A stretch of 64,000 bases of DNA from contig JAEOUA010000010.1 in the NCBI GenBank assembly GCA_016839555.1, forward strand, positions 256,001 through 320,000, given 5' to 3'. Source of the stretch: Promethearchaeota archaeon. GTDB lineage: Archaea; Asgardarchaeota; Lokiarchaeia; Sigyniarchaeales; SOKP01. The notes beneath the pieces were generated by a model, which saw only the letters and a list, made by a program, of their open reading frames with translations, was not told the DNA's origin and made no database searches. A program made the translations under genes and the position numbers. Positions 1 to 64,000 of this stretch are shown here, in pieces (position 1 is the first letter of the stretch; every line of letters starts with the position of its first letter).

Positions 1-2
1 AT

Positions 3-602
3 GATCCATTTTTATTAAATGCTCCTTCGGCAGAACTTAGAATGAATTTGATTAATTATACGAAAGATATTGGCTTAAATGAAAAAATAATTTACACATC
101 TCTAAATTATACTTGTACAGAAGAGGAAATCAATACTATTAAAAATTGTAAAATTAAATCTGCACTTCTTCAAGCCTTTAATCCACGAGATCCTAGAATT
201 TCTGGAATGATCAAGCTGTTGAGGGGATCTCTTAAACACGAAGGTCTCATAGAAAAAGCAAACAGGGCTGATTTAAAAAATTTATTGCTTTTTACCAACG
301 TATTAGATTTACCCTCTATAGGTGTAGCTTCAAGTGGTATTTATCAAATAAAAGAAAGATTTGGTTTACCAACAGGAACTGCTCCCGTAGGAATAATAAG
401 CAAATGGTGTTTAAATACTGATGAATTCAGAGGAAATTTTAAGTTAGCATGCGAAGCAACAGGAATAACCTTAGCACAAGCAATGGGAGCAGATTTTATC
501 ATTTATGGAGCTCTCAAAAAAGCAGAATATATTTTTCCTGCTGCAAAAATTATCGATGAGATGATCGCTTATAACTCAAGAATTACTTTTTATAATGTTT
601 AG
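3..602 (+). CDS. mtrH: Tetrahydromethanopterin S-methyltransferase subunit H (MtrH/MtxH)-like protein, 5'-truncated by the window edge
   Basis: The frame is open from position 3 (DPFLLNAPSAELR) into the listed ORF. Motifs 'IIYTSLN', 'IKERFGLPTG' and 'AQAMGADFIIYG' match the MtrH C-terminal half. Confidence 0.75.
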   Translation, partial: DPFLLNAPSAELRMNLINYTKDIGLNEKIIYTSLNYTCTEEEINTIKNCKIKSALLQAFNPRDPRISGMIKLLRGSLKHEGLIEKANRADLKNLLLFTNVLDLPSIGVASSGIYQIKERFGLPTGTAPVGIISKWCLNTDEFRGNFKLACEATGITLAQAMGADFIIYGALKKAEYIFPAAKIIDEMIAYNSRITFYNV

Positions 603-691
603 TCTATAATAATAATGAAAATAATAAAAATATCAAATAATTTAGAGGAAAAATAAGGATATTATTTTCTAAATAATTAATTGATAAGAAA

Positions 692-1606
692 TCATTCCTT
701 TTCCCAGATGTAAGTGTAGTAATTAAACATATCTGTATAACTTGGATTTTCAATTATTACTTCACATTGTGCGTTTTCTTCTTTTACTATCGATTTTATT
801 CTTTCAATAGGTGAGTCTTCAGTAGAAATAAAGCCTATTGATTCTCCCCCTTTCTCAAACAATCTATTGCCTATAAGATAATCTGTTATTCTTCTATTTA
901 TTTTTGCTGTAGTGGAGGTTAATCGTACTGTTTTTGGGACTTTTCCTAATAATCCTTTAGGGGTATCAATCGTAATTATATCGCTTCCCAATTCTGTACC
1001 TCGCATAAAAGCTATTCTATCAGCTATTTCGGCGTTAATTGGGTTATGAGTAGATAAGATTATCGTTTTACCTGCATCTTTCTCTTTTAATAGAAGATCG
1101 TGAAAAACACGAATCATTGATAGATCCAGACCCGTAGTTGGTTCGTCAAAAATTAAAATTGGGGTATCAATAGTTAATGCAATGATTAATTCTATTTTTC
1201 TTTTCATACCACCTGAATAATTTTTGACTAATTTTTTAAGTTCTTCTTTAATTTCAAACTTATTTACGAGATCTTTCCATTTATCAGTAGATCTTTCATG
1301 TAATCTTGTGAAAAATTGAATATTCTCTTCTCCATTCAGAAAATCTATTACCATAGATCCTTGTAATAAAAAACTAATTTGCTTTTTTACATCCATAGAT
1401 AATGGTGATTTTCCATTTATTAGAACTTCTCCTTCTGTTGGAATGATACCACCAGTAAGACAACAGAGTAAAATGGTCTTACCCACTCCATTAGGGCCCA
1501 TAAGAACCAATATTTCATTTTCATTTACATCTAAGTTGATATTCTCCAGTACCCTATCCTCTTCAAAGTCTTTCTTAATATTTTTTGCAGTGATTATTGC
1601 ATTCAA
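692..1606 (-). CDS. ABC transporter ATP-binding protein (ABC-2/DrrA type)
   Basis: Walker A GPNGVGKT, signature YSGGMKR, Walker B LIFDEPT, H-loop STH. Confidence 0.93.
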   Translation of the reverse strand: MNAIITAKNIKKDFEEDRVLENINLDVNENEILVLMGPNGVGKTILLCCLTGGIIPTEGEVLINGKSPLSMDVKKQISFLLQGSMVIDFLNGEENIQFFTRLHERSTDKWKDLVNKFEIKEELKKLVKNYSGGMKRKIELIIALTIDTPILIFDEPTTGLDLSMIRVFHDLLLKEKDAGKTIILSTHNPINAEIADRIAFMRGTELGSDIITIDTPKGLLGKVPKTVRLTSTTAKINRRITDYLIGNRLFEKGGESIGFISTEDSPIERIKSIVKEENAQCEVIIENPSYTDMFNYYTYIWEKE

Positions 1607-1607
1607 T

Positions 1608-2450
1608 TTAATCCCTCGTTTTAGTGAATTTTTTTTGATATTGATATTTACGTATCAAAAGATAACCAACCAATAAAAACAGAATTCCATAAATTAATAA
1701 AATGATTAAAAACCAGGGATTTGCTGGCATATCAGGAGGGCTGACATTCGCATCTTCATATCTGAATCCTGAAAAATTAATTAGACATAAAGTAATTATT
1801 CTCGTAGCTAATGAATTAGGAATTATATTCAACATCCATTTAGGTCCCGGAAACATAGATGTTAAGGTTCCATTATATCCAGTAATAAAAAAGAGGAGCA
1901 TTAATATTACTAGCGAAAATCCTACGGCATAATTAGGATTATTGGTTAGATTTGCTATGATAAGCCCAATTCCCATACCTATAAAACTTAATAATAATAA
2001 TGATAAGAGTATAACGGGGATAGAAAACAATGGATGAATCATAATTCTTCCTCCGATAAAATAAGCGATAATAATTATAATTCCAAATGATAGGCAGCCA
2101 AATATAAACCCTGTAAAAAAGCGGCCAAGAAAATCTGCCAGAGGATTAATTGGATATGACCTATAAAGCCGATACCTTTTTAAATTAATATCTTCAGCAA
2201 AATCAATAGAGAATCCCACCAAAGTACTCGTTAATACGGCGAATATTCCCATGCTTACCGCAGTTATTCCTATAGCTACTCCGAAAGCTTCTCCACCAGG
2301 AGTATAGGGTGCTATAAATAAAAAGACTGATAAAAAAAACCAAAACAGTGGCCAGACAAACAACCAAAATAGTACCATTTTATTTCGAATAATTTCACGA
2401 AAAGATCTGATGACGAATGCCCAAACTTGTCTAAAAAATTGTTTATTCAT
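1608..2450 (-). CDS. ABC-2 type permease
   Basis: About 6 hydrophobic TM segments; lies directly upstream of the ATPase (1-bp gap). Confidence 0.88.
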   Translation of the reverse strand: MNKQFFRQVWAFVIRSFREIIRNKMVLFWLFVWPLFWFFLSVFLFIAPYTPGGEAFGVAIGITAVSMGIFAVLTSTLVGFSIDFAEDINLKRYRLYRSYPINPLADFLGRFFTGFIFGCLSFGIIIIIAYFIGGRIMIHPLFSIPVILLSLLLLSFIGMGIGLIIANLTNNPNYAVGFSLVILMLLFFITGYNGTLTSMFPGPKWMLNIIPNSLATRIITLCLINFSGFRYEDANVSPPDMPANPWFLIILLIYGILFLLVGYLLIRKYQYQKKFTKTRD

Positions 2451-2615
2451 TTGATTTTTTTTTTTTTTATGATAGTTATTTATATATTTTTTTTAGAATA
2501 TAAAAACAATTTCTAATCCAATTTTTATTTTTACAATTTTTATTAAATGATATGATATTACACTTATAATAAATAATTTTGAAAATTAAACTAAAAGGAA
2601 AAATAAAATTTAGCG

Positions 2616-4298
2616 ATGAGCGAAAATATTAAATTTATCTATAAGGAGGAGTACTGGTTTATTAGTGCTTTTATTAATAGTATAAAAGTGGATATATCAG
2701 AAATTTCACAAAAGCTTGAAAATGCTATTAAAATGCGAATTTCTCAAATAACAAAAAAGGATGCTTATCGCCCAGAATTTGCCGATGAACTGCTTAATAT
2801 GGCGAAAAATATTTCACTTAATTGTCAATGGGTTGAATGCATTGATAATTTTCCCTATTATAACGAAAATACAAACAAATTTTACAATTCTTTAGGATAT
2901 TTTTATTTTGAAGTGGAGTATTATAAAAATAATCCTGAAAAGAAGAAACTCATTAAATCTAATTTAATTCAACAGATTCCTGGAATAATTTTATCTGAAT
3001 TGAAGAGAGAGAGTATCTTCTCACAGGAGGAAGTCTATTTTGATTTAGAAAGCCAAATTTTTATTTTTGCTACGTCTAATAATACAAACCCTCTTAAAAT
3101 CGAATGGACTAAAAATAAGATAGAGGAACATGATAAAGAACTTTCTTATTGGACGGTGTTATATTCAGGACAATGGGAAGATTATTCACCGAAGTTATAT
3201 AGAGATCGCGTTCAAGATAACTTATCTAATCGTCTTTCGGAATTGCATTTTATTAATAGAAACTCGGGATTTGTGTATATGGCAGAAGATAATTATGAAC
3301 GCTTTTTTGATTCGTATATGAAAGAAAATGTGCTACAGTCCACAGCCAAATTCAGAGCAATTATTTTTTCATTAAGAGAAATAAACAACTCCTTAGATTA
3401 TTTATTCTTGAATACCCATTCTGAAGCTTTACAAGATATTGGAATTTTAGAGGAAAAAATAAAAAATTTAAGATTTTTAAGAGGCGTTCTACAAAATACC
3501 TTAAGTTTAATCTATAATGAACTAGATTATAATAGAAGACAACATTACACTTCTGTACTAAAGCACCTAATTACAAAATTCGATTTGGATAATATAAAAG
3601 AGAGAGTAAACAATAAATTTAATTTAATTTACGATACTATGCAAGAGATTTATCAAAGACGTGCTGAACAAGATCAAGAAAAAACAGAGAAAGCATTAAA
3701 TATATTGAATTTTCTCTTAGGTGCAGGAATTATAGCTGATTTAGCGGGACTATTAATGACTACATTTGGATTAAGTGAAGGAGATTTTCCAGCAATATTT
3801 TTAAATGGTTTAATAGCGATTTTCATATCTTCTGTACTTGTATTTGCATTTATATATTACGCGTTAGTTAAATATAAGATTAAAAAAAAGAATATAAGAA
3901 GAGCTGTTGATGGTGTAATCCTTGATGGAAAGGGAAATATTCTATTAATTAAACGGAAATATCCTCCATTTAAGGATTTTTATGCCCTTCCAGGAGGATT
4001 TATAGAAAAAGGAGAGTCTCCAAAACAAGCAATAATGCGGGAAATAAAAGAAGAGACTAATTTGGAAGTAGAAATTGTTGAAAAAATTGGTGTTTATGAT
4101 AAACCTGGTAGAGATCCACGTGGTGAAATTCATTCCACAGCTTTTCTCTGTAAAATTATTGGTGATATCTCTAAATTAAAAGCAAGTATGGATTCAAAGG
4201 ACGCAAGTTTCACCCCCATAATGGAATTAAATCATATAAAATTTGCCTTTGATCATAAACAAATACTAAGAGATGCAGAACTTATCAAACAAGATTAG
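2616..4298 (+). CDS. Fusion protein: large soluble N-terminal domain + long helix + 2 TM (CorA-like topology) + C-terminal Nudix hydrolase (ADP-ribose pyrophosphatase-like)
   Basis: Intact Nudix box GGFIEKGESPKQAIMREIKEETNL plus PGRDPRG and AFDH motifs; two TM helices (LNILNFLLGAGIIADLAGLLM; AIFLNGLIAIFISSVLVFAFIYYALV) come before it. Confidence 0.8.
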   Translation: MSENIKFIYKEEYWFISAFINSIKVDISEISQKLENAIKMRISQITKKDAYRPEFADELLNMAKNISLNCQWVECIDNFPYYNENTNKFYNSLGYFYFEVEYYKNNPEKKKLIKSNLIQQIPGIILSELKRESIFSQEEVYFDLESQIFIFATSNNTNPLKIEWTKNKIEEHDKELSYWTVLYSGQWEDYSPKLYRDRVQDNLSNRLSELHFINRNSGFVYMAEDNYERFFDSYMKENVLQSTAKFRAIIFSLREINNSLDYLFLNTHSEALQDIGILEEKIKNLRFLRGVLQNTLSLIYNELDYNRRQHYTSVLKHLITKFDLDNIKERVNNKFNLIYDTMQEIYQRRAEQDQEKTEKALNILNFLLGAGIIADLAGLLMTTFGLSEGDFPAIFLNGLIAIFISSVLVFAFIYYALVKYKIKKKNIRRAVDGVILDGKGNILLIKRKYPPFKDFYALPGGFIEKGESPKQAIMREIKEETNLEVEIVEKIGVYDKPGRDPRGEIHSTAFLCKIIGDISKLKASMDSKDASFTPIMELNHIKFAFDHKQILRDAELIKQD

Positions 4299-4478
4299 AA
4301 TTCGTGAACAAGAAGTAATAATAAAATATGACAAAGATTTTATTTAATTATGAGGGAACGCCTAGATTTTTTATAAACTAGATTCCGTTTTTTTTTCTTT
4401 ACCTTCACTTTTATCTGTGTCTTCTATATCGCGTTTTATTTTTTCTTTTTCCTCTTTTTCATTTCTTTCTTGTTTCTC

Positions 4479-5174
4479 TTATGTGTTTTTTTCTTCTTTT
4501 TTCTCTTCTTTCTCGGGTGGTTTAGGTGGGGGTTTAGGTTTTCGGGAAATGATTACCTTTGCATATCTAAGGATATCATCTTTAAATTTCCACCCTTCTT
4601 GAAGTATGTCAATAATAGTATTATTGGGAAGATCATCTCTTTCTAGAGAACTTAGTGCTTCATGTTTATCATAATCAAAATTATCTCCTTCCTTAGTTTC
4701 TAATGGTTGAGCGCCATAAGACTTTAATATATTCATAAATTGCTTATAGAATCCTGTTAATGGATTATTATCATCCAAATCTTTATTAGCACTTCTAAAA
4801 GAATCATATAAAGGTAAAAAATTTCTTAACACGTTAGCTGTATATTGGGTCATTAGTGATTTGCGAGCTTTATCCCATCGCTTCTGCGAGTTTTCGAATT
4901 CTGCCTGAAGGCGCATATATTTATCCTGCCATTCCTCATTTTTGTCTTTTAATTCCTGATTTTCTTTCTCTAAGTTAGATAAGTTTTCTTTGATTTTGAT
5001 AATTTTGTTTATCAACTCCTCTTTAGATAATTCTTTCAGTTCTAATCTGTATTTCTCCTCTTCATCAAGTTCTTTTTCTTTTTCAATTTCGATCTCATTT
5101 TCTTGCCTTTCTTTTTCCTCTGTTTGCTCGCCTATTTCAACCGAATTTTTACTTGCTTCTTCTTTATTATTCAT
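4479..5174 (-). CDS. grpE: Nucleotide exchange factor GrpE
   Basis: YMRLQAEFENSQKR, FLPLYDSF, FDYDKHEAL, ILQEGWKFKDDILRYAKVII; adjacent to dnaK. Confidence 0.95.
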   Translation of the reverse strand: MNNKEEASKNSVEIGEQTEEKERQENEIEIEKEKELDEEEKYRLELKELSKEELINKIIKIKENLSNLEKENQELKDKNEEWQDKYMRLQAEFENSQKRWDKARKSLMTQYTANVLRNFLPLYDSFRSANKDLDDNNPLTGFYKQFMNILKSYGAQPLETKEGDNFDYDKHEALSSLERDDLPNNTIIDILQEGWKFKDDILRYAKVIISRKPKPPPKPPEKEEKKEEKNT

Positions 5175-5235
5175 TCCTCAATCTTATGATAATAAATCTT
5201 TTAAGTAAATTATAGAAAAATTTCTTTAAAGTTTT

Positions 5236-5319
5236 TTGATTTAGAGAGCATTTTAAATATGATCGTAATGCGTGTTATTTTTTAAATATCTTTTAATATA
5301 TCTTGATTTAGAGATCATT
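5236..5319. promoter_or_regulatory. Pair of 17-bp direct repeats TTGATTTAGAGA(G/T)CATT in the grpE-dnaK divergent promoter
   Basis: Copies at 5236-5252 and 5303-5319, 16/17 identical. Confidence 0.45.
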
Positions 5320-5437
5320 ATAAGCAAAAAATTTTAAAATTTCGTTTCTTTTAGTTTATTAAGCAAATTAATTAAATCATTATTTTATTAATCATAATTT
5401 GAATTAAGCTATTATTTTTAAAAAGTGAAAATTAACT

Positions 5438-7435
5438 ATGAGTGAAGGAGAAAAGAAAAAGAAGAAGCGAACAAGAAAGGAAAGAATAATTGGTATCGAT
5501 CTGGGAACCAGTAATAGTGCCTGCGCAGTTTTAAATGCTGTCGGTAAACCAGAAATTGTCCCCGCGGCAGAGGGAAGGACTCTGGGTGGGAAAGCTTTTC
5601 CATCTTATGTGGCATTTGATGAGGAAGGAAGAAAAATAGTGGGTGAGCCAGCTCGTAGACAAGCATTGTCAAATCCGGATGGTACAATAACAGGGATTAA
5701 ACGTAAAATGGGAACAAGCTATAAAGCTGAAATAAAAGTAGGTAGTGAAATAAAGGAATTTACACCCGAAGAGATCAGTGCAATGATTCTTAAAAAGATT
5801 AAAAACGATGCTTCAGATTATTTAGGAGAAGAAGTTCAAAAGGCAGTGATAACGGTTCCTGCATATTTTAATGATGCCCAACGTACATCTACAAAAAATG
5901 CGGGAGAAATCGCAGGCCTAGAAGTTGTTCGGATGATTAATGAACCTACTGCTGCTTGTTTAGCTTACGGATTAGATAGAGTTTCTGATGAATTATTAAA
6001 AATTTGTGTTTTAGACCTTGGAGGAGGAACATTCGACATAACATTAATGGAATATGGAGAGGGAGTTGTTGAAGTGCTTTCTACTGCAGGTGATACGCAA
6101 TTAGGTGGAAGAGATATGGATGATAAAATCACCGATTGGATCGCTGACCAATTTGAACAAAAAGAAGGTATTAATTTGAGTAATGACAAGAAAGCCATGA
6201 TTAGAGTAAAAGACGCCGCTGAAAAGGCAAAAATAGAACTTTCTACCACATTATCAACCACGATTAATCTGCCGTATATTTCTCAAAGACAGGGAGAACC
6301 TGTTCATTTAGAGATGGAATTAACAAGATCAAAATTGGAACAACTGGTAGAACCTGTCTTAAAGCGCCTAGATCCCATAATGAGAAGATCAATAGATGAT
6401 AGCAAATTATCCATAAATCAAATCGATAAAATCATATTAGTAGGTGGTCCTACACGGATGCCATGCGTTCAAGAGAGATTTCAGAAATTCTTTAATAAAG
6501 AACCAGAACATTCTGTTGATCCTATGGAATGCGTGGCGATTGGAGCTGCAATTCAAGCTGGTGTTATTGCAGGAGAGATTGATGATTTACTCTTATTAGA
6601 TGTGACTCCTCTTTCCTTAGGCGTAGAAACTTTAGGGGGGGTAAATACAAAATTAATTGAACGAAATACAACAATCCCTACTGAAAAGAAAAAAATATTT
6701 TCTACAGCAACAGATAATCAGCCTGCGGTGACAATTAATGTGCTTCAAGGGGAAAGAGCAATGGCAAATGATAATATTTCACTCGGGCAATTCCATTTGA
6801 CTGGAATTCCACCAGCTCCACGAGGAATACCACAAATAGAAGTTAAATTTTCCATCGATGCCGATGGGATTGTTCATGTGACTGCTAAGGATTTGGGAAC
6901 TGGAAAAGAACAAGGAATAACAGTTACCGGCGCGAAAGGACTTTCTGAGGATGAAATCCAGCGCAAAGTAAGAGAAGCAGAAAAATATGAAGAAGAAGAT
7001 AAAAAACTAAAAGAATTAATTGAGGCAAAAAACAATGCTGAATCTATGATTTATCAAACTCGAAAATTAATGGAAGAAAACAAAGACAAAATTCAAGAGG
7101 ATGAAAAACAACAGATTGAAAGCGCCATTAAATCTTTAGAAGAAGATGTAAAAACCGATGATGTTAATCGTATTAAGGCAGGAACAGAAAATCTGCAAAC
7201 GTCAATTCACGGGTTTTCTCAAAGAGTTTATGCTCAACAGGGACAACAGCAAGCCTATCAGCAAGCTGCAGAGCAAGCACAGAGAGCCGCTCAGGGCGCT
7301 GGTGATGTTCCACCAGGAGGGATGGGAGGAGCCACACCGAAAGGATCTGGAGGAGCCTCTTATAAATCTAAGAAGGATAAAGAATCCGAAGAAAAAGAAA
7401 ACGTGGTTGACGTTGAATGGGATGACGAGGAATAA
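5438..7435 (+). CDS. dnaK: Chaperone DnaK (Hsp70)
   Basis: [44 protein letters not shown]; short form lacking the N-terminal insertion, as in archaea and Gram-positives. Confidence 0.99.
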
Positions 7436-7608
7436 GATTTAAATTGCCTAATTTCTTTTTAACCTCTTTCCTTTTTAGTTTATTTTAGATCTTTTTATTT
7501 TATTCTATTTAGAATATATTAAATGAATTTTTTATAAAACTAATATATATTCCATATAGCATTGATATTATAAAACCAAATTTTGGTGATAATTGTAGAT
7601 AGATTACA

Positions 7609-9006
7609 TCATTCCTCCAATCTTTTGTCATATATCTTTTTCATCTCATTTTTTACCCGTTCTAGTTTTTCACCACGTAATGGAAAAAAAAGTAAAAGCA
7701 AAAATCCAATAATTAAGAGAATGATGGGAATGAGTGCAGTTCCTACTTGAATCCCAAGAACTGCTTCTTCGGTTTGAGTTATAGCTGCTCCATTATATCC
7801 CATTGAAGTTATGATCAAGGTAAAAAGGAATATCATAATGGATTTACTTGGTGATGTAAATATTGCATTTATTCCTAGAAATGTGCCTTCATTTCTATTT
7901 CCTGTCTTTAATTCGTTTTCATCAATAACATTCCCAAAAATGGGCGAAGAAAGGATCCAAAAAGCGGCATTACCCATATTAACAATGAGGTAAAATATTA
8001 TTGATAATATAAAAATTCTAGATAATAAAAGACCAAGAAACGCTATAATATTCATCGATAAAAATATCATAAGAGTTTTTCTTGGGCCGAGTCTTTTAGT
8101 GACGACTTGCACAAAGTAATATGCGAAAAATGTAAAGGGTAATGTAATACCACTCACCAAGGCAACTAGAGTTCCCGCAACCCCAACAACATCTTCAAAA
8201 TAAAAAACTTGGAAGGTTATCACTGTTGAGGTAACTGCACCCACTACAAATTGAAGAAGGATGTAAAATATAAATGATTTCGATTTATATACTTCCTTTA
8301 TTAATGATTTAATTTTAGGAAATGTTTGTCCATAGTATAATTTGGAAGGTTCTTTGATCCCATTCACACCTAAAAATGCAACTCCCACAGCAATAACTCC
8401 CACAATAATAAATACAATATAGAGCACTGATAAAGGAGTAGTTCCTGTAAAAAAAAGTAATATTAACAAGTAAGAAATAATTCCCAAAATTGTTTGGAAA
8501 ACTAAGCTTGTAGTTACAATTGAAGCTCTCTCACTATCATCATCCGTGACCGTAATTATAAGGGCCGTCCTATTAATACCATGCATGGCATATCCAGTGT
8601 CATATATAGCTAAGCCAATAAGTAAACAAATAAAAATCATTATATGAGGAACGTAGGGATTCATAGAAATTATTAAAAAATATCCAATGCCTAACAGAGG
8701 AATGGCTCTGTATAACCATAACTTTCGTTTTCCTTTTCCTTCAACTGGTTTAGTTCGATCTGAAAAATATCCTATTATTGGATCATTAATGGAATTTATA
8801 ATTGCAAATAATAATTGCACGATTCCAAACCAAAGTGCGGGAAATAATATAAAATCTGTATAGAATTTTAACAACGCACCATCTATCATACTCCCTATAA
8901 ATGTAAATCCTGCTATTGAAATCCCGAAATAAGCCTTTTGGCTAAAGGGAACTTTATGAATTGTATTATTTATATCTTTAGGGCTATTATTCTTTCTTTT
9001 AGACAT
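7609..9006 (-). CDS. MFS transporter, glycoside-pentoside-hexuronide (MelB/GPH) family
   Basis: NSINDPIIGYFSDRT...GKRK, NVIDENELKTGNRNEG, ~12 TM. Confidence 0.88.
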   Translation of the reverse strand: MSKRKNNSPKDINNTIHKVPFSQKAYFGISIAGFTFIGSMIDGALLKFYTDFILFPALWFGIVQLLFAIINSINDPIIGYFSDRTKPVEGKGKRKLWLYRAIPLLGIGYFLIISMNPYVPHIMIFICLLIGLAIYDTGYAMHGINRTALIITVTDDDSERASIVTTSLVFQTILGIISYLLILLFFTGTTPLSVLYIVFIIVGVIAVGVAFLGVNGIKEPSKLYYGQTFPKIKSLIKEVYKSKSFIFYILLQFVVGAVTSTVITFQVFYFEDVVGVAGTLVALVSGITLPFTFFAYYFVQVVTKRLGPRKTLMIFLSMNIIAFLGLLLSRIFILSIIFYLIVNMGNAAFWILSSPIFGNVIDENELKTGNRNEGTFLGINAIFTSPSKSIMIFLFTLIITSMGYNGAAITQTEEAVLGIQVGTALIPIILLIIGFLLLLFFPLRGEKLERVKNEMKKIYDKRLEE

Positions 9007-9147
9007 TGAAATTAATTCCTAAATTTTTTTAATTATTATTTTATTCTTTTTTTTAAAAATAAAAATTATTTCCTTCCATCAAAGAAATTATATCTCTTTA
9101 TATTTTTTGTTGAAATTGAATGCTTAAATTATATCATATATTTTTTC

Positions 9148-10740
9148 TTATAATGCGGCTCTTTTATGTGAATAGTGAGGATTATCACTATTTCTTAGAT
9201 ACCAAGATAATAACTGTTCTTTTAAAGATTTAATAACATCTGAATATTGAGGGTCATCAATTAAATTAACAAATTCTTGAGGATCTTCTTTAAGATTATA
9301 TAACTCTTCCTTTGCTTCTGGCATACTTCGAATATTTAATTTCCATTCTTTTGTCCGGATCATTGTTGTACGGCAACTTGTGTTCAGATAATCATGAGTA
9401 ATTTCAATTTTATCAAAATATATTCCCGTTAATGGAGTTTCAGGAGAGGGAATCTTTTCTTCGAATGCTTGAGGTTCTCTAGAATCATAACCACCTTGTG
9501 CATAAACAACATCTCTGTGAGTATCGAGTTCTCCTTTCAGTAAGGGTAGCAGAGATTTACTGAAATGAGTATATTTTGTATTTATTTGAGCAACTTCAAG
9601 TAATGTTGCAAAAATATCTATTGTTTGAGTTAATTCTGTATTGATTGATTTTTTTGGTTTAATTCCAGGAATTTTAACGACTAATGGGACATTTAGCAAG
9701 CAGTCATGCATACCCGTTGACCATTTCTCTGTTAAACCATAGCTTCCAGCATAATCTCCATGATCGGAAAAGAAAGTAATTGCAGTATTATCATATTCTC
9801 CGATTTCTTTTAATTTGTCAATAATTTGTCCAAATAGATCATCAACTTTTGAGATCATTCCATAATAAACAGCTAATATCTCTTTAAAATCATTTTCTGT
9901 AATTTTATCCAACCCATACCTTGAGCGCATTAATTTCATAAATTCTGGTTTATCTTCATAAAAATTAGGATTATTCATTAATTCTGATGGAAATGGGAGT
10001 GGAATCTTTTTTCGATCATACATAGAGAAGTAAGGCTCTTCAACACTATAAGGAGGATGCGGCAAATTAAGAGCAATGTATAAACAAAATGGTTTCTTTA
10101 TTCTCCTTCTTTTTTTAGAAAATTTATCAAAATATTTCAGAGCAGCTTTAATTATTGCATTATCGAAATTATTTTGAGCTTGTTCTTCTGAACACTTTCC
10201 ATAGTAGAAACTTTTTCGCATTGGATGATCAATAGCCCAAGGATTAAGTGGCCAGAATTTTGAGAGAGTTTCTAACATTTCTGGCGGAGGAGTCAAATTT
10301 TTAAGCGACGATCGTAATTTCGGAAGGATTTTTATTAATTTAAAAAAACCTATATGTAGTATAGCAGAGCGAATCAATCGTTTCATTACATTTATCCTTT
10401 TACTAACACTTACTCTAATTGCTTTTTCATGAAAGAGATCATTGCGCCCAATCCAAATGACCTCATAACCCTTTTCTTTCAGAAATTTAAAGAGATTTTC
10501 ATCATCGGGGCGTAGAAGTTGAAATAGTGAACGGTGGGCTCCTGCCATAGGATAAGTTCCAGTAAAAGTGCATACTCGGGAGGGTCCACAGACAGGATTA
10601 ACACTGAAATTATTAGTAAAAATAACCCCGTCATTGGCAATACTTCTTATATTAGGTATTTTAACATTTGGATTCTGAATTACATCGCCTCTCATCTCAT
10701 CGGGAACGAAAATCAAAAGATTAGGAAGACTCATAATCAA
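9148..10740 (-). CDS. Formylglycine-dependent sulfatase (arylsulfatase/choline-sulfatase family), cytoplasmic
   Basis: PNLLIFVPDEMR, C-x-P-x-R motif (CGPSR), LPHPPY, FFSDHG, ELYNLKEDPQE; no signal peptide. Confidence 0.92.
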   Translation of the reverse strand: MIMSLPNLLIFVPDEMRGDVIQNPNVKIPNIRSIANDGVIFTNNFSVNPVCGPSRVCTFTGTYPMAGAHRSLFQLLRPDDENLFKFLKEKGYEVIWIGRNDLFHEKAIRVSVSKRINVMKRLIRSAILHIGFFKLIKILPKLRSSLKNLTPPPEMLETLSKFWPLNPWAIDHPMRKSFYYGKCSEEQAQNNFDNAIIKAALKYFDKFSKKRRRIKKPFCLYIALNLPHPPYSVEEPYFSMYDRKKIPLPFPSELMNNPNFYEDKPEFMKLMRSRYGLDKITENDFKEILAVYYGMISKVDDLFGQIIDKLKEIGEYDNTAITFFSDHGDYAGSYGLTEKWSTGMHDCLLNVPLVVKIPGIKPKKSINTELTQTIDIFATLLEVAQINTKYTHFSKSLLPLLKGELDTHRDVVYAQGGYDSREPQAFEEKIPSPETPLTGIYFDKIEITHDYLNTSCRTTMIRTKEWKLNIRSMPEAKEELYNLKEDPQEFVNLIDDPQYSDVIKSLKEQLLSWYLRNSDNPHYSHKRAAL

Positions 10741-10913
10741 TTTATTAAAAATTTAATTAATAAAAACTTTTGACATTTGTTATAATTTAAAAAGTCTAAA
10801 AGGATGATTTTATTTAAATTTTAAATAGATAATTAACCTATATCTATAAATGAAGGTTAAATTAATTTTGAATTAAAAAGATTTTATAAAAATTAAAAAA
10901 ATAAAATGAGAGT

Positions 10914-12350
10914 ATGATGATTGAACCAAAAAATATGAAATTTGCTGAATCAATTACTACAAAAAAAATGATTTTATTCTCTTTGCAAGGAATAATTAGT
11001 GGATTTTTGTTTGGAATGTGGGGACAAGTTCAATATTTTGCGGTAAGTATCCTTTTGATACCCCAAGCATTGATTGTAATAATATATTTAGTATATTCAA
11101 TTGTAGATTCAATTAATGATCCTTTAGTGGGATATTTAGCAGATAAATCGACAAGATTTACCACTAAATTTGGAAAGAGATATCCTTGGATATTAATTGG
11201 TGTAGGAATAGGGCCTGTATTTTTAATACTTTGTTTTATCCCAATTTCAACAAATATAGTGGTAATTACTATTTGGTTGCTTGTAATCATGGCAATTTAT
11301 GAAACCTTTTTGACTTCTTTTGAAATTAATCATAACGCTCTGCTGCCCGATTTGATACGGGGAGCTTCTCATAGGAGAAAAATTGTTTCAATAGGTGCAA
11401 TCTTGGGGGGTATTTTTACAATAGTAACAGGAGCTTTAATACCTCAATTAATTGTTTCAATAGGTTATTTAGGAACTGTTATATTTGTAGTTATAATTGC
11501 GTATATTTTAATAATTCCATATAGCTACGGAATCCGTGAACCAGCTGAGATGAAAATGTTTCGGGTTAGATTAGAAAAATCAGAAGAAAAGAAGTCACCA
11601 TTAAAAGAGGTAGTTAAGCGCGTCTTTAATGATAGGAATTGGATGGGTATCGTTATTGTAGTTTTTACATGGTCGGTAGCGGGAGCATGTTGGTTATACG
11701 GTTTGAATTATTTTATGGTAGGCAATCTCGGTTTAGATATTGGATGGACTGCCATACCTTTATTACTGCAGAACCTTATTGGATTTGCGCTAGCACCAAT
11801 ATGGGCATATATTTCTAAGAAAATTGGAGTTAGAAAAGCTTTTATTGCTGGAATGGTATGCAATATAATAGTATATCTTGCTTTCCTTTTTGTTACAGAT
11901 ATGCTTGGGGTTATAATTATATTTACATTCGCAGGAGTTGGGTTTAGCGCAACTTATGGTGTTATAACTGGGCTTTTGAGAGCGGAGGGAATAGATAATG
12001 CAACGATGACTACTGGAAAACGAGAAGAAGGAACGTATATGGGTGTTTTAAGGATATTTACTGCATTTTCCTACTTTTTTCAAACAGTCATTTTCGCAAT
12101 AATTGGGGGACTTACAGGATATGGAGCTATTTTTAATACAGGAGATAATATTTTAGCAGAATTAGGATTGGATATTGAGATATTCATTACTCCAGTAAGC
12201 AATATAGGAAAATTAGGATTAAATTTACAGATGTCAATTATACCTATGATTATTAGCTTAATTGGTATCATCGCCTTTATATTAATGTATAGAGTATCCC
12301 AAGAGGATGCGATAAAAAATAAGCAGAAATTAGTTGAAATGGACTTATGA
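10914..12350 (+). CDS. MFS transporter, GPH/MelB family
   Basis: DSINDPLVGYLADKS...FGKRYPW, IDNATMTTGKREEG, ~12 TM. Confidence 0.88.
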   Translation: MMIEPKNMKFAESITTKKMILFSLQGIISGFLFGMWGQVQYFAVSILLIPQALIVIIYLVYSIVDSINDPLVGYLADKSTRFTTKFGKRYPWILIGVGIGPVFLILCFIPISTNIVVITIWLLVIMAIYETFLTSFEINHNALLPDLIRGASHRRKIVSIGAILGGIFTIVTGALIPQLIVSIGYLGTVIFVVIIAYILIIPYSYGIREPAEMKMFRVRLEKSEEKKSPLKEVVKRVFNDRNWMGIVIVVFTWSVAGACWLYGLNYFMVGNLGLDIGWTAIPLLLQNLIGFALAPIWAYISKKIGVRKAFIAGMVCNIIVYLAFLFVTDMLGVIIIFTFAGVGFSATYGVITGLLRAEGIDNATMTTGKREEGTYMGVLRIFTAFSYFFQTVIFAIIGGLTGYGAIFNTGDNILAELGLDIEIFITPVSNIGKLGLNLQMSIIPMIISLIGIIAFILMYRVSQEDAIKNKQKLVEMDL

Positions 12351-12409
12351 TTCTAATCTAATTAGCTAAAATAATATCTTATTTTTTTTTTAATATTCAA
12401 TTTTTATCT

Positions 12410-13822
12410 CTATTTAATTTTATTTTGATCCCTTTTATGTACATCAAAATTTGTTAATTCTTTCGTATTAGAATTTTTTAATTCGTTAATAATATGAATA
12501 ATTGCTCTCGCTAGAGGTATATAACTGTCTTGATGTATTTTATCTAAAGTATCAGCGGGATCAAATAAATATGGGGGAGCAGTTAAGAAAGATATAAAAG
12601 GAACAGATTTTTTATGATAAAAACATCCGTCTGTTGGAGGTTTATCACTTCCAGGAGAAAATCCTTCTGGTGGGAAAATGATAGAGCGTTTTAAATCTTC
12701 TTTTTTAATTGCATTTTCAACAATATTTATAAGTTCATTTATTCGACTGACAAACCACCAACGAACTGTCGGTTTGTTTAATGGAATTAACTTTCCATCT
12801 TCACTTTTTACATCTCGAGCTACATGCTCAAGATGGATAGCGATAACCGTTTTTTCTAATAATTTTTTATTTTTTTCCACAAAATTTTTTGCTCCTTCCG
12901 CTCCAGCCATATGAGCACAATTCATTAAAAACATCATATTAAATGGGCGTAAATTTTTTGGGATTTGAGCCCAATAATTTGCTTGGGCTAAGACAAGAGT
13001 CATCCCAGAAGCATCTTCTACTGCTGAATTCCAAGGAGCATCATGATGTGTGCCTATTATTACCCACTCATCAGAATTCCCTTGTAAAGAACCGGTGATA
13101 TTATGAGAAATACCCTCTATAATTTTAGTATTAGAAGATAGATTAGCCCTCACGGTGCCCTTTTTCATTAGTTCAGAGATTTTTTTCCCATTTTTAGGAC
13201 TGACATAGACTGCGGGAATGTTCCTCTCTACGGCATCATATGGAACATAATATTTATCGGTTTCCCAAGGATATCCTGAAAGTATACAAATATAACCTAA
13301 AGCATCTTTTAATAAATCGGAATCTAGTATATTTCGTTTTTGTATATCAAAGGGGAGCATTTGTTTTAGTTCGTTAAATTCATTTTCCGGATCATAATAT
13401 CGGTATTCATCAGTTCTAAGGATTCTTGGGATGATTTTCAGTGGTAGCTTCAATAAATTATAATATGCAACTCCGATCTTTTTAGAAATTAATGTTTTAT
13501 TAGAAATTAATTCCAATTCTCCTTCAATGTTTTTCGCAGATTTTGTATAAGGTATAGGAAAACAAGGAATTTCTATGATATGTTCAGGTTCATTAATAAG
13601 CCATATTTTTAGATGAGCATCGAAAACTTCCCATTTTTTTACTTTAATCGGATCTAATACGATATTTTCTAATCCAAACGTTTCAAACTGGTTCTTTATC
13701 CAGGATTCTATTTTATAGTTAGCTGGATATCCTGGTCTTCTAATTCCTTGGTTAAATATTTTAGCAGTCCATTCAAACATTTCATCCTTTGAAGGTATTA
13801 GCTCACTTTTAATAAAATTCAT
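12410..13822 (-). CDS. M28-family Zn peptidase with PA domain
   Basis: IIGTHHD, AVEDASG, PPTD, 'DTLDKI'; PA-like 'NIPAVYVSPKNG'. Confidence 0.75.
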   Translation of the reverse strand: MNFIKSELIPSKDEMFEWTAKIFNQGIRRPGYPANYKIESWIKNQFETFGLENIVLDPIKVKKWEVFDAHLKIWLINEPEHIIEIPCFPIPYTKSAKNIEGELELISNKTLISKKIGVAYYNLLKLPLKIIPRILRTDEYRYYDPENEFNELKQMLPFDIQKRNILDSDLLKDALGYICILSGYPWETDKYYVPYDAVERNIPAVYVSPKNGKKISELMKKGTVRANLSSNTKIIEGISHNITGSLQGNSDEWVIIGTHHDAPWNSAVEDASGMTLVLAQANYWAQIPKNLRPFNMMFLMNCAHMAGAEGAKNFVEKNKKLLEKTVIAIHLEHVARDVKSEDGKLIPLNKPTVRWWFVSRINELINIVENAIKKEDLKRSIIFPPEGFSPGSDKPPTDGCFYHKKSVPFISFLTAPPYLFDPADTLDKIHQDSYIPLARAIIHIINELKNSNTKELTNFDVHKRDQNKIK

Positions 13823-13938
13823 TAATCAATGCAATAAATGAGTTTAAATCTTATTAATTGCTCGGTTTATTATGAAAAGATTTATTTACATAAGAAGAGA
13901 ATTTTATTATAGAAATAATCAAAAAGGTTTGAAAATAT

Positions 13939-16629
13939 TTGACTAAATATGATTATGGTTCAGGGCATTTTGGAAAATGGATTAAAGATGAATTTGGTTT
14001 ACCCGCATATCTTTATACATGTGATCAAATTAAGGATCCTAAAGCTGTTTCACCAGTAAATAAAAAAATTACCAATCCAAGAGAGCACCTTTTTCTAGTT
14101 GGAAATGACCGTCTAGTTTCAATTGCTTCAAATTTTGGTCATGTTCGAGTTAGGCAAGATGAAGGAAGTCCTAAATTTTTGAATGATTATTATCCTGAGA
14201 TTCAGCAATACGCAGGAGGGTTTGGATATTTATATGATGGGAAAATGATACTAAATACGTATTATCATGGTCAGAAAAAGAATCTGGAAAGAATATATGG
14301 TATCGGATATTTTCGAAAAACACTCAAACATGTTAATTATGAGATAGATCACCGTATTTTTGCTCCATATGGGGATGATCCCCTTCTAATCTCCAAAGTA
14401 TATATAAAAAATTTACAAGATACTCCCGTAGATCTTCAATGGTATGAATATTGGGGGTGTTTCAATTATCAATTTTCATTTGAAGGGGTAATGGCGGCAA
14501 TAAAAGAGAAAGATATTAAAATAGCACAGAAAATACGAAGAGATAAAAGTAATAAATTGAAAAATAAATACTTTCTTATGAATGATGGTAAGTGTATTGT
14601 AAATGTTAAGCATGAGTCAAAATTAGAGTTTCCTAAAGAAAGTAGTGAAGCTTTAGAATTAATTGCTAATAATCGCTTAAAGCAAAAAAGACCTGGTCTT
14701 GAAGACAGATATCCTCCTCCTATTTATCTAATTTCTCTGGATGAGAAAGCGGATGGCTGGATGACTGATGGAAAGAATTTTTTTGGAGGCGGTGGAATTG
14801 AAACTCCTAATGGAATTAAAAAAGATTTTCAATCAGAGTTGAATTCCAAAGGTTCCGAAAGTTCCTTGATAATGATACGGAAATTTAGATTAAAACCAGG
14901 AGAAAGTAAAACTCTATATTTTGCATATGGCTATCTTCCAGAAGATATTGATTTAAACCAACTTATTTCTAAATATTCAACCAATTTAGATAAATTATTA
15001 TCACAATCGTGTGAAAAATGGAATTCCAATCGTATAAAATTAGAAATACCTGAGATTTCGTGGGTAGATCGTGAATTAACATGGCACCATTATTATTTAC
15101 GTGGGGCAATGAGCTATGACAGTTTTTTCATGGAATATATTCTTTCCCAAGGGCATGTTTATCAATATGTTATTGGATTTCAAGGAGCGGCAAGAGACCC
15201 CTTGCAGCATGTTTTGCCGTTTCTATTATGTGACTCTCAAATTGTAAAGGAAGTAATTCGATATACTTTGAAGGAGGTACAAGAAGATGGGGAGATTCCA
15301 TATGGAATTACGGGAAATGGAATGCTTATGCCCTCTCCTTGGAAGCCTAGTGATTTAGAATTATGGCTGCTATGGGTTGCAAGTGAATATATTTTATCTT
15401 CCCGTGATAAAGATTTTTTAAATGAAGAAATCCCCACCTATCCTATTCATGGGCGAAAAGCAGGAAAATCCACAGTTAAAGAACTACTTCAATTATGTTA
15501 TTTCCATTTTACAGAAAAAACTGGAAAGGGTAAGCATGGTTTACAAAGACTTTCTAATGGTGATTGGAATGATATGGTAGTTTTAGGAAGTTATACTAAT
15601 AAACAACAAAGCGATATAAGAAAGTATGCTGAAAGTGTTCTTAATTCAGCAATGGCAATTAAAGTATTTTATTATTATGCTGAAATGCTTCAATTTGTTG
15701 GCGAAAACGTGCTTGCCACAGAAGTTTTAGATTATTCTAACTCTTTAAGGAAAGCGGTTCATAATCAATGGGGAGGAAAATGGTTTAAACGCGCATGGTT
15801 AACAGAAGAAATAGGATGGATTGGAGAAGAAAGAATGTGGTTAGAACCCCAACCATGGGCCATTATAAGTAATTCAACGGATGAAACACAAAGGAAGAAA
15901 CTTATTAACTCCTTAAATGAGTTAGTGCGTAATCCGTCAAATATAGGTGCCATATTACATGATAAACCTTTGGATGTAAAAGATACTCCTGTAGGGATGG
16001 GTACGAATGCAGGAATTTGGCCTTCAATTAATGGAACTCTAATTTGGGCTCTCAGCTTGGTCGATCGAAAATTGGCTTGGGAAGAATGGAAGAAAAATAC
16101 TTTAGCAAAACATGCTGAAGAGTATCCCGATATATGGTATGGAATTTGGAGCGGTCCCGATACATATAATTCTAAATATTCAAAATATCCTGGTCAAACA
16201 ATTTTCGATGAATATTATAAAACAGGGAATTTAGAAGATAAATCGACAGAGATCGAACTTGGAGGTATGAATTGGACGGACTGGCCGGTATTAAATTTGC
16301 ACCCTCACGCTTGGCCGTTATTTAATACTAAGCATTTAATTGGAGTAGAATTTACCAAAGATGGATTAAAAATTACTCCGACCTTACCTTTTGAGGAGTA
16401 TTCATATTCAACCCCACTTTTTGGATTTGCAAAATCTAAAGAGGGATATTCAGGATGGTACGCCCCAAAAAAAGAAGGTGAATGGAAAGTCACTTTAAAG
16501 TTATCTAAAAAAGAGATGAGTAAATTCAGTTCAGTCTCTATTAATAGGATTAAGGAATCATTATTAATCACGGAGGATAAAGTATTATTTACTGGTAGAG
16601 GCACCCCATTAAAATGGGCTATTAAATAA
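13939..16629 (+). CDS. GH94-like glycoside phosphorylase
   Basis: GFQGAARDPLQ, PSDLELWL, catalytic-type GDWND, NAGIW; TTG start. Confidence 0.75.
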   Translation: MTKYDYGSGHFGKWIKDEFGLPAYLYTCDQIKDPKAVSPVNKKITNPREHLFLVGNDRLVSIASNFGHVRVRQDEGSPKFLNDYYPEIQQYAGGFGYLYDGKMILNTYYHGQKKNLERIYGIGYFRKTLKHVNYEIDHRIFAPYGDDPLLISKVYIKNLQDTPVDLQWYEYWGCFNYQFSFEGVMAAIKEKDIKIAQKIRRDKSNKLKNKYFLMNDGKCIVNVKHESKLEFPKESSEALELIANNRLKQKRPGLEDRYPPPIYLISLDEKADGWMTDGKNFFGGGGIETPNGIKKDFQSELNSKGSESSLIMIRKFRLKPGESKTLYFAYGYLPEDIDLNQLISKYSTNLDKLLSQSCEKWNSNRIKLEIPEISWVDRELTWHHYYLRGAMSYDSFFMEYILSQGHVYQYVIGFQGAARDPLQHVLPFLLCDSQIVKEVIRYTLKEVQEDGEIPYGITGNGMLMPSPWKPSDLELWLLWVASEYILSSRDKDFLNEEIPTYPIHGRKAGKSTVKELLQLCYFHFTEKTGKGKHGLQRLSNGDWNDMVVLGSYTNKQQSDIRKYAESVLNSAMAIKVFYYYAEMLQFVGENVLATEVLDYSNSLRKAVHNQWGGKWFKRAWLTEEIGWIGEERMWLEPQPWAIISNSTDETQRKKLINSLNELVRNPSNIGAILHDKPLDVKDTPVGMGTNAGIWPSINGTLIWALSLVDRKLAWEEWKKNTLAKHAEEYPDIWYGIWSGPDTYNSKYSKYPGQTIFDEYYKTGNLEDKSTEIELGGMNWTDWPVLNLHPHAWPLFNTKHLIGVEFTKDGLKITPTLPFEEYSYSTPLFGFAKSKEGYSGWYAPKKEGEWKVTLKLSKKEMSKFSSVSINRIKESLLITEDKVLFTGRGTPLKWAIK

Positions 16630-16715
16630 TTTAATTCTTTTAAATGTATTGAAGAATAAATTTTATTAAAATTTGAAATTAATAAGATAAAAAATAAAAA
16701 AATAATTGTTAACGT

Positions 16716-17900
16716 ATGAATGCCCCAGAAAGAGTTTTGAAAGCTGTTAATCATGAAGAACCAGACAAGGTTCCTGCCTTTGAAACCACAATTACTAATA
16801 CTGCTTTAGAAAAACATTATGGAATATCCTCGGGTACTAATTTAGCGGAAGTGTATGCGACTCTAAGTAAAATAGGAAAAAAAGGTATGGAACTACTTCT
16901 AAAAAGTTTTCTTAATAAGGAAGTGGTGAAAGGAGTAATGAAACCACTATATGAGTTTCACCATAAAGCTAAACTTGATATCACTCTTAGTATGGCTTCA
17001 TTATTTCCTCGAGAACTCTTAGAGAAAGGGGAAGGATTTATTGATGAGTATGGTAGAATATTAAAATTTGAGAGTTACGAAGATAAGCAAGGAAATGTAA
17101 CAATTATTTCGGGATATCGAGGAGGAATATTTGAAAATTTTGAAGATTATGAAGCTTGGGAACCGCCGGATCCTCATTGGGAGGCACGCTATATAAATTT
17201 TGAAGCTGGTAAAGAAGTTCAAGAAGAAATGAACAATATAGTATTCTCGATCCCTTCTGTTGGCGCTCTAATGGAATGTACGTGGGAAGGCTTCGGATTA
17301 GAAACCTTTTCAAAAGTTTTAAGACATCCTAAACAGGCTAAGAAAGTATTTGATGATCGTGGAGAATTCACTCTGGAAATTGTAAAGATTTTAGCGGAAA
17401 AAGGTGCTCAAATAATCGTATTATGGGATGACTATGGCTTTAAGAATGGATTGTTTATGAGTCCGCGTAATTATAGAACATATGTATTTCCGTGGTTAAA
17501 ACGGATCTGTGATGCCGCCCATAAACATAATTGTAAAATTCTTCTACATTCTGATGGAGATTTACTGGAAATATTCGAAGATTTAATTAATTGCGGCATT
17601 GATATATTAAATCCTCTCGAACCTACTACTGCAAATCCCAATTATGATATTTTTAAATTAAATGAAAAATATGGGGATAAGCTAACATTTTGTGGAAATA
17701 TATCTCCAGTGATGCTAGCTAGGGGTAAAATTTCAGAAATTGAATCCTATACTAAACGATTAATACGTGAACTTGCTCCCGGGGGAGGATATATATTTTC
17801 ATCAGGACATAGTATTAATCCTGCTATAACGGTAGATAGATACGAGGCAATGGTTAAGATTAGAGAAAAATATGGAACATATCCCATAGGGAATATTTAA
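16716..17900 (+). CDS. Uroporphyrinogen decarboxylase/MtaA-CmuA family protein
   Basis: ERVLKAVNHEEPDKVP, DDYG, LLHSDG, GGGYIFSSGHSI. Confidence 0.85.
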   Translation: MNAPERVLKAVNHEEPDKVPAFETTITNTALEKHYGISSGTNLAEVYATLSKIGKKGMELLLKSFLNKEVVKGVMKPLYEFHHKAKLDITLSMASLFPRELLEKGEGFIDEYGRILKFESYEDKQGNVTIISGYRGGIFENFEDYEAWEPPDPHWEARYINFEAGKEVQEEMNNIVFSIPSVGALMECTWEGFGLETFSKVLRHPKQAKKVFDDRGEFTLEIVKILAEKGAQIIVLWDDYGFKNGLFMSPRNYRTYVFPWLKRICDAAHKHNCKILLHSDGDLLEIFEDLINCGIDILNPLEPTTANPNYDIFKLNEKYGDKLTFCGNISPVMLARGKISEIESYTKRLIRELAPGGGYIFSSGHSINPAITVDRYEAMVKIREKYGTYPIGNI

Positions 17901-18095
17901 TTTCTTTTTATATAAGTTGCTTAAATGAAAATATTCATAGCACAGATCATAGTTTTCAAGAAATTGAGAGAATTGTTGTATAAGCTGAAAACTTTTTAAA
18001 TTACTAAATTAAAATAATAATTACTAATAAATCAATTAAATAAATAAATCAAGAATTAGTTAAATAATAAGAAAATAAAGAGGCTTGAAATTAAA

Positions 18096-18521
18096 ATGGT
18101 TAATGAAGAGATTATTAAAAAATTAAAAGCATTAAGAGATAAAGAGCTTACTGAAACAAAGGATGCAATAACCTTATTCGAAATATATAAACAAATAGCT
18201 CAAGAAGAAGATGATATTAAGGAAGAATTAGAGGATATGGATGAGATTATTATTCAAAATGTTTATTCTGATGCAGATTTCAAGTATTGGGTAAAATTGG
18301 GTGCAGGAAAGTTTGATGTAGGAGAAGGAGAGGCAGAAGACCCTAATGTAACGATGAGTGCAACTGCTGAAACGTGGTCTGGATTAGGTTCTGGCGAAAT
18401 TGAAGCTGCTGGTGCCTATATGGCAGGAGACCTGTCTATAGAAGGAAATTTGCAAGACGCAATTGCCTACGGCGAAATCTTAGATCTATTTAGAGATATT
18501 ATGGCAGATTTAGAAGAATAG
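18096..18521 (+). CDS. Standalone SCP2 (sterol/lipid carrier) domain protein
   Basis: GEAEDPNVTMS...GEIEAAGAYMAGDLSIEGNLQDA. Confidence 0.88.
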   Translation: MVNEEIIKKLKALRDKELTETKDAITLFEIYKQIAQEEDDIKEELEDMDEIIIQNVYSDADFKYWVKLGAGKFDVGEGEAEDPNVTMSATAETWSGLGSGEIEAAGAYMAGDLSIEGNLQDAIAYGEILDLFRDIMADLEE

Positions 18522-18697
18522 CTATTCTTTGTATCAATCCTTAAAATATTTTATTTTATCCTTTTTTAAAACTAATAGTATTAAATTTTTTATTATTGGG
18601 AAAAGCATTGTTAATTTTATTTTCATTAGAACTACTAATTATACAACTAGTACAATTTTAAAAAGAGAAAATTAAAAAATAGAAAAAAAGTAAATTA

Positions 18698-19741
18698 ATG
18701 AACAATCTTGAGTTAACGTTATCAGCAATAAGGGGAATACCAGATAAAGTACCTTTTAATCCCTTTATCATGCATTTGGCAGCTTCATTATCTGATTTAG
18801 ACTATAATAAAGACTATTGTCAAGTTCCTGAGAATTTAGCAGATGCCCAGATTAAATGTTCAGAATTTTTTGGAATAGATCATGTAAATGTGTCCACGGA
18901 TGCGTATCGCGAGGCAAGCGCTTGGGGGGTAGAGATTGACTGGAACTCTCATACACCAGTGGCCCGAAAGCCCTTAAAGGTCGAGGAATTCGATTCATTA
19001 GAACGCCCAAATTTGGAGGAAAGTCAGCGGATCATGAATCGTGTAAAAGCGGTGGAAATCCTCTCAAAAAAATTAGGTGATTCTCAATGTATAGTAGGTT
19101 GGATAGAGGCTCCCTTTGCAGAGATTTGCTGCTTATTTGACCTAATGAATGTTCTATTATTATGTAGATATGAAGATTGGGATGAAAAAATTAAAGCATT
19201 AATTAATAGAATATTACCAATTCAAAAAGAATTTGCTAAGATGCAGATTGAGGCAGGAGCTCATATTATTGGAGCGGGGGATTCCGCAATATCCCAATTA
19301 GGGCCAATGAGATACGAAAGATGTTGCCTTAAAGCGACTCAAAAATTATTTAATGAAATACAGAAAAATGTACCAGTCCTTTATCATATATGTGGAGATA
19401 ACTCAATTGTAGATAAAGATGGTCGAGACATGTTAAAACTGGTATCAAGTACGAATGCCGCAATCTTGGATTTAGATTATCAAGTTGATTTGAAATTAGC
19501 AAAAGAAAAAATAGGAAAAAAGAATTGTATACGCGGAAATACTAATACTCAAGTATTAGGAAGCTTACATTATCCAATTACTGAAGTTATGAAGGAAATT
19601 ACAAATACAATAAATTTAGGGAAACCTGGAGGAAATTATATGTATGCTGCGGGATGTGAATGGCCTTGGGAGCCTAAAAATATGGCGATACGCAATTTAA
19701 GTCTTGCAAAGGCTTTAAATGAAAAATTAGGTCTGTACTAG
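18698..19741 (+). CDS. MtaA/CmuA-type methylcobamide:acceptor methyltransferase (UroD fold)
   Basis: REASAWG, GWIEAPF, Zn-binding H-x-C (LYHICG) and C-terminal AAGCE. Confidence 0.8.
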   Translation: MNNLELTLSAIRGIPDKVPFNPFIMHLAASLSDLDYNKDYCQVPENLADAQIKCSEFFGIDHVNVSTDAYREASAWGVEIDWNSHTPVARKPLKVEEFDSLERPNLEESQRIMNRVKAVEILSKKLGDSQCIVGWIEAPFAEICCLFDLMNVLLLCRYEDWDEKIKALINRILPIQKEFAKMQIEAGAHIIGAGDSAISQLGPMRYERCCLKATQKLFNEIQKNVPVLYHICGDNSIVDKDGRDMLKLVSSTNAAILDLDYQVDLKLAKEKIGKKNCIRGNTNTQVLGSLHYPITEVMKEITNTINLGKPGGNYMYAAGCEWPWEPKNMAIRNLSLAKALNEKLGLY

Positions 19742-19917
19742 AGAAGATTTAAATCCATTTTTTGAATATTTCTCTTTTACTTTATTTTAATTTAGGTATT
19801 TAGTTTCTTTTAATTTAGAAAATATCCAGTCGATTTTCTAAAAAATTAAATTATAATATTGATTTAAATACTTAGGATCAAGAATAAATTAAACCCAAAT
19901 GAATAGAATAAATTACA

Positions 19918-21045
19918 ATGAACTCAACTAATAAAAGGGACTATTACGAGGTATTAGGAGTTTCCAAAGATGCGGATATTGATGAAATAAAACTCGCATA
20001 TAGAAAATTAGCAAAAAAGTTTCATCCCGACATAAATAAAGAAGATCCTAATGCCAAGGAGAAATTTATCGAAGTGCAAGAAGCATATGAAGTATTAAGT
20101 GATCCAGAAAAACGCAAAAACTATGATACTTTCGGATTTAGAGGAGTTGACATTGATATTGGCGATATTTTTAGAGGAGGCATACCGGGAATTGATGAGA
20201 TTTTTGAGTCTTTCTTTGGTGGTTTTGGTGGTTTTGGAGGCTTTGGAGGTTTTGGGAGTGGAAATAGAGCAAGTCGGCAAGCTCAAAGAAGAGAAATTGG
20301 ACAAGATATTGAGAGAACTCTTGATATTAGTTTTAAAGAAGCCATGTTTGGAGCTAAGAAAGATGTCGTAATAGAACGATATGTTCCTTGTTCCGCATGT
20401 GATGGAACTGGTGCGGAGGATTTATCTTCGATTGAAACTTGTCCAGAATGTCAAGGGAGTGGGAGATATAGAAAAATGACGCATTCAGGGTTTGGAACCA
20501 TCATCCGAGAATCAGAATGCCCTTACTGCGATGGAAAAGGCAAAATCATTAAAAACAAATGTAAAGTGTGCGGAGGGAGAAAAGTTGTCAAAGAAAAGAA
20601 AGAGATCAAAGGCATAAAAATCCCTTCTGGTATAGAAAACGGGGTTCATTTAAAAGCCCAAGGTGCGGGTCATATTCCTTCCAGAGATGCATATCCCGGA
20701 GATTTGTACCTTAAGATAAATATTGAAGAGAATGAAAATTTCATAAGAAGAGGGAATGATTTATTTACTCAAGTCGATATTGATATAATAAAAGCTATTC
20801 TTGGGGGTAAAATCGTCGTACCTACCTTGAACTATAAAAAAGAAGAAATTGTAGACAAAGAATTAGAAATACCTCCTGGAACTCAATTTGGCACTGAATT
20901 TCGTATAAAAAATCGTGGCGCCACTTATATGAGAGGAAAAGGGCGAGGAGACCAGTATATTGTAGTCAATATTGTAATACCAAAAAAGATTACAAAAGAG
21001 CAAGAAGAATTGCTTCTTAAATTTAGAGAATTAGCTCCTACTTAA
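19918..21045 (+). CDS. dnaJ: Chaperone DnaJ (class A)
   Basis: J domain with HPD, G/F-rich linker, four CxxCxGxG-type repeats. Confidence 0.98.
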
Positions 21046-21112
21046 TTAGACAGTCTAATTTTTATCCTAAATTTAAGTTAGATTTAAAAATAAGAAAAAA
21101 TAAAATTAAATA

Positions 21113-21958
21113 TTAGACATGGTTTTCAAGCCATTGAACAAGATCATTTAACACCATACTTCTTTTATCCTTACTTTCATTATAAACTTCGTGATATAGA
21201 CCTTCATAAATCTTCACAGTTTTATCCTCCATTTTGTAATGTTCTTTTAAGTCTTCAATACCAAAAACCGCTTTATCCTCAGAACCGCATTGAACTAACA
21301 ATGGTAATTGGAAATCTTCAACAATCTCATTTAGATTCCCAAAATTAACTAGCATTTCTTTAGCAAGTCGAGCAGTAATTTTTTCATGATGAACCAATGG
21401 ATCTTCTATATATGCTTTCACCACTTCAGGATCATGACTAAGAAAGTTAGGATCTAATTTGGTCTCAATAGTCATTTTTGGGGCTATTTTTGAAATTCCT
21501 TTCGATAGGAGTTTAACAAATCCAGAAACATCCTCCCCAGCGGAATTTCCCGCTCCAGAAAGGATTAATCCATCCAATAAAGATTCATATTTTTTGGTAA
21601 AATATTGTGCAATTACAGAACCCATAGAATGGCCCAACATAAAATATGGAATATTTGGATGGTTTTCTTTTGCTATTTCATATATTCTCTTTTCATCTTC
21701 AATATATTGATCAAATGAATCAACATAATTAGTAGTTCCCTCTGATTTTCCATGTCCTCTATGATCATCAGCATAGATTGCATATTCTAATGGAACTAGT
21801 TTATTTATCACATTTGAGTATCGACCGGAATGTGACCCAAAACCGTGAACAATTTGCACTACTGCTTTTGGTTTTCCTTCAGGTAGCCAATACTGATAAT
21901 AAATCCTGAGACCTTTTTCCCCATTAAAATTATTTTCTTTATGTTCCATAATTATCAA
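21113..21958 (-). CDS. Alpha/beta hydrolase, monoacylglycerol lipase/lysophospholipase family
   Basis: VHGFGSHSGRY, DHRGHGKS, GHSMG nucleophile elbow, YHEVYNE. Confidence 0.9.
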   Translation of the reverse strand: MIIMEHKENNFNGEKGLRIYYQYWLPEGKPKAVVQIVHGFGSHSGRYSNVINKLVPLEYAIYADDHRGHGKSEGTTNYVDSFDQYIEDEKRIYEIAKENHPNIPYFMLGHSMGSVIAQYFTKKYESLLDGLILSGAGNSAGEDVSGFVKLLSKGISKIAPKMTIETKLDPNFLSHDPEVVKAYIEDPLVHHEKITARLAKEMLVNFGNLNEIVEDFQLPLLVQCGSEDKAVFGIEDLKEHYKMEDKTVKIYEGLYHEVYNESKDKRSMVLNDLVQWLENHV

Positions 21959-22068
21959 ATTTCACTTTAATTTCTAGTATTAATATTATAAAATAATATT
22001 TAAATAAAGATAAATATTACAACTTCTCATATATTAATAAGGTAAATAGCTTGACTTCTAAATAGAGT

Positions 22069-22623
22069 ATGAACGCAAAGATATTGATTACTGGACCTCC
22101 TAAATCTGGAAAATCCACCTTAATCCAAAATTTAATTAAAAATCTTAAAGGTGAATTTGAATTATCCGGCTTTCTAACTCCTGAAGTTCGCAAAAATGGT
22201 AAAAGAATTGGCTTTGATGTAGAAGACATAAATTCTAATATGAAACTCCCACTTGCTCGAAAAGGAGCCTATAGTTCTCAATATAAATTAGGAAGCTATA
22301 ACGTCTTTATTGATAAATTTAATCAATACTTAAATGAAACAATTAGACCAGCTTTAGATAAGTTAGATTTAAAGGAAAATAAAAAGACGATTTTAATTAT
22401 TGATGAGATCGGAAAAATGGAATTATATTCTAGACTATTTCAAACTATGTTAAAAACTATCTTTAACTCTGAAATTTGTATTATAGCAACTATTGGTCAA
22501 AAGATGAAACATCCAATCAAAGATTTTATTTTAAATATTCCATCAATTAAATTATTCAAAGTATCCCATAATAATCAAGAGGAAATATTGAGAGATATAG
22601 TTGCAATTGTCAAGAATAAATAA
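22069..22623 (+). CDS. THEP1-type nucleoside-triphosphatase
   Basis: ITGPPKSGKST, GFLTPEVR, IIDEIGKMEL. Confidence 0.9.
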   Translation: MNAKILITGPPKSGKSTLIQNLIKNLKGEFELSGFLTPEVRKNGKRIGFDVEDINSNMKLPLARKGAYSSQYKLGSYNVFIDKFNQYLNETIRPALDKLDLKENKKTILIIDEIGKMELYSRLFQTMLKTIFNSEICIIATIGQKMKHPIKDFILNIPSIKLFKVSHNNQEEILRDIVAIVKNK

Positions 22624-22789
22624 AAAATCTACTTTTTTAATATTCTAATCATCATAGAAAGCTTCAATAAATTTATTTTTATATTTCATAAATTTAAAGC
22701 TCTATATAGTTCTCCATTTTAACTATTTAATAAAATTCCTCTTTAAAATGTAATTAAAAGAGATATAATAGTAGGTTTATATCTTATTA

Positions 22790-23656
22790 ATGAGAAAAAG
22801 CATGAAAAAAATCACTTTAGGTCGGACACAAGAAAAAATACCGATTATTGGGCAAGGTACATGGGGTATCTCAAGATTTTTTAAGGACAACAATTATTAT
22901 GAGCAATGGAAAAAATCATTGAGAGCTGGTATTGAACTCGGAATGACGCACATAGATACTGCGGAATTCTATGGGTGGGGCAAGGCAGAGGAAATTGTAG
23001 GAGAAGTTATAAAAGAATATAACAGAGATGATTTATTCATTACAAGCAAGCTGTTTCCTATGCATTTAAGTAAAAGAACTATGAAAAAAGCTGCAGAAAA
23101 AAGTCTAAAACGATTAGATCTTGATTATTTTGATCTATATTTAATTCATTGGCCTAATCCACTCGTATCTATTAAGAAGCAGATGAGGGTTTTAGAAACT
23201 TTAGTTAATGAAGGAAAAACTCGTTATATTGGAGTGAGTAATTTTTCATTAGAGCAATTTAAAAGAGCTCAAGAAAGTCTTAAAACTGTAGAATTAATAA
23301 ACAATCAATTGAAATTGAATATAATAGACCAAGAGATCATGCACGATTCTTTATCATATTATCAAAAAAATGATATTATTATAACCGCCTATAGTCCACT
23401 TGGTCATAAAGGACTTAAGGATATTAATATCTGGTTAATGGACAAATTAGAAGAAATTGCGGAGCGTCATAATGCAACAATTCAACAAATTGCAATTGCA
23501 TGGTTGATAAGTCATAAAAATGTTATTACTATTCCGAAAGCATTTCATATTAATCATATTAAAGAAAATGCAGAAGCTGCTTCTATTAAGTTAACGAAAA
23601 GTGAAATCGAGCTTTTCTATAAAAAAGATTCAAATTTTATTTTAAATAAGCTTTAA
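22790..23656 (+). CDS. Aldo/keto reductase
   Basis: IGQGTWG, HIDTAEFYG, DLYLIHWP, IGVSNF, AYSPLG, IPKA. Confidence 0.93.
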   Translation: MRKSMKKITLGRTQEKIPIIGQGTWGISRFFKDNNYYEQWKKSLRAGIELGMTHIDTAEFYGWGKAEEIVGEVIKEYNRDDLFITSKLFPMHLSKRTMKKAAEKSLKRLDLDYFDLYLIHWPNPLVSIKKQMRVLETLVNEGKTRYIGVSNFSLEQFKRAQESLKTVELINNQLKLNIIDQEIMHDSLSYYQKNDIIITAYSPLGHKGLKDINIWLMDKLEEIAERHNATIQQIAIAWLISHKNVITIPKAFHINHIKENAEAASIKLTKSEIELFYKKDSNFILNKL

Positions 23657-23951
23657 GATTAATTTTGATGAATGAGCGATTCTTGGGATATATAATTTCG
23701 ATATATCTTAATATAGAGTGTTTTTTAATATCATACTATTTATTTTTATCAAATAACTCTAATTTTAATGTGCATTAATTAAAAAGTATTAAGAAATAGA
23801 ACAATTGAGAGATTTGCTAAAAATTATAAATAAGAAAATTCATATATATAAATTAATACACATTTTAAACACAAAATATTTCAAATTATTAAGAAAAGAT
23901 TTTTATTTTTCAAATTGATGAAAAATATAACGATTAATTAAATGAATAAGA

Positions 23952-24560
23952 TTGCCTTCTCAAAAAATTACCCTCTCAAATTATTTTAAAGAGGGTATAT
24001 ATTTCACATGCGAACAATGCGGAACGTGTTGCAAAGGGCGAGATAACGGAGAGGTTTATTTATATAAAGAAGATATAATTAGGTTAGTAGATAATTTAAA
24101 TAATAAGGGAAAAAATTATACCTTAAGTTCCTTTTCTAAAAAATATTTAAAAGTGGTACGAACAAGTTTTTATTGGGAAAAATCGAAACAAAGTAAAGGA
24201 AAAAATTACTCATATAAAGCTTTAGGATTTAAATTCATCGGAGATGACGAATATTGTCCTTTTCTTGTACAAGATCACATTTGTAGTGTTCATGAAGCCA
24301 GACCTTATCAATGTAGAGCCTATCCCATCGGATGGAATATGCTTATTAATAGTAACAGGAATTTTGCTAAATACTCTAAAGAATGTCCGGGGCTAAGAAA
24401 TTCACTCGAAAAAAAAGGGCATTATTATTCTCCCCAAGAAATTATAAAATGGGCAAGAAAGGAATATGAAATGGAAAAAGAATTTTTTTTAGAAATGAAG
24501 AAAAACAATTTCGATCTTTTTAAAGCATATCCCTTTTTACCGGAAGATATATCAAAATAG
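23952..24560 (+). CDS. YkgJ-family CxxCxxCC Zn/Fe-chelating protein
   Basis: CEQCGTCC, CPFL, CSVHEARPYQCRAYP, CPG. Confidence 0.88.
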   Translation: MPSQKITLSNYFKEGIYFTCEQCGTCCKGRDNGEVYLYKEDIIRLVDNLNNKGKNYTLSSFSKKYLKVVRTSFYWEKSKQSKGKNYSYKALGFKFIGDDEYCPFLVQDHICSVHEARPYQCRAYPIGWNMLINSNRNFAKYSKECPGLRNSLEKKGHYYSPQEIIKWARKEYEMEKEFFLEMKKNNFDLFKAYPFLPEDISK

Positions 24561-24847
24561 ATACTATTAAATCCCAATTACATTTTTAGTATTTACTTCT
24601 AATTAAAAGAGAAAAATCACTATCTTATTATTGCTTTTTTTAGATATTTTAAATTTCTCTATTCATATTTTTTATATAATTTTATATAGAGCGAATATCT
24701 CCCACTGAATAATATTTAATAAGAATTTTAGATGAATTCTCTACTTTTATGAATGATTAAGGTTTTTTTATTTTAGGAACTATTTTATAATAGATATTAA
24801 ATTAATACAATTATTATACAAAATACTCTAAATAAAGGTTTATAATC

Positions 24848-27238
24848 TTGAATATTGGCTTATTTCTTTGCGACTGCGGTAAAAATATTTCGGGAATAAT
24901 TGATAATGAAAAACTTGTTGATTATTTTACCAACTATCCCGATGTTTATGTTTTTCGGGAGCAATATTTATGCTCAGAACTAGGTTTAAAGGAAATAAAG
25001 GAGGAAATTGAGGAAAAACAAATCGATAGAGTAGTGATTGCTGCATGTTCTTTTAAATTACATGGCTCTTTATTTAGAAAGACTATAGAAAAAGCAGGCA
25101 TTAATAGGTTTTTAATATCTTTTGCCAATATTAGGGAACAGAACTCGTGGGTCCATGCAAATCAACCAAAAAAAGCAACTCAGAAAGCGATTGATCAAAT
25201 TAAAATGGCTATCGCACAAGTGAGATTATTAACTCCTTTAGAAGTCCAAACTGTTAAAACAATCCCAAAGGTACTTATAATAGGAGGAGGTATCGCTGGC
25301 ATAAAGGCTTCTTTGATCATTGCTGATGCAGGATTTAAAGTATATTTAGTTGAGCGTGAACCTACTATTGGAGGGCATATGGCTCTTTTTGACAAGACAT
25401 TTCCTACTCTCGATTGCTCAATCTGTATACTTGGTCCTCTTATGAGTGAAGTAAATGAGCATCCCAATATTGAATTATTAACATATTCCGAAGTTGAAAA
25501 AGTGGAAGGATACATAGGAAATTTTAAAGCGACAATTAAAAAGAAACCTCGCTTTATAGATGAAGATGCGTGTGTTGGGTGTTTTGATATATGCAGCGAT
25601 GTCTGTCCGATTGATGTGGAAAATTCTTTTTTCCCACGAAAAGCTATTGATGTTCCATATCCCCAAGCGATTCCACTTCTTCCCACGATTTTAGAAGAGG
25701 AATGTATAGGGTGTAAGGCATGTGCCCAAGCATGTGATAGAGATGCTATCGATTTTGACCAACAAGCAGAAGAGATCGAAATAAATATAGGCGCAATAAT
25801 AGTTGCGACAGGATTAAAAACATTTGATCCCACAATATTAGCTGAGCTGAACTATCAGAAGTATCAAGATGTGATTACGACTCTTCAATTAGAACGATTA
25901 TTAAATAATGACGGACCTACAAATGGGAAAGCAGTAATACCATCTACAGGAAAAACGCCTCGAAAAGTGTCCTTTGTGTTATGTGTGGGTTCAAGGAATA
26001 AAAAAATAAATCGTGATTATTGTAGTCAAGTATGTTGTAATGCTGCAATTAAACAAGCAGTTTTGTTAAAAAAGGAAAATCCTGATATTACTATTAATAT
26101 TTATTATACTGATATAAGAGCTGTTGGAAAGAATTGTGAAGAATTTTATAATAGGGCAAGGGAAGAATTTGGGATACGATTTATTAAAAGTAATATTTCT
26201 TCTATCGTAAAAAGTGATACCTCCGATGAATTAATCATTCGTGGAGAAGATGTAATTGAAAATGTTTTATTTGAACATAAAACTGAACTTGTTGTTCTTG
26301 CGGTTGGCATTGAACCAGCTGAGGGAACGGAGGAATTAAGCCAAATTTTAAATATATCCCTGGATCCCTATGGATTTTTATTGGAGAAACACCTTAAAGT
26401 AAAACCTTCAGAATCTTCTGTGAATGGAATATATATTGCTGGTGCTATTCAAGGACCGAAGGATATTCCCTCAAGCATAGCACAAGCGGAAAGTGCTGCT
26501 TCGAAGGCAATTGCTTTGATTTCAAAAGGTTTGGTTGAATTAGATCCTCATATCGTCTATTTTGACCCAGAAAGATGTGATTTGTGCCGTTTATGTGAAA
26601 ATATTTGTAATTTTAATGCTATTGAAATAAAGGATAATCAATTAAATTTAATCCAAGAAAATTGCTCGGGATGTGGGGCATGTGCAGCGATGTGTCCTAA
26701 TGATGCGCTTTATATTCCAGGATTTTCAAAAAATCAGCTTGCAGCTCAAATGGAAGCTTCTATAGAAGAAAAGAAGGAATTTCCTTTCATAATTGCCTTT
26801 TTATGTAATTGGTGCTCATATGCGGGTGCAGATATAGCAGGGATCTCAAAAATTCAATATCCCTCAAATATTCGAGCTATTCGAGTAATGTGCACTGCAA
26901 TGTTAGATCCCTCATTAGTATTTGAGAGCTTTTTTCATGGTGCTGATGGAGTTTTGATTGCGGGTTGTTATCCACAAGATTGCCACTATGATACAGGTTT
27001 TTTAAAAGCAAGCACTCGATATAAAAGCATTCGTGAAATGTTAGGTGAAGCAGGTATTAATGAAGAGCGAGTAAGGATTGAAAGTGTTTCTGCTGGGGAG
27101 GGTGAAAAGTTTTCAAGAATTGTTACTGAATTTAAAGAACAAATAGAAAAATTAGGGCCTATTAAGCCGAATGAATATTTAAAACCCATCCTTCAAAAGA
27201 AGAAAAAGGAGGAAAAAGCAAGACTAGATGAAATTTAA
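24848..27238 (+). CDS. hdrA: Heterodisulfide reductase subunit A-like flavoprotein fused to an MvhD domain
   Basis: CDCGKNI, ANIREQ, GGGIAG, KTFPTLDCSICI, CVGSR, CSQVCC, GPKDIP, ferredoxin motifs; MvhD tail AFLCNWCSYAGAD...GCYPQDCHY. Confidence 0.93.
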   Translation: MNIGLFLCDCGKNISGIIDNEKLVDYFTNYPDVYVFREQYLCSELGLKEIKEEIEEKQIDRVVIAACSFKLHGSLFRKTIEKAGINRFLISFANIREQNSWVHANQPKKATQKAIDQIKMAIAQVRLLTPLEVQTVKTIPKVLIIGGGIAGIKASLIIADAGFKVYLVEREPTIGGHMALFDKTFPTLDCSICILGPLMSEVNEHPNIELLTYSEVEKVEGYIGNFKATIKKKPRFIDEDACVGCFDICSDVCPIDVENSFFPRKAIDVPYPQAIPLLPTILEEECIGCKACAQACDRDAIDFDQQAEEIEINIGAIIVATGLKTFDPTILAELNYQKYQDVITTLQLERLLNNDGPTNGKAVIPSTGKTPRKVSFVLCVGSRNKKINRDYCSQVCCNAAIKQAVLLKKENPDITINIYYTDIRAVGKNCEEFYNRAREEFGIRFIKSNISSIVKSDTSDELIIRGEDVIENVLFEHKTELVVLAVGIEPAEGTEELSQILNISLDPYGFLLEKHLKVKPSESSVNGIYIAGAIQGPKDIPSSIAQAESAASKAIALISKGLVELDPHIVYFDPERCDLCRLCENICNFNAIEIKDNQLNLIQENCSGCGACAAMCPNDALYIPGFSKNQLAAQMEASIEEKKEFPFIIAFLCNWCSYAGADIAGISKIQYPSNIRAIRVMCTAMLDPSLVFESFFHGADGVLIAGCYPQDCHYDTGFLKASTRYKSIREMLGEAGINEERVRIESVSAGEGEKFSRIVTEFKEQIEKLGPIKPNEYLKPILQKKKKEEKARLDEI

Positions 27239-27351
27239 TAATGTTAGACTCTAAGATTTTATTTTTTAATAATCCTCTTTCTTAAGTGAAAAGTTCTAAA
27301 TATTAATAAACCTAAGGATAAATTATATTAATCAAAAGATTTAATCAAATT

Positions 27352-27810
27352 ATGATGGATGAAGAAATTTCCCGTGAAAAAAAAGAAAATGAATTAAAGA
27401 TTTTTAACGAGGCAGTTGAATATTTTAATCAATATGATGACATCAGCAACCATGAACCATTAAAATCTACTGAAATGTTTAATAGTATTCTTTTGCGAGA
27501 CCAAATGTTATCTGAGCTTAACAATTTAAAAGAATTAATTTTGAATAATCCTGATTCTAAAATAAGTCAGTTATCAACTGAGGAAAAAGAAGTATTTAAT
27601 AAATTTATGAAAGCATACTCTATATGTCCGATATGTGGAGGTCATAATCACTATTATAATCTTAAAAAAATATATTTTGATGAAGATGTAAGTGATTTAA
27701 AGGAATATTTAGTTGAAAATATGAATTCCAGAGAAAAAAAGATTGGAGCACTTACCGTGATTACAGGTATTGTATGTTGTGGTTGCTTCAAAAAGTATTT
27801 AAAACCTTAA
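27352..27810 (+). CDS. Hypothetical protein with a CPIC-x3-NH...GIVCCGCF putative metal-binding domain
   Basis: 152-aa ORF; C-terminal half aligns by eye with the C-terminus of the GTPase at 53481-54485. Confidence 0.75.
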   Translation: MMDEEISREKKENELKIFNEAVEYFNQYDDISNHEPLKSTEMFNSILLRDQMLSELNNLKELILNNPDSKISQLSTEEKEVFNKFMKAYSICPICGGHNHYYNLKKIYFDEDVSDLKEYLVENMNSREKKIGALTVITGIVCCGCFKKYLKP

Positions 27811-28217
27811 ATTTACAAATCATTTAAGTATTTAATAATTTCCCCGTTTTGGGTTATTTGAAAATAATTATTCTTGCTAACTTTATCCTTAACTACTTCT
27901 ACACAAAACGCTTTTTTTAAATAATCCAGATTATATTTTGAAACGTCTTTTTTATTTAGAATACTTTTATTTTTTAATTCTATGTATAAAAATAGCGCAA
28001 TTTAAAAATCAATGCTCTTAACTTGATATTATTATAGCTATTGTTAATGTTTTTTCTCAATATTTTTTTATATTAATTTTTCTACAAAATTTTTATTAGA
28101 ATTTTAATAAATTAAAAACCTCAAGTTTAAATAGTTCTTTTAAGATATATAATATTGAGAATAATATTAATAATATTAAAAATATAAATCATATCTTTTC
28201 CAAAGGAGTATAAAATA

Positions 28218-28340
28218 ATGTGTCTCCATTGTAATTATTGGAATGTTGAAAACCTCAAGAAGGCAAGCCCCAAACCTAAGTTAGAATCATCCTCAGAAGA
28301 AGTTAAACCCGTTTATCAAAGTACCCCTCATCAAGAATAA
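28218..28340 (+). CDS. Small 40-aa ORF (MCLHCNYWNVENLKKASPKPKLESSSEEVKPVYQSTPHQE), below the ORF-track cutoff
   Basis: AAGGAG SD-like motif at 28203-28208, ATG at 28218, TAA at 28338-28340; more GC-rich than the flanks; poly-T run downstream. Confidence 0.5.
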   Translation: MCLHCNYWNVENLKKASPKPKLESSSEEVKPVYQSTPHQE

Positions 28341-28432
28341 TTATCTTTTAAAATAACTCGAAACATTATATCATCTTACTAATAATCAGTGATAATTTGT
28401 TCACAGATTAAAGGAAATTTTTTTAATTTACC

Positions 28433-28452
28433 TTTTTTCTTTTTTTTTTTTA
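28433..28452 (+). terminator. Poly-T archaeal-type terminator candidate
   Basis: Nearly pure T run about 90 bp after the 40-aa ORF. Confidence 0.35.
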
Positions 28453-28580
28453 TATAAGCAAATTTTTTACCTTACAAATTCAAATTTTTAAAAATTAAAC
28501 TTCCAGTTTTATAAAATTAATCTCTCAAACTTAAGATGGTATGATTAATAATTTCAAAAAATGGAGAAAAAGATAGATTT

Positions 28581-29126
28581 TTAATAGATTCCACGATATT
28601 TTCGCCGGAGACTTATAAATAGACCTTTAAAAAAGGGGAGGTATATTAAGATTATTGCAATCACTATTGCTATAATATTTAAAACAATCCCGAGTATCGC
28701 AAATACACCCCCCATATCTATGAAAAGATTTTTTGACTCATTAGCGCGTAATTTTTGCCGTATCATTCTAGAAATAATACCTAATGAACAACCAGCAATA
28801 CTAGAGAGTATAGCAACTAGTCCAAACACCTCAGTCACCAATTTTAATTCTTCATCAAAATAATATGATTCATAAAAAATATAATATGTAGACTGAACAG
28901 AATTTCTTAGAATTAATATAAGAGCTAAACCGATAATTATAAAGATGATTGCTATTATAAAAGACGATAATCCGAGGATAAAACATCTTTTCGACTCTTT
29001 TATAGTAGTAACATCTGAATCAGAAGTTTTCATAGATATCCTCAAGTCTGCTCCACAATGGTCACAAAATTTTTGATCTGAAGACTTTAATTTTTCACCA
29101 CATTGAGGACAATACAAATTATTCAC
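28581..29126 (-). CDS. Zinc-ribbon + 3-TM membrane protein, array copy 1
   Basis: CPQCG...KFCDHCG, three TM helices; GTG start. Confidence 0.85.
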   Translation of the reverse strand: MNNLYCPQCGEKLKSSDQKFCDHCGADLRISMKTSDSDVTTIKESKRCFILGLSSFIIAIIFIIIGLALILILRNSVQSTYYIFYESYYFDEELKLVTEVFGLVAILSSIAGCSLGIISRMIRQKLRANESKNLFIDMGGVFAILGIVLNIIAIVIAIILIYLPFFKGLFISLRRKYRGIY

Positions 29127-29159
29127 ATATTTATTTTTATTATTATATATTACAATATT

Positions 29160-29226
29160 TTAGATTTCGAAAATAAAATTAAATGATTATATTATCAAAG
29201 AGAGGTTCTTATATAAAAATGTTACT
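29160..29226 (-). promoter_or_regulatory. Conserved array promoter/5'UTR, copy 1
   Basis: + strand TTAGATTTC...AATGATTATATTATCAAAGAGAGGTTCTTATATAAAAATGTTA; gives a TTTTATATA TATA box on the coding strand. Confidence 0.65.
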
Positions 29227-29382
29227 TCACTATCTCAATTGAAAAAATTTTGAAAAGTTAAAAAAAAAACTCTAATTTAATTTTTGTTGATAATAAAGCT
29301 TCTATATGATTGAGAAATATTTCCTCATCTAGAAATTACAATAAATTCTTGATATCATATGGAAAAAAAAGAAAAAATTTGA

Positions 29383-30006
29383 TTAATAATAAAAATAATA
29401 TCTAAGTTCTTCAAGGCTTGGAATATTTTTCATAAGTTCGTAAAAAAGTTGAAAATAAAAGGGGATAAAACATAATAGCACACCAATTATTAACCCATTT
29501 ATGTTTATAAAAATACCAAGCATTTCGAGATAACTACTTATCTTTATTAAACGATTATTTGATTCATTAATTAATCTTTTCTGTCTTATTATTTTAGCAA
29601 TTATTCCTAATATAATCCCCGCAACGCTAATTAATATAAAAACTATTCCGAGCATTAAACTTAAGGTTTTCAATTCTTCTTCTAAAATAAGTTCACCTTT
29701 GATAAAATAAAAACCCGCTTTAAAAAGTATCAAATCTAAAAAATTATATTCCCAATGGACAGAATTTAAAATTTTGAAAATAAAGCGTAAACCAATAATC
29801 ATGGAAATTAATCCTAATATAAAAGAAACTATTGCGAGAACAAAAGATATTATTATATACTTTTTGGATATTCCCTTTTTGGTTTCAGTAATTTTTGGTT
29901 GAGAAGATTTTGCTTTAATTTTCAATTCTGCTCCACAATATCTGCAAAACTTTTGATCTGGCGATTCTACTTTTTTACCACAGTTAGGACAATTCAATTC
30001 CTTCAC
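29383..30006 (-). CDS. Zinc-ribbon + 3-TM membrane protein, array copy 2
   Basis: CPNCG...KFCRYCG, three TM helices; GTG start. Confidence 0.85.
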   Translation of the reverse strand: MKELNCPNCGKKVESPDQKFCRYCGAELKIKAKSSQPKITETKKGISKKYIIISFVLAIVSFILGLISMIIGLRFIFKILNSVHWEYNFLDLILFKAGFYFIKGELILEEELKTLSLMLGIVFILISVAGIILGIIAKIIRQKRLINESNNRLIKISSYLEMLGIFININGLIIGVLLCFIPFYFQLFYELMKNIPSLEELRYYFYY

Positions 30007-30039
30007 GAATTTTATTTATATAAATATATATTAAATAAA

Positions 30040-30113
30040 TTAGATTTCACAGCTTTAATAAAATTAAATGATTATATACCAAAGAGATAATCTTATATAA
30101 AAAGGTTATCATG
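30040..30113 (-). promoter_or_regulatory. Conserved array promoter/5'UTR, copy 2
   Basis: TTAGATTTC...AATGATTATATACCAAAGAGATAATCTTATATAAAAAGGTTATCATG. Confidence 0.65.
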
Positions 30114-30287
30114 CTAGCTTTATAAATAAATCTTTTAAGATTCTAAAGGATTTTTGCATCCAAACTTTTCCCAAAAACAGTTATAATCTACTTTAAACTA
30201 TAAAAAAAACTCGATGATTGATATTAAAAAATCTCAAATCTAACAGAATAAAGAATTAAATCGCTCCAATAATAAAACTTATTTTAT

Positions 30288-30908
30288 TTAAAATCCATAC
30301 ATAAATTGATTTACGTGTATATTATACTCAAGAATATACTTGGGAATATATAATAAGATCCCTCCGATTAAAATACCTAATATACTCAATGCAATCCCTA
30401 CTATACCAAATATAAAACCAATTTTTCGTAATTTCTTACCTGCTGTTTCATCACGAGCTCTTTTCCTTATTGCCATAGCAATGATTCCTAATAGAGACCC
30501 AATAATACCAAAAATAATAAGTAATAAACCAAATAAATAAGCTCCCTGTTTTAAATCTTCTTCTAAAATATATAAAGGTTCAGGAACACCGAAATAAAAA
30601 CCTTCCTCTAAACACACCTTAACGTAAGTAAGTTCAGAAAACCCATATTCTAGGGAAACAGATGATCCTACGGAGAAAAAAACGGGTAAACCGATACTTA
30701 TGGAAAGTAATGCTAAAAAGATAGATACAGTTGCTAATCCAAAGAATATTTTTGAATATTCTCTAGTTGCTTTATTATTTTTATGAGAATTTTGAAACTG
30801 AGATTTTTCTCTATTTATATTCAATTCTGCTCCACAATTTCTGCAAAACTTTTGATCTAAAGACTCTAATTTTTTTCCACATTTAGGACAGCTCAAATTC
30901 TTCACCAA
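30288..30908 (-). CDS. Zinc-ribbon + 3-TM membrane protein, array copy 3
   Basis: CPKCG...KFCRNCG, three TM helices. Confidence 0.85.
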   Translation of the reverse strand: MVKNLSCPKCGKKLESLDQKFCRNCGAELNINREKSQFQNSHKNNKATREYSKIFFGLATVSIFLALLSISIGLPVFFSVGSSVSLEYGFSELTYVKVCLEEGFYFGVPEPLYILEEDLKQGAYLFGLLLIIFGIIGSLLGIIAMAIRKRARDETAGKKLRKIGFIFGIVGIALSILGILIGGILLYIPKYILEYNIHVNQFMYGF

Positions 30909-30937
30909 TTTTATTCATATGAATATTCTTAAATAAC

Positions 30938-31011
30938 TTAGATTTCGAATATTTAATAAAAGTTAATTTTTATATTACCAAAGGGATAATCTTATATAAA
31001 AATATTATCAT
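30938..31011 (-). promoter_or_regulatory. Conserved array promoter/5'UTR, copy 3
   Basis: TTAGATTTC...TATATTACCAAAGGGATAATCTTATATAAAAATATTATCAT. Confidence 0.65.
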
Positions 31012-31110
31012 TGGGCTTTTTTAAATATTTGTTTGGGATATTAAAAAATAATGCATATTATACTATTTTCAAGACATATGATTCATTAAATTCTAGACCA
31101 ATCAGAGATC

Positions 31111-31659
31111 TTAAAAAACGGCGACAATAAAGGGCATTGATCTATATAGGATAATTCCGAAGATGATTCCTACTACACTTATAGTGATCCCCAATATTCC
31201 AAAAATTCCCCCAATTTTAACTAATCTACCATTTAGATCATAAGATACTGCTTTTCGTCTCAATAACAGAGAGCTACTTCCTAATAAAAGACCAGCAAGA
31301 CTTAATATTATAATCCCTATTCCAATCACATGAAGATATCTCTCTCTTTCCTCACTTCCAATGACTCCCCAAGAAGGAAAAATTGTACTCTCATAGCTTA
31401 TCATACCAAAACTAGAATATAGAGATGCTCTTATGGATAGAATAAAAGCTAGACCGGTTATTGTAGTAGATAATGCTAAAAGAAAAGAAATTAATGCAGT
31501 TATAAAGCATATTTTTGAATAATTTTTAGTTTTGGTTTCTTTTTCAAGGGAAATTTGGGGCTGAGAAGCATCAGTAGGCAATTTCAAGTCTGCTCCACAA
31601 TATCGACAAATTTCTTCATTAGGAGTATCCAATTTTGCTCCACAATTAGGACAATACAT
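31111..31659 (-). CDS. Zinc-ribbon + 3-TM membrane protein, array copy 4
   Basis: MYCPNCG...ICRYCG, three TM helices. Confidence 0.85.
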   Translation of the reverse strand: MYCPNCGAKLDTPNEEICRYCGADLKLPTDASQPQISLEKETKTKNYSKICFITALISFLLALSTTITGLAFILSIRASLYSSFGMISYESTIFPSWGVIGSEERERYLHVIGIGIIILSLAGLLLGSSSLLLRRKAVSYDLNGRLVKIGGIFGILGITISVVGIIFGIILYRSMPFIVAVF

Positions 31660-31701
31660 CTTTTTTGCTTTTTCTATTTAATTAATTATATTTAAGAAAT
31701 A

Positions 31702-31776
31702 TTAGATTTCAGAAATTAACAAAAATTTAATGATTATATTATTAAAGAGATAGTCTCGTATAAAAATGTTATCATG
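31702..31776 (-). promoter_or_regulatory. Conserved array promoter/5'UTR, copy 4
   Basis: TTAGATTTC...AATGATTATATTATTAAAGAGATAGTCTCGTATAAAAATGTTATCATG. Confidence 0.65.
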
Positions 31777-31905
31777 TTTAGATTTTTAATTGAATTTGAT
31801 TATTGAGAATAAAAAAAATAAACGTAATTTTAGAAAATAAGATTGAAGTTTCAGCCGTTCCAGAATTCAAAGAAAAACATCGAAAAATCATTTGACCTTG
31901 GAACT

Positions 31906-33186
31906 TTAGATATTCTCCTCATTTTCTACTAAGATGTCTTTGATTGTTAAATTTTTACCGCAGTAAGGAGCTAATTCATTAAAGAATTCTGTGGGATCGG
32001 GGAAGGTTTCTTCCGGTGTTAAAAGCCCCTTTTTGGAAACCTTTCCTTCGAGTAGCATGCGGGCACCTATAGCTAGAGATACTCCTGTTCTACCCGCCAT
32101 TTCACCATATGGTTCACGAAGCAACGCAACTCCCACTTTTTTTCTCTTTCCGTTTCGCGTGCCAATGGCGATTACAGATTCCGTGGGGGGTCCTCCATAA
32201 AATTCTTTTAATAATTCACGATTCTTTCCGGTTAAAGCGGATTCCTCTATTTTAGCTAAGGCATTATTTAACTTAAAAGCAGCTTCCTCGAAACTAAGCT
32301 CTTTATTTTTGATTTTATCACAATATTGACGGAGAATTTCTGTTGCGGACTCACCTAATCGCATTAAATTTGATACATTATTTGTTTTTATAGTTCTATA
32401 GAGGGTTACAGGTTCGGGATGACCTATATGACAAGCATATACATCTTTATAGCCAGGAAATGCGAATCTTTCGGCAGGGGTAAGGGCCTCGATTTTAATT
32501 AATTTACCATCTTTATAGGTGGGTATATTACCAAAACTTTGATTCAATAAATGCATAATAGCAGCATTGGGTTTATTTGGTATATTAAGGCCACCGTATA
32601 CTCCTTTCTGTAATCCTAATTTTTTACGCAATTCTTCTGGTTTAACATAATATTTAGGTTTTCTTCCTTCTTTTCTATTAATATAATAACCCCACGAGGT
32701 AATAATTTCATCTATAGTATCTAATTTTGAACAAGCTCTAACAGCAAGAAGATTTAGGATACCCGGGCTAGCTCCCATTCCAATAAGTGCTGTAATACCT
32801 GCATTTTTTACTTTATCACCTAATTTGAGCGCATCTAATGTTGGTTTAGCATCATCACAAAGGTCAATGATTGATTTTTTCGCTTTTATCGCTGCTTCTA
32901 AAATGGGAATTTCAAATTTGGAAAAAGGACCAACACAGTTAGTAATAAAATCATGTTCTGACATAATTGAAAGTAATTTTTCTGTGTCTAATACATCTAA
33001 TTGGATTGCAGATAATTTAGGAGAATCAACCAAATCAACAAAATTAGAAGCAAGATCATAATTTATGTCTGCTACGGTTATTGATGATATCTGAGCCGAT
33101 TCCAGTAAAATAGCTACGGCCATTCTTCCCATATCTCCTGCTCCTCCTAAAGCTAAGATTTTCATTTTTTCTTTCAACATTATCAA
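31906..33186 (-). CDS. Saccharopine dehydrogenase/lysine 6-dehydrogenase-like NAD(P)-dependent oxidoreductase
   Basis: LGGAGDMG Rossmann motif, NCVGPF, GMGASPG, GHPEPVTL. Confidence 0.85.
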   Translation of the reverse strand: MIMLKEKMKILALGGAGDMGRMAVAILLESAQISSITVADINYDLASNFVDLVDSPKLSAIQLDVLDTEKLLSIMSEHDFITNCVGPFSKFEIPILEAAIKAKKSIIDLCDDAKPTLDALKLGDKVKNAGITALIGMGASPGILNLLAVRACSKLDTIDEIITSWGYYINRKEGRKPKYYVKPEELRKKLGLQKGVYGGLNIPNKPNAAIMHLLNQSFGNIPTYKDGKLIKIEALTPAERFAFPGYKDVYACHIGHPEPVTLYRTIKTNNVSNLMRLGESATEILRQYCDKIKNKELSFEEAAFKLNNALAKIEESALTGKNRELLKEFYGGPPTESVIAIGTRNGKRKKVGVALLREPYGEMAGRTGVSLAIGARMLLEGKVSKKGLLTPEETFPDPTEFFNELAPYCGKNLTIKDILVENEENI

Positions 33187-33467
33187 TTTTGATATTCAAA
33201 TTGATTAAATAATAATTAAATCGAAGATAATAAAATAATTTTCTTTTAGTAACTTTTGCTATAGAGTGAATCAGGCTAAAATAAAGGAGAAAGAGAAACA
33301 TGTATTTATATATCATCAAAAATTTGCTAAAAGGCTATGGTCTTTGAAAGAGCGTTTTGCTTCAGATTTTGAAAAGATTAAATATTCTTACCAAACTCTT
33401 TCATATTTGAGATTTATAATATATAGTTAAAAATTAAATTAAAAAAACTATAAGATGTTAAGATTTT

Positions 33468-33764
33468 TTAATATTGATCTTTAGTTTTTTTAAGTAAATA
33501 GATGACTGCAGTTCCTATTATTATAGTTAATGCTATAATTGGAATGCCATTGATGCTACTCACTTTTCCGCCATTACCATCATTATCGTCATCTCCATTA
33601 GAATCTGGCAATAGGGCGCTTGAGATGGTGATATTATAATACAGATTAATTTCATAGGGATAAACAAATATATAATAAGCACCAGCAGTGTTACTATTAT
33701 AAACAATCTGATCTTGAAAATAAAAGCAATTAAAACTACTAAAGAACTTAATACTAATAGTTTT
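33468..33764 (-). pseudogene. 3' remnant of a surface-anchored protein (beta-domain end + D/N/G linker + CTERM-like TM anchor)
   Basis: Stop-to-stop frame with no ATG: ...NTAGAYYIFVYPYEINLYYNITISS ALLPDSNGDDDNDGNGGKVSS INGIPIIALTIIIGTAVIYLLKKTKDQY*. Confidence 0.55.
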
Positions 33765-33868
33765 TTAAATTAATTAATAAGTTTGGATAAGATATTTATA
33801 TTGCTTAATTTAATATTTATAAAACAAAATCATATTAAATCTGATTAAAAAATAATAGATGAATAAAA

Positions 33869-35149
33869 ATGAGTGAAAAACTTCCACGAAATATTGCGGT
33901 AAGCGTTGGCTTATTATCTTTAGCTGGACAAATTGCTTGGGCTGTTGAAAATCAATTTTATAATGATTTCATAGATGAAGCACTTGTAAGTTTAGGAGCT
34001 CCTACATTGGTACCCCTTGCAATAACATTAATGGTCAATATTACAACTACAGTCGGTACTATCGCAGCAATCATAATGGGATCTTATAGTGATGTGAAAG
34101 GAAAAAGAAAACCACTACTCCTTTATGGGTTTATTTTTTGGGCAATAACAACAGCAATTTTTCCGCTATCAGCATTTTTTGGCTTTATAGGAGTGTATTT
34201 TGTTATATTTATTGCTATTTTATTCGATTCAATTATGACATTCTTTGGATCGACCACCTTGAATGCGGGGTTTAACGCATATGTAACCGATGTTACAACC
34301 TTAAAAAATCGAAGTAAAGCGATGAGTATTGCTCAAATTACCACCCTCGCGGCATTATTGATTGTTTATGGGGCTCTAGGAATTCTCATAGAGGTTATTG
34401 GTTATTATAATTTTTTTATCTTTGTAGGATTCCTAACAGGATTAATAGGTCTACTAGGAGTATATAAGACAAAAGAGCCTCAAGAACTTGAACCAATGAA
34501 TATTACTGTTATTGAACACATAAAAAATACGTTTGAAAAGAAGTCGACAGTGGATTACAAAAATTTCTTCTTAGTTCTTATAGTAATTTGTTCTTGGCAA
34601 ATAGCTTTGAATATTATGTTTCCATATTTAATAATATATCTTAAATATACTATGGGAAGCCGGACTTCAGCATTAATTATATTATTTATAGCACTTTTGG
34701 TTGCAATAATTCTTTCATACCCGCTCGGAAAAATTACGAATAAACTCGGGAGGAAAAAAATGACGTTAATTTCAACTCTTCTGTTTAGCTTAGGATTATT
34801 TTTAGTTGGAATATGTCAGTCATTAATCCCTCTTTTAATTTCTGGAATCTTTGCATTTGTTTTTTACACAGCGCTGTCTATAGCAACTTTCACTTGGGTA
34901 AAAGATTTATATCCACCAGAGGGAAGAGGACAATTTAGCGGATACTGGAATCTCTTTTCTGGTACCATTCCAATGATCATCGGGCCTATAATTGGAGGCT
35001 TTTTAGTGAGTATATTTGGAACACTAAGAGTAGAAGAAATTGGACGAACGGTATTAGTTCCACCAGACATGATATTCTATGCAGCAGCATTATTCGCGTT
35101 AATAACATTAATCCCATTGATATTTGCAAAAGAAATAAAAACTGAATAG
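33869..35149 (+). CDS. MFS transporter
   Basis: MGSYSDVKGKRKP and LGKITNKLGRKK MFS loop motifs, 12 TM. Confidence 0.88.
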   Translation: MSEKLPRNIAVSVGLLSLAGQIAWAVENQFYNDFIDEALVSLGAPTLVPLAITLMVNITTTVGTIAAIIMGSYSDVKGKRKPLLLYGFIFWAITTAIFPLSAFFGFIGVYFVIFIAILFDSIMTFFGSTTLNAGFNAYVTDVTTLKNRSKAMSIAQITTLAALLIVYGALGILIEVIGYYNFFIFVGFLTGLIGLLGVYKTKEPQELEPMNITVIEHIKNTFEKKSTVDYKNFFLVLIVICSWQIALNIMFPYLIIYLKYTMGSRTSALIILFIALLVAIILSYPLGKITNKLGRKKMTLISTLLFSLGLFLVGICQSLIPLLISGIFAFVFYTALSIATFTWVKDLYPPEGRGQFSGYWNLFSGTIPMIIGPIIGGFLVSIFGTLRVEEIGRTVLVPPDMIFYAAALFALITLIPLIFAKEIKTE

Positions 35150-35214
35150 AAAATAGCTGGAATTTACACCTAGAAGGACTAAAGTTAGAAGATATTAAAT
35201 AATTCAAAATTAGA

Positions 35215-36444
35215 TTAATTTTTCTTACTTGGTACTTTTGGTAATTCTCTCTTTTTTTTTTCTTGGGAAGAGGTTTCCTCTTTAGGTACATTATTCTGTG
35301 TAGCTTCACTATCAGAATGTTTTAAGATTTCGATTGCATCAATACATTTTTCCTTTTCATTGAAATAAATTCTAAAGAGGTGGTTTTTTAAGGAAATCAT
35401 TTCTTTGGGAATTTTTTCAACCAAAGCCCATTGTTGTTCCTCTTGCTGCTCACCAAATACTTCTGCTTTTTTAGAAACGGTTCCGTAAAGATTTTGACCA
35501 ACAATTAAATTTTGCCTCTTATAATTCTTGGGAGGTGCTATTTCTAATATTCTGTCTTTTATTGGTTTATCATTATCGGGTAAATTAATCGTAGTTCTTT
35601 CAATTTCTGATTTTTTAATTGAATTATTTTCATATTTTAATATTTCTATTCCTTCAATTATTCCTTTATTATTATAAAAATAGATTCTAACGCGATAATT
35701 TTTTAATTCATAAATACCTTCTGGGAGTTTAGATACTTTTTCCCATATTGTTTCTTCAATACGTTGACCAAATACATTTGTTACTTTAAGTATTTCGCCA
35801 TAAAGATCTTGATTTATTATAAGATTTTGTCGCTGATATCCCTCAGGCAGTTTTAATTTTACTATTTTATCTATTATTTGTTTTGGATTAATTCTTAAGG
35901 GTCTCTTATAACCTCGTGGTCTCTCACTTTGATATGTAGTTATTGGGGTAATCCCTTTTCCAGATCTTTTTAATTCTTCCAGTGCAGGGGAATAATATTC
36001 TTCTGTTTCTGCTGAAATTGTACTCTCTGAACTTTCTACTACTCTTCCCATTAAGTTAGAGGGAGCTTTATCAATATTTCTTACATAATGCATATCTGCA
36101 AGTTTCTCAGTAACTTCCATTGATTCTAAATTAAAAGATTTTAAAAATTCCTCTGGTTCATCTCCTTGATCTACTGAAACTATTTTACACCGATGAAAGG
36201 CGGCCTCTTTGACAAGTTCATCCTGGATTTTAGATGCCACACGCGAACTTATGAATCTTTTCCTTACAGGTGATTTCGCTCCTTTCCAAATATAAATCCT
36301 TCTTATTTCCTCTTTTACAATAACGAAAACCTGCTCAGGATCTAGGATATTCTGAAGATCTGGCTCGTCTGTATCCAATCGCTGTCTCTCTCCATTTGGT
36401 AATAATTCAAAAACCATGAAATTCTCATATTCAGATTGCGTCAT
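35215..36444 (-). CDS. Asgard gelsolin-domain protein with two tandem ~80-aa C-terminal repeats
   Basis: LDPEQVFVIV...IYIWKGAKS...VDQGDEPEEF gelsolin signature; internal repeat P.xY.RQNLI..Q.LYG...VFG...W..V.K.P...LKN...RIYF...I..IEILK occurs twice. Confidence 0.85.
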   Translation of the reverse strand: MTQSEYENFMVFELLPNGERQRLDTDEPDLQNILDPEQVFVIVKEEIRRIYIWKGAKSPVRKRFISSRVASKIQDELVKEAAFHRCKIVSVDQGDEPEEFLKSFNLESMEVTEKLADMHYVRNIDKAPSNLMGRVVESSESTISAETEEYYSPALEELKRSGKGITPITTYQSERPRGYKRPLRINPKQIIDKIVKLKLPEGYQRQNLIINQDLYGEILKVTNVFGQRIEETIWEKVSKLPEGIYELKNYRVRIYFYNNKGIIEGIEILKYENNSIKKSEIERTTINLPDNDKPIKDRILEIAPPKNYKRQNLIVGQNLYGTVSKKAEVFGEQQEEQQWALVEKIPKEMISLKNHLFRIYFNEKEKCIDAIEILKHSDSEATQNNVPKEETSSQEKKKRELPKVPSKKN

Positions 36445-36579
36445 ATTTAGATTGAGTCAGTTATTTTTTTCTTCAAAATTAATATTAAAATACGATTATA
36501 AAAGTTTTATTAAATCAGAATGACCATAAATTATAGAAAGAAATCTTTTAATTAATAAAATGCTTTAATTAATATAATT

Positions 36580-37380
36580 ATGTCTAAGATTGTCGATCTA
36601 CTAAAACTTAAAGACTATATAACTCTTACTGGAACTACCCTCGGGTTAATTACAGTAATAATAGTAACTCTCGGCGGGAGGACCTTAGTCTCCTTGGGTT
36701 TTTTCCTATTAGCATTTACATTTGGTACAGATTTGCTTGATGGGTATGTGGCTCGAAAAACGGGAACTGTAAATGAAATTGGAAAGGAATTAGACTCCTT
36801 AAACGATTCTTTAACATTTGGTATCGCACCTTCAGTATTAACATTTCAAGCTTTCAAGATAGGGACTATCTACGATTATTTTTTAATTTTTGCTTGTGTG
36901 CTTTTCGCATTGGGGGCAATATTGCGATTAGCAAGATTTAATATATCCAAGATAAAAGGATATACCGGTATACCAACACCGTTAAGTGGACTCGCGATTT
37001 TAGCTTTTTTTTATGCTAATTATTTTTTTGCTGTAGCGACTAGTGAAATAGGAGGAACTTTAGATTTTCCCTTCTTTTCAAACATACTAATTATTATCAT
37101 TATGATTTTTTTGGCTTGGTCTAATATAACACTTCATATTGTTTTTGAGAAAGAAAAGGATAAAAAGGTTTATTTTACCTTTTTGATTTTCGCTCCTTTA
37201 TGCCCGGTTTTCGCGATAATTGGTATCTTAAATCCTGATTTTATTATTGCTTCAATAGTGAGTATCCTCTTTTTTGTGTTTGAGTCTCTCATAATAGGAT
37301 ATATTCTTATTAGTTTCATTAGAACACAATTAAAAAAAGCTAAGAAAGCTGAAATTCAAGATTCAGTATCAGAAATTTAA
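36580..37380 (+). CDS. pssA: CDP-alcohol phosphatidyltransferase, archaetidylserine/phosphatidylserine synthase-like
   Basis: DLLDGYVAR...GKELDSLNDSLTFGIAP; LRLARFN; YTGIPTP. Confidence 0.8.
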   Translation: MSKIVDLLKLKDYITLTGTTLGLITVIIVTLGGRTLVSLGFFLLAFTFGTDLLDGYVARKTGTVNEIGKELDSLNDSLTFGIAPSVLTFQAFKIGTIYDYFLIFACVLFALGAILRLARFNISKIKGYTGIPTPLSGLAILAFFYANYFFAVATSEIGGTLDFPFFSNILIIIIMIFLAWSNITLHIVFEKEKDKKVYFTFLIFAPLCPVFAIIGILNPDFIIASIVSILFFVFESLIIGYILISFIRTQLKKAKKAEIQDSVSEI

Positions 37381-37564
37381 TTAAGATCTTCTTTTTTTCA
37401 ATAAAAATATGAAATCTAATATTTATAGATCTTTTTATTAGAATTACTAAGATTTAAAACATCTTTCTTTAATTGTTACCTCTATATCTAATATTAGCAA
37501 TCATGGTTTTTCAACTAAAAGCAAAAATATTTAAAAGAAAATAATTCTTAAATTAATAATGAAA

Positions 37565-37592
37565 TTCATTTTTTTCATCTGAAAAAAGTGAA
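37565..37592. promoter_or_regulatory. 13-bp inverted repeat upstream of 37622
   Basis: TTCATTTTTTTCA-TC-TGAAAAAAGTGAA, one mismatch. Confidence 0.3.
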
Positions 37593-37621
37593 AACCCTTT
37601 CTATTTTTAGCGGCGAAATCT

Positions 37622-38599
37622 ATGCAAGATTATAATAATATTCTCAATGATTTAAATAAAGTATTTATCCCATGTAGAACAGTTTTAGAGATGGAGGCAC
37701 TTATATCTGTCTATTTGATAGATCATAATTATGAGCATATTAAAGAAGTTCCTCAATCTCGACCATCAAGTGAAAATTTGATTAATATTTTAGGTATAAC
37801 AGACAACGCTTTATATATGGATATCATCGAACATTTTATTAATTATGCCATTCCGAAGCTAAAACCAATTGTAACTTATGCTAGAGATAATTATGATAGA
37901 ATTCGCATGGGAAATATTATTCCTTATTCGAAAGCTCGTGTATGTGTATATCTTGCATTACATCAATTAAAATTAAAATTTCTAATAATTAAAAGCATTA
38001 TGGATAAATTTAAAGAAAAGATCATCTCTGATACAGAATCTATTTCAAATAAAAAAGAGGATAAATCAAATTCATATCTCTTAATGTTTGCTGAAGAATA
38101 TTATCTTAAAAACAAAATGAACTTAATTATCATGTTCCCAAAGAGTAAAGCTTCTGAGAGAGTTAAAAAACTACTAAATAATCAAGATTCAATTACCGGA
38201 GAAAAATTACTTGATATGGCGAGCTCTCGGGAGTTTTTCGACAAAGAAAATATAATTAAATTTATCATGAGAGAAATAAAAGCATCAGTATTTGTATGTA
38301 AATTAATGTTTGCAAAGATGGATCTTTCTAATCCTTTTTCTAGAAATGAAGAAACTATGATTGATGCAGAAAATATTATGCTCAGTAATGATTTTATTCC
38401 AGAATTAATCCCTGCAAGCTGTAAGAATTTAGATAAGGGAAATATTAAGCAATTTAACAGCTGCATAAATGCATTTAATTTTTTATTGGAGAAAGTACTC
38501 GTAGGAATTAATAGAGCTATAGATATTGCTTCTCGAGGTCAAATTCAAATAGGACTATATGAACCGATCTATTATACTGGAAATATTTTGTCAATATGA
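37622..38599 (+). CDS. Hypothetical helical protein
   Basis: 325-aa ORF with no recognisable motif. Confidence 0.7.
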   Translation: MQDYNNILNDLNKVFIPCRTVLEMEALISVYLIDHNYEHIKEVPQSRPSSENLINILGITDNALYMDIIEHFINYAIPKLKPIVTYARDNYDRIRMGNIIPYSKARVCVYLALHQLKLKFLIIKSIMDKFKEKIISDTESISNKKEDKSNSYLLMFAEEYYLKNKMNLIIMFPKSKASERVKKLLNNQDSITGEKLLDMASSREFFDKENIIKFIMREIKASVFVCKLMFAKMDLSNPFSRNEETMIDAENIMLSNDFIPELIPASCKNLDKGNIKQFNSCINAFNFLLEKVLVGINRAIDIASRGQIQIGLYEPIYYTGNILSI

Positions 38600-38630
38600 A
38601 TTCTTAAAATTATATTAATAAGAATTTTAG

Positions 38631-40478
38631 TTATAAGAGCTTTTCTTTCCATATTCCAATATTTTCAATAATTTCCTCAATATCTTGCTGACTCAGTTTT
38701 GCTTTCTGTTTTTGAAAACGATCAATAAATTCACGTATATGATGGAGTGTTACAGAAAAACCCCGTTTTTCCAACACTAGGTCTGCAATTTTATCTAAGC
38801 CTTCTGCAAATTCGATTCCTGTGAATTCAGATAGCTTCTTTATAAAATCATTAAAAGTATTATTTAAGAGTATTCCTACTTCAGTTAATTGATCTTCATT
38901 TAGAGGAGTAGGTATCCTGATTTCTCTTTTCTCTGGCATTTCGCGTTTTTGTATTTCTGGTTGAATGGATTTCTTAAGGATTTGCGATTGAGGTTCTTTA
39001 GATGGAGGTATAATTTCTTTCTCTTTTATACCTGCTTTACCAAATTCACCTTCGGCAAGATTCCATAAATTATTAAAAGCTTTATAGATTGTATCTATAA
39101 TTTTGTGATTATTTGTACCAATACCAATAAAATTACTTAATTCATCCTCTATTTCAGGTTTTAATATTCCTAATGCTACACAATTTTTATCAGATCCAAC
39201 ACCAATAAATTGCTCATTTTCGAGATTTCGAAATTCTAAGCCATTTATTTGCTTAAATTGCCTTACTTTACTATTTACATGTGGATCTGAGGAAATCAAT
39301 CGAATTCTAAGATTTTTTGAAGCCTCACTGAATACTTCAACTGGTAAAAAATCTTTTAATTTTGGAACTATTATAAATAATTGATCTTCAGAATTTTGAA
39401 CTGCAGCAATTATTTCCTCATTAATTCGAGTAGCACTATGAATCACCCATACTTCTTTTGTTTTAAGCATCTCTGGCTTATAGATTGATTCCATAAAGTC
39501 AGAAAGCACCTTCATAACAGGTTTATTTAAACTTGAAATTTGATCAAGGGATGACCCTACAATGTTAGAAATATTTTCAAAAATTGTTTTTTCTAAATTT
39601 TTTAAATTTGGGTTAAAATTTTCATTCTTTTCTTTTATTAAATTAGAAAGATCATTTATTTTTTTTTCGAAGTTATAAATTAAATCCAGTAAGATTGTTT
39701 TAAAATCATTTTTATTTTGAATAATGGTATTTATATAGGGATCTAAAGCAAATTTATCAAATTCTTGTTTAATGAGTCCTTCAACAGAAATTAGAAAATT
39801 ATGTTTCACTTCATCTAATTCTGTTTTGAACATTTCCTCAATTATTGTGATGACTAATTCTTTATCTTTTTCTTTTTTCATTTCTAAAGTTTCTATTCGT
39901 TCTGTTATCTTCTTCTTCAAATTAGAGATATTTTCTATGAGATCAGAGAAATGAGTCTTAGTTATTTTATTTATACTTTGATGAAGGTTATCTACTTGAG
40001 GTTTAATCTTTGTAATAGTTTCAAAACTTTCAGCAATATCTTCAGCATCTTTTCTCTCTAATAAAGTAGTTTCTTCAAAATCTTTAAAAATAGTTTTAAT
40101 TTGTTGTTCAAGATCTTTTAAATTGATTTTGGTATTTTGTTGAAAAGTTATTTCTAATGAATTTTTTATTAATTTTTGAATTTGATCTTGGATTCGAGTG
40201 AAATTTTTGCCAATATTATTAAAGTAAGATACTATTGGTGAGAAAGGAGGTATTGCTAAATATTCTGTACCAAGAGTAATATCTTTGTTTTCATTTTTAA
40301 TTACTAAATTGATATTTACAAGTTCATTAAGATATTGAGAAAATTGTTCATCACTAATTTCAGGCATAATCGATCGCAATTCATAATACGTTAAAAAAGA
40401 GTAGGGAAGTGCTTCTGAATAAATTTTAATTGCCCCATCAGATAATTTCAATTGAGATAAAAATTTTTTAAGAGACAT
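38631..40478 (-). CDS. TrmB-like wHTH + long coiled coil + TrmB/PLD-like domain protein
   Basis: N-terminal 'LKLSDGAIKIY...LNELVNINLV...YLAIPPF'; ~250-aa heptad-rich middle; 'VWVIHS...NSEDQLFIIVP...IRLIS...FNNLWN'. Confidence 0.55.
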   Translation of the reverse strand: MSLKKFLSQLKLSDGAIKIYSEALPYSFLTYYELRSIMPEISDEQFSQYLNELVNINLVIKNENKDITLGTEYLAIPPFSPIVSYFNNIGKNFTRIQDQIQKLIKNSLEITFQQNTKINLKDLEQQIKTIFKDFEETTLLERKDAEDIAESFETITKIKPQVDNLHQSINKITKTHFSDLIENISNLKKKITERIETLEMKKEKDKELVITIIEEMFKTELDEVKHNFLISVEGLIKQEFDKFALDPYINTIIQNKNDFKTILLDLIYNFEKKINDLSNLIKEKNENFNPNLKNLEKTIFENISNIVGSSLDQISSLNKPVMKVLSDFMESIYKPEMLKTKEVWVIHSATRINEEIIAAVQNSEDQLFIIVPKLKDFLPVEVFSEASKNLRIRLISSDPHVNSKVRQFKQINGLEFRNLENEQFIGVGSDKNCVALGILKPEIEDELSNFIGIGTNNHKIIDTIYKAFNNLWNLAEGEFGKAGIKEKEIIPPSKEPQSQILKKSIQPEIQKREMPEKREIRIPTPLNEDQLTEVGILLNNTFNDFIKKLSEFTGIEFAEGLDKIADLVLEKRGFSVTLHHIREFIDRFQKQKAKLSQQDIEEIIENIGIWKEKLL

Positions 40479-40734
40479 GTTATGAAGTTATAATTTTTAA
40501 GTTTATTATATAAAGATATTATAGTTATGAATTTATAATTATTAACTTTACTATATAAAAAGTTATTATTAAAGGATTGTATTTTGTTTTATAAGATATG
40601 ATATATTACGAAATAATTAAAAATAAATAAGAATTTAATCTCATTCTATACAAAGAATATATTAAAGATATATCTTATATATCATATCTTTTAAATTTGA
40701 AAAAAATTCTTGATTTTATGGACAAATTATTATT

Positions 40735-42018
40735 ATGGCTTTAAATAACGATAATTTACTGGAGTCTACTGAGGAGATTATATTTTACTTAGACTTATCA
40801 ACTGATTTTCTTAAAAAAAAACGTTTAATAAGTGGATTAGGAATATTTATAGAGGAAAACGAGAAGTCTGAGAAAACCAGTCTTTATGGATTAGTTCTTT
40901 TCAAACGGGATAAAGAATTATTTACTATTTATAATCAAAAACCAGAAATTATATTTGAGACAATTAAAGAAATATGGGATGAACGAGAAAAAGATTTTAA
41001 TTATTTCGAAAATGGGTTGTATGAAATTTTAGCTTATGTTTTTCAGAAAAGCAGGAAGTTCCGTAAAACCTATCGTATAATTATAATCTCTGATTCTCCA
41101 AGTGATTTATCCGAAGAATATAATACAGCTCTTTATGATTTAATTTTAAAGGCAAAAAATTTTTATACTTATATTGATATTATTCGCGTTGGAGATCAGA
41201 AGTTCTATAAAGATGATGTTAAATTAAAAGTAATAACTAGTGAAACATTTGGAGGGACTCTTTATTGTCGTGATGAAAAGCATTTGAAAAGATATTTAAG
41301 TTCAATAGTCAGAAGTAGAGAAGAATATTCCTATGATTCTTCTTATAAAGAGAAAATATCTCCTAAAGATTACGCGTTTTTTGAGCGATTAGCCACAGAT
41401 TTAATAAGTTTAACTTCCTTGGATTATAAAACTTGTTTTTTCTGTAAAGAGTTCATTTGTGAAATATGTAATGATCCACTTGATGAACTTCATAAGTGTT
41501 TTAATTGCAACACATCTTTCCATACTTGTTGTATTGCTCAATATTCAGTTGAGAATAATATAGGAATACCCTATATTTTCCGTTGTCCTAAATGTGAAGC
41601 TCTTTTAAAATTAGATAAAAGTTTGATTCAATCAATTAATAAAGAAGAAAATTCAATAAATGCTCCAGAACCTTTAAAGGAATATACAGAATCTTTATCA
41701 AATCAATTAAGGGAAGAAGAGGTTCAAAAACCAGTAGAAATTCATGCTGAAGGAAAAAAATCAAAAGAAACTATAATAAGGATCGGTGGCTATTTTGGAC
41801 CTCAAATAAAAATAAATACAAATAAAACTTCAGATAATGAAATAAATTCTCAAGCAGATATTAATCCTAGTAATATAAAACCAGAAAAAAGTGAAAAAAT
41901 CTCAATAACATCTCTAAACCCTCCAAAATCTAGATGCATTATAAAATTTTGTCCTATATGCGGGACAAATGTGAAAGATGCTCCTATTTGTCCTTATTGT
42001 GGTTCAAAACTTGAATAA
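40735..42018 (+). CDS. vWA domain + RING/PHD-like zinc finger + C-terminal double zinc ribbon
   Basis: IIFYLDLS, RIIIISDSP, IDIIRVG, TFGGTLY (vWA); CFFC-CEIC-CFNC-FHTCC-CPKC; CPICG...CPYCG. Confidence 0.7.
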   Translation: MALNNDNLLESTEEIIFYLDLSTDFLKKKRLISGLGIFIEENEKSEKTSLYGLVLFKRDKELFTIYNQKPEIIFETIKEIWDEREKDFNYFENGLYEILAYVFQKSRKFRKTYRIIIISDSPSDLSEEYNTALYDLILKAKNFYTYIDIIRVGDQKFYKDDVKLKVITSETFGGTLYCRDEKHLKRYLSSIVRSREEYSYDSSYKEKISPKDYAFFERLATDLISLTSLDYKTCFFCKEFICEICNDPLDELHKCFNCNTSFHTCCIAQYSVENNIGIPYIFRCPKCEALLKLDKSLIQSINKEENSINAPEPLKEYTESLSNQLREEEVQKPVEIHAEGKKSKETIIRIGGYFGPQIKINTNKTSDNEINSQADINPSNIKPEKSEKISITSLNPPKSRCIIKFCPICGTNVKDAPICPYCGSKLE

Positions 42019-42172
42019 ATCCTTAATCAATTGTAATAATTAGCATTATTTTTATAGGCTGAATTAAATTTTAGATTATTTTTGTAATTTTAGCAAATTT
42101 TCAAAATATAAACAAATTCTTTTTAAATTTTCAAAATAAAATCAAAACAAAAAGCATAAAAAAGGATTAATT

Positions 42173-43591
42173 ATGAATTTTGAATTAACTGCAAAACAAA
42201 AAGAGTTAAAAAAAAAAGCTCGGGAGTTTGCAATTAGGGAGGTTTTACCAGTTGCTAAATATTATGATGAGAAAAACACATTCCCTATGGACGTTATTAA
42301 GAAAGCATGGGAAGAGGATTTATTAAATTTAGCGATACCTAAGGAATATGGAGGATTAGGTTATGGACTAATGGAATCAATTGTAGTTGTAGAAGAAATC
42401 GCTGCAGCTTGTCCCGGAATTGCAACATCTATCTTTGACAATAATCTGGGATCTGAACCAATTATTATTGGAGGTAATGATGAACAAAAAAAAAGAATTT
42501 TAACAGAGTTAGTTAATGAATTCAAATTAATTTCATTTGCTACTAGTGAACCAGGTATGGGGTCTGATGTAGCGGGTATGCGATGCTTGGCTAAAAAAGA
42601 TGGTAAAGATTATATTTTAAATGGTACTAAATACTGGATAACTAATGCGGGATATGCGGATTATATCTCTATTTTTGCAACGATTGATCCTGAGAAAAAG
42701 CACAGAGGAATATGTGCATTTATCGTACCGACTGATTCAGAAGGATTCAAAACAGGAGCCCATATCCCAAAACTTGGTCAAAGGGCATCAAACACTTGCT
42801 CTGTAGTATTAAATGACGTTAGAGTACCTGAAGAAAATGTTTTAGCCAAACCAGGATTCGGGTTTGTTTTAGCAATGCAGACCTTCGCAAATACTCGTCC
42901 CGCCATCGGAGCTTTTGCAGTTGGATGTGCAAGATCTGCTATGGAATATGCAATTGACTATACAAGTGAAAGAAAAGCGTTTGGAAGACCTATAGTAAAA
43001 TTCCAAGCCATTCAACAGAAAATAGCAGATATGTATAAAAATATTGAAGCTGCTCGTTTACTTACCTACAAAGCAGCATGGGAAGCAGATCAAGGAATTG
43101 ATAATAATATTAGTTCCGCATGTGCTAAAGCATTCGCTTCAGATGTGGCAATGAATGTTACTACAGAAGCAATTCAATTATTTGGAGGATATGGCTACAT
43201 CAAGACATATCCTGTTGAAAAATTATTTAGAGATGCCAAATTATTCCAAATCTATGAAGGAACCTCAGAAATACAACGAATTGTTATTTCTCGATTTGCT
43301 ACAAAACAATATGAGCATGGAATGCCAAATCTTTATAATCTTCCTTCAAAAGAAATTTCTGAAATACCAGAAAAACTAATTCAGGAAAAAGAAGAACCGG
43401 CTGAAAAAATTGAAAAAACATCCGAAGAATTGGGAGGAAAATATCGATGTACTGTATGTGGATATGTATATGATCCCGTTAAAGGAGATCCTGATGGAAG
43501 TATCGCTCCGGGAACTCGTTTTACTGATATTCCCGATGGTTGGGTATGTCCCGTTTGCGGGGCAGCTAAAAAGCAGTTTATTAAGATATAA
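42173..43591 (+). CDS. Acyl-CoA dehydrogenase fused to a C-terminal rubredoxin
   Basis: [37 protein letters not shown]; tail [12 protein letters not shown]...WVCPVCGA. Confidence 0.93.
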
Positions 43592-43706
43592 TTTCAGTTT
43601 ATAAACTTTTTATTTTTTAATTATTATCTTTTTTCTAATTTTAGTATTTGCATTTTATAACAGAAATCTACATAAGAGCGCTATAATTTAATATAAATGA
43701 TTTTAT

Positions 43707-45077
43707 ATGAATAAAAAAATGGTAGATAATCTGATAAAAAAATCCAAAATTCCTTCCAAAAATGCATTAAAAATGCATCCGTTTTATCATGGCAAAATTC
43801 AAATTATGCCGAAATGTCAAATAAGGTCCCATAAAGATTTTGGTATTTGGTATTCGCCGGGAGTTGCGGCAGTTTCTAAAGAAATAGCCGCAGATAAAAA
43901 TAAAATTTTTACATATACAAATAAATGGAATTATGTAGCGGTTGTTTCTGATGGCTCAAGAGTATTGGGATTAGGAGATCTAGGACCAGAAGCAGCTTTA
44001 CCAGTTATGGAAGGTAAAGCTTTATTATTTAAGTATTTAGGCGGGGTTGACGCCTTCCCTCTAAGTATTGGAATCAATGAGTGTTGCTCTGCTGAAGAAA
44101 TAATTAATTTTGTTAAAATGATACAACCTACTTTTGGTGGGATAAATCTTGAGGATATCTCAAAACCAAAATGCTTCTCTGTTCTAGATAAATTAAGGGA
44201 TGACCCGGAGCTTAAAATTCCGATTTGGCATGATGATCAACAAGGCACGGCAACGGTAAAATTAGCTGCATTAATAAATGCATTAAAAATTGTGGGAAAG
44301 AAAAAAGAAGATATAAAAATAGTCTTCAACGGTATTGGGGCAGCTAATTTTGCCACCTCACGCTTATTGCGAGAATATGGTTTTAATTTAAGAAAATCTA
44401 TTTTTGTTGATTCGAAGGGAATTTTATATAAAAATAGAGCTGATTTACTAAGTCCAGAAAATTATAAATATGAAGTTGCTCAACTAAGTAATACTGAAGA
44501 GATTAGAGGAGACTTAAGTAATGCATTAGAGGGGGCAGACGTATTAATTTCGTTAAGTATCCCTGGACCTAATATAATAGAAAAAGAATGGATTTCAAAA
44601 ATGGCAGATGATGCAATTGTGTTTGCGTGCGCTAATCCTGTACCAGAAATATTTCCTTGGGATGCTAAGGAAGCAGGAGCAAGGATTGTAGCAACTGGTC
44701 GTTCGGATTTTAAAAATCAAGTCAACAATTCTTTAGGCTTCCCAGGTATTTTTCGAGGAACATTAGATGTGAGAGCAAAAACCATTTCAGATGAGATGTG
44801 TATCGCAGCAGCATATGAATTAGCAGATATAGTATTAGATATAGAGGGATGCCTTATTGAAGATTGTATCATTCCCTCAATGGAATATGAAGAAGTCTAT
44901 ATAAGAGAAGCTGTCGCCGTGGGATTAAAAGCAATAGAACAAAATATTGCTCGTATTACCCTTTCAGAAGATGAGCTCTCTTCTAAAGCTTCAAAATCTA
45001 TTAAAAATGCAAAAAAACAAACTGAATTGTTGATGAAAAAAGGATTCATCCCTCAATTTAATGATTATTTTGAATAA
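43707..45077 (+). CDS. NAD(P)-dependent malic enzyme (short type)
   Basis: YSPGVA, VSDGSRVLGLG, MEGKALLFK, INLEDI, HDDQQGTA, ANPVPEI, QVNNSLGFPGIFRG. Confidence 0.95.
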   Translation: MNKKMVDNLIKKSKIPSKNALKMHPFYHGKIQIMPKCQIRSHKDFGIWYSPGVAAVSKEIAADKNKIFTYTNKWNYVAVVSDGSRVLGLGDLGPEAALPVMEGKALLFKYLGGVDAFPLSIGINECCSAEEIINFVKMIQPTFGGINLEDISKPKCFSVLDKLRDDPELKIPIWHDDQQGTATVKLAALINALKIVGKKKEDIKIVFNGIGAANFATSRLLREYGFNLRKSIFVDSKGILYKNRADLLSPENYKYEVAQLSNTEEIRGDLSNALEGADVLISLSIPGPNIIEKEWISKMADDAIVFACANPVPEIFPWDAKEAGARIVATGRSDFKNQVNNSLGFPGIFRGTLDVRAKTISDEMCIAAAYELADIVLDIEGCLIEDCIIPSMEYEEVYIREAVAVGLKAIEQNIARITLSEDELSSKASKSIKNAKKQTELLMKKGFIPQFNDYFE

Positions 45078-45230
45078 ATTAAATTTATTATAGCTTAAGA
45101 ATATTAAATATTATGAATTTTAATACACATAGGAGTTATATATCGAAATGATATTAGCATTTTATCAAAACTGAATAAATTCAAATGAATTAAAAGGACA
45201 TTTATTAGCTTTTAAAAAGGCGAATATAAA

Positions 45231-45680
45231 ATGATTGTTGCTCATTCAATTACAGTAGAAATTTTTGTCCAACCAGGAGAAAATTTAGATAGGATTAAAC
45301 TAAAATTTTTGAGCTTATTTCCTTTTAATGTAAAGGAAGAAAAAATTGAATTATATGAAAAATCAGTTATGGGTTTTAACAATAAAATCATCAAAGTCTT
45401 AAGAATTGATTTGTTAAAAAATAGACATATTAAAGTATTTTTAACTAATCTATTTAATCAATTAGATGGGGATACTAAAAATAAAATAAAAAATCAAGCA
45501 AAAAAAAGATTAGATCAAAATCTTAATTTTTATCTTAGATTTGACAAATATAATCTATTAGATAAGAATCTCTATAAATTGACAGATCAAGGAGACTGTT
45601 TTTACATTAAAATTAAAATAGCAGCTTTTCCTAAAAATGAGTCGAATGCATTAATTATAATATATGATTTATTAAAATAA
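45231..45680 (+). CDS. Archaeal predicted RNA-binding protein (DUF54/COG1325 type)
   Basis: GFNNKIIKVL, RLDQNLNFYLRFDK, GDCFYIKIKIAAFPK. Confidence 0.7.
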   Translation: MIVAHSITVEIFVQPGENLDRIKLKFLSLFPFNVKEEKIELYEKSVMGFNNKIIKVLRIDLLKNRHIKVFLTNLFNQLDGDTKNKIKNQAKKRLDQNLNFYLRFDKYNLLDKNLYKLTDQGDCFYIKIKIAAFPKNESNALIIIYDLLK

Positions 45681-45736
45681 GAAGTTAAACTATGATTATT
45701 CTCAGGGAATTTATATATTCTCGTTATTAATTTATT

Positions 45737-46012
45737 TTATTTTGTATTGTTGTTTTTTTCGAAATAATCCAAGATCTTATTCAAATCTAAGACATTTGCC
45801 AGCTTAAACCCTAAGTCAAATAGATTTTTGACTGAATCATTAAAATCATCAAGTAATTCATTGATTGTACTACTATCCAATTTATCAAATAATTGTTTGA
45901 TTTCTTTTTTACTTAAATCAGGTAATTTATTATCCTTTAAATCTTGAATAATTCTCGGTAAATCAATATCAGTTTTTTCTGAGCCGCCTTGATTATTTTC
46001 CATATTCTTCAC
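45737..46012 (-). CDS. Small acidic helical hypothetical protein
   Basis: Overlaps the 3' end of the acyltransferase gene; the real start may be the ATG of MENNQGG. Confidence 0.6.
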   Translation of the reverse strand: MKNMENNQGGSEKTDIDLPRIIQDLKDNKLPDLSKKEIKQLFDKLDSSTINELLDDFNDSVKNLFDLGFKLANVLDLNKILDYFEKNNNTK

Positions 46013-46721
46013 TATCTGATTCTGATTTTGATTGATTTGAAATCTTTAAGGAATCTATTATTTTAAGTATACCTTCGGCTAATTCGTAGCGTTGTGGACG
46101 GTATTTGTCTCGATTTAATTTTTTCTCCACTTTGATGGGAGTACCCACATTAACTACTATCCCATCTATATCAAATATATTAAATAATCGAATCTTTTCT
46201 GTATAAACTTTCAAGGGAATAATTGGAGCATCACCTGCCACCGCAAATTTTATTATTGCAGCCATCGATTTTAGTTGTGTTTCATCATCTAATTTTGATT
46301 CCGGAGTCATCGCTACTAAATCATTTTTTTCATTTAAAAATTCAAACACTTGATCAACAGGCTCTTGATCTTCTTTACTTTCTGTGCTTCGGAACATCCC
46401 TAATGTTTTCAAAATAGGTCCTGCAATTTGATGCCTTATTAATTTTGGAGATAACATAAAATGAATTTGTCTCCCACTCAATTGAGCTATTGCCAACATA
46501 TCTCGAAATATATTATCGCTAATCGTGGTTAATAGGGCTTTATCATGTAAGGGAATATTTTCTTTTCCTTTTATTTTTAAATTAGTAAAGGCATCTAAAA
46601 AAAGCCCGGCAACACCTTTAGTAATCCCATATAATACTTTACTAAAATTATCCCTTCCGCCAATTTTTTCAAACATATCTTTTTTTTCTTCTTCTTCTTC
46701 TTGTGGTTGACTTTCTGTCAT
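45993..46721 (-). CDS. PlsC/lysophospholipid acyltransferase-fold protein with degenerate active site
   Basis: IKGKENIP, IHFML, APIIPL, VNVGTPI match the fold; canonical NHxSxxD reads TISDNIFRD and FPEG reads TPES. Confidence 0.7.
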   Translation of the reverse strand: MTESQPQEEEEEKKDMFEKIGGRDNFSKVLYGITKGVAGLFLDAFTNLKIKGKENIPLHDKALLTTISDNIFRDMLAIAQLSGRQIHFMLSPKLIRHQIAGPILKTLGMFRSTESKEDQEPVDQVFEFLNEKNDLVAMTPESKLDDETQLKSMAAIIKFAVAGDAPIIPLKVYTEKIRLFNIFDIDGIVVNVGTPIKVEKKLNRDKYRPQRYELAEGILKIIDSLKISNQSKSESDSEEYGK

Positions 46722-46755
46722 ACTTTGGTGCCTCTCATATTTTAATTTTTATATT

Positions 46756-46959
46756 TTAGACTGTTTCGATAAATTTGTTAACATCTTCCATTCTTTTTTC
46801 ATAATATTCCTTTAAATCTTTGTCTGATACATATCTCGGTATCAAATTTTCGGTAAAAATATCGAACAAAGTTGATAATTTTGACCTGTGCTTTAATGTT
46901 TCAAGAACTTCTCCTCCAATATTTCGGAGTTGCTTTAAGATATCTTTAATCTCTTCCAT
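46756..46959 (-). CDS. Small hypothetical protein
   Basis: 67-aa ORF, co-oriented and 34 bp upstream of the PlsC-like gene. Confidence 0.55.
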   Translation of the reverse strand: MEEIKDILKQLRNIGGEVLETLKHRSKLSTLFDIFTENLIPRYVSDKDLKEYYEKRMEDVNKFIETV

Positions 46960-47378
46960 CCTTTGTAATACCTATATAAAATTTGTAAATAAGATATTAA
47001 GTATAATTATTTTTTTTTATTTATTGATCATAACCGTTTTAGTTGAATAACACAGTGTTATTTAAAAGAATAATCTTCAAAATAAGATTATTATAAGTAT
47101 TGAAATAAAAAGATTTAGTAGTTTTACCTCTCTAAAGAGTATAATAACTATATAACCTTACATACAACAAATTGAAGATTATCATTCGCTCTTTATAGAA
47201 AAAATTAAAGAAGATTTCATTTTTTAGCTTTATTTCTTTTTTAGAGAAAATATAGAATATAAAAGATTAATAGGAGGTTTTAAATGCTCTAAAGAAAAGA
47301 AATTATTGTAGATTTAAAAACAATTATTACATTTAAAATAAAGATTTAACTAATTTTTAATTCAAAAACTTAGCTCTT

Positions 47379-48043
47379 CTAACTTTTCTCTTTTAAACAT
47401 AAAATCTTACCTGCTCTATGTATTATTGGAACATTACATGCAATTATTCCATCCATCTTATTAGGGCCTTCTTGAACAAGCATTTTTAGATGCCCATGCC
47501 TAACTTCTTCATGTGGGTTTAAAGGTCCTCCATCTTGAACTTTAGCTGCTAGATTCTTAAGAATAGGTGGTACATTTGAGTCCTGCCTTTTAGAACTTGG
47601 GGGGGGGTTTCATTTTCTGGTTTGTTAAAAATCCTTGTAAATAATTGAAAAATATTTTGAAATTTTTTTGGATCCTCCCATTTTGCCTTTTGATATTCAA
47701 TTTGTTTTCCTCTCTTAATAAATGGAGTCATTAAAACACCTTGATCCCCATTTTTTAGCTCACCAATAGTTAGCAAAATACTTGACTCAGCACCTGTTTT
47801 TATATTTGTTCCAGTCATAGTTTGATTCCATGCATACATTTCTACATCCATTTTCTGAAAATGGTTTATCATATTTTCAATTGTTTGAGGAATCTCGCTC
47901 CTACTTTTGCAATTTACACTTGCAGGATATATTGTGTCTTTAGTGCGTACCTCTAATATCGGATTTAAGTACCCATACATATTAAAAATCTTTTTGCTAT
48001 TTTCGGCTGCCCTTTTAATTAAAGATTGTAATTTTGTATTCAT
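47379..48043 (-). pseudogene. Hypothetical gene apparently frameshifted at a G9/C9 tract
   Basis: Listed ORF 47549-48043. A second frame starting at the tract (47599-47607) runs 72 more codons to TAG at 47379. Confidence 0.55.
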
Positions 48044-48295
48044 TTTAGCTAAAACTCTTTTTTAGTTTAAATATATCTAGATTTGTGCAATAAATTTTAG
48101 GATTAATTATTTATAGATTAGTTAGATTATTATTTATATATATCCAATAGAAATTTTAAATGGATAATATAATAGCCATTATGGTTATGAAATACCAAAA
48201 TTTTTGAAAAATATATTTAAAAAGAGATCGTGTATTCTTAATAAAAAATAAAATACATTTTTTATATAAGTTTATTAAGATTAAAGATTTATTAA

Positions 48296-49318
48296 CTAGA
48301 ATACTTCCCACTTCCCACATCTGCTTCCCCAGCGAGCTATGACTTCATCCCCCTTCTCGGGCATCTTTACTTCGATTATTTCGCAATTGTTAGGACAATC
48401 GCCACAGTGGAAGGTTGATGTTTCAAAATTAAGTTCAGATATTTGTAATCCCCGAAAAGAGGTTTCATTTCCATGATCTAAATAATGATCTCTGACAAGG
48501 ATAGCCATTCCAAGCGCTCCCATAAGCACATTATACTTTGGCACAATAACTTTACAATTAAGATGGCGTTCAAAAGCTTCAATAATACCTTTATTATATG
48601 AGACCCCGCCTTGAAAGACCACAGGTTCTTCTAAATCTTTTCCTTTTGATAAATTATTGAGATAATTTCGGACAAGCGAGTCGCACAATCCAGCAATAAT
48701 ATCTTCTTTTGAGTGCCCCGCATTTTGTTTATGGATCATATCAGATTCGGCGAACACCGTACATCTTCCAGCAATGGATACAGGATTTTCTGATTTTACC
48801 GCATAATCTCCAAATTTCTCAATAGGGATACCTAATCGTGATGCTTGATGATCTAAAAAGGATCCAGTTCCAGCAGCACACACGGAATTCATTGCAAAAT
48901 CGACAATTATTCCATCTCTTAATATGATAATTTTACTATCCTGTCCGCCAATTTCAAGAATAGTTCGGACGTTAGGATACATTGATTGAGTAGCGACAGC
49001 ATGCGCAATAATTTCTGTTTTAGCCAAATCGCCCCCTACGACAGCTTTTGTAAGATATCTAGCCGAACCCGTGGTACCACATGCCTTTATCTCGTAATCT
49101 TCCAACTCGGTTTTTTCTTTAATATGTTCGCGTAATTTAGACATTCCAAATTTAACTGAATCAATAGGGGATCCCCTATTTCTTAAAAAGACATGACTTA
49201 ATACATTACCCTCTCTATCCATTAAAATAAATTTGCATGAAACACTGCCGACGTCAATCCCAAGAAAGGCGTCTTTTTTAGCACCTTGCGTTTCAATTCT
49301 CTCTTTTGCTTGAACCAT
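48296..49318 (-). CDS. CoA-substrate-specific enzyme activase (HgdC/BadF-BadG-BcrA-BcrD ASKHA ATPase)
   Basis: GIDVGSVS, TTGSAR, EIGGQDSK, MNSVCAAGTGSFL, RCTVFAESD, FQGGV; C-terminal CGDCPNNC. Confidence 0.92.
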   Translation of the reverse strand: MVQAKERIETQGAKKDAFLGIDVGSVSCKFILMDREGNVLSHVFLRNRGSPIDSVKFGMSKLREHIKEKTELEDYEIKACGTTGSARYLTKAVVGGDLAKTEIIAHAVATQSMYPNVRTILEIGGQDSKIIILRDGIIVDFAMNSVCAAGTGSFLDHQASRLGIPIEKFGDYAVKSENPVSIAGRCTVFAESDMIHKQNAGHSKEDIIAGLCDSLVRNYLNNLSKGKDLEEPVVFQGGVSYNKGIIEAFERHLNCKVIVPKYNVLMGALGMAILVRDHYLDHGNETSFRGLQISELNFETSTFHCGDCPNNCEIIEVKMPEKGDEVIARWGSRCGKWEVF

Positions 49319-49579
49319 AGTTTTGACCTAATTTTTTTTAATTATTTTCGGTGGGTAATAGGTTTTCCTATATTTTACTCAAATCTTATAATAATAAAAT
49401 ATATCATCTATTAAATGATCTTTTGTACAAATAACTTTTCTTTTCTTTTAAAAAAATCCAATTTTAATATATTAGTAAAAGTATGATTAAAACCATATTT
49501 AGGTCAATTTTTCATAAAAAATAAAATAGTTAAAAAATCAAATAAAAGTATATAATAGTTTCTATTTTATTTTGGTATT

Positions 49580-50506
49580 ATGGATGAAATTGATTTTACA
49601 ATATCATTTATGTTGATGGCAAACTCTAGGATTTCTTATAGCAAAATTGCAGATATATTTAATATGAGTGTAAATAGTATTTATAAACGTATTAAATCAA
49701 TGGTGGAATTAGGAATTATACAAAGTTTTAAAACTAAATTGAGTTTTCTTAATTTTCCTTATACTACGAATATAGTATTATTTGGGAACTCCCCTATTAA
49801 AGAAAAGAAGATCTTAATGGATAAAATAGGGAATAATGAATGTGTCTATAATGTCACACAAGCGAGTGGAGAATTATTTTATATTCATGCCTTTTCGCGT
49901 AATTTGAAGGATTTAGATGCTATAATCTCATTAATAAGAAAAGATGCTAAAATAAATGATCTTACTGTGGGTTTAGATAAAAATTCACCTTCTGCAACTA
50001 TGGATGGAACTATTGAAGCATTTTATACAGATAAAGATTATTTAATAATAAATTCTTTGAGAAATAATTCACGAAAAACTATATCTGATATTGCAGATGA
50101 AGTGGGAATTTCCAGCAAGACGGTCACTCGTCGTTTAAATCGTTTAATTGATGAGAACCTAATAGAATTTACGATTGATTGGTATCCTGACAAAACATCC
50201 GAAATTTTATCGTTTATTATTATCAAGTCGAAACCAGCTAAAGATTTTGATGAAATGAATTTGATGGAAAATATCAAAACTCAATTTGGACAAAAAATTA
50301 TGTATTATTGGAACTTTATAAACCTTCCTAATGTTATGATAATTTTTTGCTGGGCAAATTCTATGAAAGAGCTCCAAGAGATAGAAGCTTATTTAATTGA
50401 ATTGAACCTTGAAAAAGTTGAAATAACGGTTCTTATTGAGGGAAAAATATATCAAACTTGGGTTGATACGTATTTAGATGAAAAAATTAAAGAGCTTAAA
50501 AAATGA
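49580..50506 (+). CDS. Duplicated-domain Lrp/AsnC family regulator
   Basis: Two HTH modules (NSRISYSKIAD...YKRIKSM; NSRKTISDIADEVGISSKTVTRRL). Confidence 0.85.
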   Translation: MDEIDFTISFMLMANSRISYSKIADIFNMSVNSIYKRIKSMVELGIIQSFKTKLSFLNFPYTTNIVLFGNSPIKEKKILMDKIGNNECVYNVTQASGELFYIHAFSRNLKDLDAIISLIRKDAKINDLTVGLDKNSPSATMDGTIEAFYTDKDYLIINSLRNNSRKTISDIADEVGISSKTVTRRLNRLIDENLIEFTIDWYPDKTSEILSFIIIKSKPAKDFDEMNLMENIKTQFGQKIMYYWNFINLPNVMIIFCWANSMKELQEIEAYLIELNLEKVEITVLIEGKIYQTWVDTYLDEKIKELKK

Positions 50507-50868
50507 ACCCATAAATTCTTTTAATTTTTTATTTTTAAAATATGAATATTATCAACCCATAAGTTTACATTTTAGAATTTAATTTAAAAACTTCCTTTTA
50601 ATGATTAATTATTTTATATTCTGAGAATCTTCAAATACATCATTTGTTAGATATTTATTTTAAATCTTCAAATAAAAATATCCAATTTTTTATCCTATTG
50701 GGTGAAAAAATGTCCAAAATATGGTGCTTATTATTCTACTATTCCAACTTTACAATATACATCAACTATATAAGAGAGATTATCTATAGATCTTCATAGA
50801 ATGAAAAAAAATTTTTTAGAAATTTTATAAATAAATTTTCCAATTATAAAAAAATTTGAGGATGAAAA

Positions 50869-51675
50869 ATGAGTTTAAAATCGGAAAATAAATTTGAAAC
50901 CGCTAATCCAGAAGATATTTATGATCCTGATCAAAATTATGCTATTATTACAAAAGATATAGTAAAAATATTTGGTGATATCACTGCTGTTAATGGATTA
51001 AATATAAAGATAAGAGAAGGAGAAATATTTGGACTTCTAGGGCCAAATGGGGCTGGTAAAACCACAACTATTAACATGTTGGTTGGATTATTAAAACCTA
51101 CTAGTGGTGAACTCTTTGTTGGTGGGTATAATGTGAAAAAAGAATTAAGTAAAATTAAAGAAATAATTGGCGTATGCCCGCAACACATCGCAGTCTATAA
51201 ATTCCTTACGGGTCGGGAAAATATTGAATTGTTTGGTAATCTTCATGGAATAAACAAAAAGGAAGTGAAATCACGAGCTGATAATCTCTTAAATGTAGTT
51301 GAATTCATAGAAACTGCTGAAAGAAAGGCAAAAGAATATAGTGGTGGCATGCTGAGTCAATTAAATCTCTTGATGGCATTAATTAGTGACCCAGAAATTG
51401 TGTTTCTTGATGAACCTACCGTGGGAATGGACCCCAGAGCTCGCCGTAAAATATGGCAATTTATTGGTTCGCTCAAAGAACATAAAAAAACTATACTGCT
51501 TACAACCCATTACATTGAAGAAGCAGAAGCTTTATGTGATAGAGTCGCAATAATAGATTATGGAGAGCTAATCGCCCTCGGATCTCCTAAGGAATTAAAG
51601 GAGAAATATAATGCAAAGAATTTAGAGGAGGTATTTTTAGAAATTACAGGAAGAAGAATATTGGAGGGGATCTAA
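50869..51675 (+). CDS. ABC transporter ATP-binding protein
   Basis: GPNGAGKTT, YSGGM, FLDEPTVGMDP, TTHYIEEAE. Confidence 0.95.
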   Translation: MSLKSENKFETANPEDIYDPDQNYAIITKDIVKIFGDITAVNGLNIKIREGEIFGLLGPNGAGKTTTINMLVGLLKPTSGELFVGGYNVKKELSKIKEIIGVCPQHIAVYKFLTGRENIELFGNLHGINKKEVKSRADNLLNVVEFIETAERKAKEYSGGMLSQLNLLMALISDPEIVFLDEPTVGMDPRARRKIWQFIGSLKEHKKTILLTTHYIEEAEALCDRVAIIDYGELIALGSPKELKEKYNAKNLEEVFLEITGRRILEGI

Positions 51676-51677
51676 AA

Positions 51678-52433
51678 ATGAATATGCTAAGAGTATTTGC
51701 ACTAGTTAAAATGGAATTGAAAAAGATATTAAGGGAGCCGGCTTACCTGTTTTTGATGCTTTTATTTCCGGCGGTGCTATCAATAATTTTTGGATTTGTT
51801 TTTAGTTCGATTCCAAGTGGATCTCCAGGCATAAGTACTTTTGATTTAATGGCTCCTGGTATATTTGCATATGCCTGTATTTTCATAACTATGATTGTAG
51901 CTCAAACATTTTGTGAAGATAGAGAATATGGATTATTAAAACGAATAAATACCACACCAACCACATCAGCTGAATTTATGAGCAGCCATTTGATTTCAAA
52001 TACAATATTATCACTCCTACAAGTAGCAATAGTAGCAATATTCATATTCCTTATGGGTTTTAGACCAGCGGGAGGTGCTTTAGGTTTACCATTTGCCGTT
52101 ATATTCATGGTTTTTCTTTCAATATGTTCAGTAGGGTTTGGCCTAATTACTGCAACAATAGCAAAAAGCTCAGGTTCTGCAACTGGTTTAGCGTTTATTT
52201 TTATATTACCCCAGATGTTTTTTGGTACATTTATTCCTTTAAATGAAAGTACCATTATAATTGCAATGTTTTTTCCAAGTTATTATGCTACTGAATCTCT
52301 CAAGATGATCTTTAGTGGAGTAGCTTTAACAGAGATAATTATATGGATCAATTTATTAGTAATTGTTATAATGAGCTTCATTATTACAATTATTGGAATA
52401 CAATTATTCAAAAAATTTGGATCAATTTATTAG
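51678..52433 (+). CDS. ABC-2 type permease
   Basis: 6 TM, EDREYGLLKRINTTP, FFGTFIP. Confidence 0.9.
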   Translation: MNMLRVFALVKMELKKILREPAYLFLMLLFPAVLSIIFGFVFSSIPSGSPGISTFDLMAPGIFAYACIFITMIVAQTFCEDREYGLLKRINTTPTTSAEFMSSHLISNTILSLLQVAIVAIFIFLMGFRPAGGALGLPFAVIFMVFLSICSVGFGLITATIAKSSGSATGLAFIFILPQMFFGTFIPLNESTIIIAMFFPSYYATESLKMIFSGVALTEIIIWINLLVIVIMSFIITIIGIQLFKKFGSIY

Positions 52434-52482
52434 TAATTGTTATAATGGGCTTCATTATTACAATTATTGGAATACAATTATT
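52344..52482. repeat. Tandem direct repeat, 65-bp unit with 74-bp period, over the permease 3' end
   Basis: TGGATCAATTTATTAGTAATTGTTATAATG(A/G)GCTTCATTATTACAATTATTGGAATACAATTATT at 52344 and 52418. Confidence 0.92.
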
Positions 52483-52601
52483 TTAAAATTTTTTTTAAAA
52501 ATTTGATAAATAAAAAACTATTAAATTAACATAAAGAATAGTAATCATTTTTTTTTTCCAATAGTAATAATTTTTTATATGAGTTTTTATTCTATATTTT
52601 T

Positions 52602-53330
52602 ATGAGTCTGACACCTTTAGATATTCTCAACGGCTCTTTAGGACTTTCGGTTGTATCTATCTCTATTATTCTGGGGATAATCGTATTATTAAAATATTTC
52701 AAAAATCAAGACAAACATTTCATTTTAATGGGTCTTACATTGATTTTCATGACATCAGGCTGGTACGGAACAAGTTTATCCTTTATAGTTGCTTTACTAT
52801 TTAATAATGAGGGATTACCTCTCGAAGCGATTATGCTCTTAAATTTTATTCCGCTTCCCATCAGTTTAATCTCATGGGTTGTATTTTTTACTGATATAAT
52901 CTTGTTAAAATATCGAGGAAAATTAATCATTGGGAGTGTGATAGGATTTACTGTATTTTTTTATGTTGTATTTCTAACCTTACTTTCTATTGACGTTACT
53001 CTTGTTTCAGAAAAGATTTCACCCGTAGATACTTTAGGCAAAAATTGGTTTCTTAATTCATTTATATTTGTGTATGTAGCAATTTTATTAGTTACGGGGA
53101 TAAAATTCTCTCTCGAAACAATCAAATTTGATGATATTGTAATGAGAACTAAAGGCAAATTTCTCCTAATTGCTTTTCCTTCTTTTTCTCTAGCAGGAAT
53201 TCTTGATAGTTCCTTGCCATCAAATGAATATACATTAATTATTTTTAGAGGGATATTAATAACAGGTATAATTTTGTTCTTTATCGGCTTTTTATTACCA
53301 AAATTTATTAAAAAAAAAATAGTGAAATAA
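52602..53330 (+). CDS. Seven-TM integral membrane protein (Loki-type, function unknown)
   Basis: Seven hydrophobic segments and no soluble domain. Confidence 0.7.
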   Translation: MSLTPLDILNGSLGLSVVSISIILGIIVLLKYFKNQDKHFILMGLTLIFMTSGWYGTSLSFIVALLFNNEGLPLEAIMLLNFIPLPISLISWVVFFTDIILLKYRGKLIIGSVIGFTVFFYVVFLTLLSIDVTLVSEKISPVDTLGKNWFLNSFIFVYVAILLVTGIKFSLETIKFDDIVMRTKGKFLLIAFPSFSLAGILDSSLPSNEYTLIIFRGILITGIILFFIGFLLPKFIKKKIVK

Positions 53331-53480
53331 GCTTAAAAACTGAATATTTAATTTTTTTTTTCCTTATTTTTGTATTTTAGAATAAAATAGTAAAGAAATT
53401 TCTCAGCTATATAAAAATTAATCAATTTCTGAAAATAATTAAGAGAAGTGAATCGAGGTTATTTTTTCCAACAGATATAT

Positions 53481-54485
53481 TCAATTTTTAGATGTTTTGC
53501 AGTACTTCTGAAAGCATTCGCAACACGGAATTCCAAAGCTTATATGATTATAATATCTTTTCTTAAAATGAAACGATTCATTCATCAGTACTAATAATTG
53601 GTTTTTTATCTTAATTTTATATTTATCTTTACTGAAATAAAAACGTTTAAGATAACTGGAATGATTTCTCGAATTACAAATTGGACAATATTTAAAGAAA
53701 TTTAGAAATTCAATTAATTCTTTTCGTTCTTCTAATGATAACTCTATTTTTGTTGAACCTTGAAATTCTATTTCTCCTCGCATGATATCTCTCAATCTTA
53801 GTAAATTGTTAGGGAGATCATTGGTATGGGGCAAATCGTCTAAATTTGAAGAGGAAAGCAAATCATTTTCGTTTAAATTGAAATATGTTTGACTTGCTAT
53901 TTCATTATGAGAAGATTGTTTGATTTTGCCGAGATTTCGTCTTAAATAATTTTTTTCTTTATTCGATAAAATATTCATACCAGTTAAAATCTCGGCCACA
54001 TGATTAAAAATAACATCTATATTAAATCCTTGTTTGATTGAAATAAAATAAGGACCAATAAGGTCATGATTATGAGCAAACTTTATGATATTCTCGTAGG
54101 GGACAGCTGGGATTATATCAGATTTTGTGCCTAATAATATAATGGGAACCTCCTCAGAAAAGGCATGAATAATATCAATCCAAATCGGCAGATTAATAAA
54201 AGATTGAGGATCTGTGAGATCAAAAAATAAAAGAAAAATAGCAGTTCCCCTGAAATAAGAGGGAATTAAAAAATAAAAATTTTCAGCAACATTTACATCC
54301 CATATTTGTAATTGACAATGGAGTTCATTGTCTACTTTTAATTTTTTAATATGAAAATCCAGCCCAATATTCTCACTGAAATCTTTAAAAAATTTCTGAC
54401 TATCTTTATCATAATTAATAAAGGCGGACTTTCCGGAACCATTTGAGCCAATTAAGAGAACCTTATATATCCAACCGACTTTCAT
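53481..54485 (-). CDS. Rab-like small GTPase (degenerate G2/G3) fused to a C-terminal Cys-rich domain
   Basis: YKVLLIGSNGSGKS, NIGLDF, LQIWDVNV, SYFRGT, FDLTDPQSF, LLGTKSD, ISIK; tail CPIC...GIPCCECF. Confidence 0.88.
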   Translation of the reverse strand: MKVGWIYKVLLIGSNGSGKSAFINYDKDSQKFFKDFSENIGLDFHIKKLKVDNELHCQLQIWDVNVAENFYFLIPSYFRGTAIFLLFFDLTDPQSFINLPIWIDIIHAFSEEVPIILLGTKSDIIPAVPYENIIKFAHNHDLIGPYFISIKQGFNIDVIFNHVAEILTGMNILSNKEKNYLRRNLGKIKQSSHNEIASQTYFNLNENDLLSSSNLDDLPHTNDLPNNLLRLRDIMRGEIEFQGSTKIELSLEERKELIEFLNFFKYCPICNSRNHSSYLKRFYFSKDKYKIKIKNQLLVLMNESFHFKKRYYNHISFGIPCCECFQKYCKTSKN

Positions 54486-54724
54486 ATTAAAATATCCACC
54501 TTGATAATTGTTATAAATTCCAATATTAATAAAACAATTTAAGATAAAAAATCTTAGTATGATATATTATAATCAGAATTATTCTATAAAAATATAAGTT
54601 AAGAATCTATTAAATTTTTGATTTTAATTTTATAACGTTCTATGGTCTCATATATTTCTTGAATACTTCATAAAAAATAATAAAATATTAAATGAATAAT
54701 AAGGAAAGTTGTAAAATTCTTAAA

Positions 54725-55948
54725 TTAGGCTAATTGAATACTACATGGAAATATGGCTGCCCTTAGTTCATTTCCATGCATCTTTTCTAATTCTTGTACC
54801 AATGTATCCAATTTACCAAAGAGTTTTACAGATTTAGGGAAAAAATGATACAAATCATATTTAGAGATGTTAGGGGAAAACAAAAGGACATCTCTGCGTT
54901 TCACAAAAGCTCTCCAAACAACATTATCCCCTATATTTGTGTATATTCTAGAACCTGTTTGCCCTGTTAAGCTATGGTATCCTCTTCCCTCATAAGAGGA
55001 AGACATCAAAACAATTGTACCTTTTCTTTTTAACATCTTACTCGGAGCGGTCATTAGAAAATTAAAGCCCTTAATTGCTTGGCTTAATTCTGAATCTTCT
55101 GGATATAGATTAAAAAAAGCCACATCATTATCTAATGTAACTTCAGTATTATAAAATTCTTTTCCAATTTCCATCGCCCTTCTATGAGCATCTCTAAAAT
55201 GTCCAGAAGTTATTGCCCCAATATTTCCTTCCTCGGTTAAAATTACATTCACAGAAAAGTCTAATCCCACTTTATCTGCTATTTCCTCAATATCTTCGCG
55301 AACTTTAGTCATTCTTCCTATTCCCGCACCTATGCCACGCATCGCTGCAGAATGATTTGCTTCAAGAGTTTTAATACCAGAAACACCTGGCAATACTATC
55401 TTTGCTCCTCCTCCAAAACCTGCTAAAGGATGAGGAATAACCCCTCCAATTGAAATTTTTAGATCTGCTTCATAATATGTCTTATTAATATGAATGGGCG
55501 TTCCCATCTTAGATTCACCTAATTCTACTAAATTTTCATAAGGATGATGATTTTCAATATTAATAGTATCAACCACATCTTTTCCTAATTTAAGAATACA
55601 ATCGTGCCGGTTCATTGGTTTATGTGCCCCTATTGCGAGTAAAATAGTAATTTTCGATCTATCTATGTTAGCCTCTTCTAATTCGCTGAGAATATACGGC
55701 ATAATTTTGTAGATGGGAGTCGTTCTGGTCATATCATCAACCACTATAACTACATTTTCTTTTCCTTTCGCCAACTCAGATATTCTTTCTGTTCCAATGG
55801 GATTTAAAATGCTTTCTTTAATTTTCTCATTATTTATCTCGGAATTTCCATTCATTCTGCACACAGAAATATCCCAGCTATCTGGTAACTTTAATTCCAA
55901 GGTTTCAGGAGCGCGCCATGCGGCCCAAGGTATTTTTATAGATGGCAT
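54725..55948 (-). CDS. Nickel-pincer lactate racemase (LarA) family protein
   Basis: DDMTRTTP, IGAH, PHPLAGFGGGAK, EANH, SQAIKG. Confidence 0.85.
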   Translation of the reverse strand: MPSIKIPWAAWRAPETLELKLPDSWDISVCRMNGNSEINNEKIKESILNPIGTERISELAKGKENVVIVVDDMTRTTPIYKIMPYILSELEEANIDRSKITILLAIGAHKPMNRHDCILKLGKDVVDTINIENHHPYENLVELGESKMGTPIHINKTYYEADLKISIGGVIPHPLAGFGGGAKIVLPGVSGIKTLEANHSAAMRGIGAGIGRMTKVREDIEEIADKVGLDFSVNVILTEEGNIGAITSGHFRDAHRRAMEIGKEFYNTEVTLDNDVAFFNLYPEDSELSQAIKGFNFLMTAPSKMLKRKGTIVLMSSSYEGRGYHSLTGQTGSRIYTNIGDNVVWRAFVKRRDVLLFSPNISKYDLYHFFPKSVKLFGKLDTLVQELEKMHGNELRAAIFPCSIQLA

Positions 55949-56289
55949 TATTATTCCTTCAAATTAATTTTTTAGGGTTTTATTTTTTTCAAAAACACTT
56001 ATATTATTTTGTATAAAAAATGCTTATCTTTAAAAAATATTGACTTAACCCGATAAAATTATTCGACTTATAAAGAGAAAATATAAATTGAAGCTCTTAT
56101 CAAAATATGAATAAGAATTTGATCATTTCTTTAAAATTCTTATTTAAATTTTTTAATAAAATATAAAAAATGTTTAAATAGAATTTTTATTTATATAATA
56201 AAAAATCTGAATTCGCAAAAACAGATCTTATTAAAAACTTAGAAATTAATTAATTATTTTTAAATTACAAATAAAAGAATGTTTGTTTT

Positions 56290-57165
56290 ATGAAGCTTCT
56301 TGAGAATAAAAACGCTCTTATCACTGGAGGAGGAAGAGGTATAGGTAAGGCAGTAGCACTCGATTTTGCCTCTTCGGGTGCAAATGTTGCTGTCGTAGCT
56401 CGGACCAAAAATGAATTAGATCAAACAGTTAAAGAAATTGAACAATTTGGAGTAGAAGGGCTTGCAATTCAAGCTGATTTATCGAATCTTGAACAACTTA
56501 AAAAGTGTACTGAGAAGTTTTTAGATTATTATAAAAAGTGTGATATTTTAATCTGCAACGCAGGCATGACACAGGCTGCCTCTATTATTGAATTTCCAAT
56601 TGAAAAGGCCAAGAATTTGTTTGATTTGAATATTATGGGGTATTATGGAATGATTAAATATATTGTGCCTAATATGATCAAATATGGCGGAGGTAATATT
56701 CAAATGACTTCCTCAGTTCAAGGTAATGTGTTTTTTCTCCCAAAAAAGGCAGCATATTCCGCTTCCAAAGCTGCCATCACCGCAATGGGTAAATGTTTAA
56801 GTCCAGAGTTAAAGCCACATAATATCTCAGTTAATGTAATCCTTCCGGGAGGTGTGGAAACTAAAATGACTCAGTATTTGAGGGAAAAAGGACAGATAAT
56901 GCCCACAGTTCCACCTGAAGATATATCTCCTATTTATCTGTTTTTAGCTACGGAAGAAGCAAAAAAAAATGGATATGGGGGAAAAGTTATTGATCAGATG
57001 AAAATATTTAACTTTTTGCCAGAAATAAAAGAATTCGTCGAAGAAAAACCATTTAATATTAAGAAAGTCTATAAAGAGATGAAAAACAACATGAAAAAAG
57101 ATCACGCTTTAATGTTTCGAAAAAATACAGAATTAATTGAATTTCTCATAAAATTCAAGAGATAA
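56290..57165 (+). CDS. Short-chain dehydrogenase/reductase
   Basis: TGGGRGIG, CNAG, YSASK, PGGVET. Confidence 0.93.
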   Translation: MKLLENKNALITGGGRGIGKAVALDFASSGANVAVVARTKNELDQTVKEIEQFGVEGLAIQADLSNLEQLKKCTEKFLDYYKKCDILICNAGMTQAASIIEFPIEKAKNLFDLNIMGYYGMIKYIVPNMIKYGGGNIQMTSSVQGNVFFLPKKAAYSASKAAITAMGKCLSPELKPHNISVNVILPGGVETKMTQYLREKGQIMPTVPPEDISPIYLFLATEEAKKNGYGGKVIDQMKIFNFLPEIKEFVEEKPFNIKKVYKEMKNNMKKDHALMFRKNTELIEFLIKFKR

Positions 57166-57246
57166 TTTTCTACCAAAATTATCTAATAATTCTTATTGAA
57201 AGAACAATTTTTAATTCTTAATTTGTTCTAATTTGAGGATTTAGAA

Positions 57247-58656
57247 TTGAAAACTGAATTAGACCTAATGGATCATGATTTCCGATATACTGAATTATTT
57301 CCGATATATCTTTTGGCTGGTTGCTTTACCTTAGCCTTTTCAAGTCTTTATATATTAGTAGTGCCCTTATCCTCATTATTTTGGCCCGGAGATGAGTTTC
57401 ATGCCCTTGAAATGGGAATTCTCATATCTACCATGTTTTGGCCCATAGCAATATCTGGTTTAATGTGGGGTAGGTTTATTGATAAATATAATAGAGTAAA
57501 AATATTTTTTATTGTGGCTTTTGCTCGTGGAGTGTGTCTAATTCTTATGAGTTTCACAGTAATGGGACTTGGTATTATCTCATGGACTTATTTTTATATT
57601 TTAATTTTGATTTTTGCCATTTTTGCTGGAGGTAATTACCCGACAGTTGTATCGCTAGCAGATGATATTGTTCCTGAAGGAAAAAGATCACGATTTTTTG
57701 GCATTTATAATATTATAAGAAGCAGCTTTCAATTTATTGGGTTTGTTGTAGTAGGTTTTTTAGTTCAGATAGGATTATGGCAATGGATATTCAGTAGTAT
57801 AGGCATATTAATGATCATAGCAGGAGTAATCATGGTAAAAAAAATTAAGGAACCTAAACGAGGGATTCAAAGAGAAGAATTAAAAAATGTTTTAAAAAAA
57901 TCTGAGGTGGTGTATAATTTTCAAATTGACCGAGAAACTATGAAAAAGACTATGCTAAGTAAGACTAATGTGGTTGCTTTAATTGAAGGTATTTTTACAA
58001 GTGTGTTTATGGGAAGCTTAACCATCTTATTTTTACCTTATATACAATCTCCACCCTATAATATCTCACCCTTTTCAACTGGTGTATTCTTAGCATTTTT
58101 TGGTCTGACGGGAGGACTCATTGGTATGGGTTTTTTTGCTCATTATTCCGACAAATTATCGAAAAAAAAATCGATACTGCGGATCTTTTTTATTATCATT
58201 TCTTTATCAGTTGGTATGATAACCTTCGTCTTTCTCTTTTTCATACCCCTTCCTCCTCTCACAGTTGAGGAAGGGAAAGATCTCTCTCGATTTATGGTAG
58301 ATCCCACTGTATGGATTATGGGTATAATATATTTATTATCCACATCATTTTCAGCCTTATATAACATCAATCAACCTCCTTTATTACAGGAAATTAACTT
58401 ACCTGAAGCTCAAGGCCAAATAATAGCATGGAATCGTTTTCTTGAAGAAATTGCGTGGGGATTGGGGCCATTCATATCGGGAATCTTTATAACCATCTCT
58501 GGTCAGAATTACCAACTAGTTTCAATAATAATAGGGCTTTTTGCTGTTCCCGGAATAATTTTATGGATATTCGCATTAAAATGGTATCCGAAGGATAAAG
58601 AAGAAATAATCAAGATATTAGAACAACGCTCAAAAGACCTAGAATCTAGAGAATGA
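57247..58656 (+). CDS. MFS transporter
   Basis: WGRFIDKYNR, DDIVPEGKRSRFFG, 12 TM. Confidence 0.88.
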   Translation: MKTELDLMDHDFRYTELFPIYLLAGCFTLAFSSLYILVVPLSSLFWPGDEFHALEMGILISTMFWPIAISGLMWGRFIDKYNRVKIFFIVAFARGVCLILMSFTVMGLGIISWTYFYILILIFAIFAGGNYPTVVSLADDIVPEGKRSRFFGIYNIIRSSFQFIGFVVVGFLVQIGLWQWIFSSIGILMIIAGVIMVKKIKEPKRGIQREELKNVLKKSEVVYNFQIDRETMKKTMLSKTNVVALIEGIFTSVFMGSLTILFLPYIQSPPYNISPFSTGVFLAFFGLTGGLIGMGFFAHYSDKLSKKKSILRIFFIIISLSVGMITFVFLFFIPLPPLTVEEGKDLSRFMVDPTVWIMGIIYLLSTSFSALYNINQPPLLQEINLPEAQGQIIAWNRFLEEIAWGLGPFISGIFITISGQNYQLVSIIIGLFAVPGIILWIFALKWYPKDKEEIIKILEQRSKDLESRE

Positions 58657-58701
58657 ATGCTTAAACGGCTAATATTGAAATTCTTTTACCATAATGAAAA
58701 A

Positions 58702-59895
58702 TTAACTTTTCTGCACTAGTTCCAAACATTCCCTATAAAAGAGATTTCCATAATGATTATTTGGTACCTGTATAATATTTTCTTTTTTCTTCTGCTGTTC
58801 TCTTAAATGATTCCTTCTGGCATTCATTAAATCTATAAATGCCTCCAAACGTGTTCGAAAGCCCTCGACTCCACTCTGCTCATCAAATGAGAAAAAGATC
58901 ACCGGCATATCATATTTCTTTTTAAGTTTATTAGTAATGATAGTTCGAGCAGTTATTTCAGGCATACAGGTGAAAGGGTAACTATGTACGAAGCCATCAA
59001 AACCTGCTTTTGCATTATCAATATACTGTCCTATAATCCAGACAGCTTCTCCTCCTATATCCATTGGCATGTATGGTTTGGCTACATGTTCTAACCATTT
59101 TCTATGAAAATTCACATGCAGTTTATGAGCAATCCAATCATATAAACTAAGACTTTGGTAAAGTTCTACACCCATTTCGCCCAATCTTCTTCGAATATCG
59201 AGGTTTACATATGGTTCTAAGGTAATATAAATTTCTCCGGCAAGGCCTACTTTTAAAACATCCCTTGATTTGTCAAGGTCAATTTTATTGAAATCTTCTT
59301 TAATAACCGATTTGAAATGTCTAAGCTCATGGAGAGTATTTGCATCGTCAAGTTTATGTAATAAACGATTCACTGTTTTTGTGGTGATTCCTTGTTCTCG
59401 TTCATACGCACGAAATACTCCCTCCGCTGTATGTATATTTTGTAGATATAAGCATTTTTTTAAGAAGAAAATAACGGCTTTTACAAAATTAGAATATTTA
59501 AAAAGCCCTGCTACTTGATTTACTTCAAAAAGGGTTTTTACCCAACTGAAATCTAAAAGGTCTGCTTGATCAAGAGGAATAAGCCGAAAATCCTTATAGC
59601 CCACATCTCGAAAAATGCGCTCTTGAACACTGGCATAGAACCCAAATCTGCAGGGTCCACAATCAATCGCCATGATAATAGTATTTGCTCCTTTATCAAG
59701 CGCGCTTTTTAATTCACCAAGCGTTGCCTTAAAGGGGAAACATACAAATTCGGGGCTATGTTTTACTCCAAACTTTACCAACTCGCGATTGACTGGTGTA
59801 GGTAACACTACTTCTGCATCTAGGGATTCAATAAGCGATTTAAAAGCGACCCAAGATGTTCCCATGCGAGGGAATGTTACCTTCGGATTCGGCAT
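58702..59895 (-). CDS. 2-hydroxyacyl-CoA dehydratase D-component/DUF2229-like activase partner
   Basis: FPRMG, SPEFVCFPFK, GPCRFG, GEIY, PFTCMPE, FDEQSGVEGFRTRLEAF. Confidence 0.8.
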   Translation of the reverse strand: MPNPKVTFPRMGTSWVAFKSLIESLDAEVVLPTPVNRELVKFGVKHSPEFVCFPFKATLGELKSALDKGANTIIMAIDCGPCRFGFYASVQERIFRDVGYKDFRLIPLDQADLLDFSWVKTLFEVNQVAGLFKYSNFVKAVIFFLKKCLYLQNIHTAEGVFRAYEREQGITTKTVNRLLHKLDDANTLHELRHFKSVIKEDFNKIDLDKSRDVLKVGLAGEIYITLEPYVNLDIRRRLGEMGVELYQSLSLYDWIAHKLHVNFHRKWLEHVAKPYMPMDIGGEAVWIIGQYIDNAKAGFDGFVHSYPFTCMPEITARTIITNKLKKKYDMPVIFFSFDEQSGVEGFRTRLEAFIDLMNARRNHLREQQKKKENIIQVPNNHYGNLFYRECLELVQKS

Positions 59896-59946
59896 TTTTG
59901 TAGTTTATTTATCCATGAAAATTAGTATATTATGGAAAGAAATGTT

Positions 59947-60018
59947 CATACTATAAAAAATATTTTCATCTCAATAATTATATTAAACATATTTTTCAAT
60001 CAATATTTTCTTTAAAGG
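59947..60018. repeat. 72-bp direct repeat copy A (putative promoter of 59895)
   Basis: 67/72 identical to 61697-61768. Confidence 0.88.
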
Positions 60019-60124
60019 TGTTAATATTTTTATAATAAATAATTGAAAAGAACGCCGACAGAATTTATATGCCAGAAATAATTCGGTTCAAATCTAATGA
60101 CTCTGAGTTTAAATAAATTATTTA

Positions 60125-61603
60125 TTAATTTATATTTTGGTTCCTTTTTTTATCTGTTTCTATGAATTCAAATCCGATTAACTTAGCCAGATCCCTAAAT
60201 TGCTCTCTTAAATCACCATAAAATGCTACTCGATGATTACCAAATGCTTTTCCATCTATATTCTCAGCTATTGCGCTTGCATTGGTTTTAATCATCAATT
60301 TTGTTCTACATATAATATCATCCCAATGTTTAAAATAATCTTCGCCGTCAATAGTTTCTCCTGTAAAGACACATATTTTTTTATCGTGCATACTTATTTT
60401 GGCTACTGTGACTTTTTCCCCTATGGGTAAATTTACTTGTACGCAAGCACCACCCTTATTCTCTTCCCAGTGTGGTAGATTTCTTATAATATAGGGCGCC
60501 TTTTGATCATTTCCATAAGGATCTGGATCCGCCTCACAATGACCAATAGTAATAGTTCCTGAAGTGGGATCTACCATAAAATCTCCATTAAATCCTGCCT
60601 TATCAGCAAAAAATAAACCAAACTGCTGAGTAACTAATGAATCTATTAGAGTTTCAGAAGTAGCAACAATATTTTCCGAAAGAAGTTGGGTAGATGGTAG
60701 CCCTTGTGACGGAATGCCCTCAGGATACCCACTTAAAATTCCACAACCCTCACCTGCTGGTTGAAAATTGCAATATCCCTCTGTGGTTATTGCCGGAGTA
60801 TTATATTTCTCCATTAATTGTTTCATGGTTAAATAAAGCTTTGCTGAGCGCACTATCTGAAAATGGTTTGTGCCTTTTATTCCTTCAGCTTCATTAATCC
60901 AATTTTGTGCTACCTTTTCGGCTTCTTCTTGATCAATTTTCTCTATTCCTTCAAAAAGTTCCTTCTGGGGGATGGGAACAAGAACAGTCCCAAATGTTTC
61001 TTCCAAATTTTTAAGATATTGCCTCTCATATTTTTCTCTTTCTTTTTTTCTTAATGGAACCTGAAATGTTTCTGGTTCATAGAAGCCAAGAATAGGCATA
61101 TCTGTAATAACCAAAACTCTTAAACCTTTCATCTTAGATATCGCTTGGATTAATCTAATTTTCTCTGCTATATCTTCTATACGGGATAAATAGAAATTCT
61201 TATCTTTATCAGGTATTACAGGTAATACAGTTTTAACAACTTTTGCCTCCTTAGAAGCACTAAAAAAGGGATATTCCCACTGTCCCCAGAGTGGATGTAC
61301 AGCTACAATAGGCAGCCCAATTGATGTTAAATCTTCTGTTGGAGTACCAAAGAAAAGAATCCCAGATAAATCTTTCTTTTGTTTTTTTATATTTCTAATT
61401 ATTTTTCGTTGATATCTACTTTTACTTACAATAAATTCGATATTTTTACATTTCTCTTTCACTGCTTGCAATATCTCTTCATTTTTCATTATCTTGGCTT
61501 CAGGATGATATTTTGGGTAAATTTTAGCTGCATCTTGAGTTCCAGAAGATGTGAATGCTACATATATTTTGGTTTTTCCATTTTCTTGTTCTGATAAAAG
61601 CAT
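60125..61603 (-). CDS. L-fucose/L-arabinose isomerase-like protein
   Basis: EAEKVAQNWI, TITIGHC, GEKVTVAK, CRTKL, GNHRVAFYGD. Confidence 0.6.
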   Translation of the reverse strand: MLLSEQENGKTKIYVAFTSSGTQDAAKIYPKYHPEAKIMKNEEILQAVKEKCKNIEFIVSKSRYQRKIIRNIKKQKKDLSGILFFGTPTEDLTSIGLPIVAVHPLWGQWEYPFFSASKEAKVVKTVLPVIPDKDKNFYLSRIEDIAEKIRLIQAISKMKGLRVLVITDMPILGFYEPETFQVPLRKKEREKYERQYLKNLEETFGTVLVPIPQKELFEGIEKIDQEEAEKVAQNWINEAEGIKGTNHFQIVRSAKLYLTMKQLMEKYNTPAITTEGYCNFQPAGEGCGILSGYPEGIPSQGLPSTQLLSENIVATSETLIDSLVTQQFGLFFADKAGFNGDFMVDPTSGTITIGHCEADPDPYGNDQKAPYIIRNLPHWEENKGGACVQVNLPIGEKVTVAKISMHDKKICVFTGETIDGEDYFKHWDDIICRTKLMIKTNASAIAENIDGKAFGNHRVAFYGDLREQFRDLAKLIGFEFIETDKKRNQNIN

Positions 61604-61696
61604 AAAACCACCAATACTTTTTTAATATATTTTAATAATAATTTTCCATCAGTAGAATTTACTGATGAAAATAAATATCTTATACAAAGAAGTACA

Positions 61697-61768
61697 CATA
61701 CTATAAAAAATATTTTCATCTCAATAATTAAATTAATCATATTTTTCTATCAAAATTTTCCTTAAAGG
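61697..61768. repeat. 72-bp direct repeat copy B (putative promoter of 61603; overlaps the 3' end of 61733-62185)
   Basis: 67/72 identical to 59947-60018. Confidence 0.88.
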
Positions 61769-62185
61769 AACTAACATATTTTTATTTAAAATCTTAAAAT
61801 ATGCTATTATTTTATCCAAAACATAAAAAATGAGAGCATTGGCAAAATTTCTCGCAACACAGTAAATGTTTGCCGGGAATTTTGTGGCATTTTTACTCTT
61901 TTCACGAATTACATCATCATAAGGAAAAACAATTGAAACGGCACGTATATCAGATTCTTTAATATTATTCATTTCCAATCCATTTTTTTCCCAAAATTCT
62001 AGGGGGGTCAAATAGGTCTCTTTAATGATTTCATTATATTCTTTGAAGATTGGATCATCCCCTTTTGCTATACCAATTAAGGGCTTTGAAAATATAATGC
62101 CACTACCATATTCCTCAGGTAATCGATTTAATTCATTATTTTTAAGCACATCTTCTACGAATTTATATAGTTTTTCATTGTTCAT
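61733..62185 (-). pseudogene. Probable truncated QueG-like/4Fe-4S protein (N-terminal fragment only)
   Basis: IFSKPLIGIAKGDDPIFKEY...LTPLE...VSIVFPY resembles the N-terminus of this family; no Fe-S Cys motifs follow and the ORF terminates inside repeat copy B. Confidence 0.5.
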
Positions 62186-62287
62186 TTTAATTTCTGTTCT
62201 AAAGGAATAACATTTTATATTAAATTATATATCATTTAATCCATAATTCTATTAAATTAATTGAATTTTTAAATTTGATAATTCTTT

Positions 62288-62695
62288 TCAGTTTTTCCTT
62301 TTATCAATCATATATAAGATGTTTAATAGTGACCAAATTAATGGAAGAATTGCCCACATTACTTCTGTAAAGACAAATTCAAAATAACCAATTGCGATAT
62401 ATGTAATTTGTAATATACTAAATGAAAATCCAGCGGGTATTCCTAATATTATTAAAATTTCGTACTTCTTCATATTCTTATAGAGAAGAATATTACCAAT
62501 TCCGTTATAAATAATCATCCAGAGCCAAAAGAAACTTATCATCGCTCTCGCGCGAGCTGAAAAGGGTTTAGTTCCTACTAACGAAGCGAGTACAGGAGCA
62601 AAGAAGATCATAAAAAGAGCGACAAAGGTAAAAGTTATGCCAAAAATTAGCCAAATTTTCTTCCATATTTTCTCAGAAAACATTTTTGCTTTCAT
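62288..62695 (-). CDS. Small 4-TM membrane protein
   Basis: Four hydrophobic segments. Confidence 0.7.
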   Translation of the reverse strand: MKAKMFSEKIWKKIWLIFGITFTFVALFMIFFAPVLASLVGTKPFSARARAMISFFWLWMIIYNGIGNILLYKNMKKYEILIILGIPAGFSFSILQITYIAIGYFEFVFTEVMWAILPLIWSLLNILYMIDKRKN

Positions 62696-62809
62696 CCTCT
62701 TATTTTCATTAAATAATTTTGATTAAATTTCATAGATTGTATTTTAATTATTAAACATTTTTAAAAAGTATATTTATCAAATGGAGAACATTTTCAACTT
62801 AGAGAAACT

Positions 62810-63718
62810 ATGAAAGATATACTTATTAAGATTTCTGATGATTTTCCAGAAATTTTTTTCGTAAAAGGACAGAGAAACGGAAAATACCCATATTCCCATA
62901 GTATGCTATTAAAAGACACTCTTATTGATACAGGAATATCAAGCGGTTTTTTAAGGAAACTTAAACGAAAAATAAAAATTAATAATGTAATTTTATCACA
63001 CTGGCACGAGGATCATATATGTGGCAATCGTCTCTTATCCCAGGCGAATTTTATGGCTCATAAGGAAGATATCCATATAATAGAAGATATATCGAAAATG
63101 TACGAATATTATCACGTGTCCAATGATCCTGAGCAAATTGAACTTTTTGACGCTATTTTACAAGGTTTACGATTAAAGAATACCACCATTGATAGCATTC
63201 TCTCAGATAAGGATATTATAGAAATAAACGATTTATACGAACTGCAAGTTATTCATACGCCAGGGCATACCAAAGGTCATTCTTGTTTTTATGAGAAAAA
63301 TTCAAAAATTATATTTTTAGCAGATATTGACTTAAGCAGTTTCGGTCCTTGGTATGGATGTAAAGATTCAAATATTATGGAATTTGAAGACTCTATTAAA
63401 AAATTAAAAGAATTGCAGATTGAAATAGCAGTCTCCGCTCATAAAGGTATTATTTATGGGTCAAGTAATATCCAGAATCAGCTAGAGGAGTATTTAAAAA
63501 AAATATATCAAAGAGATGAAAAAATATTAAAATTTCTTTCAGAAAATTCCCCTAAAACTTTAGAAGACCTAGCAAACAAAAATATTATCTATTCTACCTA
63601 TAGTGAATATAAAATTTATGAAATCCTTGCTGAAAAAATAATGATTAAATCTCATTTAACTAAACTACTTAAAGAAAATAAAATTTCACAAAAAAATAAT
63701 GGATATATTTTGAGCTAG
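62810..63718 (+). CDS. Metallo-beta-lactamase fold hydrolase with C-terminal wHTH-like region
   Basis: LIDTG, SHWHEDHICG, HTPGHTKGH, AD, SAHKG. Confidence 0.9.
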   Translation: MKDILIKISDDFPEIFFVKGQRNGKYPYSHSMLLKDTLIDTGISSGFLRKLKRKIKINNVILSHWHEDHICGNRLLSQANFMAHKEDIHIIEDISKMYEYYHVSNDPEQIELFDAILQGLRLKNTTIDSILSDKDIIEINDLYELQVIHTPGHTKGHSCFYEKNSKIIFLADIDLSSFGPWYGCKDSNIMEFEDSIKKLKELQIEIAVSAHKGIIYGSSNIQNQLEEYLKKIYQRDEKILKFLSENSPKTLEDLANKNIIYSTYSEYKIYEILAEKIMIKSHLTKLLKENKISQKNNGYILS

Positions 63719-63832
63719 AGATTCTTTCTACTTAAAAAATAAATAATGATAAAAATATAAAGATTAAAAACTAGAATAATAAAAATAGATAATTAAGGAA
63801 AAATACTGTGCTGATTAAATAATTCAGACATT

Positions 63833-64000
63833 TTAAAAGATTTCAGCTTTTTGCTCCCTTTTTTCTATCTCGAATCTCTTCTTCCGTTTTATCATTTCCG
63901 TGAAAGCCCCAATTCTTGTTTTCAAACCCGCGTCGCCAGAATGCTCATCCATTATGATAGCCAAGTAAGGGAGTCTCACCACTTTCATATCTCTCATGAT
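63833..64000 (-). CDS. C-terminus of a second 2-hydroxyacyl-CoA dehydratase/DUF2229-like activase partner (runs off the window)
   Basis: Frame reads ...LPYLAIIMDEHSGDAGLKTRIGAFTEMIKRKKRFEIEKREQKAEIF*; the DEHSG..G..TR..AF motif matches the end of 58702-59895. Confidence 0.75.
   Translation of the reverse strand: MMRDMKVVRLPYLAIIMDEHSGDAGLKTRIGAFTEMIKRKKRFEIEKREQKAEIF

Follow-up and report, generated by a model that had tools for sequence, protein, structure and literature searches.

In the window, the whole 64,000-nucleotide stretch of DNA analysed here, the open reading frame P0001 encodes a protein of 560 aa and is flanked by genes for an ABC-2 transporter, grpE and dnaK. The frame starts with ATG, at a position matching the N-termini of the homologues, and is free of internal stops. 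The original prediction described a protein with two transmembrane (TM) helices joined to an intact Nudix domain, and this layout was confirmed in a single reading frame with every quoted feature present (Table 1). The family to which P0001 belongs is uncharacterised and is centred on Asgard archaea.

AlphaFold2 (AF2) gave a pLDDT of 33 for the whole protein from its single sequence, and the model used here is the one computed from a 70-sequence alignment (pLDDT 90.2, pTM 0.84). In this model an alpha/beta domain (residues 1-222) is followed by long helices at 224-268, 275-305 and 309-321, by a 60-residue helix (324-383) that continues into TM1, by a helix (391-425) that contains TM2, and by a Nudix fold. 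Hydropathy put the two TM segments at about residues 363-384 and 400-418. Pfam detected NUDIX at residues 428-553 (E = 2.5e-21) and gave no significant match for residues 1-425. Structure searches with the whole model (Foldseek PDB, VIA-align wide, Atlas) returned only Nudix chains or members of the same family, and these matches are uninformative on the N-terminal fold.

Table 1 Features of the P0001 gene, with positions in the window and in the protein
Feature	Position (strand)	Residues	Basis
Whole gene P0001: two-pass membrane protein, Nudix domain at the C-terminus	2616..4298 (+)		ORF, homologues, AF2 model
Alpha/beta domain, cytoplasmic, without known family	2616..3281 (+)	1-222	AF2, alternating strands and helices
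Best-conserved segment, W..YSGQWEDYS...R...NLSNRLSELHF..RNSGF	3150..3281 (+)	179-222	Identity, AF2
Helical stalk with conserved YNELDYNRRQHYT	3282..3695 (+)	223-360	AF2 helices 224-268, 275-305, 309-321 and start of 324-383
TM1, conserved and polar (N365, G369, G371, D375)	3696..3767 (+)	361-384	Hydropathy
Extracytoplasmic loop GLSEGDFP, short, acidic (E388, D390)	3768..3791 (+)	385-392	Sequence
TM2, weakly conserved	3792..3869 (+)	393-418	Hydropathy
Basic juxtamembrane linker KYKIKKKNIRR, positive-inside signal	3870..3902 (+)	419-429	Sequence
Nudix domain, NadM-Nudix/NrtR-like	3903..4274 (+)	430-553	Pfam, structure matches
Nudix box GGFIEKGESPKQAIMREIKEETNL (G-x5-E-x7-REIKEE-x-N-L)	3996..4064 (+)	461-483 (GGFIEKGESPKQAIMREIKEETNL, 460-483)	Sequence
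RDPRG motif (within GRDPRG, 498-503)	4110..4124 (+)	499-503	Common to the ADPR-binding Nudix group

The N-terminal domain and stalk

The alpha/beta domain had no match in Pfam, NCBIfam or PADLOC. In alignments covering both fused and unfused forms, W164 and E209 were invariant in this domain, and G94, D143, W179, Y183, S184, G185, D189, Y190, R198, N202, L203, S204, R206, S208, H211 and S217 were near-invariant, as were N306, H310 and K334 in the stalk. Residues 179-222, which form chiefly loops and two short strands in the AF2 model, had a mean identity to the query of 69-73%, compared with 44-51% for the whole alpha/beta domain. They carry the distinctive invariant motif of the family (YSGQW.DYS ... 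NLSNRLSELH), which was the pattern used to pull relatives out of genomes, and their conservation marks them as a candidate ligand-binding, catalytic or interface site.

The invariant polar residues borne on loops (W164, E209, D143, D189, R198, R206, H211, S204, S217, H310 and K334) resemble an active site or binding pocket, as would be expected if the N-terminal domain were an enzyme or receptor for a membrane-proximal process (envelope, lipid metabolism) and the Nudix domain cleared a nucleotide-linked by-product or substrate other than ADP-ribose (ADPR). Among the Atlas structural neighbours of one unfused homologue is a bacterial cluster with a GNAT acetyltransferase in 31% of its members, suggesting that modules of this sort may carry a variety of enzymes. 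However, enzyme families were unmatched, envelope or lipid genes were not a conserved part of the gene context, and the RDPRG and AFDH motifs of the Nudix domain, together with its best structural matches, point to ADPR rather than to nucleotide-sugars or lipids. We consider this explanation distinctly unlikely.

A profile of residues 1-425 found only coiled-coil noise among PDB sequences, at E-values of at least 0.05, and a profile of the unfused forms, searched against 5.8 billion proteins, recovered the same family only, with no bridge to bacterial families. Among 50 members, sub-threshold Pfam matches (E ≤ 10) to H-NS_N, in the coiled coil, occurred in 14, and to DUF2207_C, in the region of the helix and TM hairpin, in 19; both were regarded as compositional. 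DUF155/RMND1 (PF02582) was unmatched by hmmscan in 50 members, and a DUF155 search of 41 genomes gave no match but is uninformative, since the control genomes were silent too. At the level of structure, the Atlas model of P0151, an unfused homologue, superposed on the MJ0711_N (PF27233) cluster over 316 residues (TM 0.65/0.74) and on several unnamed bacterial 2-TM clusters (TM 0.61-0.67), and a feature search returned MJ1566_N (PF27230) with a score of 0.93. These proteins, whose likeness to the family is one of structure or features, showed no link to it by sequence; they are uncharacterised too, and none has a Nudix domain.

Transmembrane helices and the comparison with CorA

In an alignment of 70 sequences, N365 was present in 65 sequences and G369 in 61, with D or E at position 375 in 56 of the 70; in the loop that follows, E388 was found in 35/70 and D390 in 33/70. 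Identity was 49-57% in TM1 and 28-34% in TM2. Such a pairing of a conserved, polar TM1 with a variable TM2 would follow from a TM1 turned towards a pore or partner and a TM2 in contact with lipid, and TM1 is a candidate pore-lining or ligand-contacting helix. The linker after TM2 keeps its composition across homologues, not its sequence. Both soluble parts had been predicted to lie on one side of the membrane, in agreement with the acidic SEGDFP loop and the strongly basic stretch after TM2, a charge pattern that indicates a cytoplasmic location for both. A complex prediction for four copies of residues 226-425 gave a median score of 0.32 against a mark of 0.42, with controls at 0.00-0.01, and gave no verdict either way.

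The protein had also been called CorA-like. In CorA, an alpha/beta domain and long helices lead into a stalk helix continuous with TM1, followed by TM2 and a basic C-terminal flank. The AF2 model of P0001 has the same order of elements, a match of layout only. In P0001, as in CorA, ZntB and Mrs2 (PF01544), the stalk runs on into TM1, TM1 is better conserved than TM2, and the stretch after TM2 is basic. The claim held for the order of secondary structure and for the pattern of conserved TM1 and variable TM2; however, no sequence method linked the family to CorA. PF01544 was unmatched in 50 members even at E ≤ 10, and hhalign gave a probability of 0.6% against the CorA of the same genome and, against a profile of 21 Asgard CorA sequences, of 0.2% (global) or 6.6% (local). 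The GMN motif, whose absence had been noted before, occurs nowhere in the TM region, and TFGLS stands at residues 383-387, the end of TM1 (TTFGLSEGD in P0001, with S-L-Q-E-G-D as the family consensus). The canonical CorA encoded elsewhere in this genome has the motif YGMNF. Unlike CorA, ZntB and Mrs2, P0001 has neither GMN nor GxN and no HMM or profile similarity to them, and it is about 70 residues longer, with an additional 130-aa domain after TM2.

The relationship of P0001 to CorA thus appears to be only a resemblance in modelled layout. It is very unlikely that P0001 is a divergent true member of the CorA/MIT superfamily that has lost the GMN filter, although the succession of alpha/beta domain, long helices, stalk helix into TM1, TM2 and basic C-flank would fit, and its language-model neighbours include both a CorA-like cluster (0.84) and one that carries the automatic name 'putative Magnesium transporter' (0.95).

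The Nudix domain and the distribution of the fusion

Both the family HMM and the structure matched the Nudix fold (PF00293). The Nudix box reads G461-x5-E467-x7-R475 E476 I K E479 E480 T N482 L, with E467, R475, E476, E479 and E480 as catalytic residues; its sole departure from the consensus is N in place of the final G, and N occurs in all close homologues. The box was invariant in 35 close homologues, and the five catalytic residues were retained in 44 of the 48 fused members of a broad alignment. Residues R499, D500, R502 and G503 were likewise invariant among close homologues, and RDPRG aligned with the same motif in 2yyh, 3i9x and 2fml. The nearest ADPR-binding structures were 3gz8, 2qjo and 2qjt. 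The expectation of an intact, ADP-ribose-type Nudix domain with an RDPR motif was borne out, and the nearest relatives by sequence and by structure were of the NadM/NrtR type.

These closest Nudix relatives (COG1051; 2qjo, 2qjt, 3gz8, 2fml; Aquifex 2yyh) are soluble proteins whose Nudix domain is joined either to an NMN adenylyltransferase or to a winged-helix DNA-binding domain, whereas its partner in P0001 is a membrane module of 425 aa. NCBIfam equivalog scores all fell far under their cut-offs. By sequence, the domain is closest to the NadM-Nudix/NrtR group of ADP-ribose-binding proteins, with its substrate predicted by similarity, and it is apparently an active ADP-ribose-type enzyme. In one family member, P0121, the catalytic glutamates are gone (RLFVKK) and RDPRG and FDH are retained, and the eukaryotic copy described below has a weakened box (RSIMED). 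These degenerate or weakened boxes suggest that, as in NrtR, binding of the ligand can be important even where it is not hydrolysed. Among NrtR-family proteins, those with an intact Nudix signature have ADPR pyrophosphatase activity, and those with a degenerate one are ADPR sensors (PMC2330246).

Homologue searches yielded 469 matches, nearly all of 557-567 aa and with NUDIX. Hundreds of full-length homologues with 52-95% identity exist in Asgard MAGs, so the fusion is not an assembly artefact, and its wide conservation rules out a chimera or a lost stop codon. Conservation across Asgard genomes had been proposed as a check, and the fusion was found in 132 of the 400 genomes searched, or about one third. 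Presence was patchy (32 of 90 high-quality Asgard genomes), which argues against an essential housekeeping function. The fusion also occurs in a few native Myxococcota contigs (64-71% GC), and one fused homologue, of 849-956 aa, came from a marine eukaryote transcriptome. The only names that databases give to members of the family are 'NUDIX domain-containing protein' and '8-oxo-dGTP diphosphatase'.

Nudix-less homologues of 397-478 aa retain the entire N-domain and TM hairpin. In a midpoint-rooted tree, the fused forms fell essentially into one clade among the Nudix-less forms, which represent the earlier-branching state. No split Nudix gene was found within about 4 kb of the unfused forms in eight loci. 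Together, the Nudix-less homologues, the single fused clade and the lack of a nearby Nudix gene indicate that the membrane module is autonomous and that the Nudix domain is an add-on, added once.

Gene context and possible functions

Among 80 species-level homologue loci, the recurrent neighbours were nadA and a hexapeptide-repeat gene. The nadA gene lay head-to-head in 32 of the 80 loci, in a sister clade to P0001, and was absent at P0001 itself; its linkage is inherited synteny inside one 46-member clade. It is weak functional evidence because of this one-clade synteny and its absence at P0001.

The original prediction also proposed a defence effector, and the gene context spoke against it. 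P0001 lies beside the ABC-2 transporter gene and grpE/dnaK, PADLOC reported only a generic Nudix domain at the locus, and no defence or cas families were found among the recurrent neighbours in the 80 loci. By analogy, an anti-virus or abortive-infection effector could have a module opened by an NAD-derived signal (TIR, SIR2 or PARP-type) and shut off by the Nudix domain. The patchy distribution, occasional second copies and adjacent pairs of divergent paralogues seen in the family would suit such a role, and so would the surroundings of two divergent homologues, one lying 5 kb away from a SIR2_2-TPR gene, with a VapB/PIN pair directly alongside, and the other 4 kb away from a PARP gene. However, TIR and SIR2 were not recurrent among the 147 immediate neighbours in the 80 species-level loci or among the 56 genes around 15 divergent loci, a small sample, and the high protein conservation (52-57% identity) across the Asgard lineages named in the records is unusual for a defence effector. 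We regard this role as highly improbable.

The precedent for such an effector is CRISPR CorA-NrN (PMC10600005). CRISPR-associated CorA effectors adjoin, or are fused to, a phosphodiesterase that degrades their ligand SAM-AMP (PMC10600005). The type III CRISPR CorA proteins, which are paired with an NrN/DEDD phosphodiesterase or a SAM-AMP lyase, resemble P0001 in having a large, unique cytoplasmic N-domain and a C-terminal helical membrane domain (PMC10600005). They differ in that they keep detectable CorA similarity in the TM region, lie in cas10 loci and respond to SAM-AMP, whereas P0001 has no CorA similarity and no cas or defence neighbourhood, and its enzyme is a Nudix domain.

From the architecture observed, we infer a function only tentatively. 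In our leading explanation, which we hold to be possible rather than probable, P0001 is a conserved membrane module that may form a pore and that bears a head able to sense and degrade ADP-ribose, and the protein may couple NAD-breakdown signals to membrane activity. The membrane module would form an oligomer in which a transmembrane path is lined by TM1 (N365, G369, G371, D375) together with the acidic loop. The Nudix head, sitting directly beneath TM2 on the basic linker, would bind ADP-ribose or a closely related nucleotide derived from NAD, which most members would hydrolyse to AMP and ribose 5-phosphate. Whether the head is occupied would determine the state of the membrane module, which hydrolysis would reset. 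Such logic would be shared with TRPM2 and its NUDT9H domain, a channel-enzyme, and with CRISPR CorA-NrN, a membrane effector that carries a ligand-destroying enzyme. Against the presumed channel or gating function, no sequence relation to known channel families was found, and the strongest conservation lies in the cytoplasmic loops of residues 179-222, not in the membrane; this conservation would equally fit an enzyme or a protein-binding site.

A close rival, which we judge somewhat unlikely, is a membrane-tethered ADPR pyrophosphatase for NAD turnover or salvage, in which the sole role of the N-terminal module is to anchor, oligomerise or allosterically regulate the enzyme and nothing crosses the bilayer. 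It would agree with the catalytic box being intact in 44/48 fused members, with nearest relatives that are NAD-metabolism Nudix proteins, with the head-to-head nadA in 32/80 loci, and with the lack of a known channel signature. However, the N-module and TM hairpin are conserved even where no Nudix domain is fused or adjacent, and some members retain a Nudix domain with a dead catalytic box. In addition, identity over residues 179-222 (69-73%) is above that of the Nudix domain (55-56%), which is too much for a mere anchor.

For the reading of P0001 as a sensing head on a possible pore, one close parallel is TRPM2, a 6-TM tetrameric TRP channel of animals with a Nudix domain of the NUDT9 type. 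In both, an ADPR-type Nudix domain lies in the cytoplasm at the C-terminus of a membrane protein; P0001 differs in having two TM helices, an unrelated N-domain and a Nudix domain of the NadM/NrtR type, and homology is confined to the Nudix superfamily. TRP or ion-channel Pfam families were unmatched in P0001 and in 50 members. In some TRPM2 orthologues the NUDT9-homology domain is catalytically active, and in others it serves purely for binding (PMC4917252, PMC5671594), the latter being the case in man (PMC5671594), and the P0001 family likewise splits into intact and degenerate boxes. A bolder version, that the family comprises new, CorA-shaped, sequence-unrelated oligomeric channels or transporters, of which one clade is ADP-ribose-gated through a self-resetting Nudix head and is a prokaryotic counterpart of TRPM2, with a homologue of the same architecture surviving in a marine eukaryote, seems unlikely.

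If conduction under Nudix control were true, P0001 would be the first prokaryotic ADP-ribose-linked channel-enzyme and would also represent a new channel family, in the archaeal lineage closest to eukaryotes. On the more modest reading of a tethered ADPR pyrophosphatase, the finding still defines a large, well-conserved and unannotated protein family. The fused, unfused and dead-box forms provide a clean natural experiment, which should bring the module's function within experimental reach.

Architecture of the membrane module and the Nudix domain

The gene at window positions 2616-4298 (+) is a single ORF of 560 aa with an ATG start codon (ORF list and translation), and the motifs originally read from its sequence were all present. 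A hydropathy scan placed two transmembrane segments (TM1 and TM2) in the protein. Its sole Pfam match was NUDIX (aa 428-553, E 2.5e-21), and aa 1-425, hereafter the membrane module, were recognized by neither NCBIfam nor PADLOC. An AlphaFold2 model built from a 70-sequence alignment was confident (pLDDT 90.2, pTM 0.84). Both soluble parts are predicted to be cytoplasmic because the loop between TM1 and TM2 is acidic and the stretch after TM2 is strongly basic, a charge pattern supporting the original prediction that they share one side of the membrane.

Features of the 560-aa protein, structural matches of its Nudix domain, and selected homologue loci (L-numbers)
Feature	Position	Source or values
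Alpha/beta domain	aa 1-222	AlphaFold2 model
YSGQWEDYS ... NLSNRLSELHF ... RNSGF	aa 179-222	mean identity to query 69-73%
Long helices	aa 224-268, 275-305, 309-321	AlphaFold2 model
60-residue helix extending into TM1	aa 324-383	AlphaFold2 model
TM1		mean identity to query 49-57%
TFGLS	aa 383-387	sequence
Seven-residue loop between 60-residue helix/TM1 and TM2		AlphaFold2 model
TM2	inside helix aa 391-425	AlphaFold2 model; mean identity to query 28-34%
Basic stretch KYKIKKKNIRR	aa 419-429	sequence
Nudix fold	C-terminal to TM2 helix	AlphaFold2 model
Nudix box, intact	aa 461-483	sequence
GRDPRG	aa 498-503	sequence
2yyh, Aquifex Nudix protein		20.7; 2.0 A / 133; 39%
3gz8, Shewanella NrtR Nudix domain with ADP-ribose		20.0; 1.9 A / 129; 26%
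2qjt, NadM-Nudix ADPR pyrophosphatase		18.5; 3.2 A / 147; 29%
2qjo, NadM-Nudix ADPR pyrophosphatase		18.1; 2.9 A / 145; 28%
Complete fused genes, 572-577 aa, with NUDIX (Myxococcota MAG contigs)	L084:3001-4719; L086:2974-4707	
nadA / hexapeptide-repeat arrangement	L019-L068; example L026:1957-2898 and 4687-5235	

The module had no relatives among PDB sequences and nothing meaningful in Pfam at E<=10, and a large homology search recovered its own family alone. In TM1, 65/70 sequences have N365, 61/70 have G369, and 56/70 have an acidic residue (D or E) at position 375. A conserved, polar TM1 beside a variable TM2 is consistent with TM1 lining a pore or touching a partner, and the dense polar conservation of the cytoplasmic loops would fit binding of a ligand, catalysis or contact between subunits. 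That the N-terminal domain is itself an enzyme or receptor, with a Nudix substrate other than ADP-ribose (ADPR), seems improbable to us given the relatives of the Nudix domain.

KYPP, ALPGGF, GRDPRG and AFDH are common to this domain and its structural relatives in sequence alignments, and its leading NCBIfam rows were NadM-Nudix enzymes and an ADPR-responsive repressor, all far under equivalog cut-offs. The intact box, GRDPRG and the nearest NadM-Nudix and NrtR structures thus bear out the complete, ADP-ribose-type Nudix domain first proposed. E467, R475, E476, E479 and E480 were invariant among close homologues; in the broad alignment all five catalytic residues were present in 44/48 fused members and four members were degenerate, one of these four (P0181) being counted as fused by length alone, since its tail has no recognizable Nudix motifs and no Pfam NUDIX match. 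With a degenerate box, P0121 retains RDPRG and FDH, and P0129 and P0137 have lost both. For NrtR-family proteins, ADPR pyrophosphatase activity goes along with an intact signature, and degenerate signatures mark ADPR sensors (PMC2330246). On this precedent and the state of the box across members, we read the domain as a probable ADPR-type binder that in most members may also be a hydrolase. A plain ADPR pyrophosphatase tethered to the membrane would also carry such a box; we rate this as a close rival of the reading favoured below, though somewhat less likely.

Range of the family and origin of the fusion

Searching with aa 1-425 returned 469 proteins, nearly all of 557-567 aa with NUDIX and 52-95% identity; the labels on their MAGs are Loki-, Thor-, Hod-, Hermod-, Hel- and Promethearchaeota. 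Of 400 Asgard genomes searched in six frames, 132 had the module (32/90 among high-quality ones); it was missing in whole families, and some genomes had two copies, at times adjacent and divergent. The genome studied here has one. The fusion is genuine, and its conservation across Asgard archaea, suggested as a check at the outset, was confirmed. In two other genomes of the same family, diverged fused-gene pairs lie back to back on opposite strands (G250:C47:17901-21460, G231:C168:483-4170).

An exhaustive search of representatives also recovered relatives of 397-478 aa, including Heimdall-group and Hodarchaeales records, that keep the N-terminal domain and TM hairpin without a Nudix domain. 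In a midpoint-rooted maximum-likelihood tree, the fused proteins grouped essentially as a single clade, nested among two sets of unfused forms, and no Nudix gene lay within ~4 kb of the unfused forms at the eight loci examined. The membrane module is therefore an autonomous unit, to which the Nudix domain was joined once.

Outside Asgard archaea, three myxobacterial loci (Polyangia/Myxococcales MAGs) matched with 40-41% identity to the family; at the third (L087), the gene caller used gave no complete ORF. With 64-71% GC, these contigs show the copies to be native there. The neighbouring genes are of bacterial type (thiolase, RPE65, CheB-CheR), which suggests gene transfer between Asgard archaea and myxobacteria. 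A single eukaryotic cluster of 849-956 aa (P0135, P0208; L003:175-3045), from a marine-protist transcriptome (MMETSP/JGI sample 3300016809), has the three parts in the same order, long low-complexity tails rich in Ser and Gly, and a Nudix box weakened to RSIMED. Its 7.8-kb contig (46-51% GC) also bears a Pho88 gene, and in the tree the cluster has P0127, a protein from a prokaryotic MAG, as its sister (SH-aLRT 99).

Relationship to CorA and gene context

The protein was originally described as CorA-like. Its order of parts agrees with the CorA layout, and among its language-model neighbours were one cluster with the automatic name 'putative Magnesium transporter' (0.95) and another that is CorA-like (0.84). 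However, membership in the CorA family failed all sequence tests run: the GMN motif is absent, PF01544 did not match the family, and hhalign against CorA, a profile comparison of the kind originally proposed, gave probabilities of 0.6%, 0.2% and 6.6%. Since the same genome encodes a separate canonical CorA on another contig (366 aa, with YGMNF and MPEL motifs; C2:230-1330, L001), the Nudix-fused protein is not the organism's CorA. That the protein is a true but divergent CorA member is quite unlikely; this concerns the family rather than the mechanism, and overlaps the other readings.

In structure searches with the whole model, Nudix chains filled the matches. Outside the family, the best superpositions for the Atlas model of an unfused homologue (P0151) were with an MJ0711_N (PF27233) cluster, at TM 0.65/0.74 over 316 residues, and with several unnamed bacterial 2-TM protein clusters, one with a GNAT domain in 31% of its members. 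These families are themselves uncharacterized.

A divergent ABC-2 permease and ABC ATPase lie upstream of the gene, and a convergent grpE followed by dnaK lies downstream. A 77%-identical homologue has the same gene order; the contexts of the other homologues examined were unrelated. The window begins inside an MtrH-like methyltransferase gene (3-602; Pfam MtrH, E 2.6e-31), grpE (4479-5174) is divergent from dnaK (5438-7435), and dnaK has a G+C of 0.36-0.40, clearly above the surrounding DNA (0.23-0.33).

Of 80 species-level loci, 32 have a head-to-head nadA immediately upstream of the family gene, and 39 have a gene for a small hexapeptide-repeat protein (~182 aa) immediately downstream. The nadA linkage is confined to one 46-member clade of the protein tree, which indicates inherited synteny rather than repeated acquisition, and the window's gene belongs to the sister clade without this arrangement. 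The linkage agrees weakly with an NAD/ADPR theme.

The suggestion of a defence effector fared poorly and is quite unlikely: the locus is the ABC-2/grpE/dnaK one, no defence island was seen at the loci examined, and TIR and SIR2 were not among recurrent neighbours (80 species-level loci; 15 divergent loci). One divergent homologue has a SIR2_2-TPR gene 5 kb upstream and a VapB/PIN pair directly upstream (L120:1-2048 and 6330-6934), and another a PARP-domain gene 4 kb downstream (L121:12503-13714); both cases are anecdotal and may be coincidence.

A possible nucleotide-controlled membrane module

The family thus combines a conserved, autonomous two-pass module with a cytoplasmic ADPR-type Nudix domain immediately after TM2. 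Our leading but tentative reading, rated at somewhat less than even chance, is that the module is oligomeric and controlled by its Nudix head. TM1 and the acidic loop would move or sense something at the membrane, binding of ADP-ribose or a close NAD-derived nucleotide would set the state of the module, and hydrolysis would reset it. Precedents for such logic are TRPM2/NUDT9H (PMC4917252, PMC5671594) and a CRISPR CorA joined to a phosphodiesterase that degrades its ligand (PMC10600005).

Our literature search found no paper on the family, and database names for its proteins derive from the Nudix domain only. The observation behind the original prediction (fusion, two TM segments, intact Nudix) stands, and its interpretation is supported in part. 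We regard the protein as an enzyme of the known Nudix kind carried on a membrane scaffold not described before, with a logic that would be like that of a channel-enzyme.

What the first reader, a model, noticed from the sequence alone, without database searches (positions are those of the whole stretch)
28581..31776. Tandem array of four zinc-ribbon/3-TM paralogs with variable outward-facing loops, a candidate diversified receptor or immunity cassette
Seen: four co-oriented paralogs at a 750-900 bp period. They share a CPxCG-x9-CxxCGA(D/E)L zinc ribbon, TM1, TM2 with G..LG, a basic loop (RQK/RKR/RRK) and TM3. The TM1-TM2 loop differs strongly in length (about 25-50 aa) and sequence, is aromatic/acidic and ends in a shared EE/EED motif. 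The C-terminal tails also differ. Inference from the positive-inside rule: the zinc ribbon and TM2-3 loop are cytoplasmic, so variation is concentrated in the two outward-facing segments. That pattern is expected for receptors or virus/toxin-immunity proteins under diversifying selection. TM2-TM3 resembles DUF4190-like hairpins, but no function can be read from the sequence.
Basis: partly seen in the sequence, partly recalled or inferred. Interest (0 to 1): 0.8.

Follow-up and report, generated by a model that had tools for sequence, protein, structure and literature searches.

The report
Asgard zinc-ribbon membrane-protein gene array
Four neighbouring genes of an Asgard archaeon encode related small membrane proteins (a zinc-binding head inside the cell and three membrane helices); they are real, old and fast-evolving, but they do not show the signature of a hypervariable receptor or immunity cassette, and their function is unknown.

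Summary
Four co-oriented paralogs (37-43% identical) each have an N-terminal C4 zinc ribbon, a disordered basic linker, TM1, an acidic/aromatic outer loop, and a TM2-basic turn-TM3 hairpin. Each gene also has its own copy of a ~90-nt promoter/leader block.

- **Age:** the array is old. Every copy has 1:1 orthologs in the same order in related genomes.
- **Turnover:** a fifth member (W5) present in two relatives has been deleted here. A same-genus genome has only three members.
- **Rate:** the proteins evolve faster than syntenic neighbours (38-58% vs 66-85% identity; omega 0.4-0.66 vs 0.06-0.20).
- **Where the divergence lies:** it is not confined to outward-facing parts. The cytoplasmic linker is the most variable segment.
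- **Selection:** no region has omega significantly above 1.
- **Context:** no defence, phage or viral link was found.

The TM2-TM3 hairpin is DUF4190-like (hhalign probability 97.5%) but scores below Pfam's cut-off. The family has about 300 clusters at 50% identity. In the genomes sampled it was found in only one GTDB family of Promethearchaeota, often in tandem, and no domain model covers it as a whole.

The most likely role is a set of co-regulated, partly redundant membrane-anchored zinc-ribbon adaptors. That mechanism is inferred, not shown. The scan had noted this stretch before only in first-reader notes on the same DNA.

The parts
28581..29126 (-). W1: zinc ribbon + 3-TM paralog (181 aa from GTG; likely start TTG at 29117)
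   Evidence: ORF; Pfam zinc ribbon. Orthologs: L036:428-991 (83% aa), L037, P0007, G005.
29383..30006 (-). W2: paralog (207 aa from GTG; likely start TTG at 29997). It is the most diverged orthogroup.
   Evidence: It is 46% aa identical to L038:1801-2406. No W2 type is present in the G005 array.
30288..30908 (-). W3: paralog (206 aa; likely start TTG at 30896, giving 202 aa like orthologs P0002 and P0005)
   Evidence: AF2 model pLDDT 81.6 with a beta-alpha-beta loop 1.
31111..31659 (-). W4: paralog (182 aa, ATG start). Its loop 1 is well conserved among orthologs.
   Evidence: AF2 model pLDDT 78.6 with the same scaffold and a coil loop 1.
29159..29246 (-). Promoter/leader block upstream of W1 (TATA-like TTTTTATATAAG, then a conserved leader ending in GAAATCTAA). 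In relatives this copy precedes W5.
   Evidence: nhmmer hit E 7e-16; alignments.
30039..30131 (-). Promoter/leader block upstream of W2
   Evidence: nhmmer E 3e-17.
30936..31025 (-). Promoter/leader block upstream of W3
   Evidence: nhmmer E 3e-15.
31701..31791 (-). Promoter/leader block upstream of W4
   Evidence: nhmmer E 9e-15. It is 82% identical to L038 upstream of its W4 ortholog.
29127..29382 (-). W2-to-W1 spacer: the scar of the W5 deletion, and unusually conserved
   Evidence: 92% nt identity to the L038 W2-to-W5 spacer, against 68% for the adjacent W2 CDS. No Rfam hit and no stable RNA fold.

Best explanation
This is an old, vertically inherited tandem cluster of a fast-evolving family of small integral membrane proteins. 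In the genomes sampled, the family was found only in one GTDB family of Promethearchaeota (Asgard archaea).

Each protein has, in order:
- a cytoplasmic C4 zinc ribbon;
- a disordered, basic linker of about 20-25 residues;
- a long TM1;
- a short acidic/aromatic extracytoplasmic loop;
- a TM2-basic turn-TM3 hairpin that is a divergent DUF4190-type hairpin.

The unit of duplication was promoter + leader + gene, so the four genes share nearly the same regulatory input.

Inferred mechanism: the three-helix bundle is a permanent membrane anchor. It holds the zinc ribbon, a protein- or nucleic-acid-binding module, on a flexible tether at the inner face of the membrane. The paralog-specific loop 1 and C-tail give each member different contacts on the outside. 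The members form a co-regulated, partly redundant set rather than an obligate complex, and they evolve under relaxed purifying selection rather than an arms race.

Shown: architecture, topology signals, orthology, rates, array turnover, promoter copies and distribution. Inferred: what the zinc ribbon binds, and any sensing or adaptor role.
For: - **Architecture:**
- **Charge distribution:** linker +3.5, loop 1 -2.8, loop 2 +4.0.
- **Constraint on the scaffold:** the zinc ribbon is the most constrained part (omega 0.23-0.25; 59% identity between paralogs), followed by the TM helices (omega 0.32-0.49). The linker evolves at about the neutral rate (omega 1.0-1.3), as expected for a tether.
- **DUF4190-like hairpin:** hhalign probability 97.5% over 39 columns. 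Six of the eight PF13828 hits in the genome are family members. A true ZnR-linker-DUF4190 protein is encoded in the same genome.
- **Age of the array:** 1:1 orthogroups and conserved order W4-W3-W2-(W5)-W1. All family loci are syntenic with G005.
- **Dispensable members:** W5 is deleted here. G005 has W4-W3-W1 only.
- **Regulation:** the promoter/leader block occurs only at the four genes, plus a faint copy at one paralog.
- **Distribution:** 297 clusters at E<=1e-10, and all named ones are Asgard. Found in 24 of 61 genomes of one GTDB family and 0 of about 190 others, frequently in tandem.
- **Analogy only:** in Haloferax CdpC, a zinc ribbon on a long disordered linker tethers FtsZ1 to the membrane, and that protein also evolves fast (10.64898/2026.07.16.738847).
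Against: - No partner, ligand or expression data exist.
- No neighbour gene recurs across independent family loci.
- Fold searches give only generic three-helix bundles (best Z 11.3, below the roughly 13 noise level for helical bundles).
- Overall omega of 0.4-0.66 is high. NG86 on 24-27% GC DNA is crude, so episodic positive selection at a few loop sites cannot be excluded.
- The conserved set and order of paralogs would also fit a hetero-oligomer.
- The 92% conservation of one spacer is unexplained.
Confidence: 0.45

Rival explanations
1. Diversified receptor or virus/toxin-immunity cassette. The outward-facing loop 1 and C-tail are recognition surfaces under diversifying selection, and the array provides a repertoire.
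For: - The family evolves 2-3 times faster in amino-acid terms than syntenic neighbours.
- Length and sequence variation in loop 1 and the tail is large.
- Copy number differs between close relatives, and tandem arrays are typical of the family.
- Distribution within its GTDB family is patchy.
- One contig (L039) looks like a recombinant between two array members.
- Loop 1 omega against species B has a confidence interval that reaches 1.13.
Against: - No region has omega significantly above 1.
- The cytoplasmic linker and loop 2 are as divergent as loop 1.
- Loop 1 of the W4 type is conserved above the gene average across the genus.
- The copies are old 1:1 orthologs in fixed order.
- There are no PADLOC hits, no meaningful PHROG hits and no relatives on viral contigs.
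- The neighbours are metabolic genes (HdrA-MvhD, saccharopine-dehydrogenase-like, MFS), with no mobile-element or defence-island context.
Confidence: 0.15
2. Subunits of one hetero-oligomeric membrane complex. The paralogs assemble through their TM bundles (small-residue motifs in TM2 and TM3) into a defined mixed complex, which would explain why the set and its order are kept.
For: - Orthogroups and gene order are conserved.
- Promoters and leaders are near-identical, or the genes are packed like an operon with 53-63 nt gaps in G005, which implies co-expression.
- G/S positions are invariant in all three TM helices.
Against: - Members are lost without loss of the rest: W5 here, and W2 and W5 in G005.
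- Several family members in the same genome are solitary.
- No multimer prediction could be run with the tools available.
Confidence: 0.15
3. Drifting, nearly neutral small membrane proteins with no specific function, kept only by weak selection and on their way to loss.
For: - Omega is high (0.4-0.66) compared with 0.06-0.20 for neighbours.
- Three of the four genes appear to use weak TTG/GTG starts where orthologs use ATG.
- One member was deleted recently.
Against: - All ORFs are intact in every genome examined.
- The zinc-ribbon cysteines are invariant in 83 family representatives.
- Zinc-ribbon omega is 0.23 and TM omega is below 0.5.
- Promoter/leader blocks are conserved between species at about 82-92%.
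- The family persists across at least five genera.
Confidence: 0.1

Closest known systems
Zinc-ribbon + DUF4190 (PF13240/PF13248 + PF13828) small membrane proteins of bacteria and archaea, including this genome's own example at G000:C10:114323-114487 (L083:391-780:-)
   Same: An N-terminal C4 zinc ribbon, a low-complexity linker, and a two-helix hairpin with the G-L-x-x-G-I-x-S ... E-x-x-N ... K-x-G ... I-x-N pattern (hhalign probability 97.5%). Function is unknown in both. The nearest ESM-Atlas clusters are of this type.
   Different: This family has an extra TM helix and a 26-44 aa outer loop inserted before the hairpin. That puts the hairpin turn on the cytoplasmic side. It scores below the PF13828 cut-off (13-21 vs 35 bits). 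In the genomes sampled it is restricted to one Asgard family and is organised in tandem arrays.
DUF4064 (PF13273) and DUF7139 (PF23600) membrane domains
   Same: Sub-threshold hits over TM2-TM3 in a few members. One distant database hit (P0022) carries a zinc ribbon plus DUF4064.
   Different: Only 3 of 83 members hit either model at E<=0.01, and none reaches the cut-off.
TcaA of Staphylococcus (NCBIfam NF053815), N-terminal part
   Same: A cytoplasmic zinc ribbon followed directly by a TM helix. The weak local match covers residues 4-75 (E about 4e-5, 21-23 bits).
   Different: TcaA is 463 aa with a large extracellular domain and a cut-off of 550 bits. Only the ZnR-TM1 arrangement is shared.
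CdpC, the FtsZ1 membrane anchor of Haloferax volcanii (10.64898/2026.07.16.738847)
   Same: A working analogy. It is an archaeal protein in which a conserved zinc ribbon on a disordered linker is held at the membrane and binds a cytoplasmic partner. Its sequence also evolves fast while the zinc ribbons stay conserved.
   Different: No sequence relationship was tested or claimed. CdpC has two zinc ribbons and an amphipathic-helix anchor, and it has no TM bundle.

Membership tests
Pfam zinc-ribbon domain (PF13240 Zn_Ribbon_1 / PF13248 Zn_ribbon_3) | Score above the curated cut-off (25 / 27 bits) with two CxxC pairs | tested here: met
   All four proteins score 26.4-29.5 bits on PF13240; W1 and W2 also pass PF13248. 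The four Cys are invariant in 83 family representatives.
DUF4190 (PF13828) | Score at or above Pfam's gathering cut-off of 35 bits | tested here: not met
   W2 scores 18.2 bits and W3 14.9 bits. In the six-frame genome scan, family members score 13-21 bits. Only 6 of 83 representatives hit at E<=0.01 and none passes the cut-off.
DUF4190 (PF13828) | Profile-level homology of the two-helix hairpin to bona fide members | tested here: met
   hhalign of the family profile (A4) against four true DUF4190 proteins (A5) gives probability 97.5%, E 6.5e-12, 39 columns covering the end of TM2, loop 2 and the start of TM3. Caveats: TM segments inflate such scores and the template profile is thin.
DUF4190 (PF13828) | Two-TM architecture with the hairpin directly after the N-terminal region | tested here: not met
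   This family has an additional TM1 and an outer loop before the hairpin. The genome's true member has only the hairpin.
Ninjurin (PF04923) | Reciprocal detection by the Pfam model | tested here: not met
   The family profile hits Ninjurin-2 (8szb_F) at E 0.0017 over the TM hairpin. PF04923 finds no family member in the genome; its only hit is an unrelated site at E 0.43.
Known anti-phage defence proteins (PADLOC-DB) | Match to any defence-system model | tested here: not met
   No model matched any of the four proteins at E<=0.01.
Claudin / MS4A(CD20)-like four-TM proteins | Sequence or fold match above noise | tested here: inconclusive
   Pfam Claudin_2 and CD20 each hit 2 of 83 members at E of about 3e-4 to 4e-3. 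Foldseek rows for claudin-3, CD20 and FcERI-beta have E 0.3-0.9. This family also has three TM helices, not four.
Loci under diversifying selection (arms-race cassette) | dN/dS > 1 in the exposed segments | tested here: not met
   Pooled NG86 omega for loop 1 is 0.76 [0.50-1.13] and 0.49 [0.24-0.86]; for the tail it is 0.91 and 0.26. Only the cytoplasmic linker reaches about 1.0-1.3, with a confidence interval spanning 1. Site-level tests were not possible.

The most novel reading that the evidence does not exclude
The array is a repertoire of surface-recognition modules specific to one lineage of Asgard archaea. Each paralog shows a different small ecto-loop to partners outside the cell (syntrophic partner cells, viruses or the cell's own surface layer) and relays occupancy to the cytoplasm through its tethered zinc ribbon. 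Members would be gained, lost and recombined between strains, as suggested by the W5 deletion and the L039 chimera. This would be a previously unrecognised, minimal transmembrane signalling or recognition system in close relatives of eukaryotes.
Probability: 0.12. Interest if true: 0.75.

Novelty: new variant of a known kind. Interest (0 to 1): 0.35.

Why it matters
Asgard genomes are searched intensively for membrane and cell-surface innovations, yet most of their lineage-specific membrane proteins are unnamed. This work defines one such family:
- about 300 sequence clusters;
- found in one GTDB family in the genomes sampled;
- often in tandem arrays.

It also gives the family's domain logic: zinc ribbon, tether, an extra TM helix with an ecto-loop, and a DUF4190-type hairpin. 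It shows that the family evolves unusually fast while keeping old orthogroups.

The family is a tractable candidate for topology, zinc-binding and partner-capture experiments. If a function is found, it would also shed light on the very large and wholly uncharacterised class of zinc-ribbon/DUF4190 membrane proteins in bacteria and archaea. As it stands, this is an uncharacterised accessory family and not a demonstrated new system.

Tried and rejected
1. DNA of the 430-kb and 5.3-kb contigs that hold the best orthologous arrays could not be fetched. Their proteins were used instead, together with shorter metagenome contigs.
2. **Ninjurin homology:** rejected, because it was not reciprocal.
3. 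**Fold searches:** Foldseek against PDB found nothing at E below 0.09. VIA-align wide found only generic helical bundles.
4. **Rfam:** no hit across 27700-32000.
5. **Structured RNA in the conserved W2-to-W1 spacer:** z-scores of 0.02 and 1.19, so no support.
6. **Regulon idea:** the promoter/leader block occurs nowhere else in the genome except faintly at one paralog.
7. **Concerted evolution of the 5' zinc-ribbon module:** not supported overall. Nucleotide identity is 87% between orthologs, against 77% for within-genome paralogs and 76% for non-orthologous pairs between genomes.
8. **Conserved functional partner by gene neighbourhood:** only inherited synteny blocks were found.
9. **Defence and phage libraries, viral contigs:** nothing useful.
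10. **Literature:** no paper on this family, and DUF4190 is mentioned in a single unrelated paper.
11. **Bacterial sigma-70 and terminator scan:** uninformative for an archaeon, and hits were at shuffle level.
Full report
**What is there**

Four ORFs lie on the minus strand at 28581-29126 (W1), 29383-30006 (W2), 30288-30908 (W3) and 31111-31659 (W4). They are paralogs, 37-43% identical, with 27 invariant columns. Each has these parts in order:
- a C4 zinc ribbon that passes Pfam's PF13240 and/or PF13248 cut-offs;
- a K/R-rich linker;
- a long hydrophobic helix (TM1);
- a 26-44-residue loop rich in aromatic and acidic residues;
- a second helix (TM2), a 16-residue basic turn, and a third helix (TM3);
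- a tail of 9-27 residues.

AlphaFold2 models of W3 (pLDDT 81.6) and W4 (pLDDT 78.6) show the same scaffold: zinc ribbon, a disordered stretch with pLDDT below 50, and three long helices. Loop 1 is a small strand-helix-strand unit in W3 and a lower-confidence coil in W4. Mean net charges across 13 orthologs and paralogs are linker +3.5, loop 1 -2.8, loop 2 +4.0 and tail +1.5. One small correction is that the two Cys pairs are 10 residues apart.

Reading, a conserved GGTGA/GTGA motif sits 5-7 nt before a TTG in W1-W3. Orthologs have ATG at that position. The motif is therefore probably the ribosome-binding site, and the true starts are probably 29117, 29997 and 30896 (inference).

**Regulatory copies**

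Each gene is preceded by its own copy of a roughly 90-nt block. It has a TATA-like TTTTTATATAAG with an ATAAC element just upstream, followed by a conserved leader ending in GAAATCTAA. An nhmmer model of the block finds exactly these four sites in the 3.74-Mb genome (E 1e-15 to 1e-17), plus a faint echo at one distant paralog. The block therefore travelled with the duplicated gene unit and does not mark a wider regulon. Nothing in Rfam matches the region.

**Whose genes these are**

The window is G000:C10:256001-320000, in a 3.74-Mb, 92%-complete genome. Database relatives that carry names are all Promethearchaeota/Lokiarchaeota/Thorarchaeota MAG proteins annotated as zinc-ribbon domain-containing or hypothetical.

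A profile search of 1.84 billion representatives finds 297 clusters at E<=1e-10. Most are full-length proteins of 150-230 aa. Their only Pfam matches are zinc ribbons.

At E<=1e-12, a six-frame scan of 251 genomes of the phylum finds the family in 24 of 61 genomes of the window's GTDB family and in none of about 190 genomes of other families. Several genomes hold tandem pairs or triples. At most 13 candidates were scored per genome, so these counts are lower bounds. The window's genome holds 11 full-length members at 7 loci.

**The array is old but not static**

A maximum-likelihood tree of 44 members puts each of W1-W4 in its own well-supported clade with orthologs from other genomes.
- In a same-genus genome (G005) the syntenic locus holds W4-, W3- and W1-type genes only 53-63 nt apart.
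- In metagenome contigs of a second relative ('species B': L038, L037) the order is W4-W3'-W2-W5-W1. W5 is a fifth paralog whose two halves, on L038 and L037, overlap with 100% identity over 27 residues.
- The closest relative ('species A': L036, with an HdrA ortholog 91% identical) also has W5 63 nt upstream of W1.

In the window, W5 is missing. The 256-nt W2-to-W1 spacer is 92% identical to the W2-to-W5 spacer of L038 up to the leader, and then continues into W1. The W5 coding sequence was therefore deleted in this lineage, and W1 now sits behind what was W5's promoter. No W5 ortholog is present elsewhere in the genome; the best match is 51% identical.

One short contig (L039) joins a W5-type promoter and zinc ribbon to a W3-type body. 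It is either a recombinant or an assembly chimera.

**How fast and where they change**

*Against species A.* Seven neighbouring genes have dN 0.044-0.113 and omega 0.06-0.20. W1 has dN 0.095 but dS of only 0.245, giving omega 0.39.

*Against G005.* Syntenic non-family neighbours are 66-85% identical, while family members are 38-58% identical. All family loci are positionally conserved.

*Per-region NG86, pooled over ortholog pairs.*

| Region | omega vs species B [95% CI] | omega vs G005 [95% CI] |
|---|---|---|
| Zinc ribbon | 0.23 | 0.25 |
| TM helices | 0.49 | 0.32 |
| Loop 1 | 0.76 [0.50-1.13] | 0.49 [0.24-0.86] |
| Tail | 0.91 | 0.26 |
| Loop 2 | 0.44 | 0.77 |
| Linker | 1.02 | 1.31 |

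*Between paralogs.* Identity is 59% in the zinc ribbon, 40-42% in the TM helices, 32% in loop 1, 28% in the linker, 29% in loop 2 and 22% in the tail.

*Loop 1 of the W4 type.* It is 68% identical between the window and G005, above the gene's mean of 50%.

Divergence is therefore high in every non-helical, non-zinc-ribbon segment on both sides of the membrane. The disordered cytoplasmic tether is the least constrained part, and there is no significant signal of positive selection. Length variation, however, is concentrated in loop 1 and the tail.

Caveat: NG86 on DNA of 24-27% GC is crude. dS in the array appears depressed, so absolute omega values are probably inflated. Site-level tests could not be run.

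*No concerted evolution.* The zinc-ribbon coding part is 87% identical between orthologs, 77% between paralogs of one genome, and 76% between non-orthologous genes of different genomes.

**Relationship to known families**

Pfam, NCBIfam, PADLOC and PHROGs give nothing above cut-off apart from the zinc ribbon. The only other hit of note is a weak local match to the ZnR-TM start of TcaA.

- PF13828 run over the six-frame genome picks six family members among its eight hits, at 13-21 bits against a cut-off of 35.
- hhalign of the 83-member family profile against four bona fide DUF4190 proteins gives probability 97.5% over 39 columns, spanning the end of TM2, the turn and the start of TM3.
- The genome's true DUF4190 protein itself has zinc ribbon-linker-hairpin architecture.

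The family is thus best described as a zinc-ribbon/DUF4190-type protein with an extra TM helix and an ecto-loop inserted before the hairpin. It is not a member by Pfam's own threshold or architecture. ESM-Atlas neighbours are of the same kind, with scores of 0.78-0.89, so they are leads only.

A marginal profile hit to Ninjurin-2 (E 0.0017) was not reciprocated by the Ninjurin Pfam model and is rejected. Fold searches return only generic three-helix bundles.

**Context**

The flanking genes are an HdrA-MvhD fusion, a 152-aa Cys-rich protein, a saccharopine-dehydrogenase-like gene (absent at this position in G005) and an MFS transporter. Clustering the neighbours of 32 family loci shows only inherited synteny blocks and no universal partner. 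No relatives occur on viral contigs.

**Interpretation**

The most economical reading is a lineage-restricted family of small membrane anchors that hold a conserved zinc ribbon on a flexible tether under the membrane. Paralog-specific outer loops would give each member different outside contacts. The members are duplicated as promoter-plus-gene units and so are co-regulated. They are individually dispensable and evolve under relaxed purifying selection.

What the zinc ribbon binds is unknown. Haloferax CdpC shows that an archaeal membrane-tethered zinc ribbon can recruit a cytoskeletal protein, but that is an analogy only. Notes from earlier work in this scan describe ZnR+DUF4190 modules serving as permanent membrane anchors for pilin-like ectodomains in bacteria. 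I did not test those notes; they fit the 'anchor' reading.

The receptor/immunity cassette, an obligate hetero-oligomer and near-neutral drift remain as rivals with lower weight.

The 92% conservation of the W2-to-W1 spacer, next to a gene that is only 68% identical, has no explanation. It shows no RNA structure, so a regulatory function or a recent recombination between lineages are the remaining options.

Noticed in passing
window 28218-28340 (+): A 40-aa ORF (starts MCLHCNYWN, ends PHQE) lies convergent to W1 in the otherwise 'empty' 770-bp gap. It is conserved at the same length in L036 (77.5% aa) and in G005 (50% aa), so it is probably a real small gene. It has no Pfam match.
   Followed up: partly
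window 29127-29382: The W2-to-W1 spacer is 92% identical to its counterpart in L038 and 90% to L039. The adjacent coding regions are only 68-80% identical, and other spacers 71-82%. It has no Rfam hit and no stable RNA fold. The cause is unexplained: a regulatory element or a recent recombination.
   Followed up: partly
L039:1-1007: This contig joins a W5-type promoter, leader and first ~26 codons (zinc ribbon) to a W3-type body. It is either a natural recombinant between array members or a metagenome assembly chimera.
   Followed up: partly
G000 C5:124347-125528, C6:298440-299657, C3:147431-148696: Three of the genome's 14 AMP-binding (acyl-adenylate-forming) genes lie within 6.5 kb of family loci, against about 0.35 expected. 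This is a post-hoc observation, and the window array itself has none nearby.
   Followed up: partly
G000 C11:297624-302767; L059, L064, L067, L068, L074, L077: A distant subfamily (C11 type) sits in several genera next to a LuxE-like acyl-protein synthetase and, in subsets of these loci, up to three tandem B12-binding radical SAM genes, a CDP-alcohol phosphatidyltransferase and a GT2 glycosyltransferase. This neighbourhood has a lipid or envelope flavour.
   Followed up: partly
L036:1516-3521 versus window 27982-28054: The closest relative carries about 2 kb of extra DNA between the conserved small ORF region and the 152-aa gene. That DNA is absent from the window. Its content was not examined.
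   Followed up: no
window 31906-33186 (-): The saccharopine-dehydrogenase-like gene between the array and the MFS transporter is absent at this position in G005, where the MFS ortholog (85% aa) directly adjoins the array.
   Followed up: no
window 29117, 29997, 30896: Three of the four array genes appear to start with TTG, after a GGTGA/GTGA ribosome-binding motif, where orthologs in related genomes have ATG. This may mean lowered translation in this lineage.
   Followed up: partly
G000 C10:114323-114487 (L083:391-780:-): A bona fide DUF4190 protein in the same genome (40.1 bits) also begins with a zinc ribbon and a linker. It is the simpler two-TM architecture from which the array family may derive.
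   Followed up: partly
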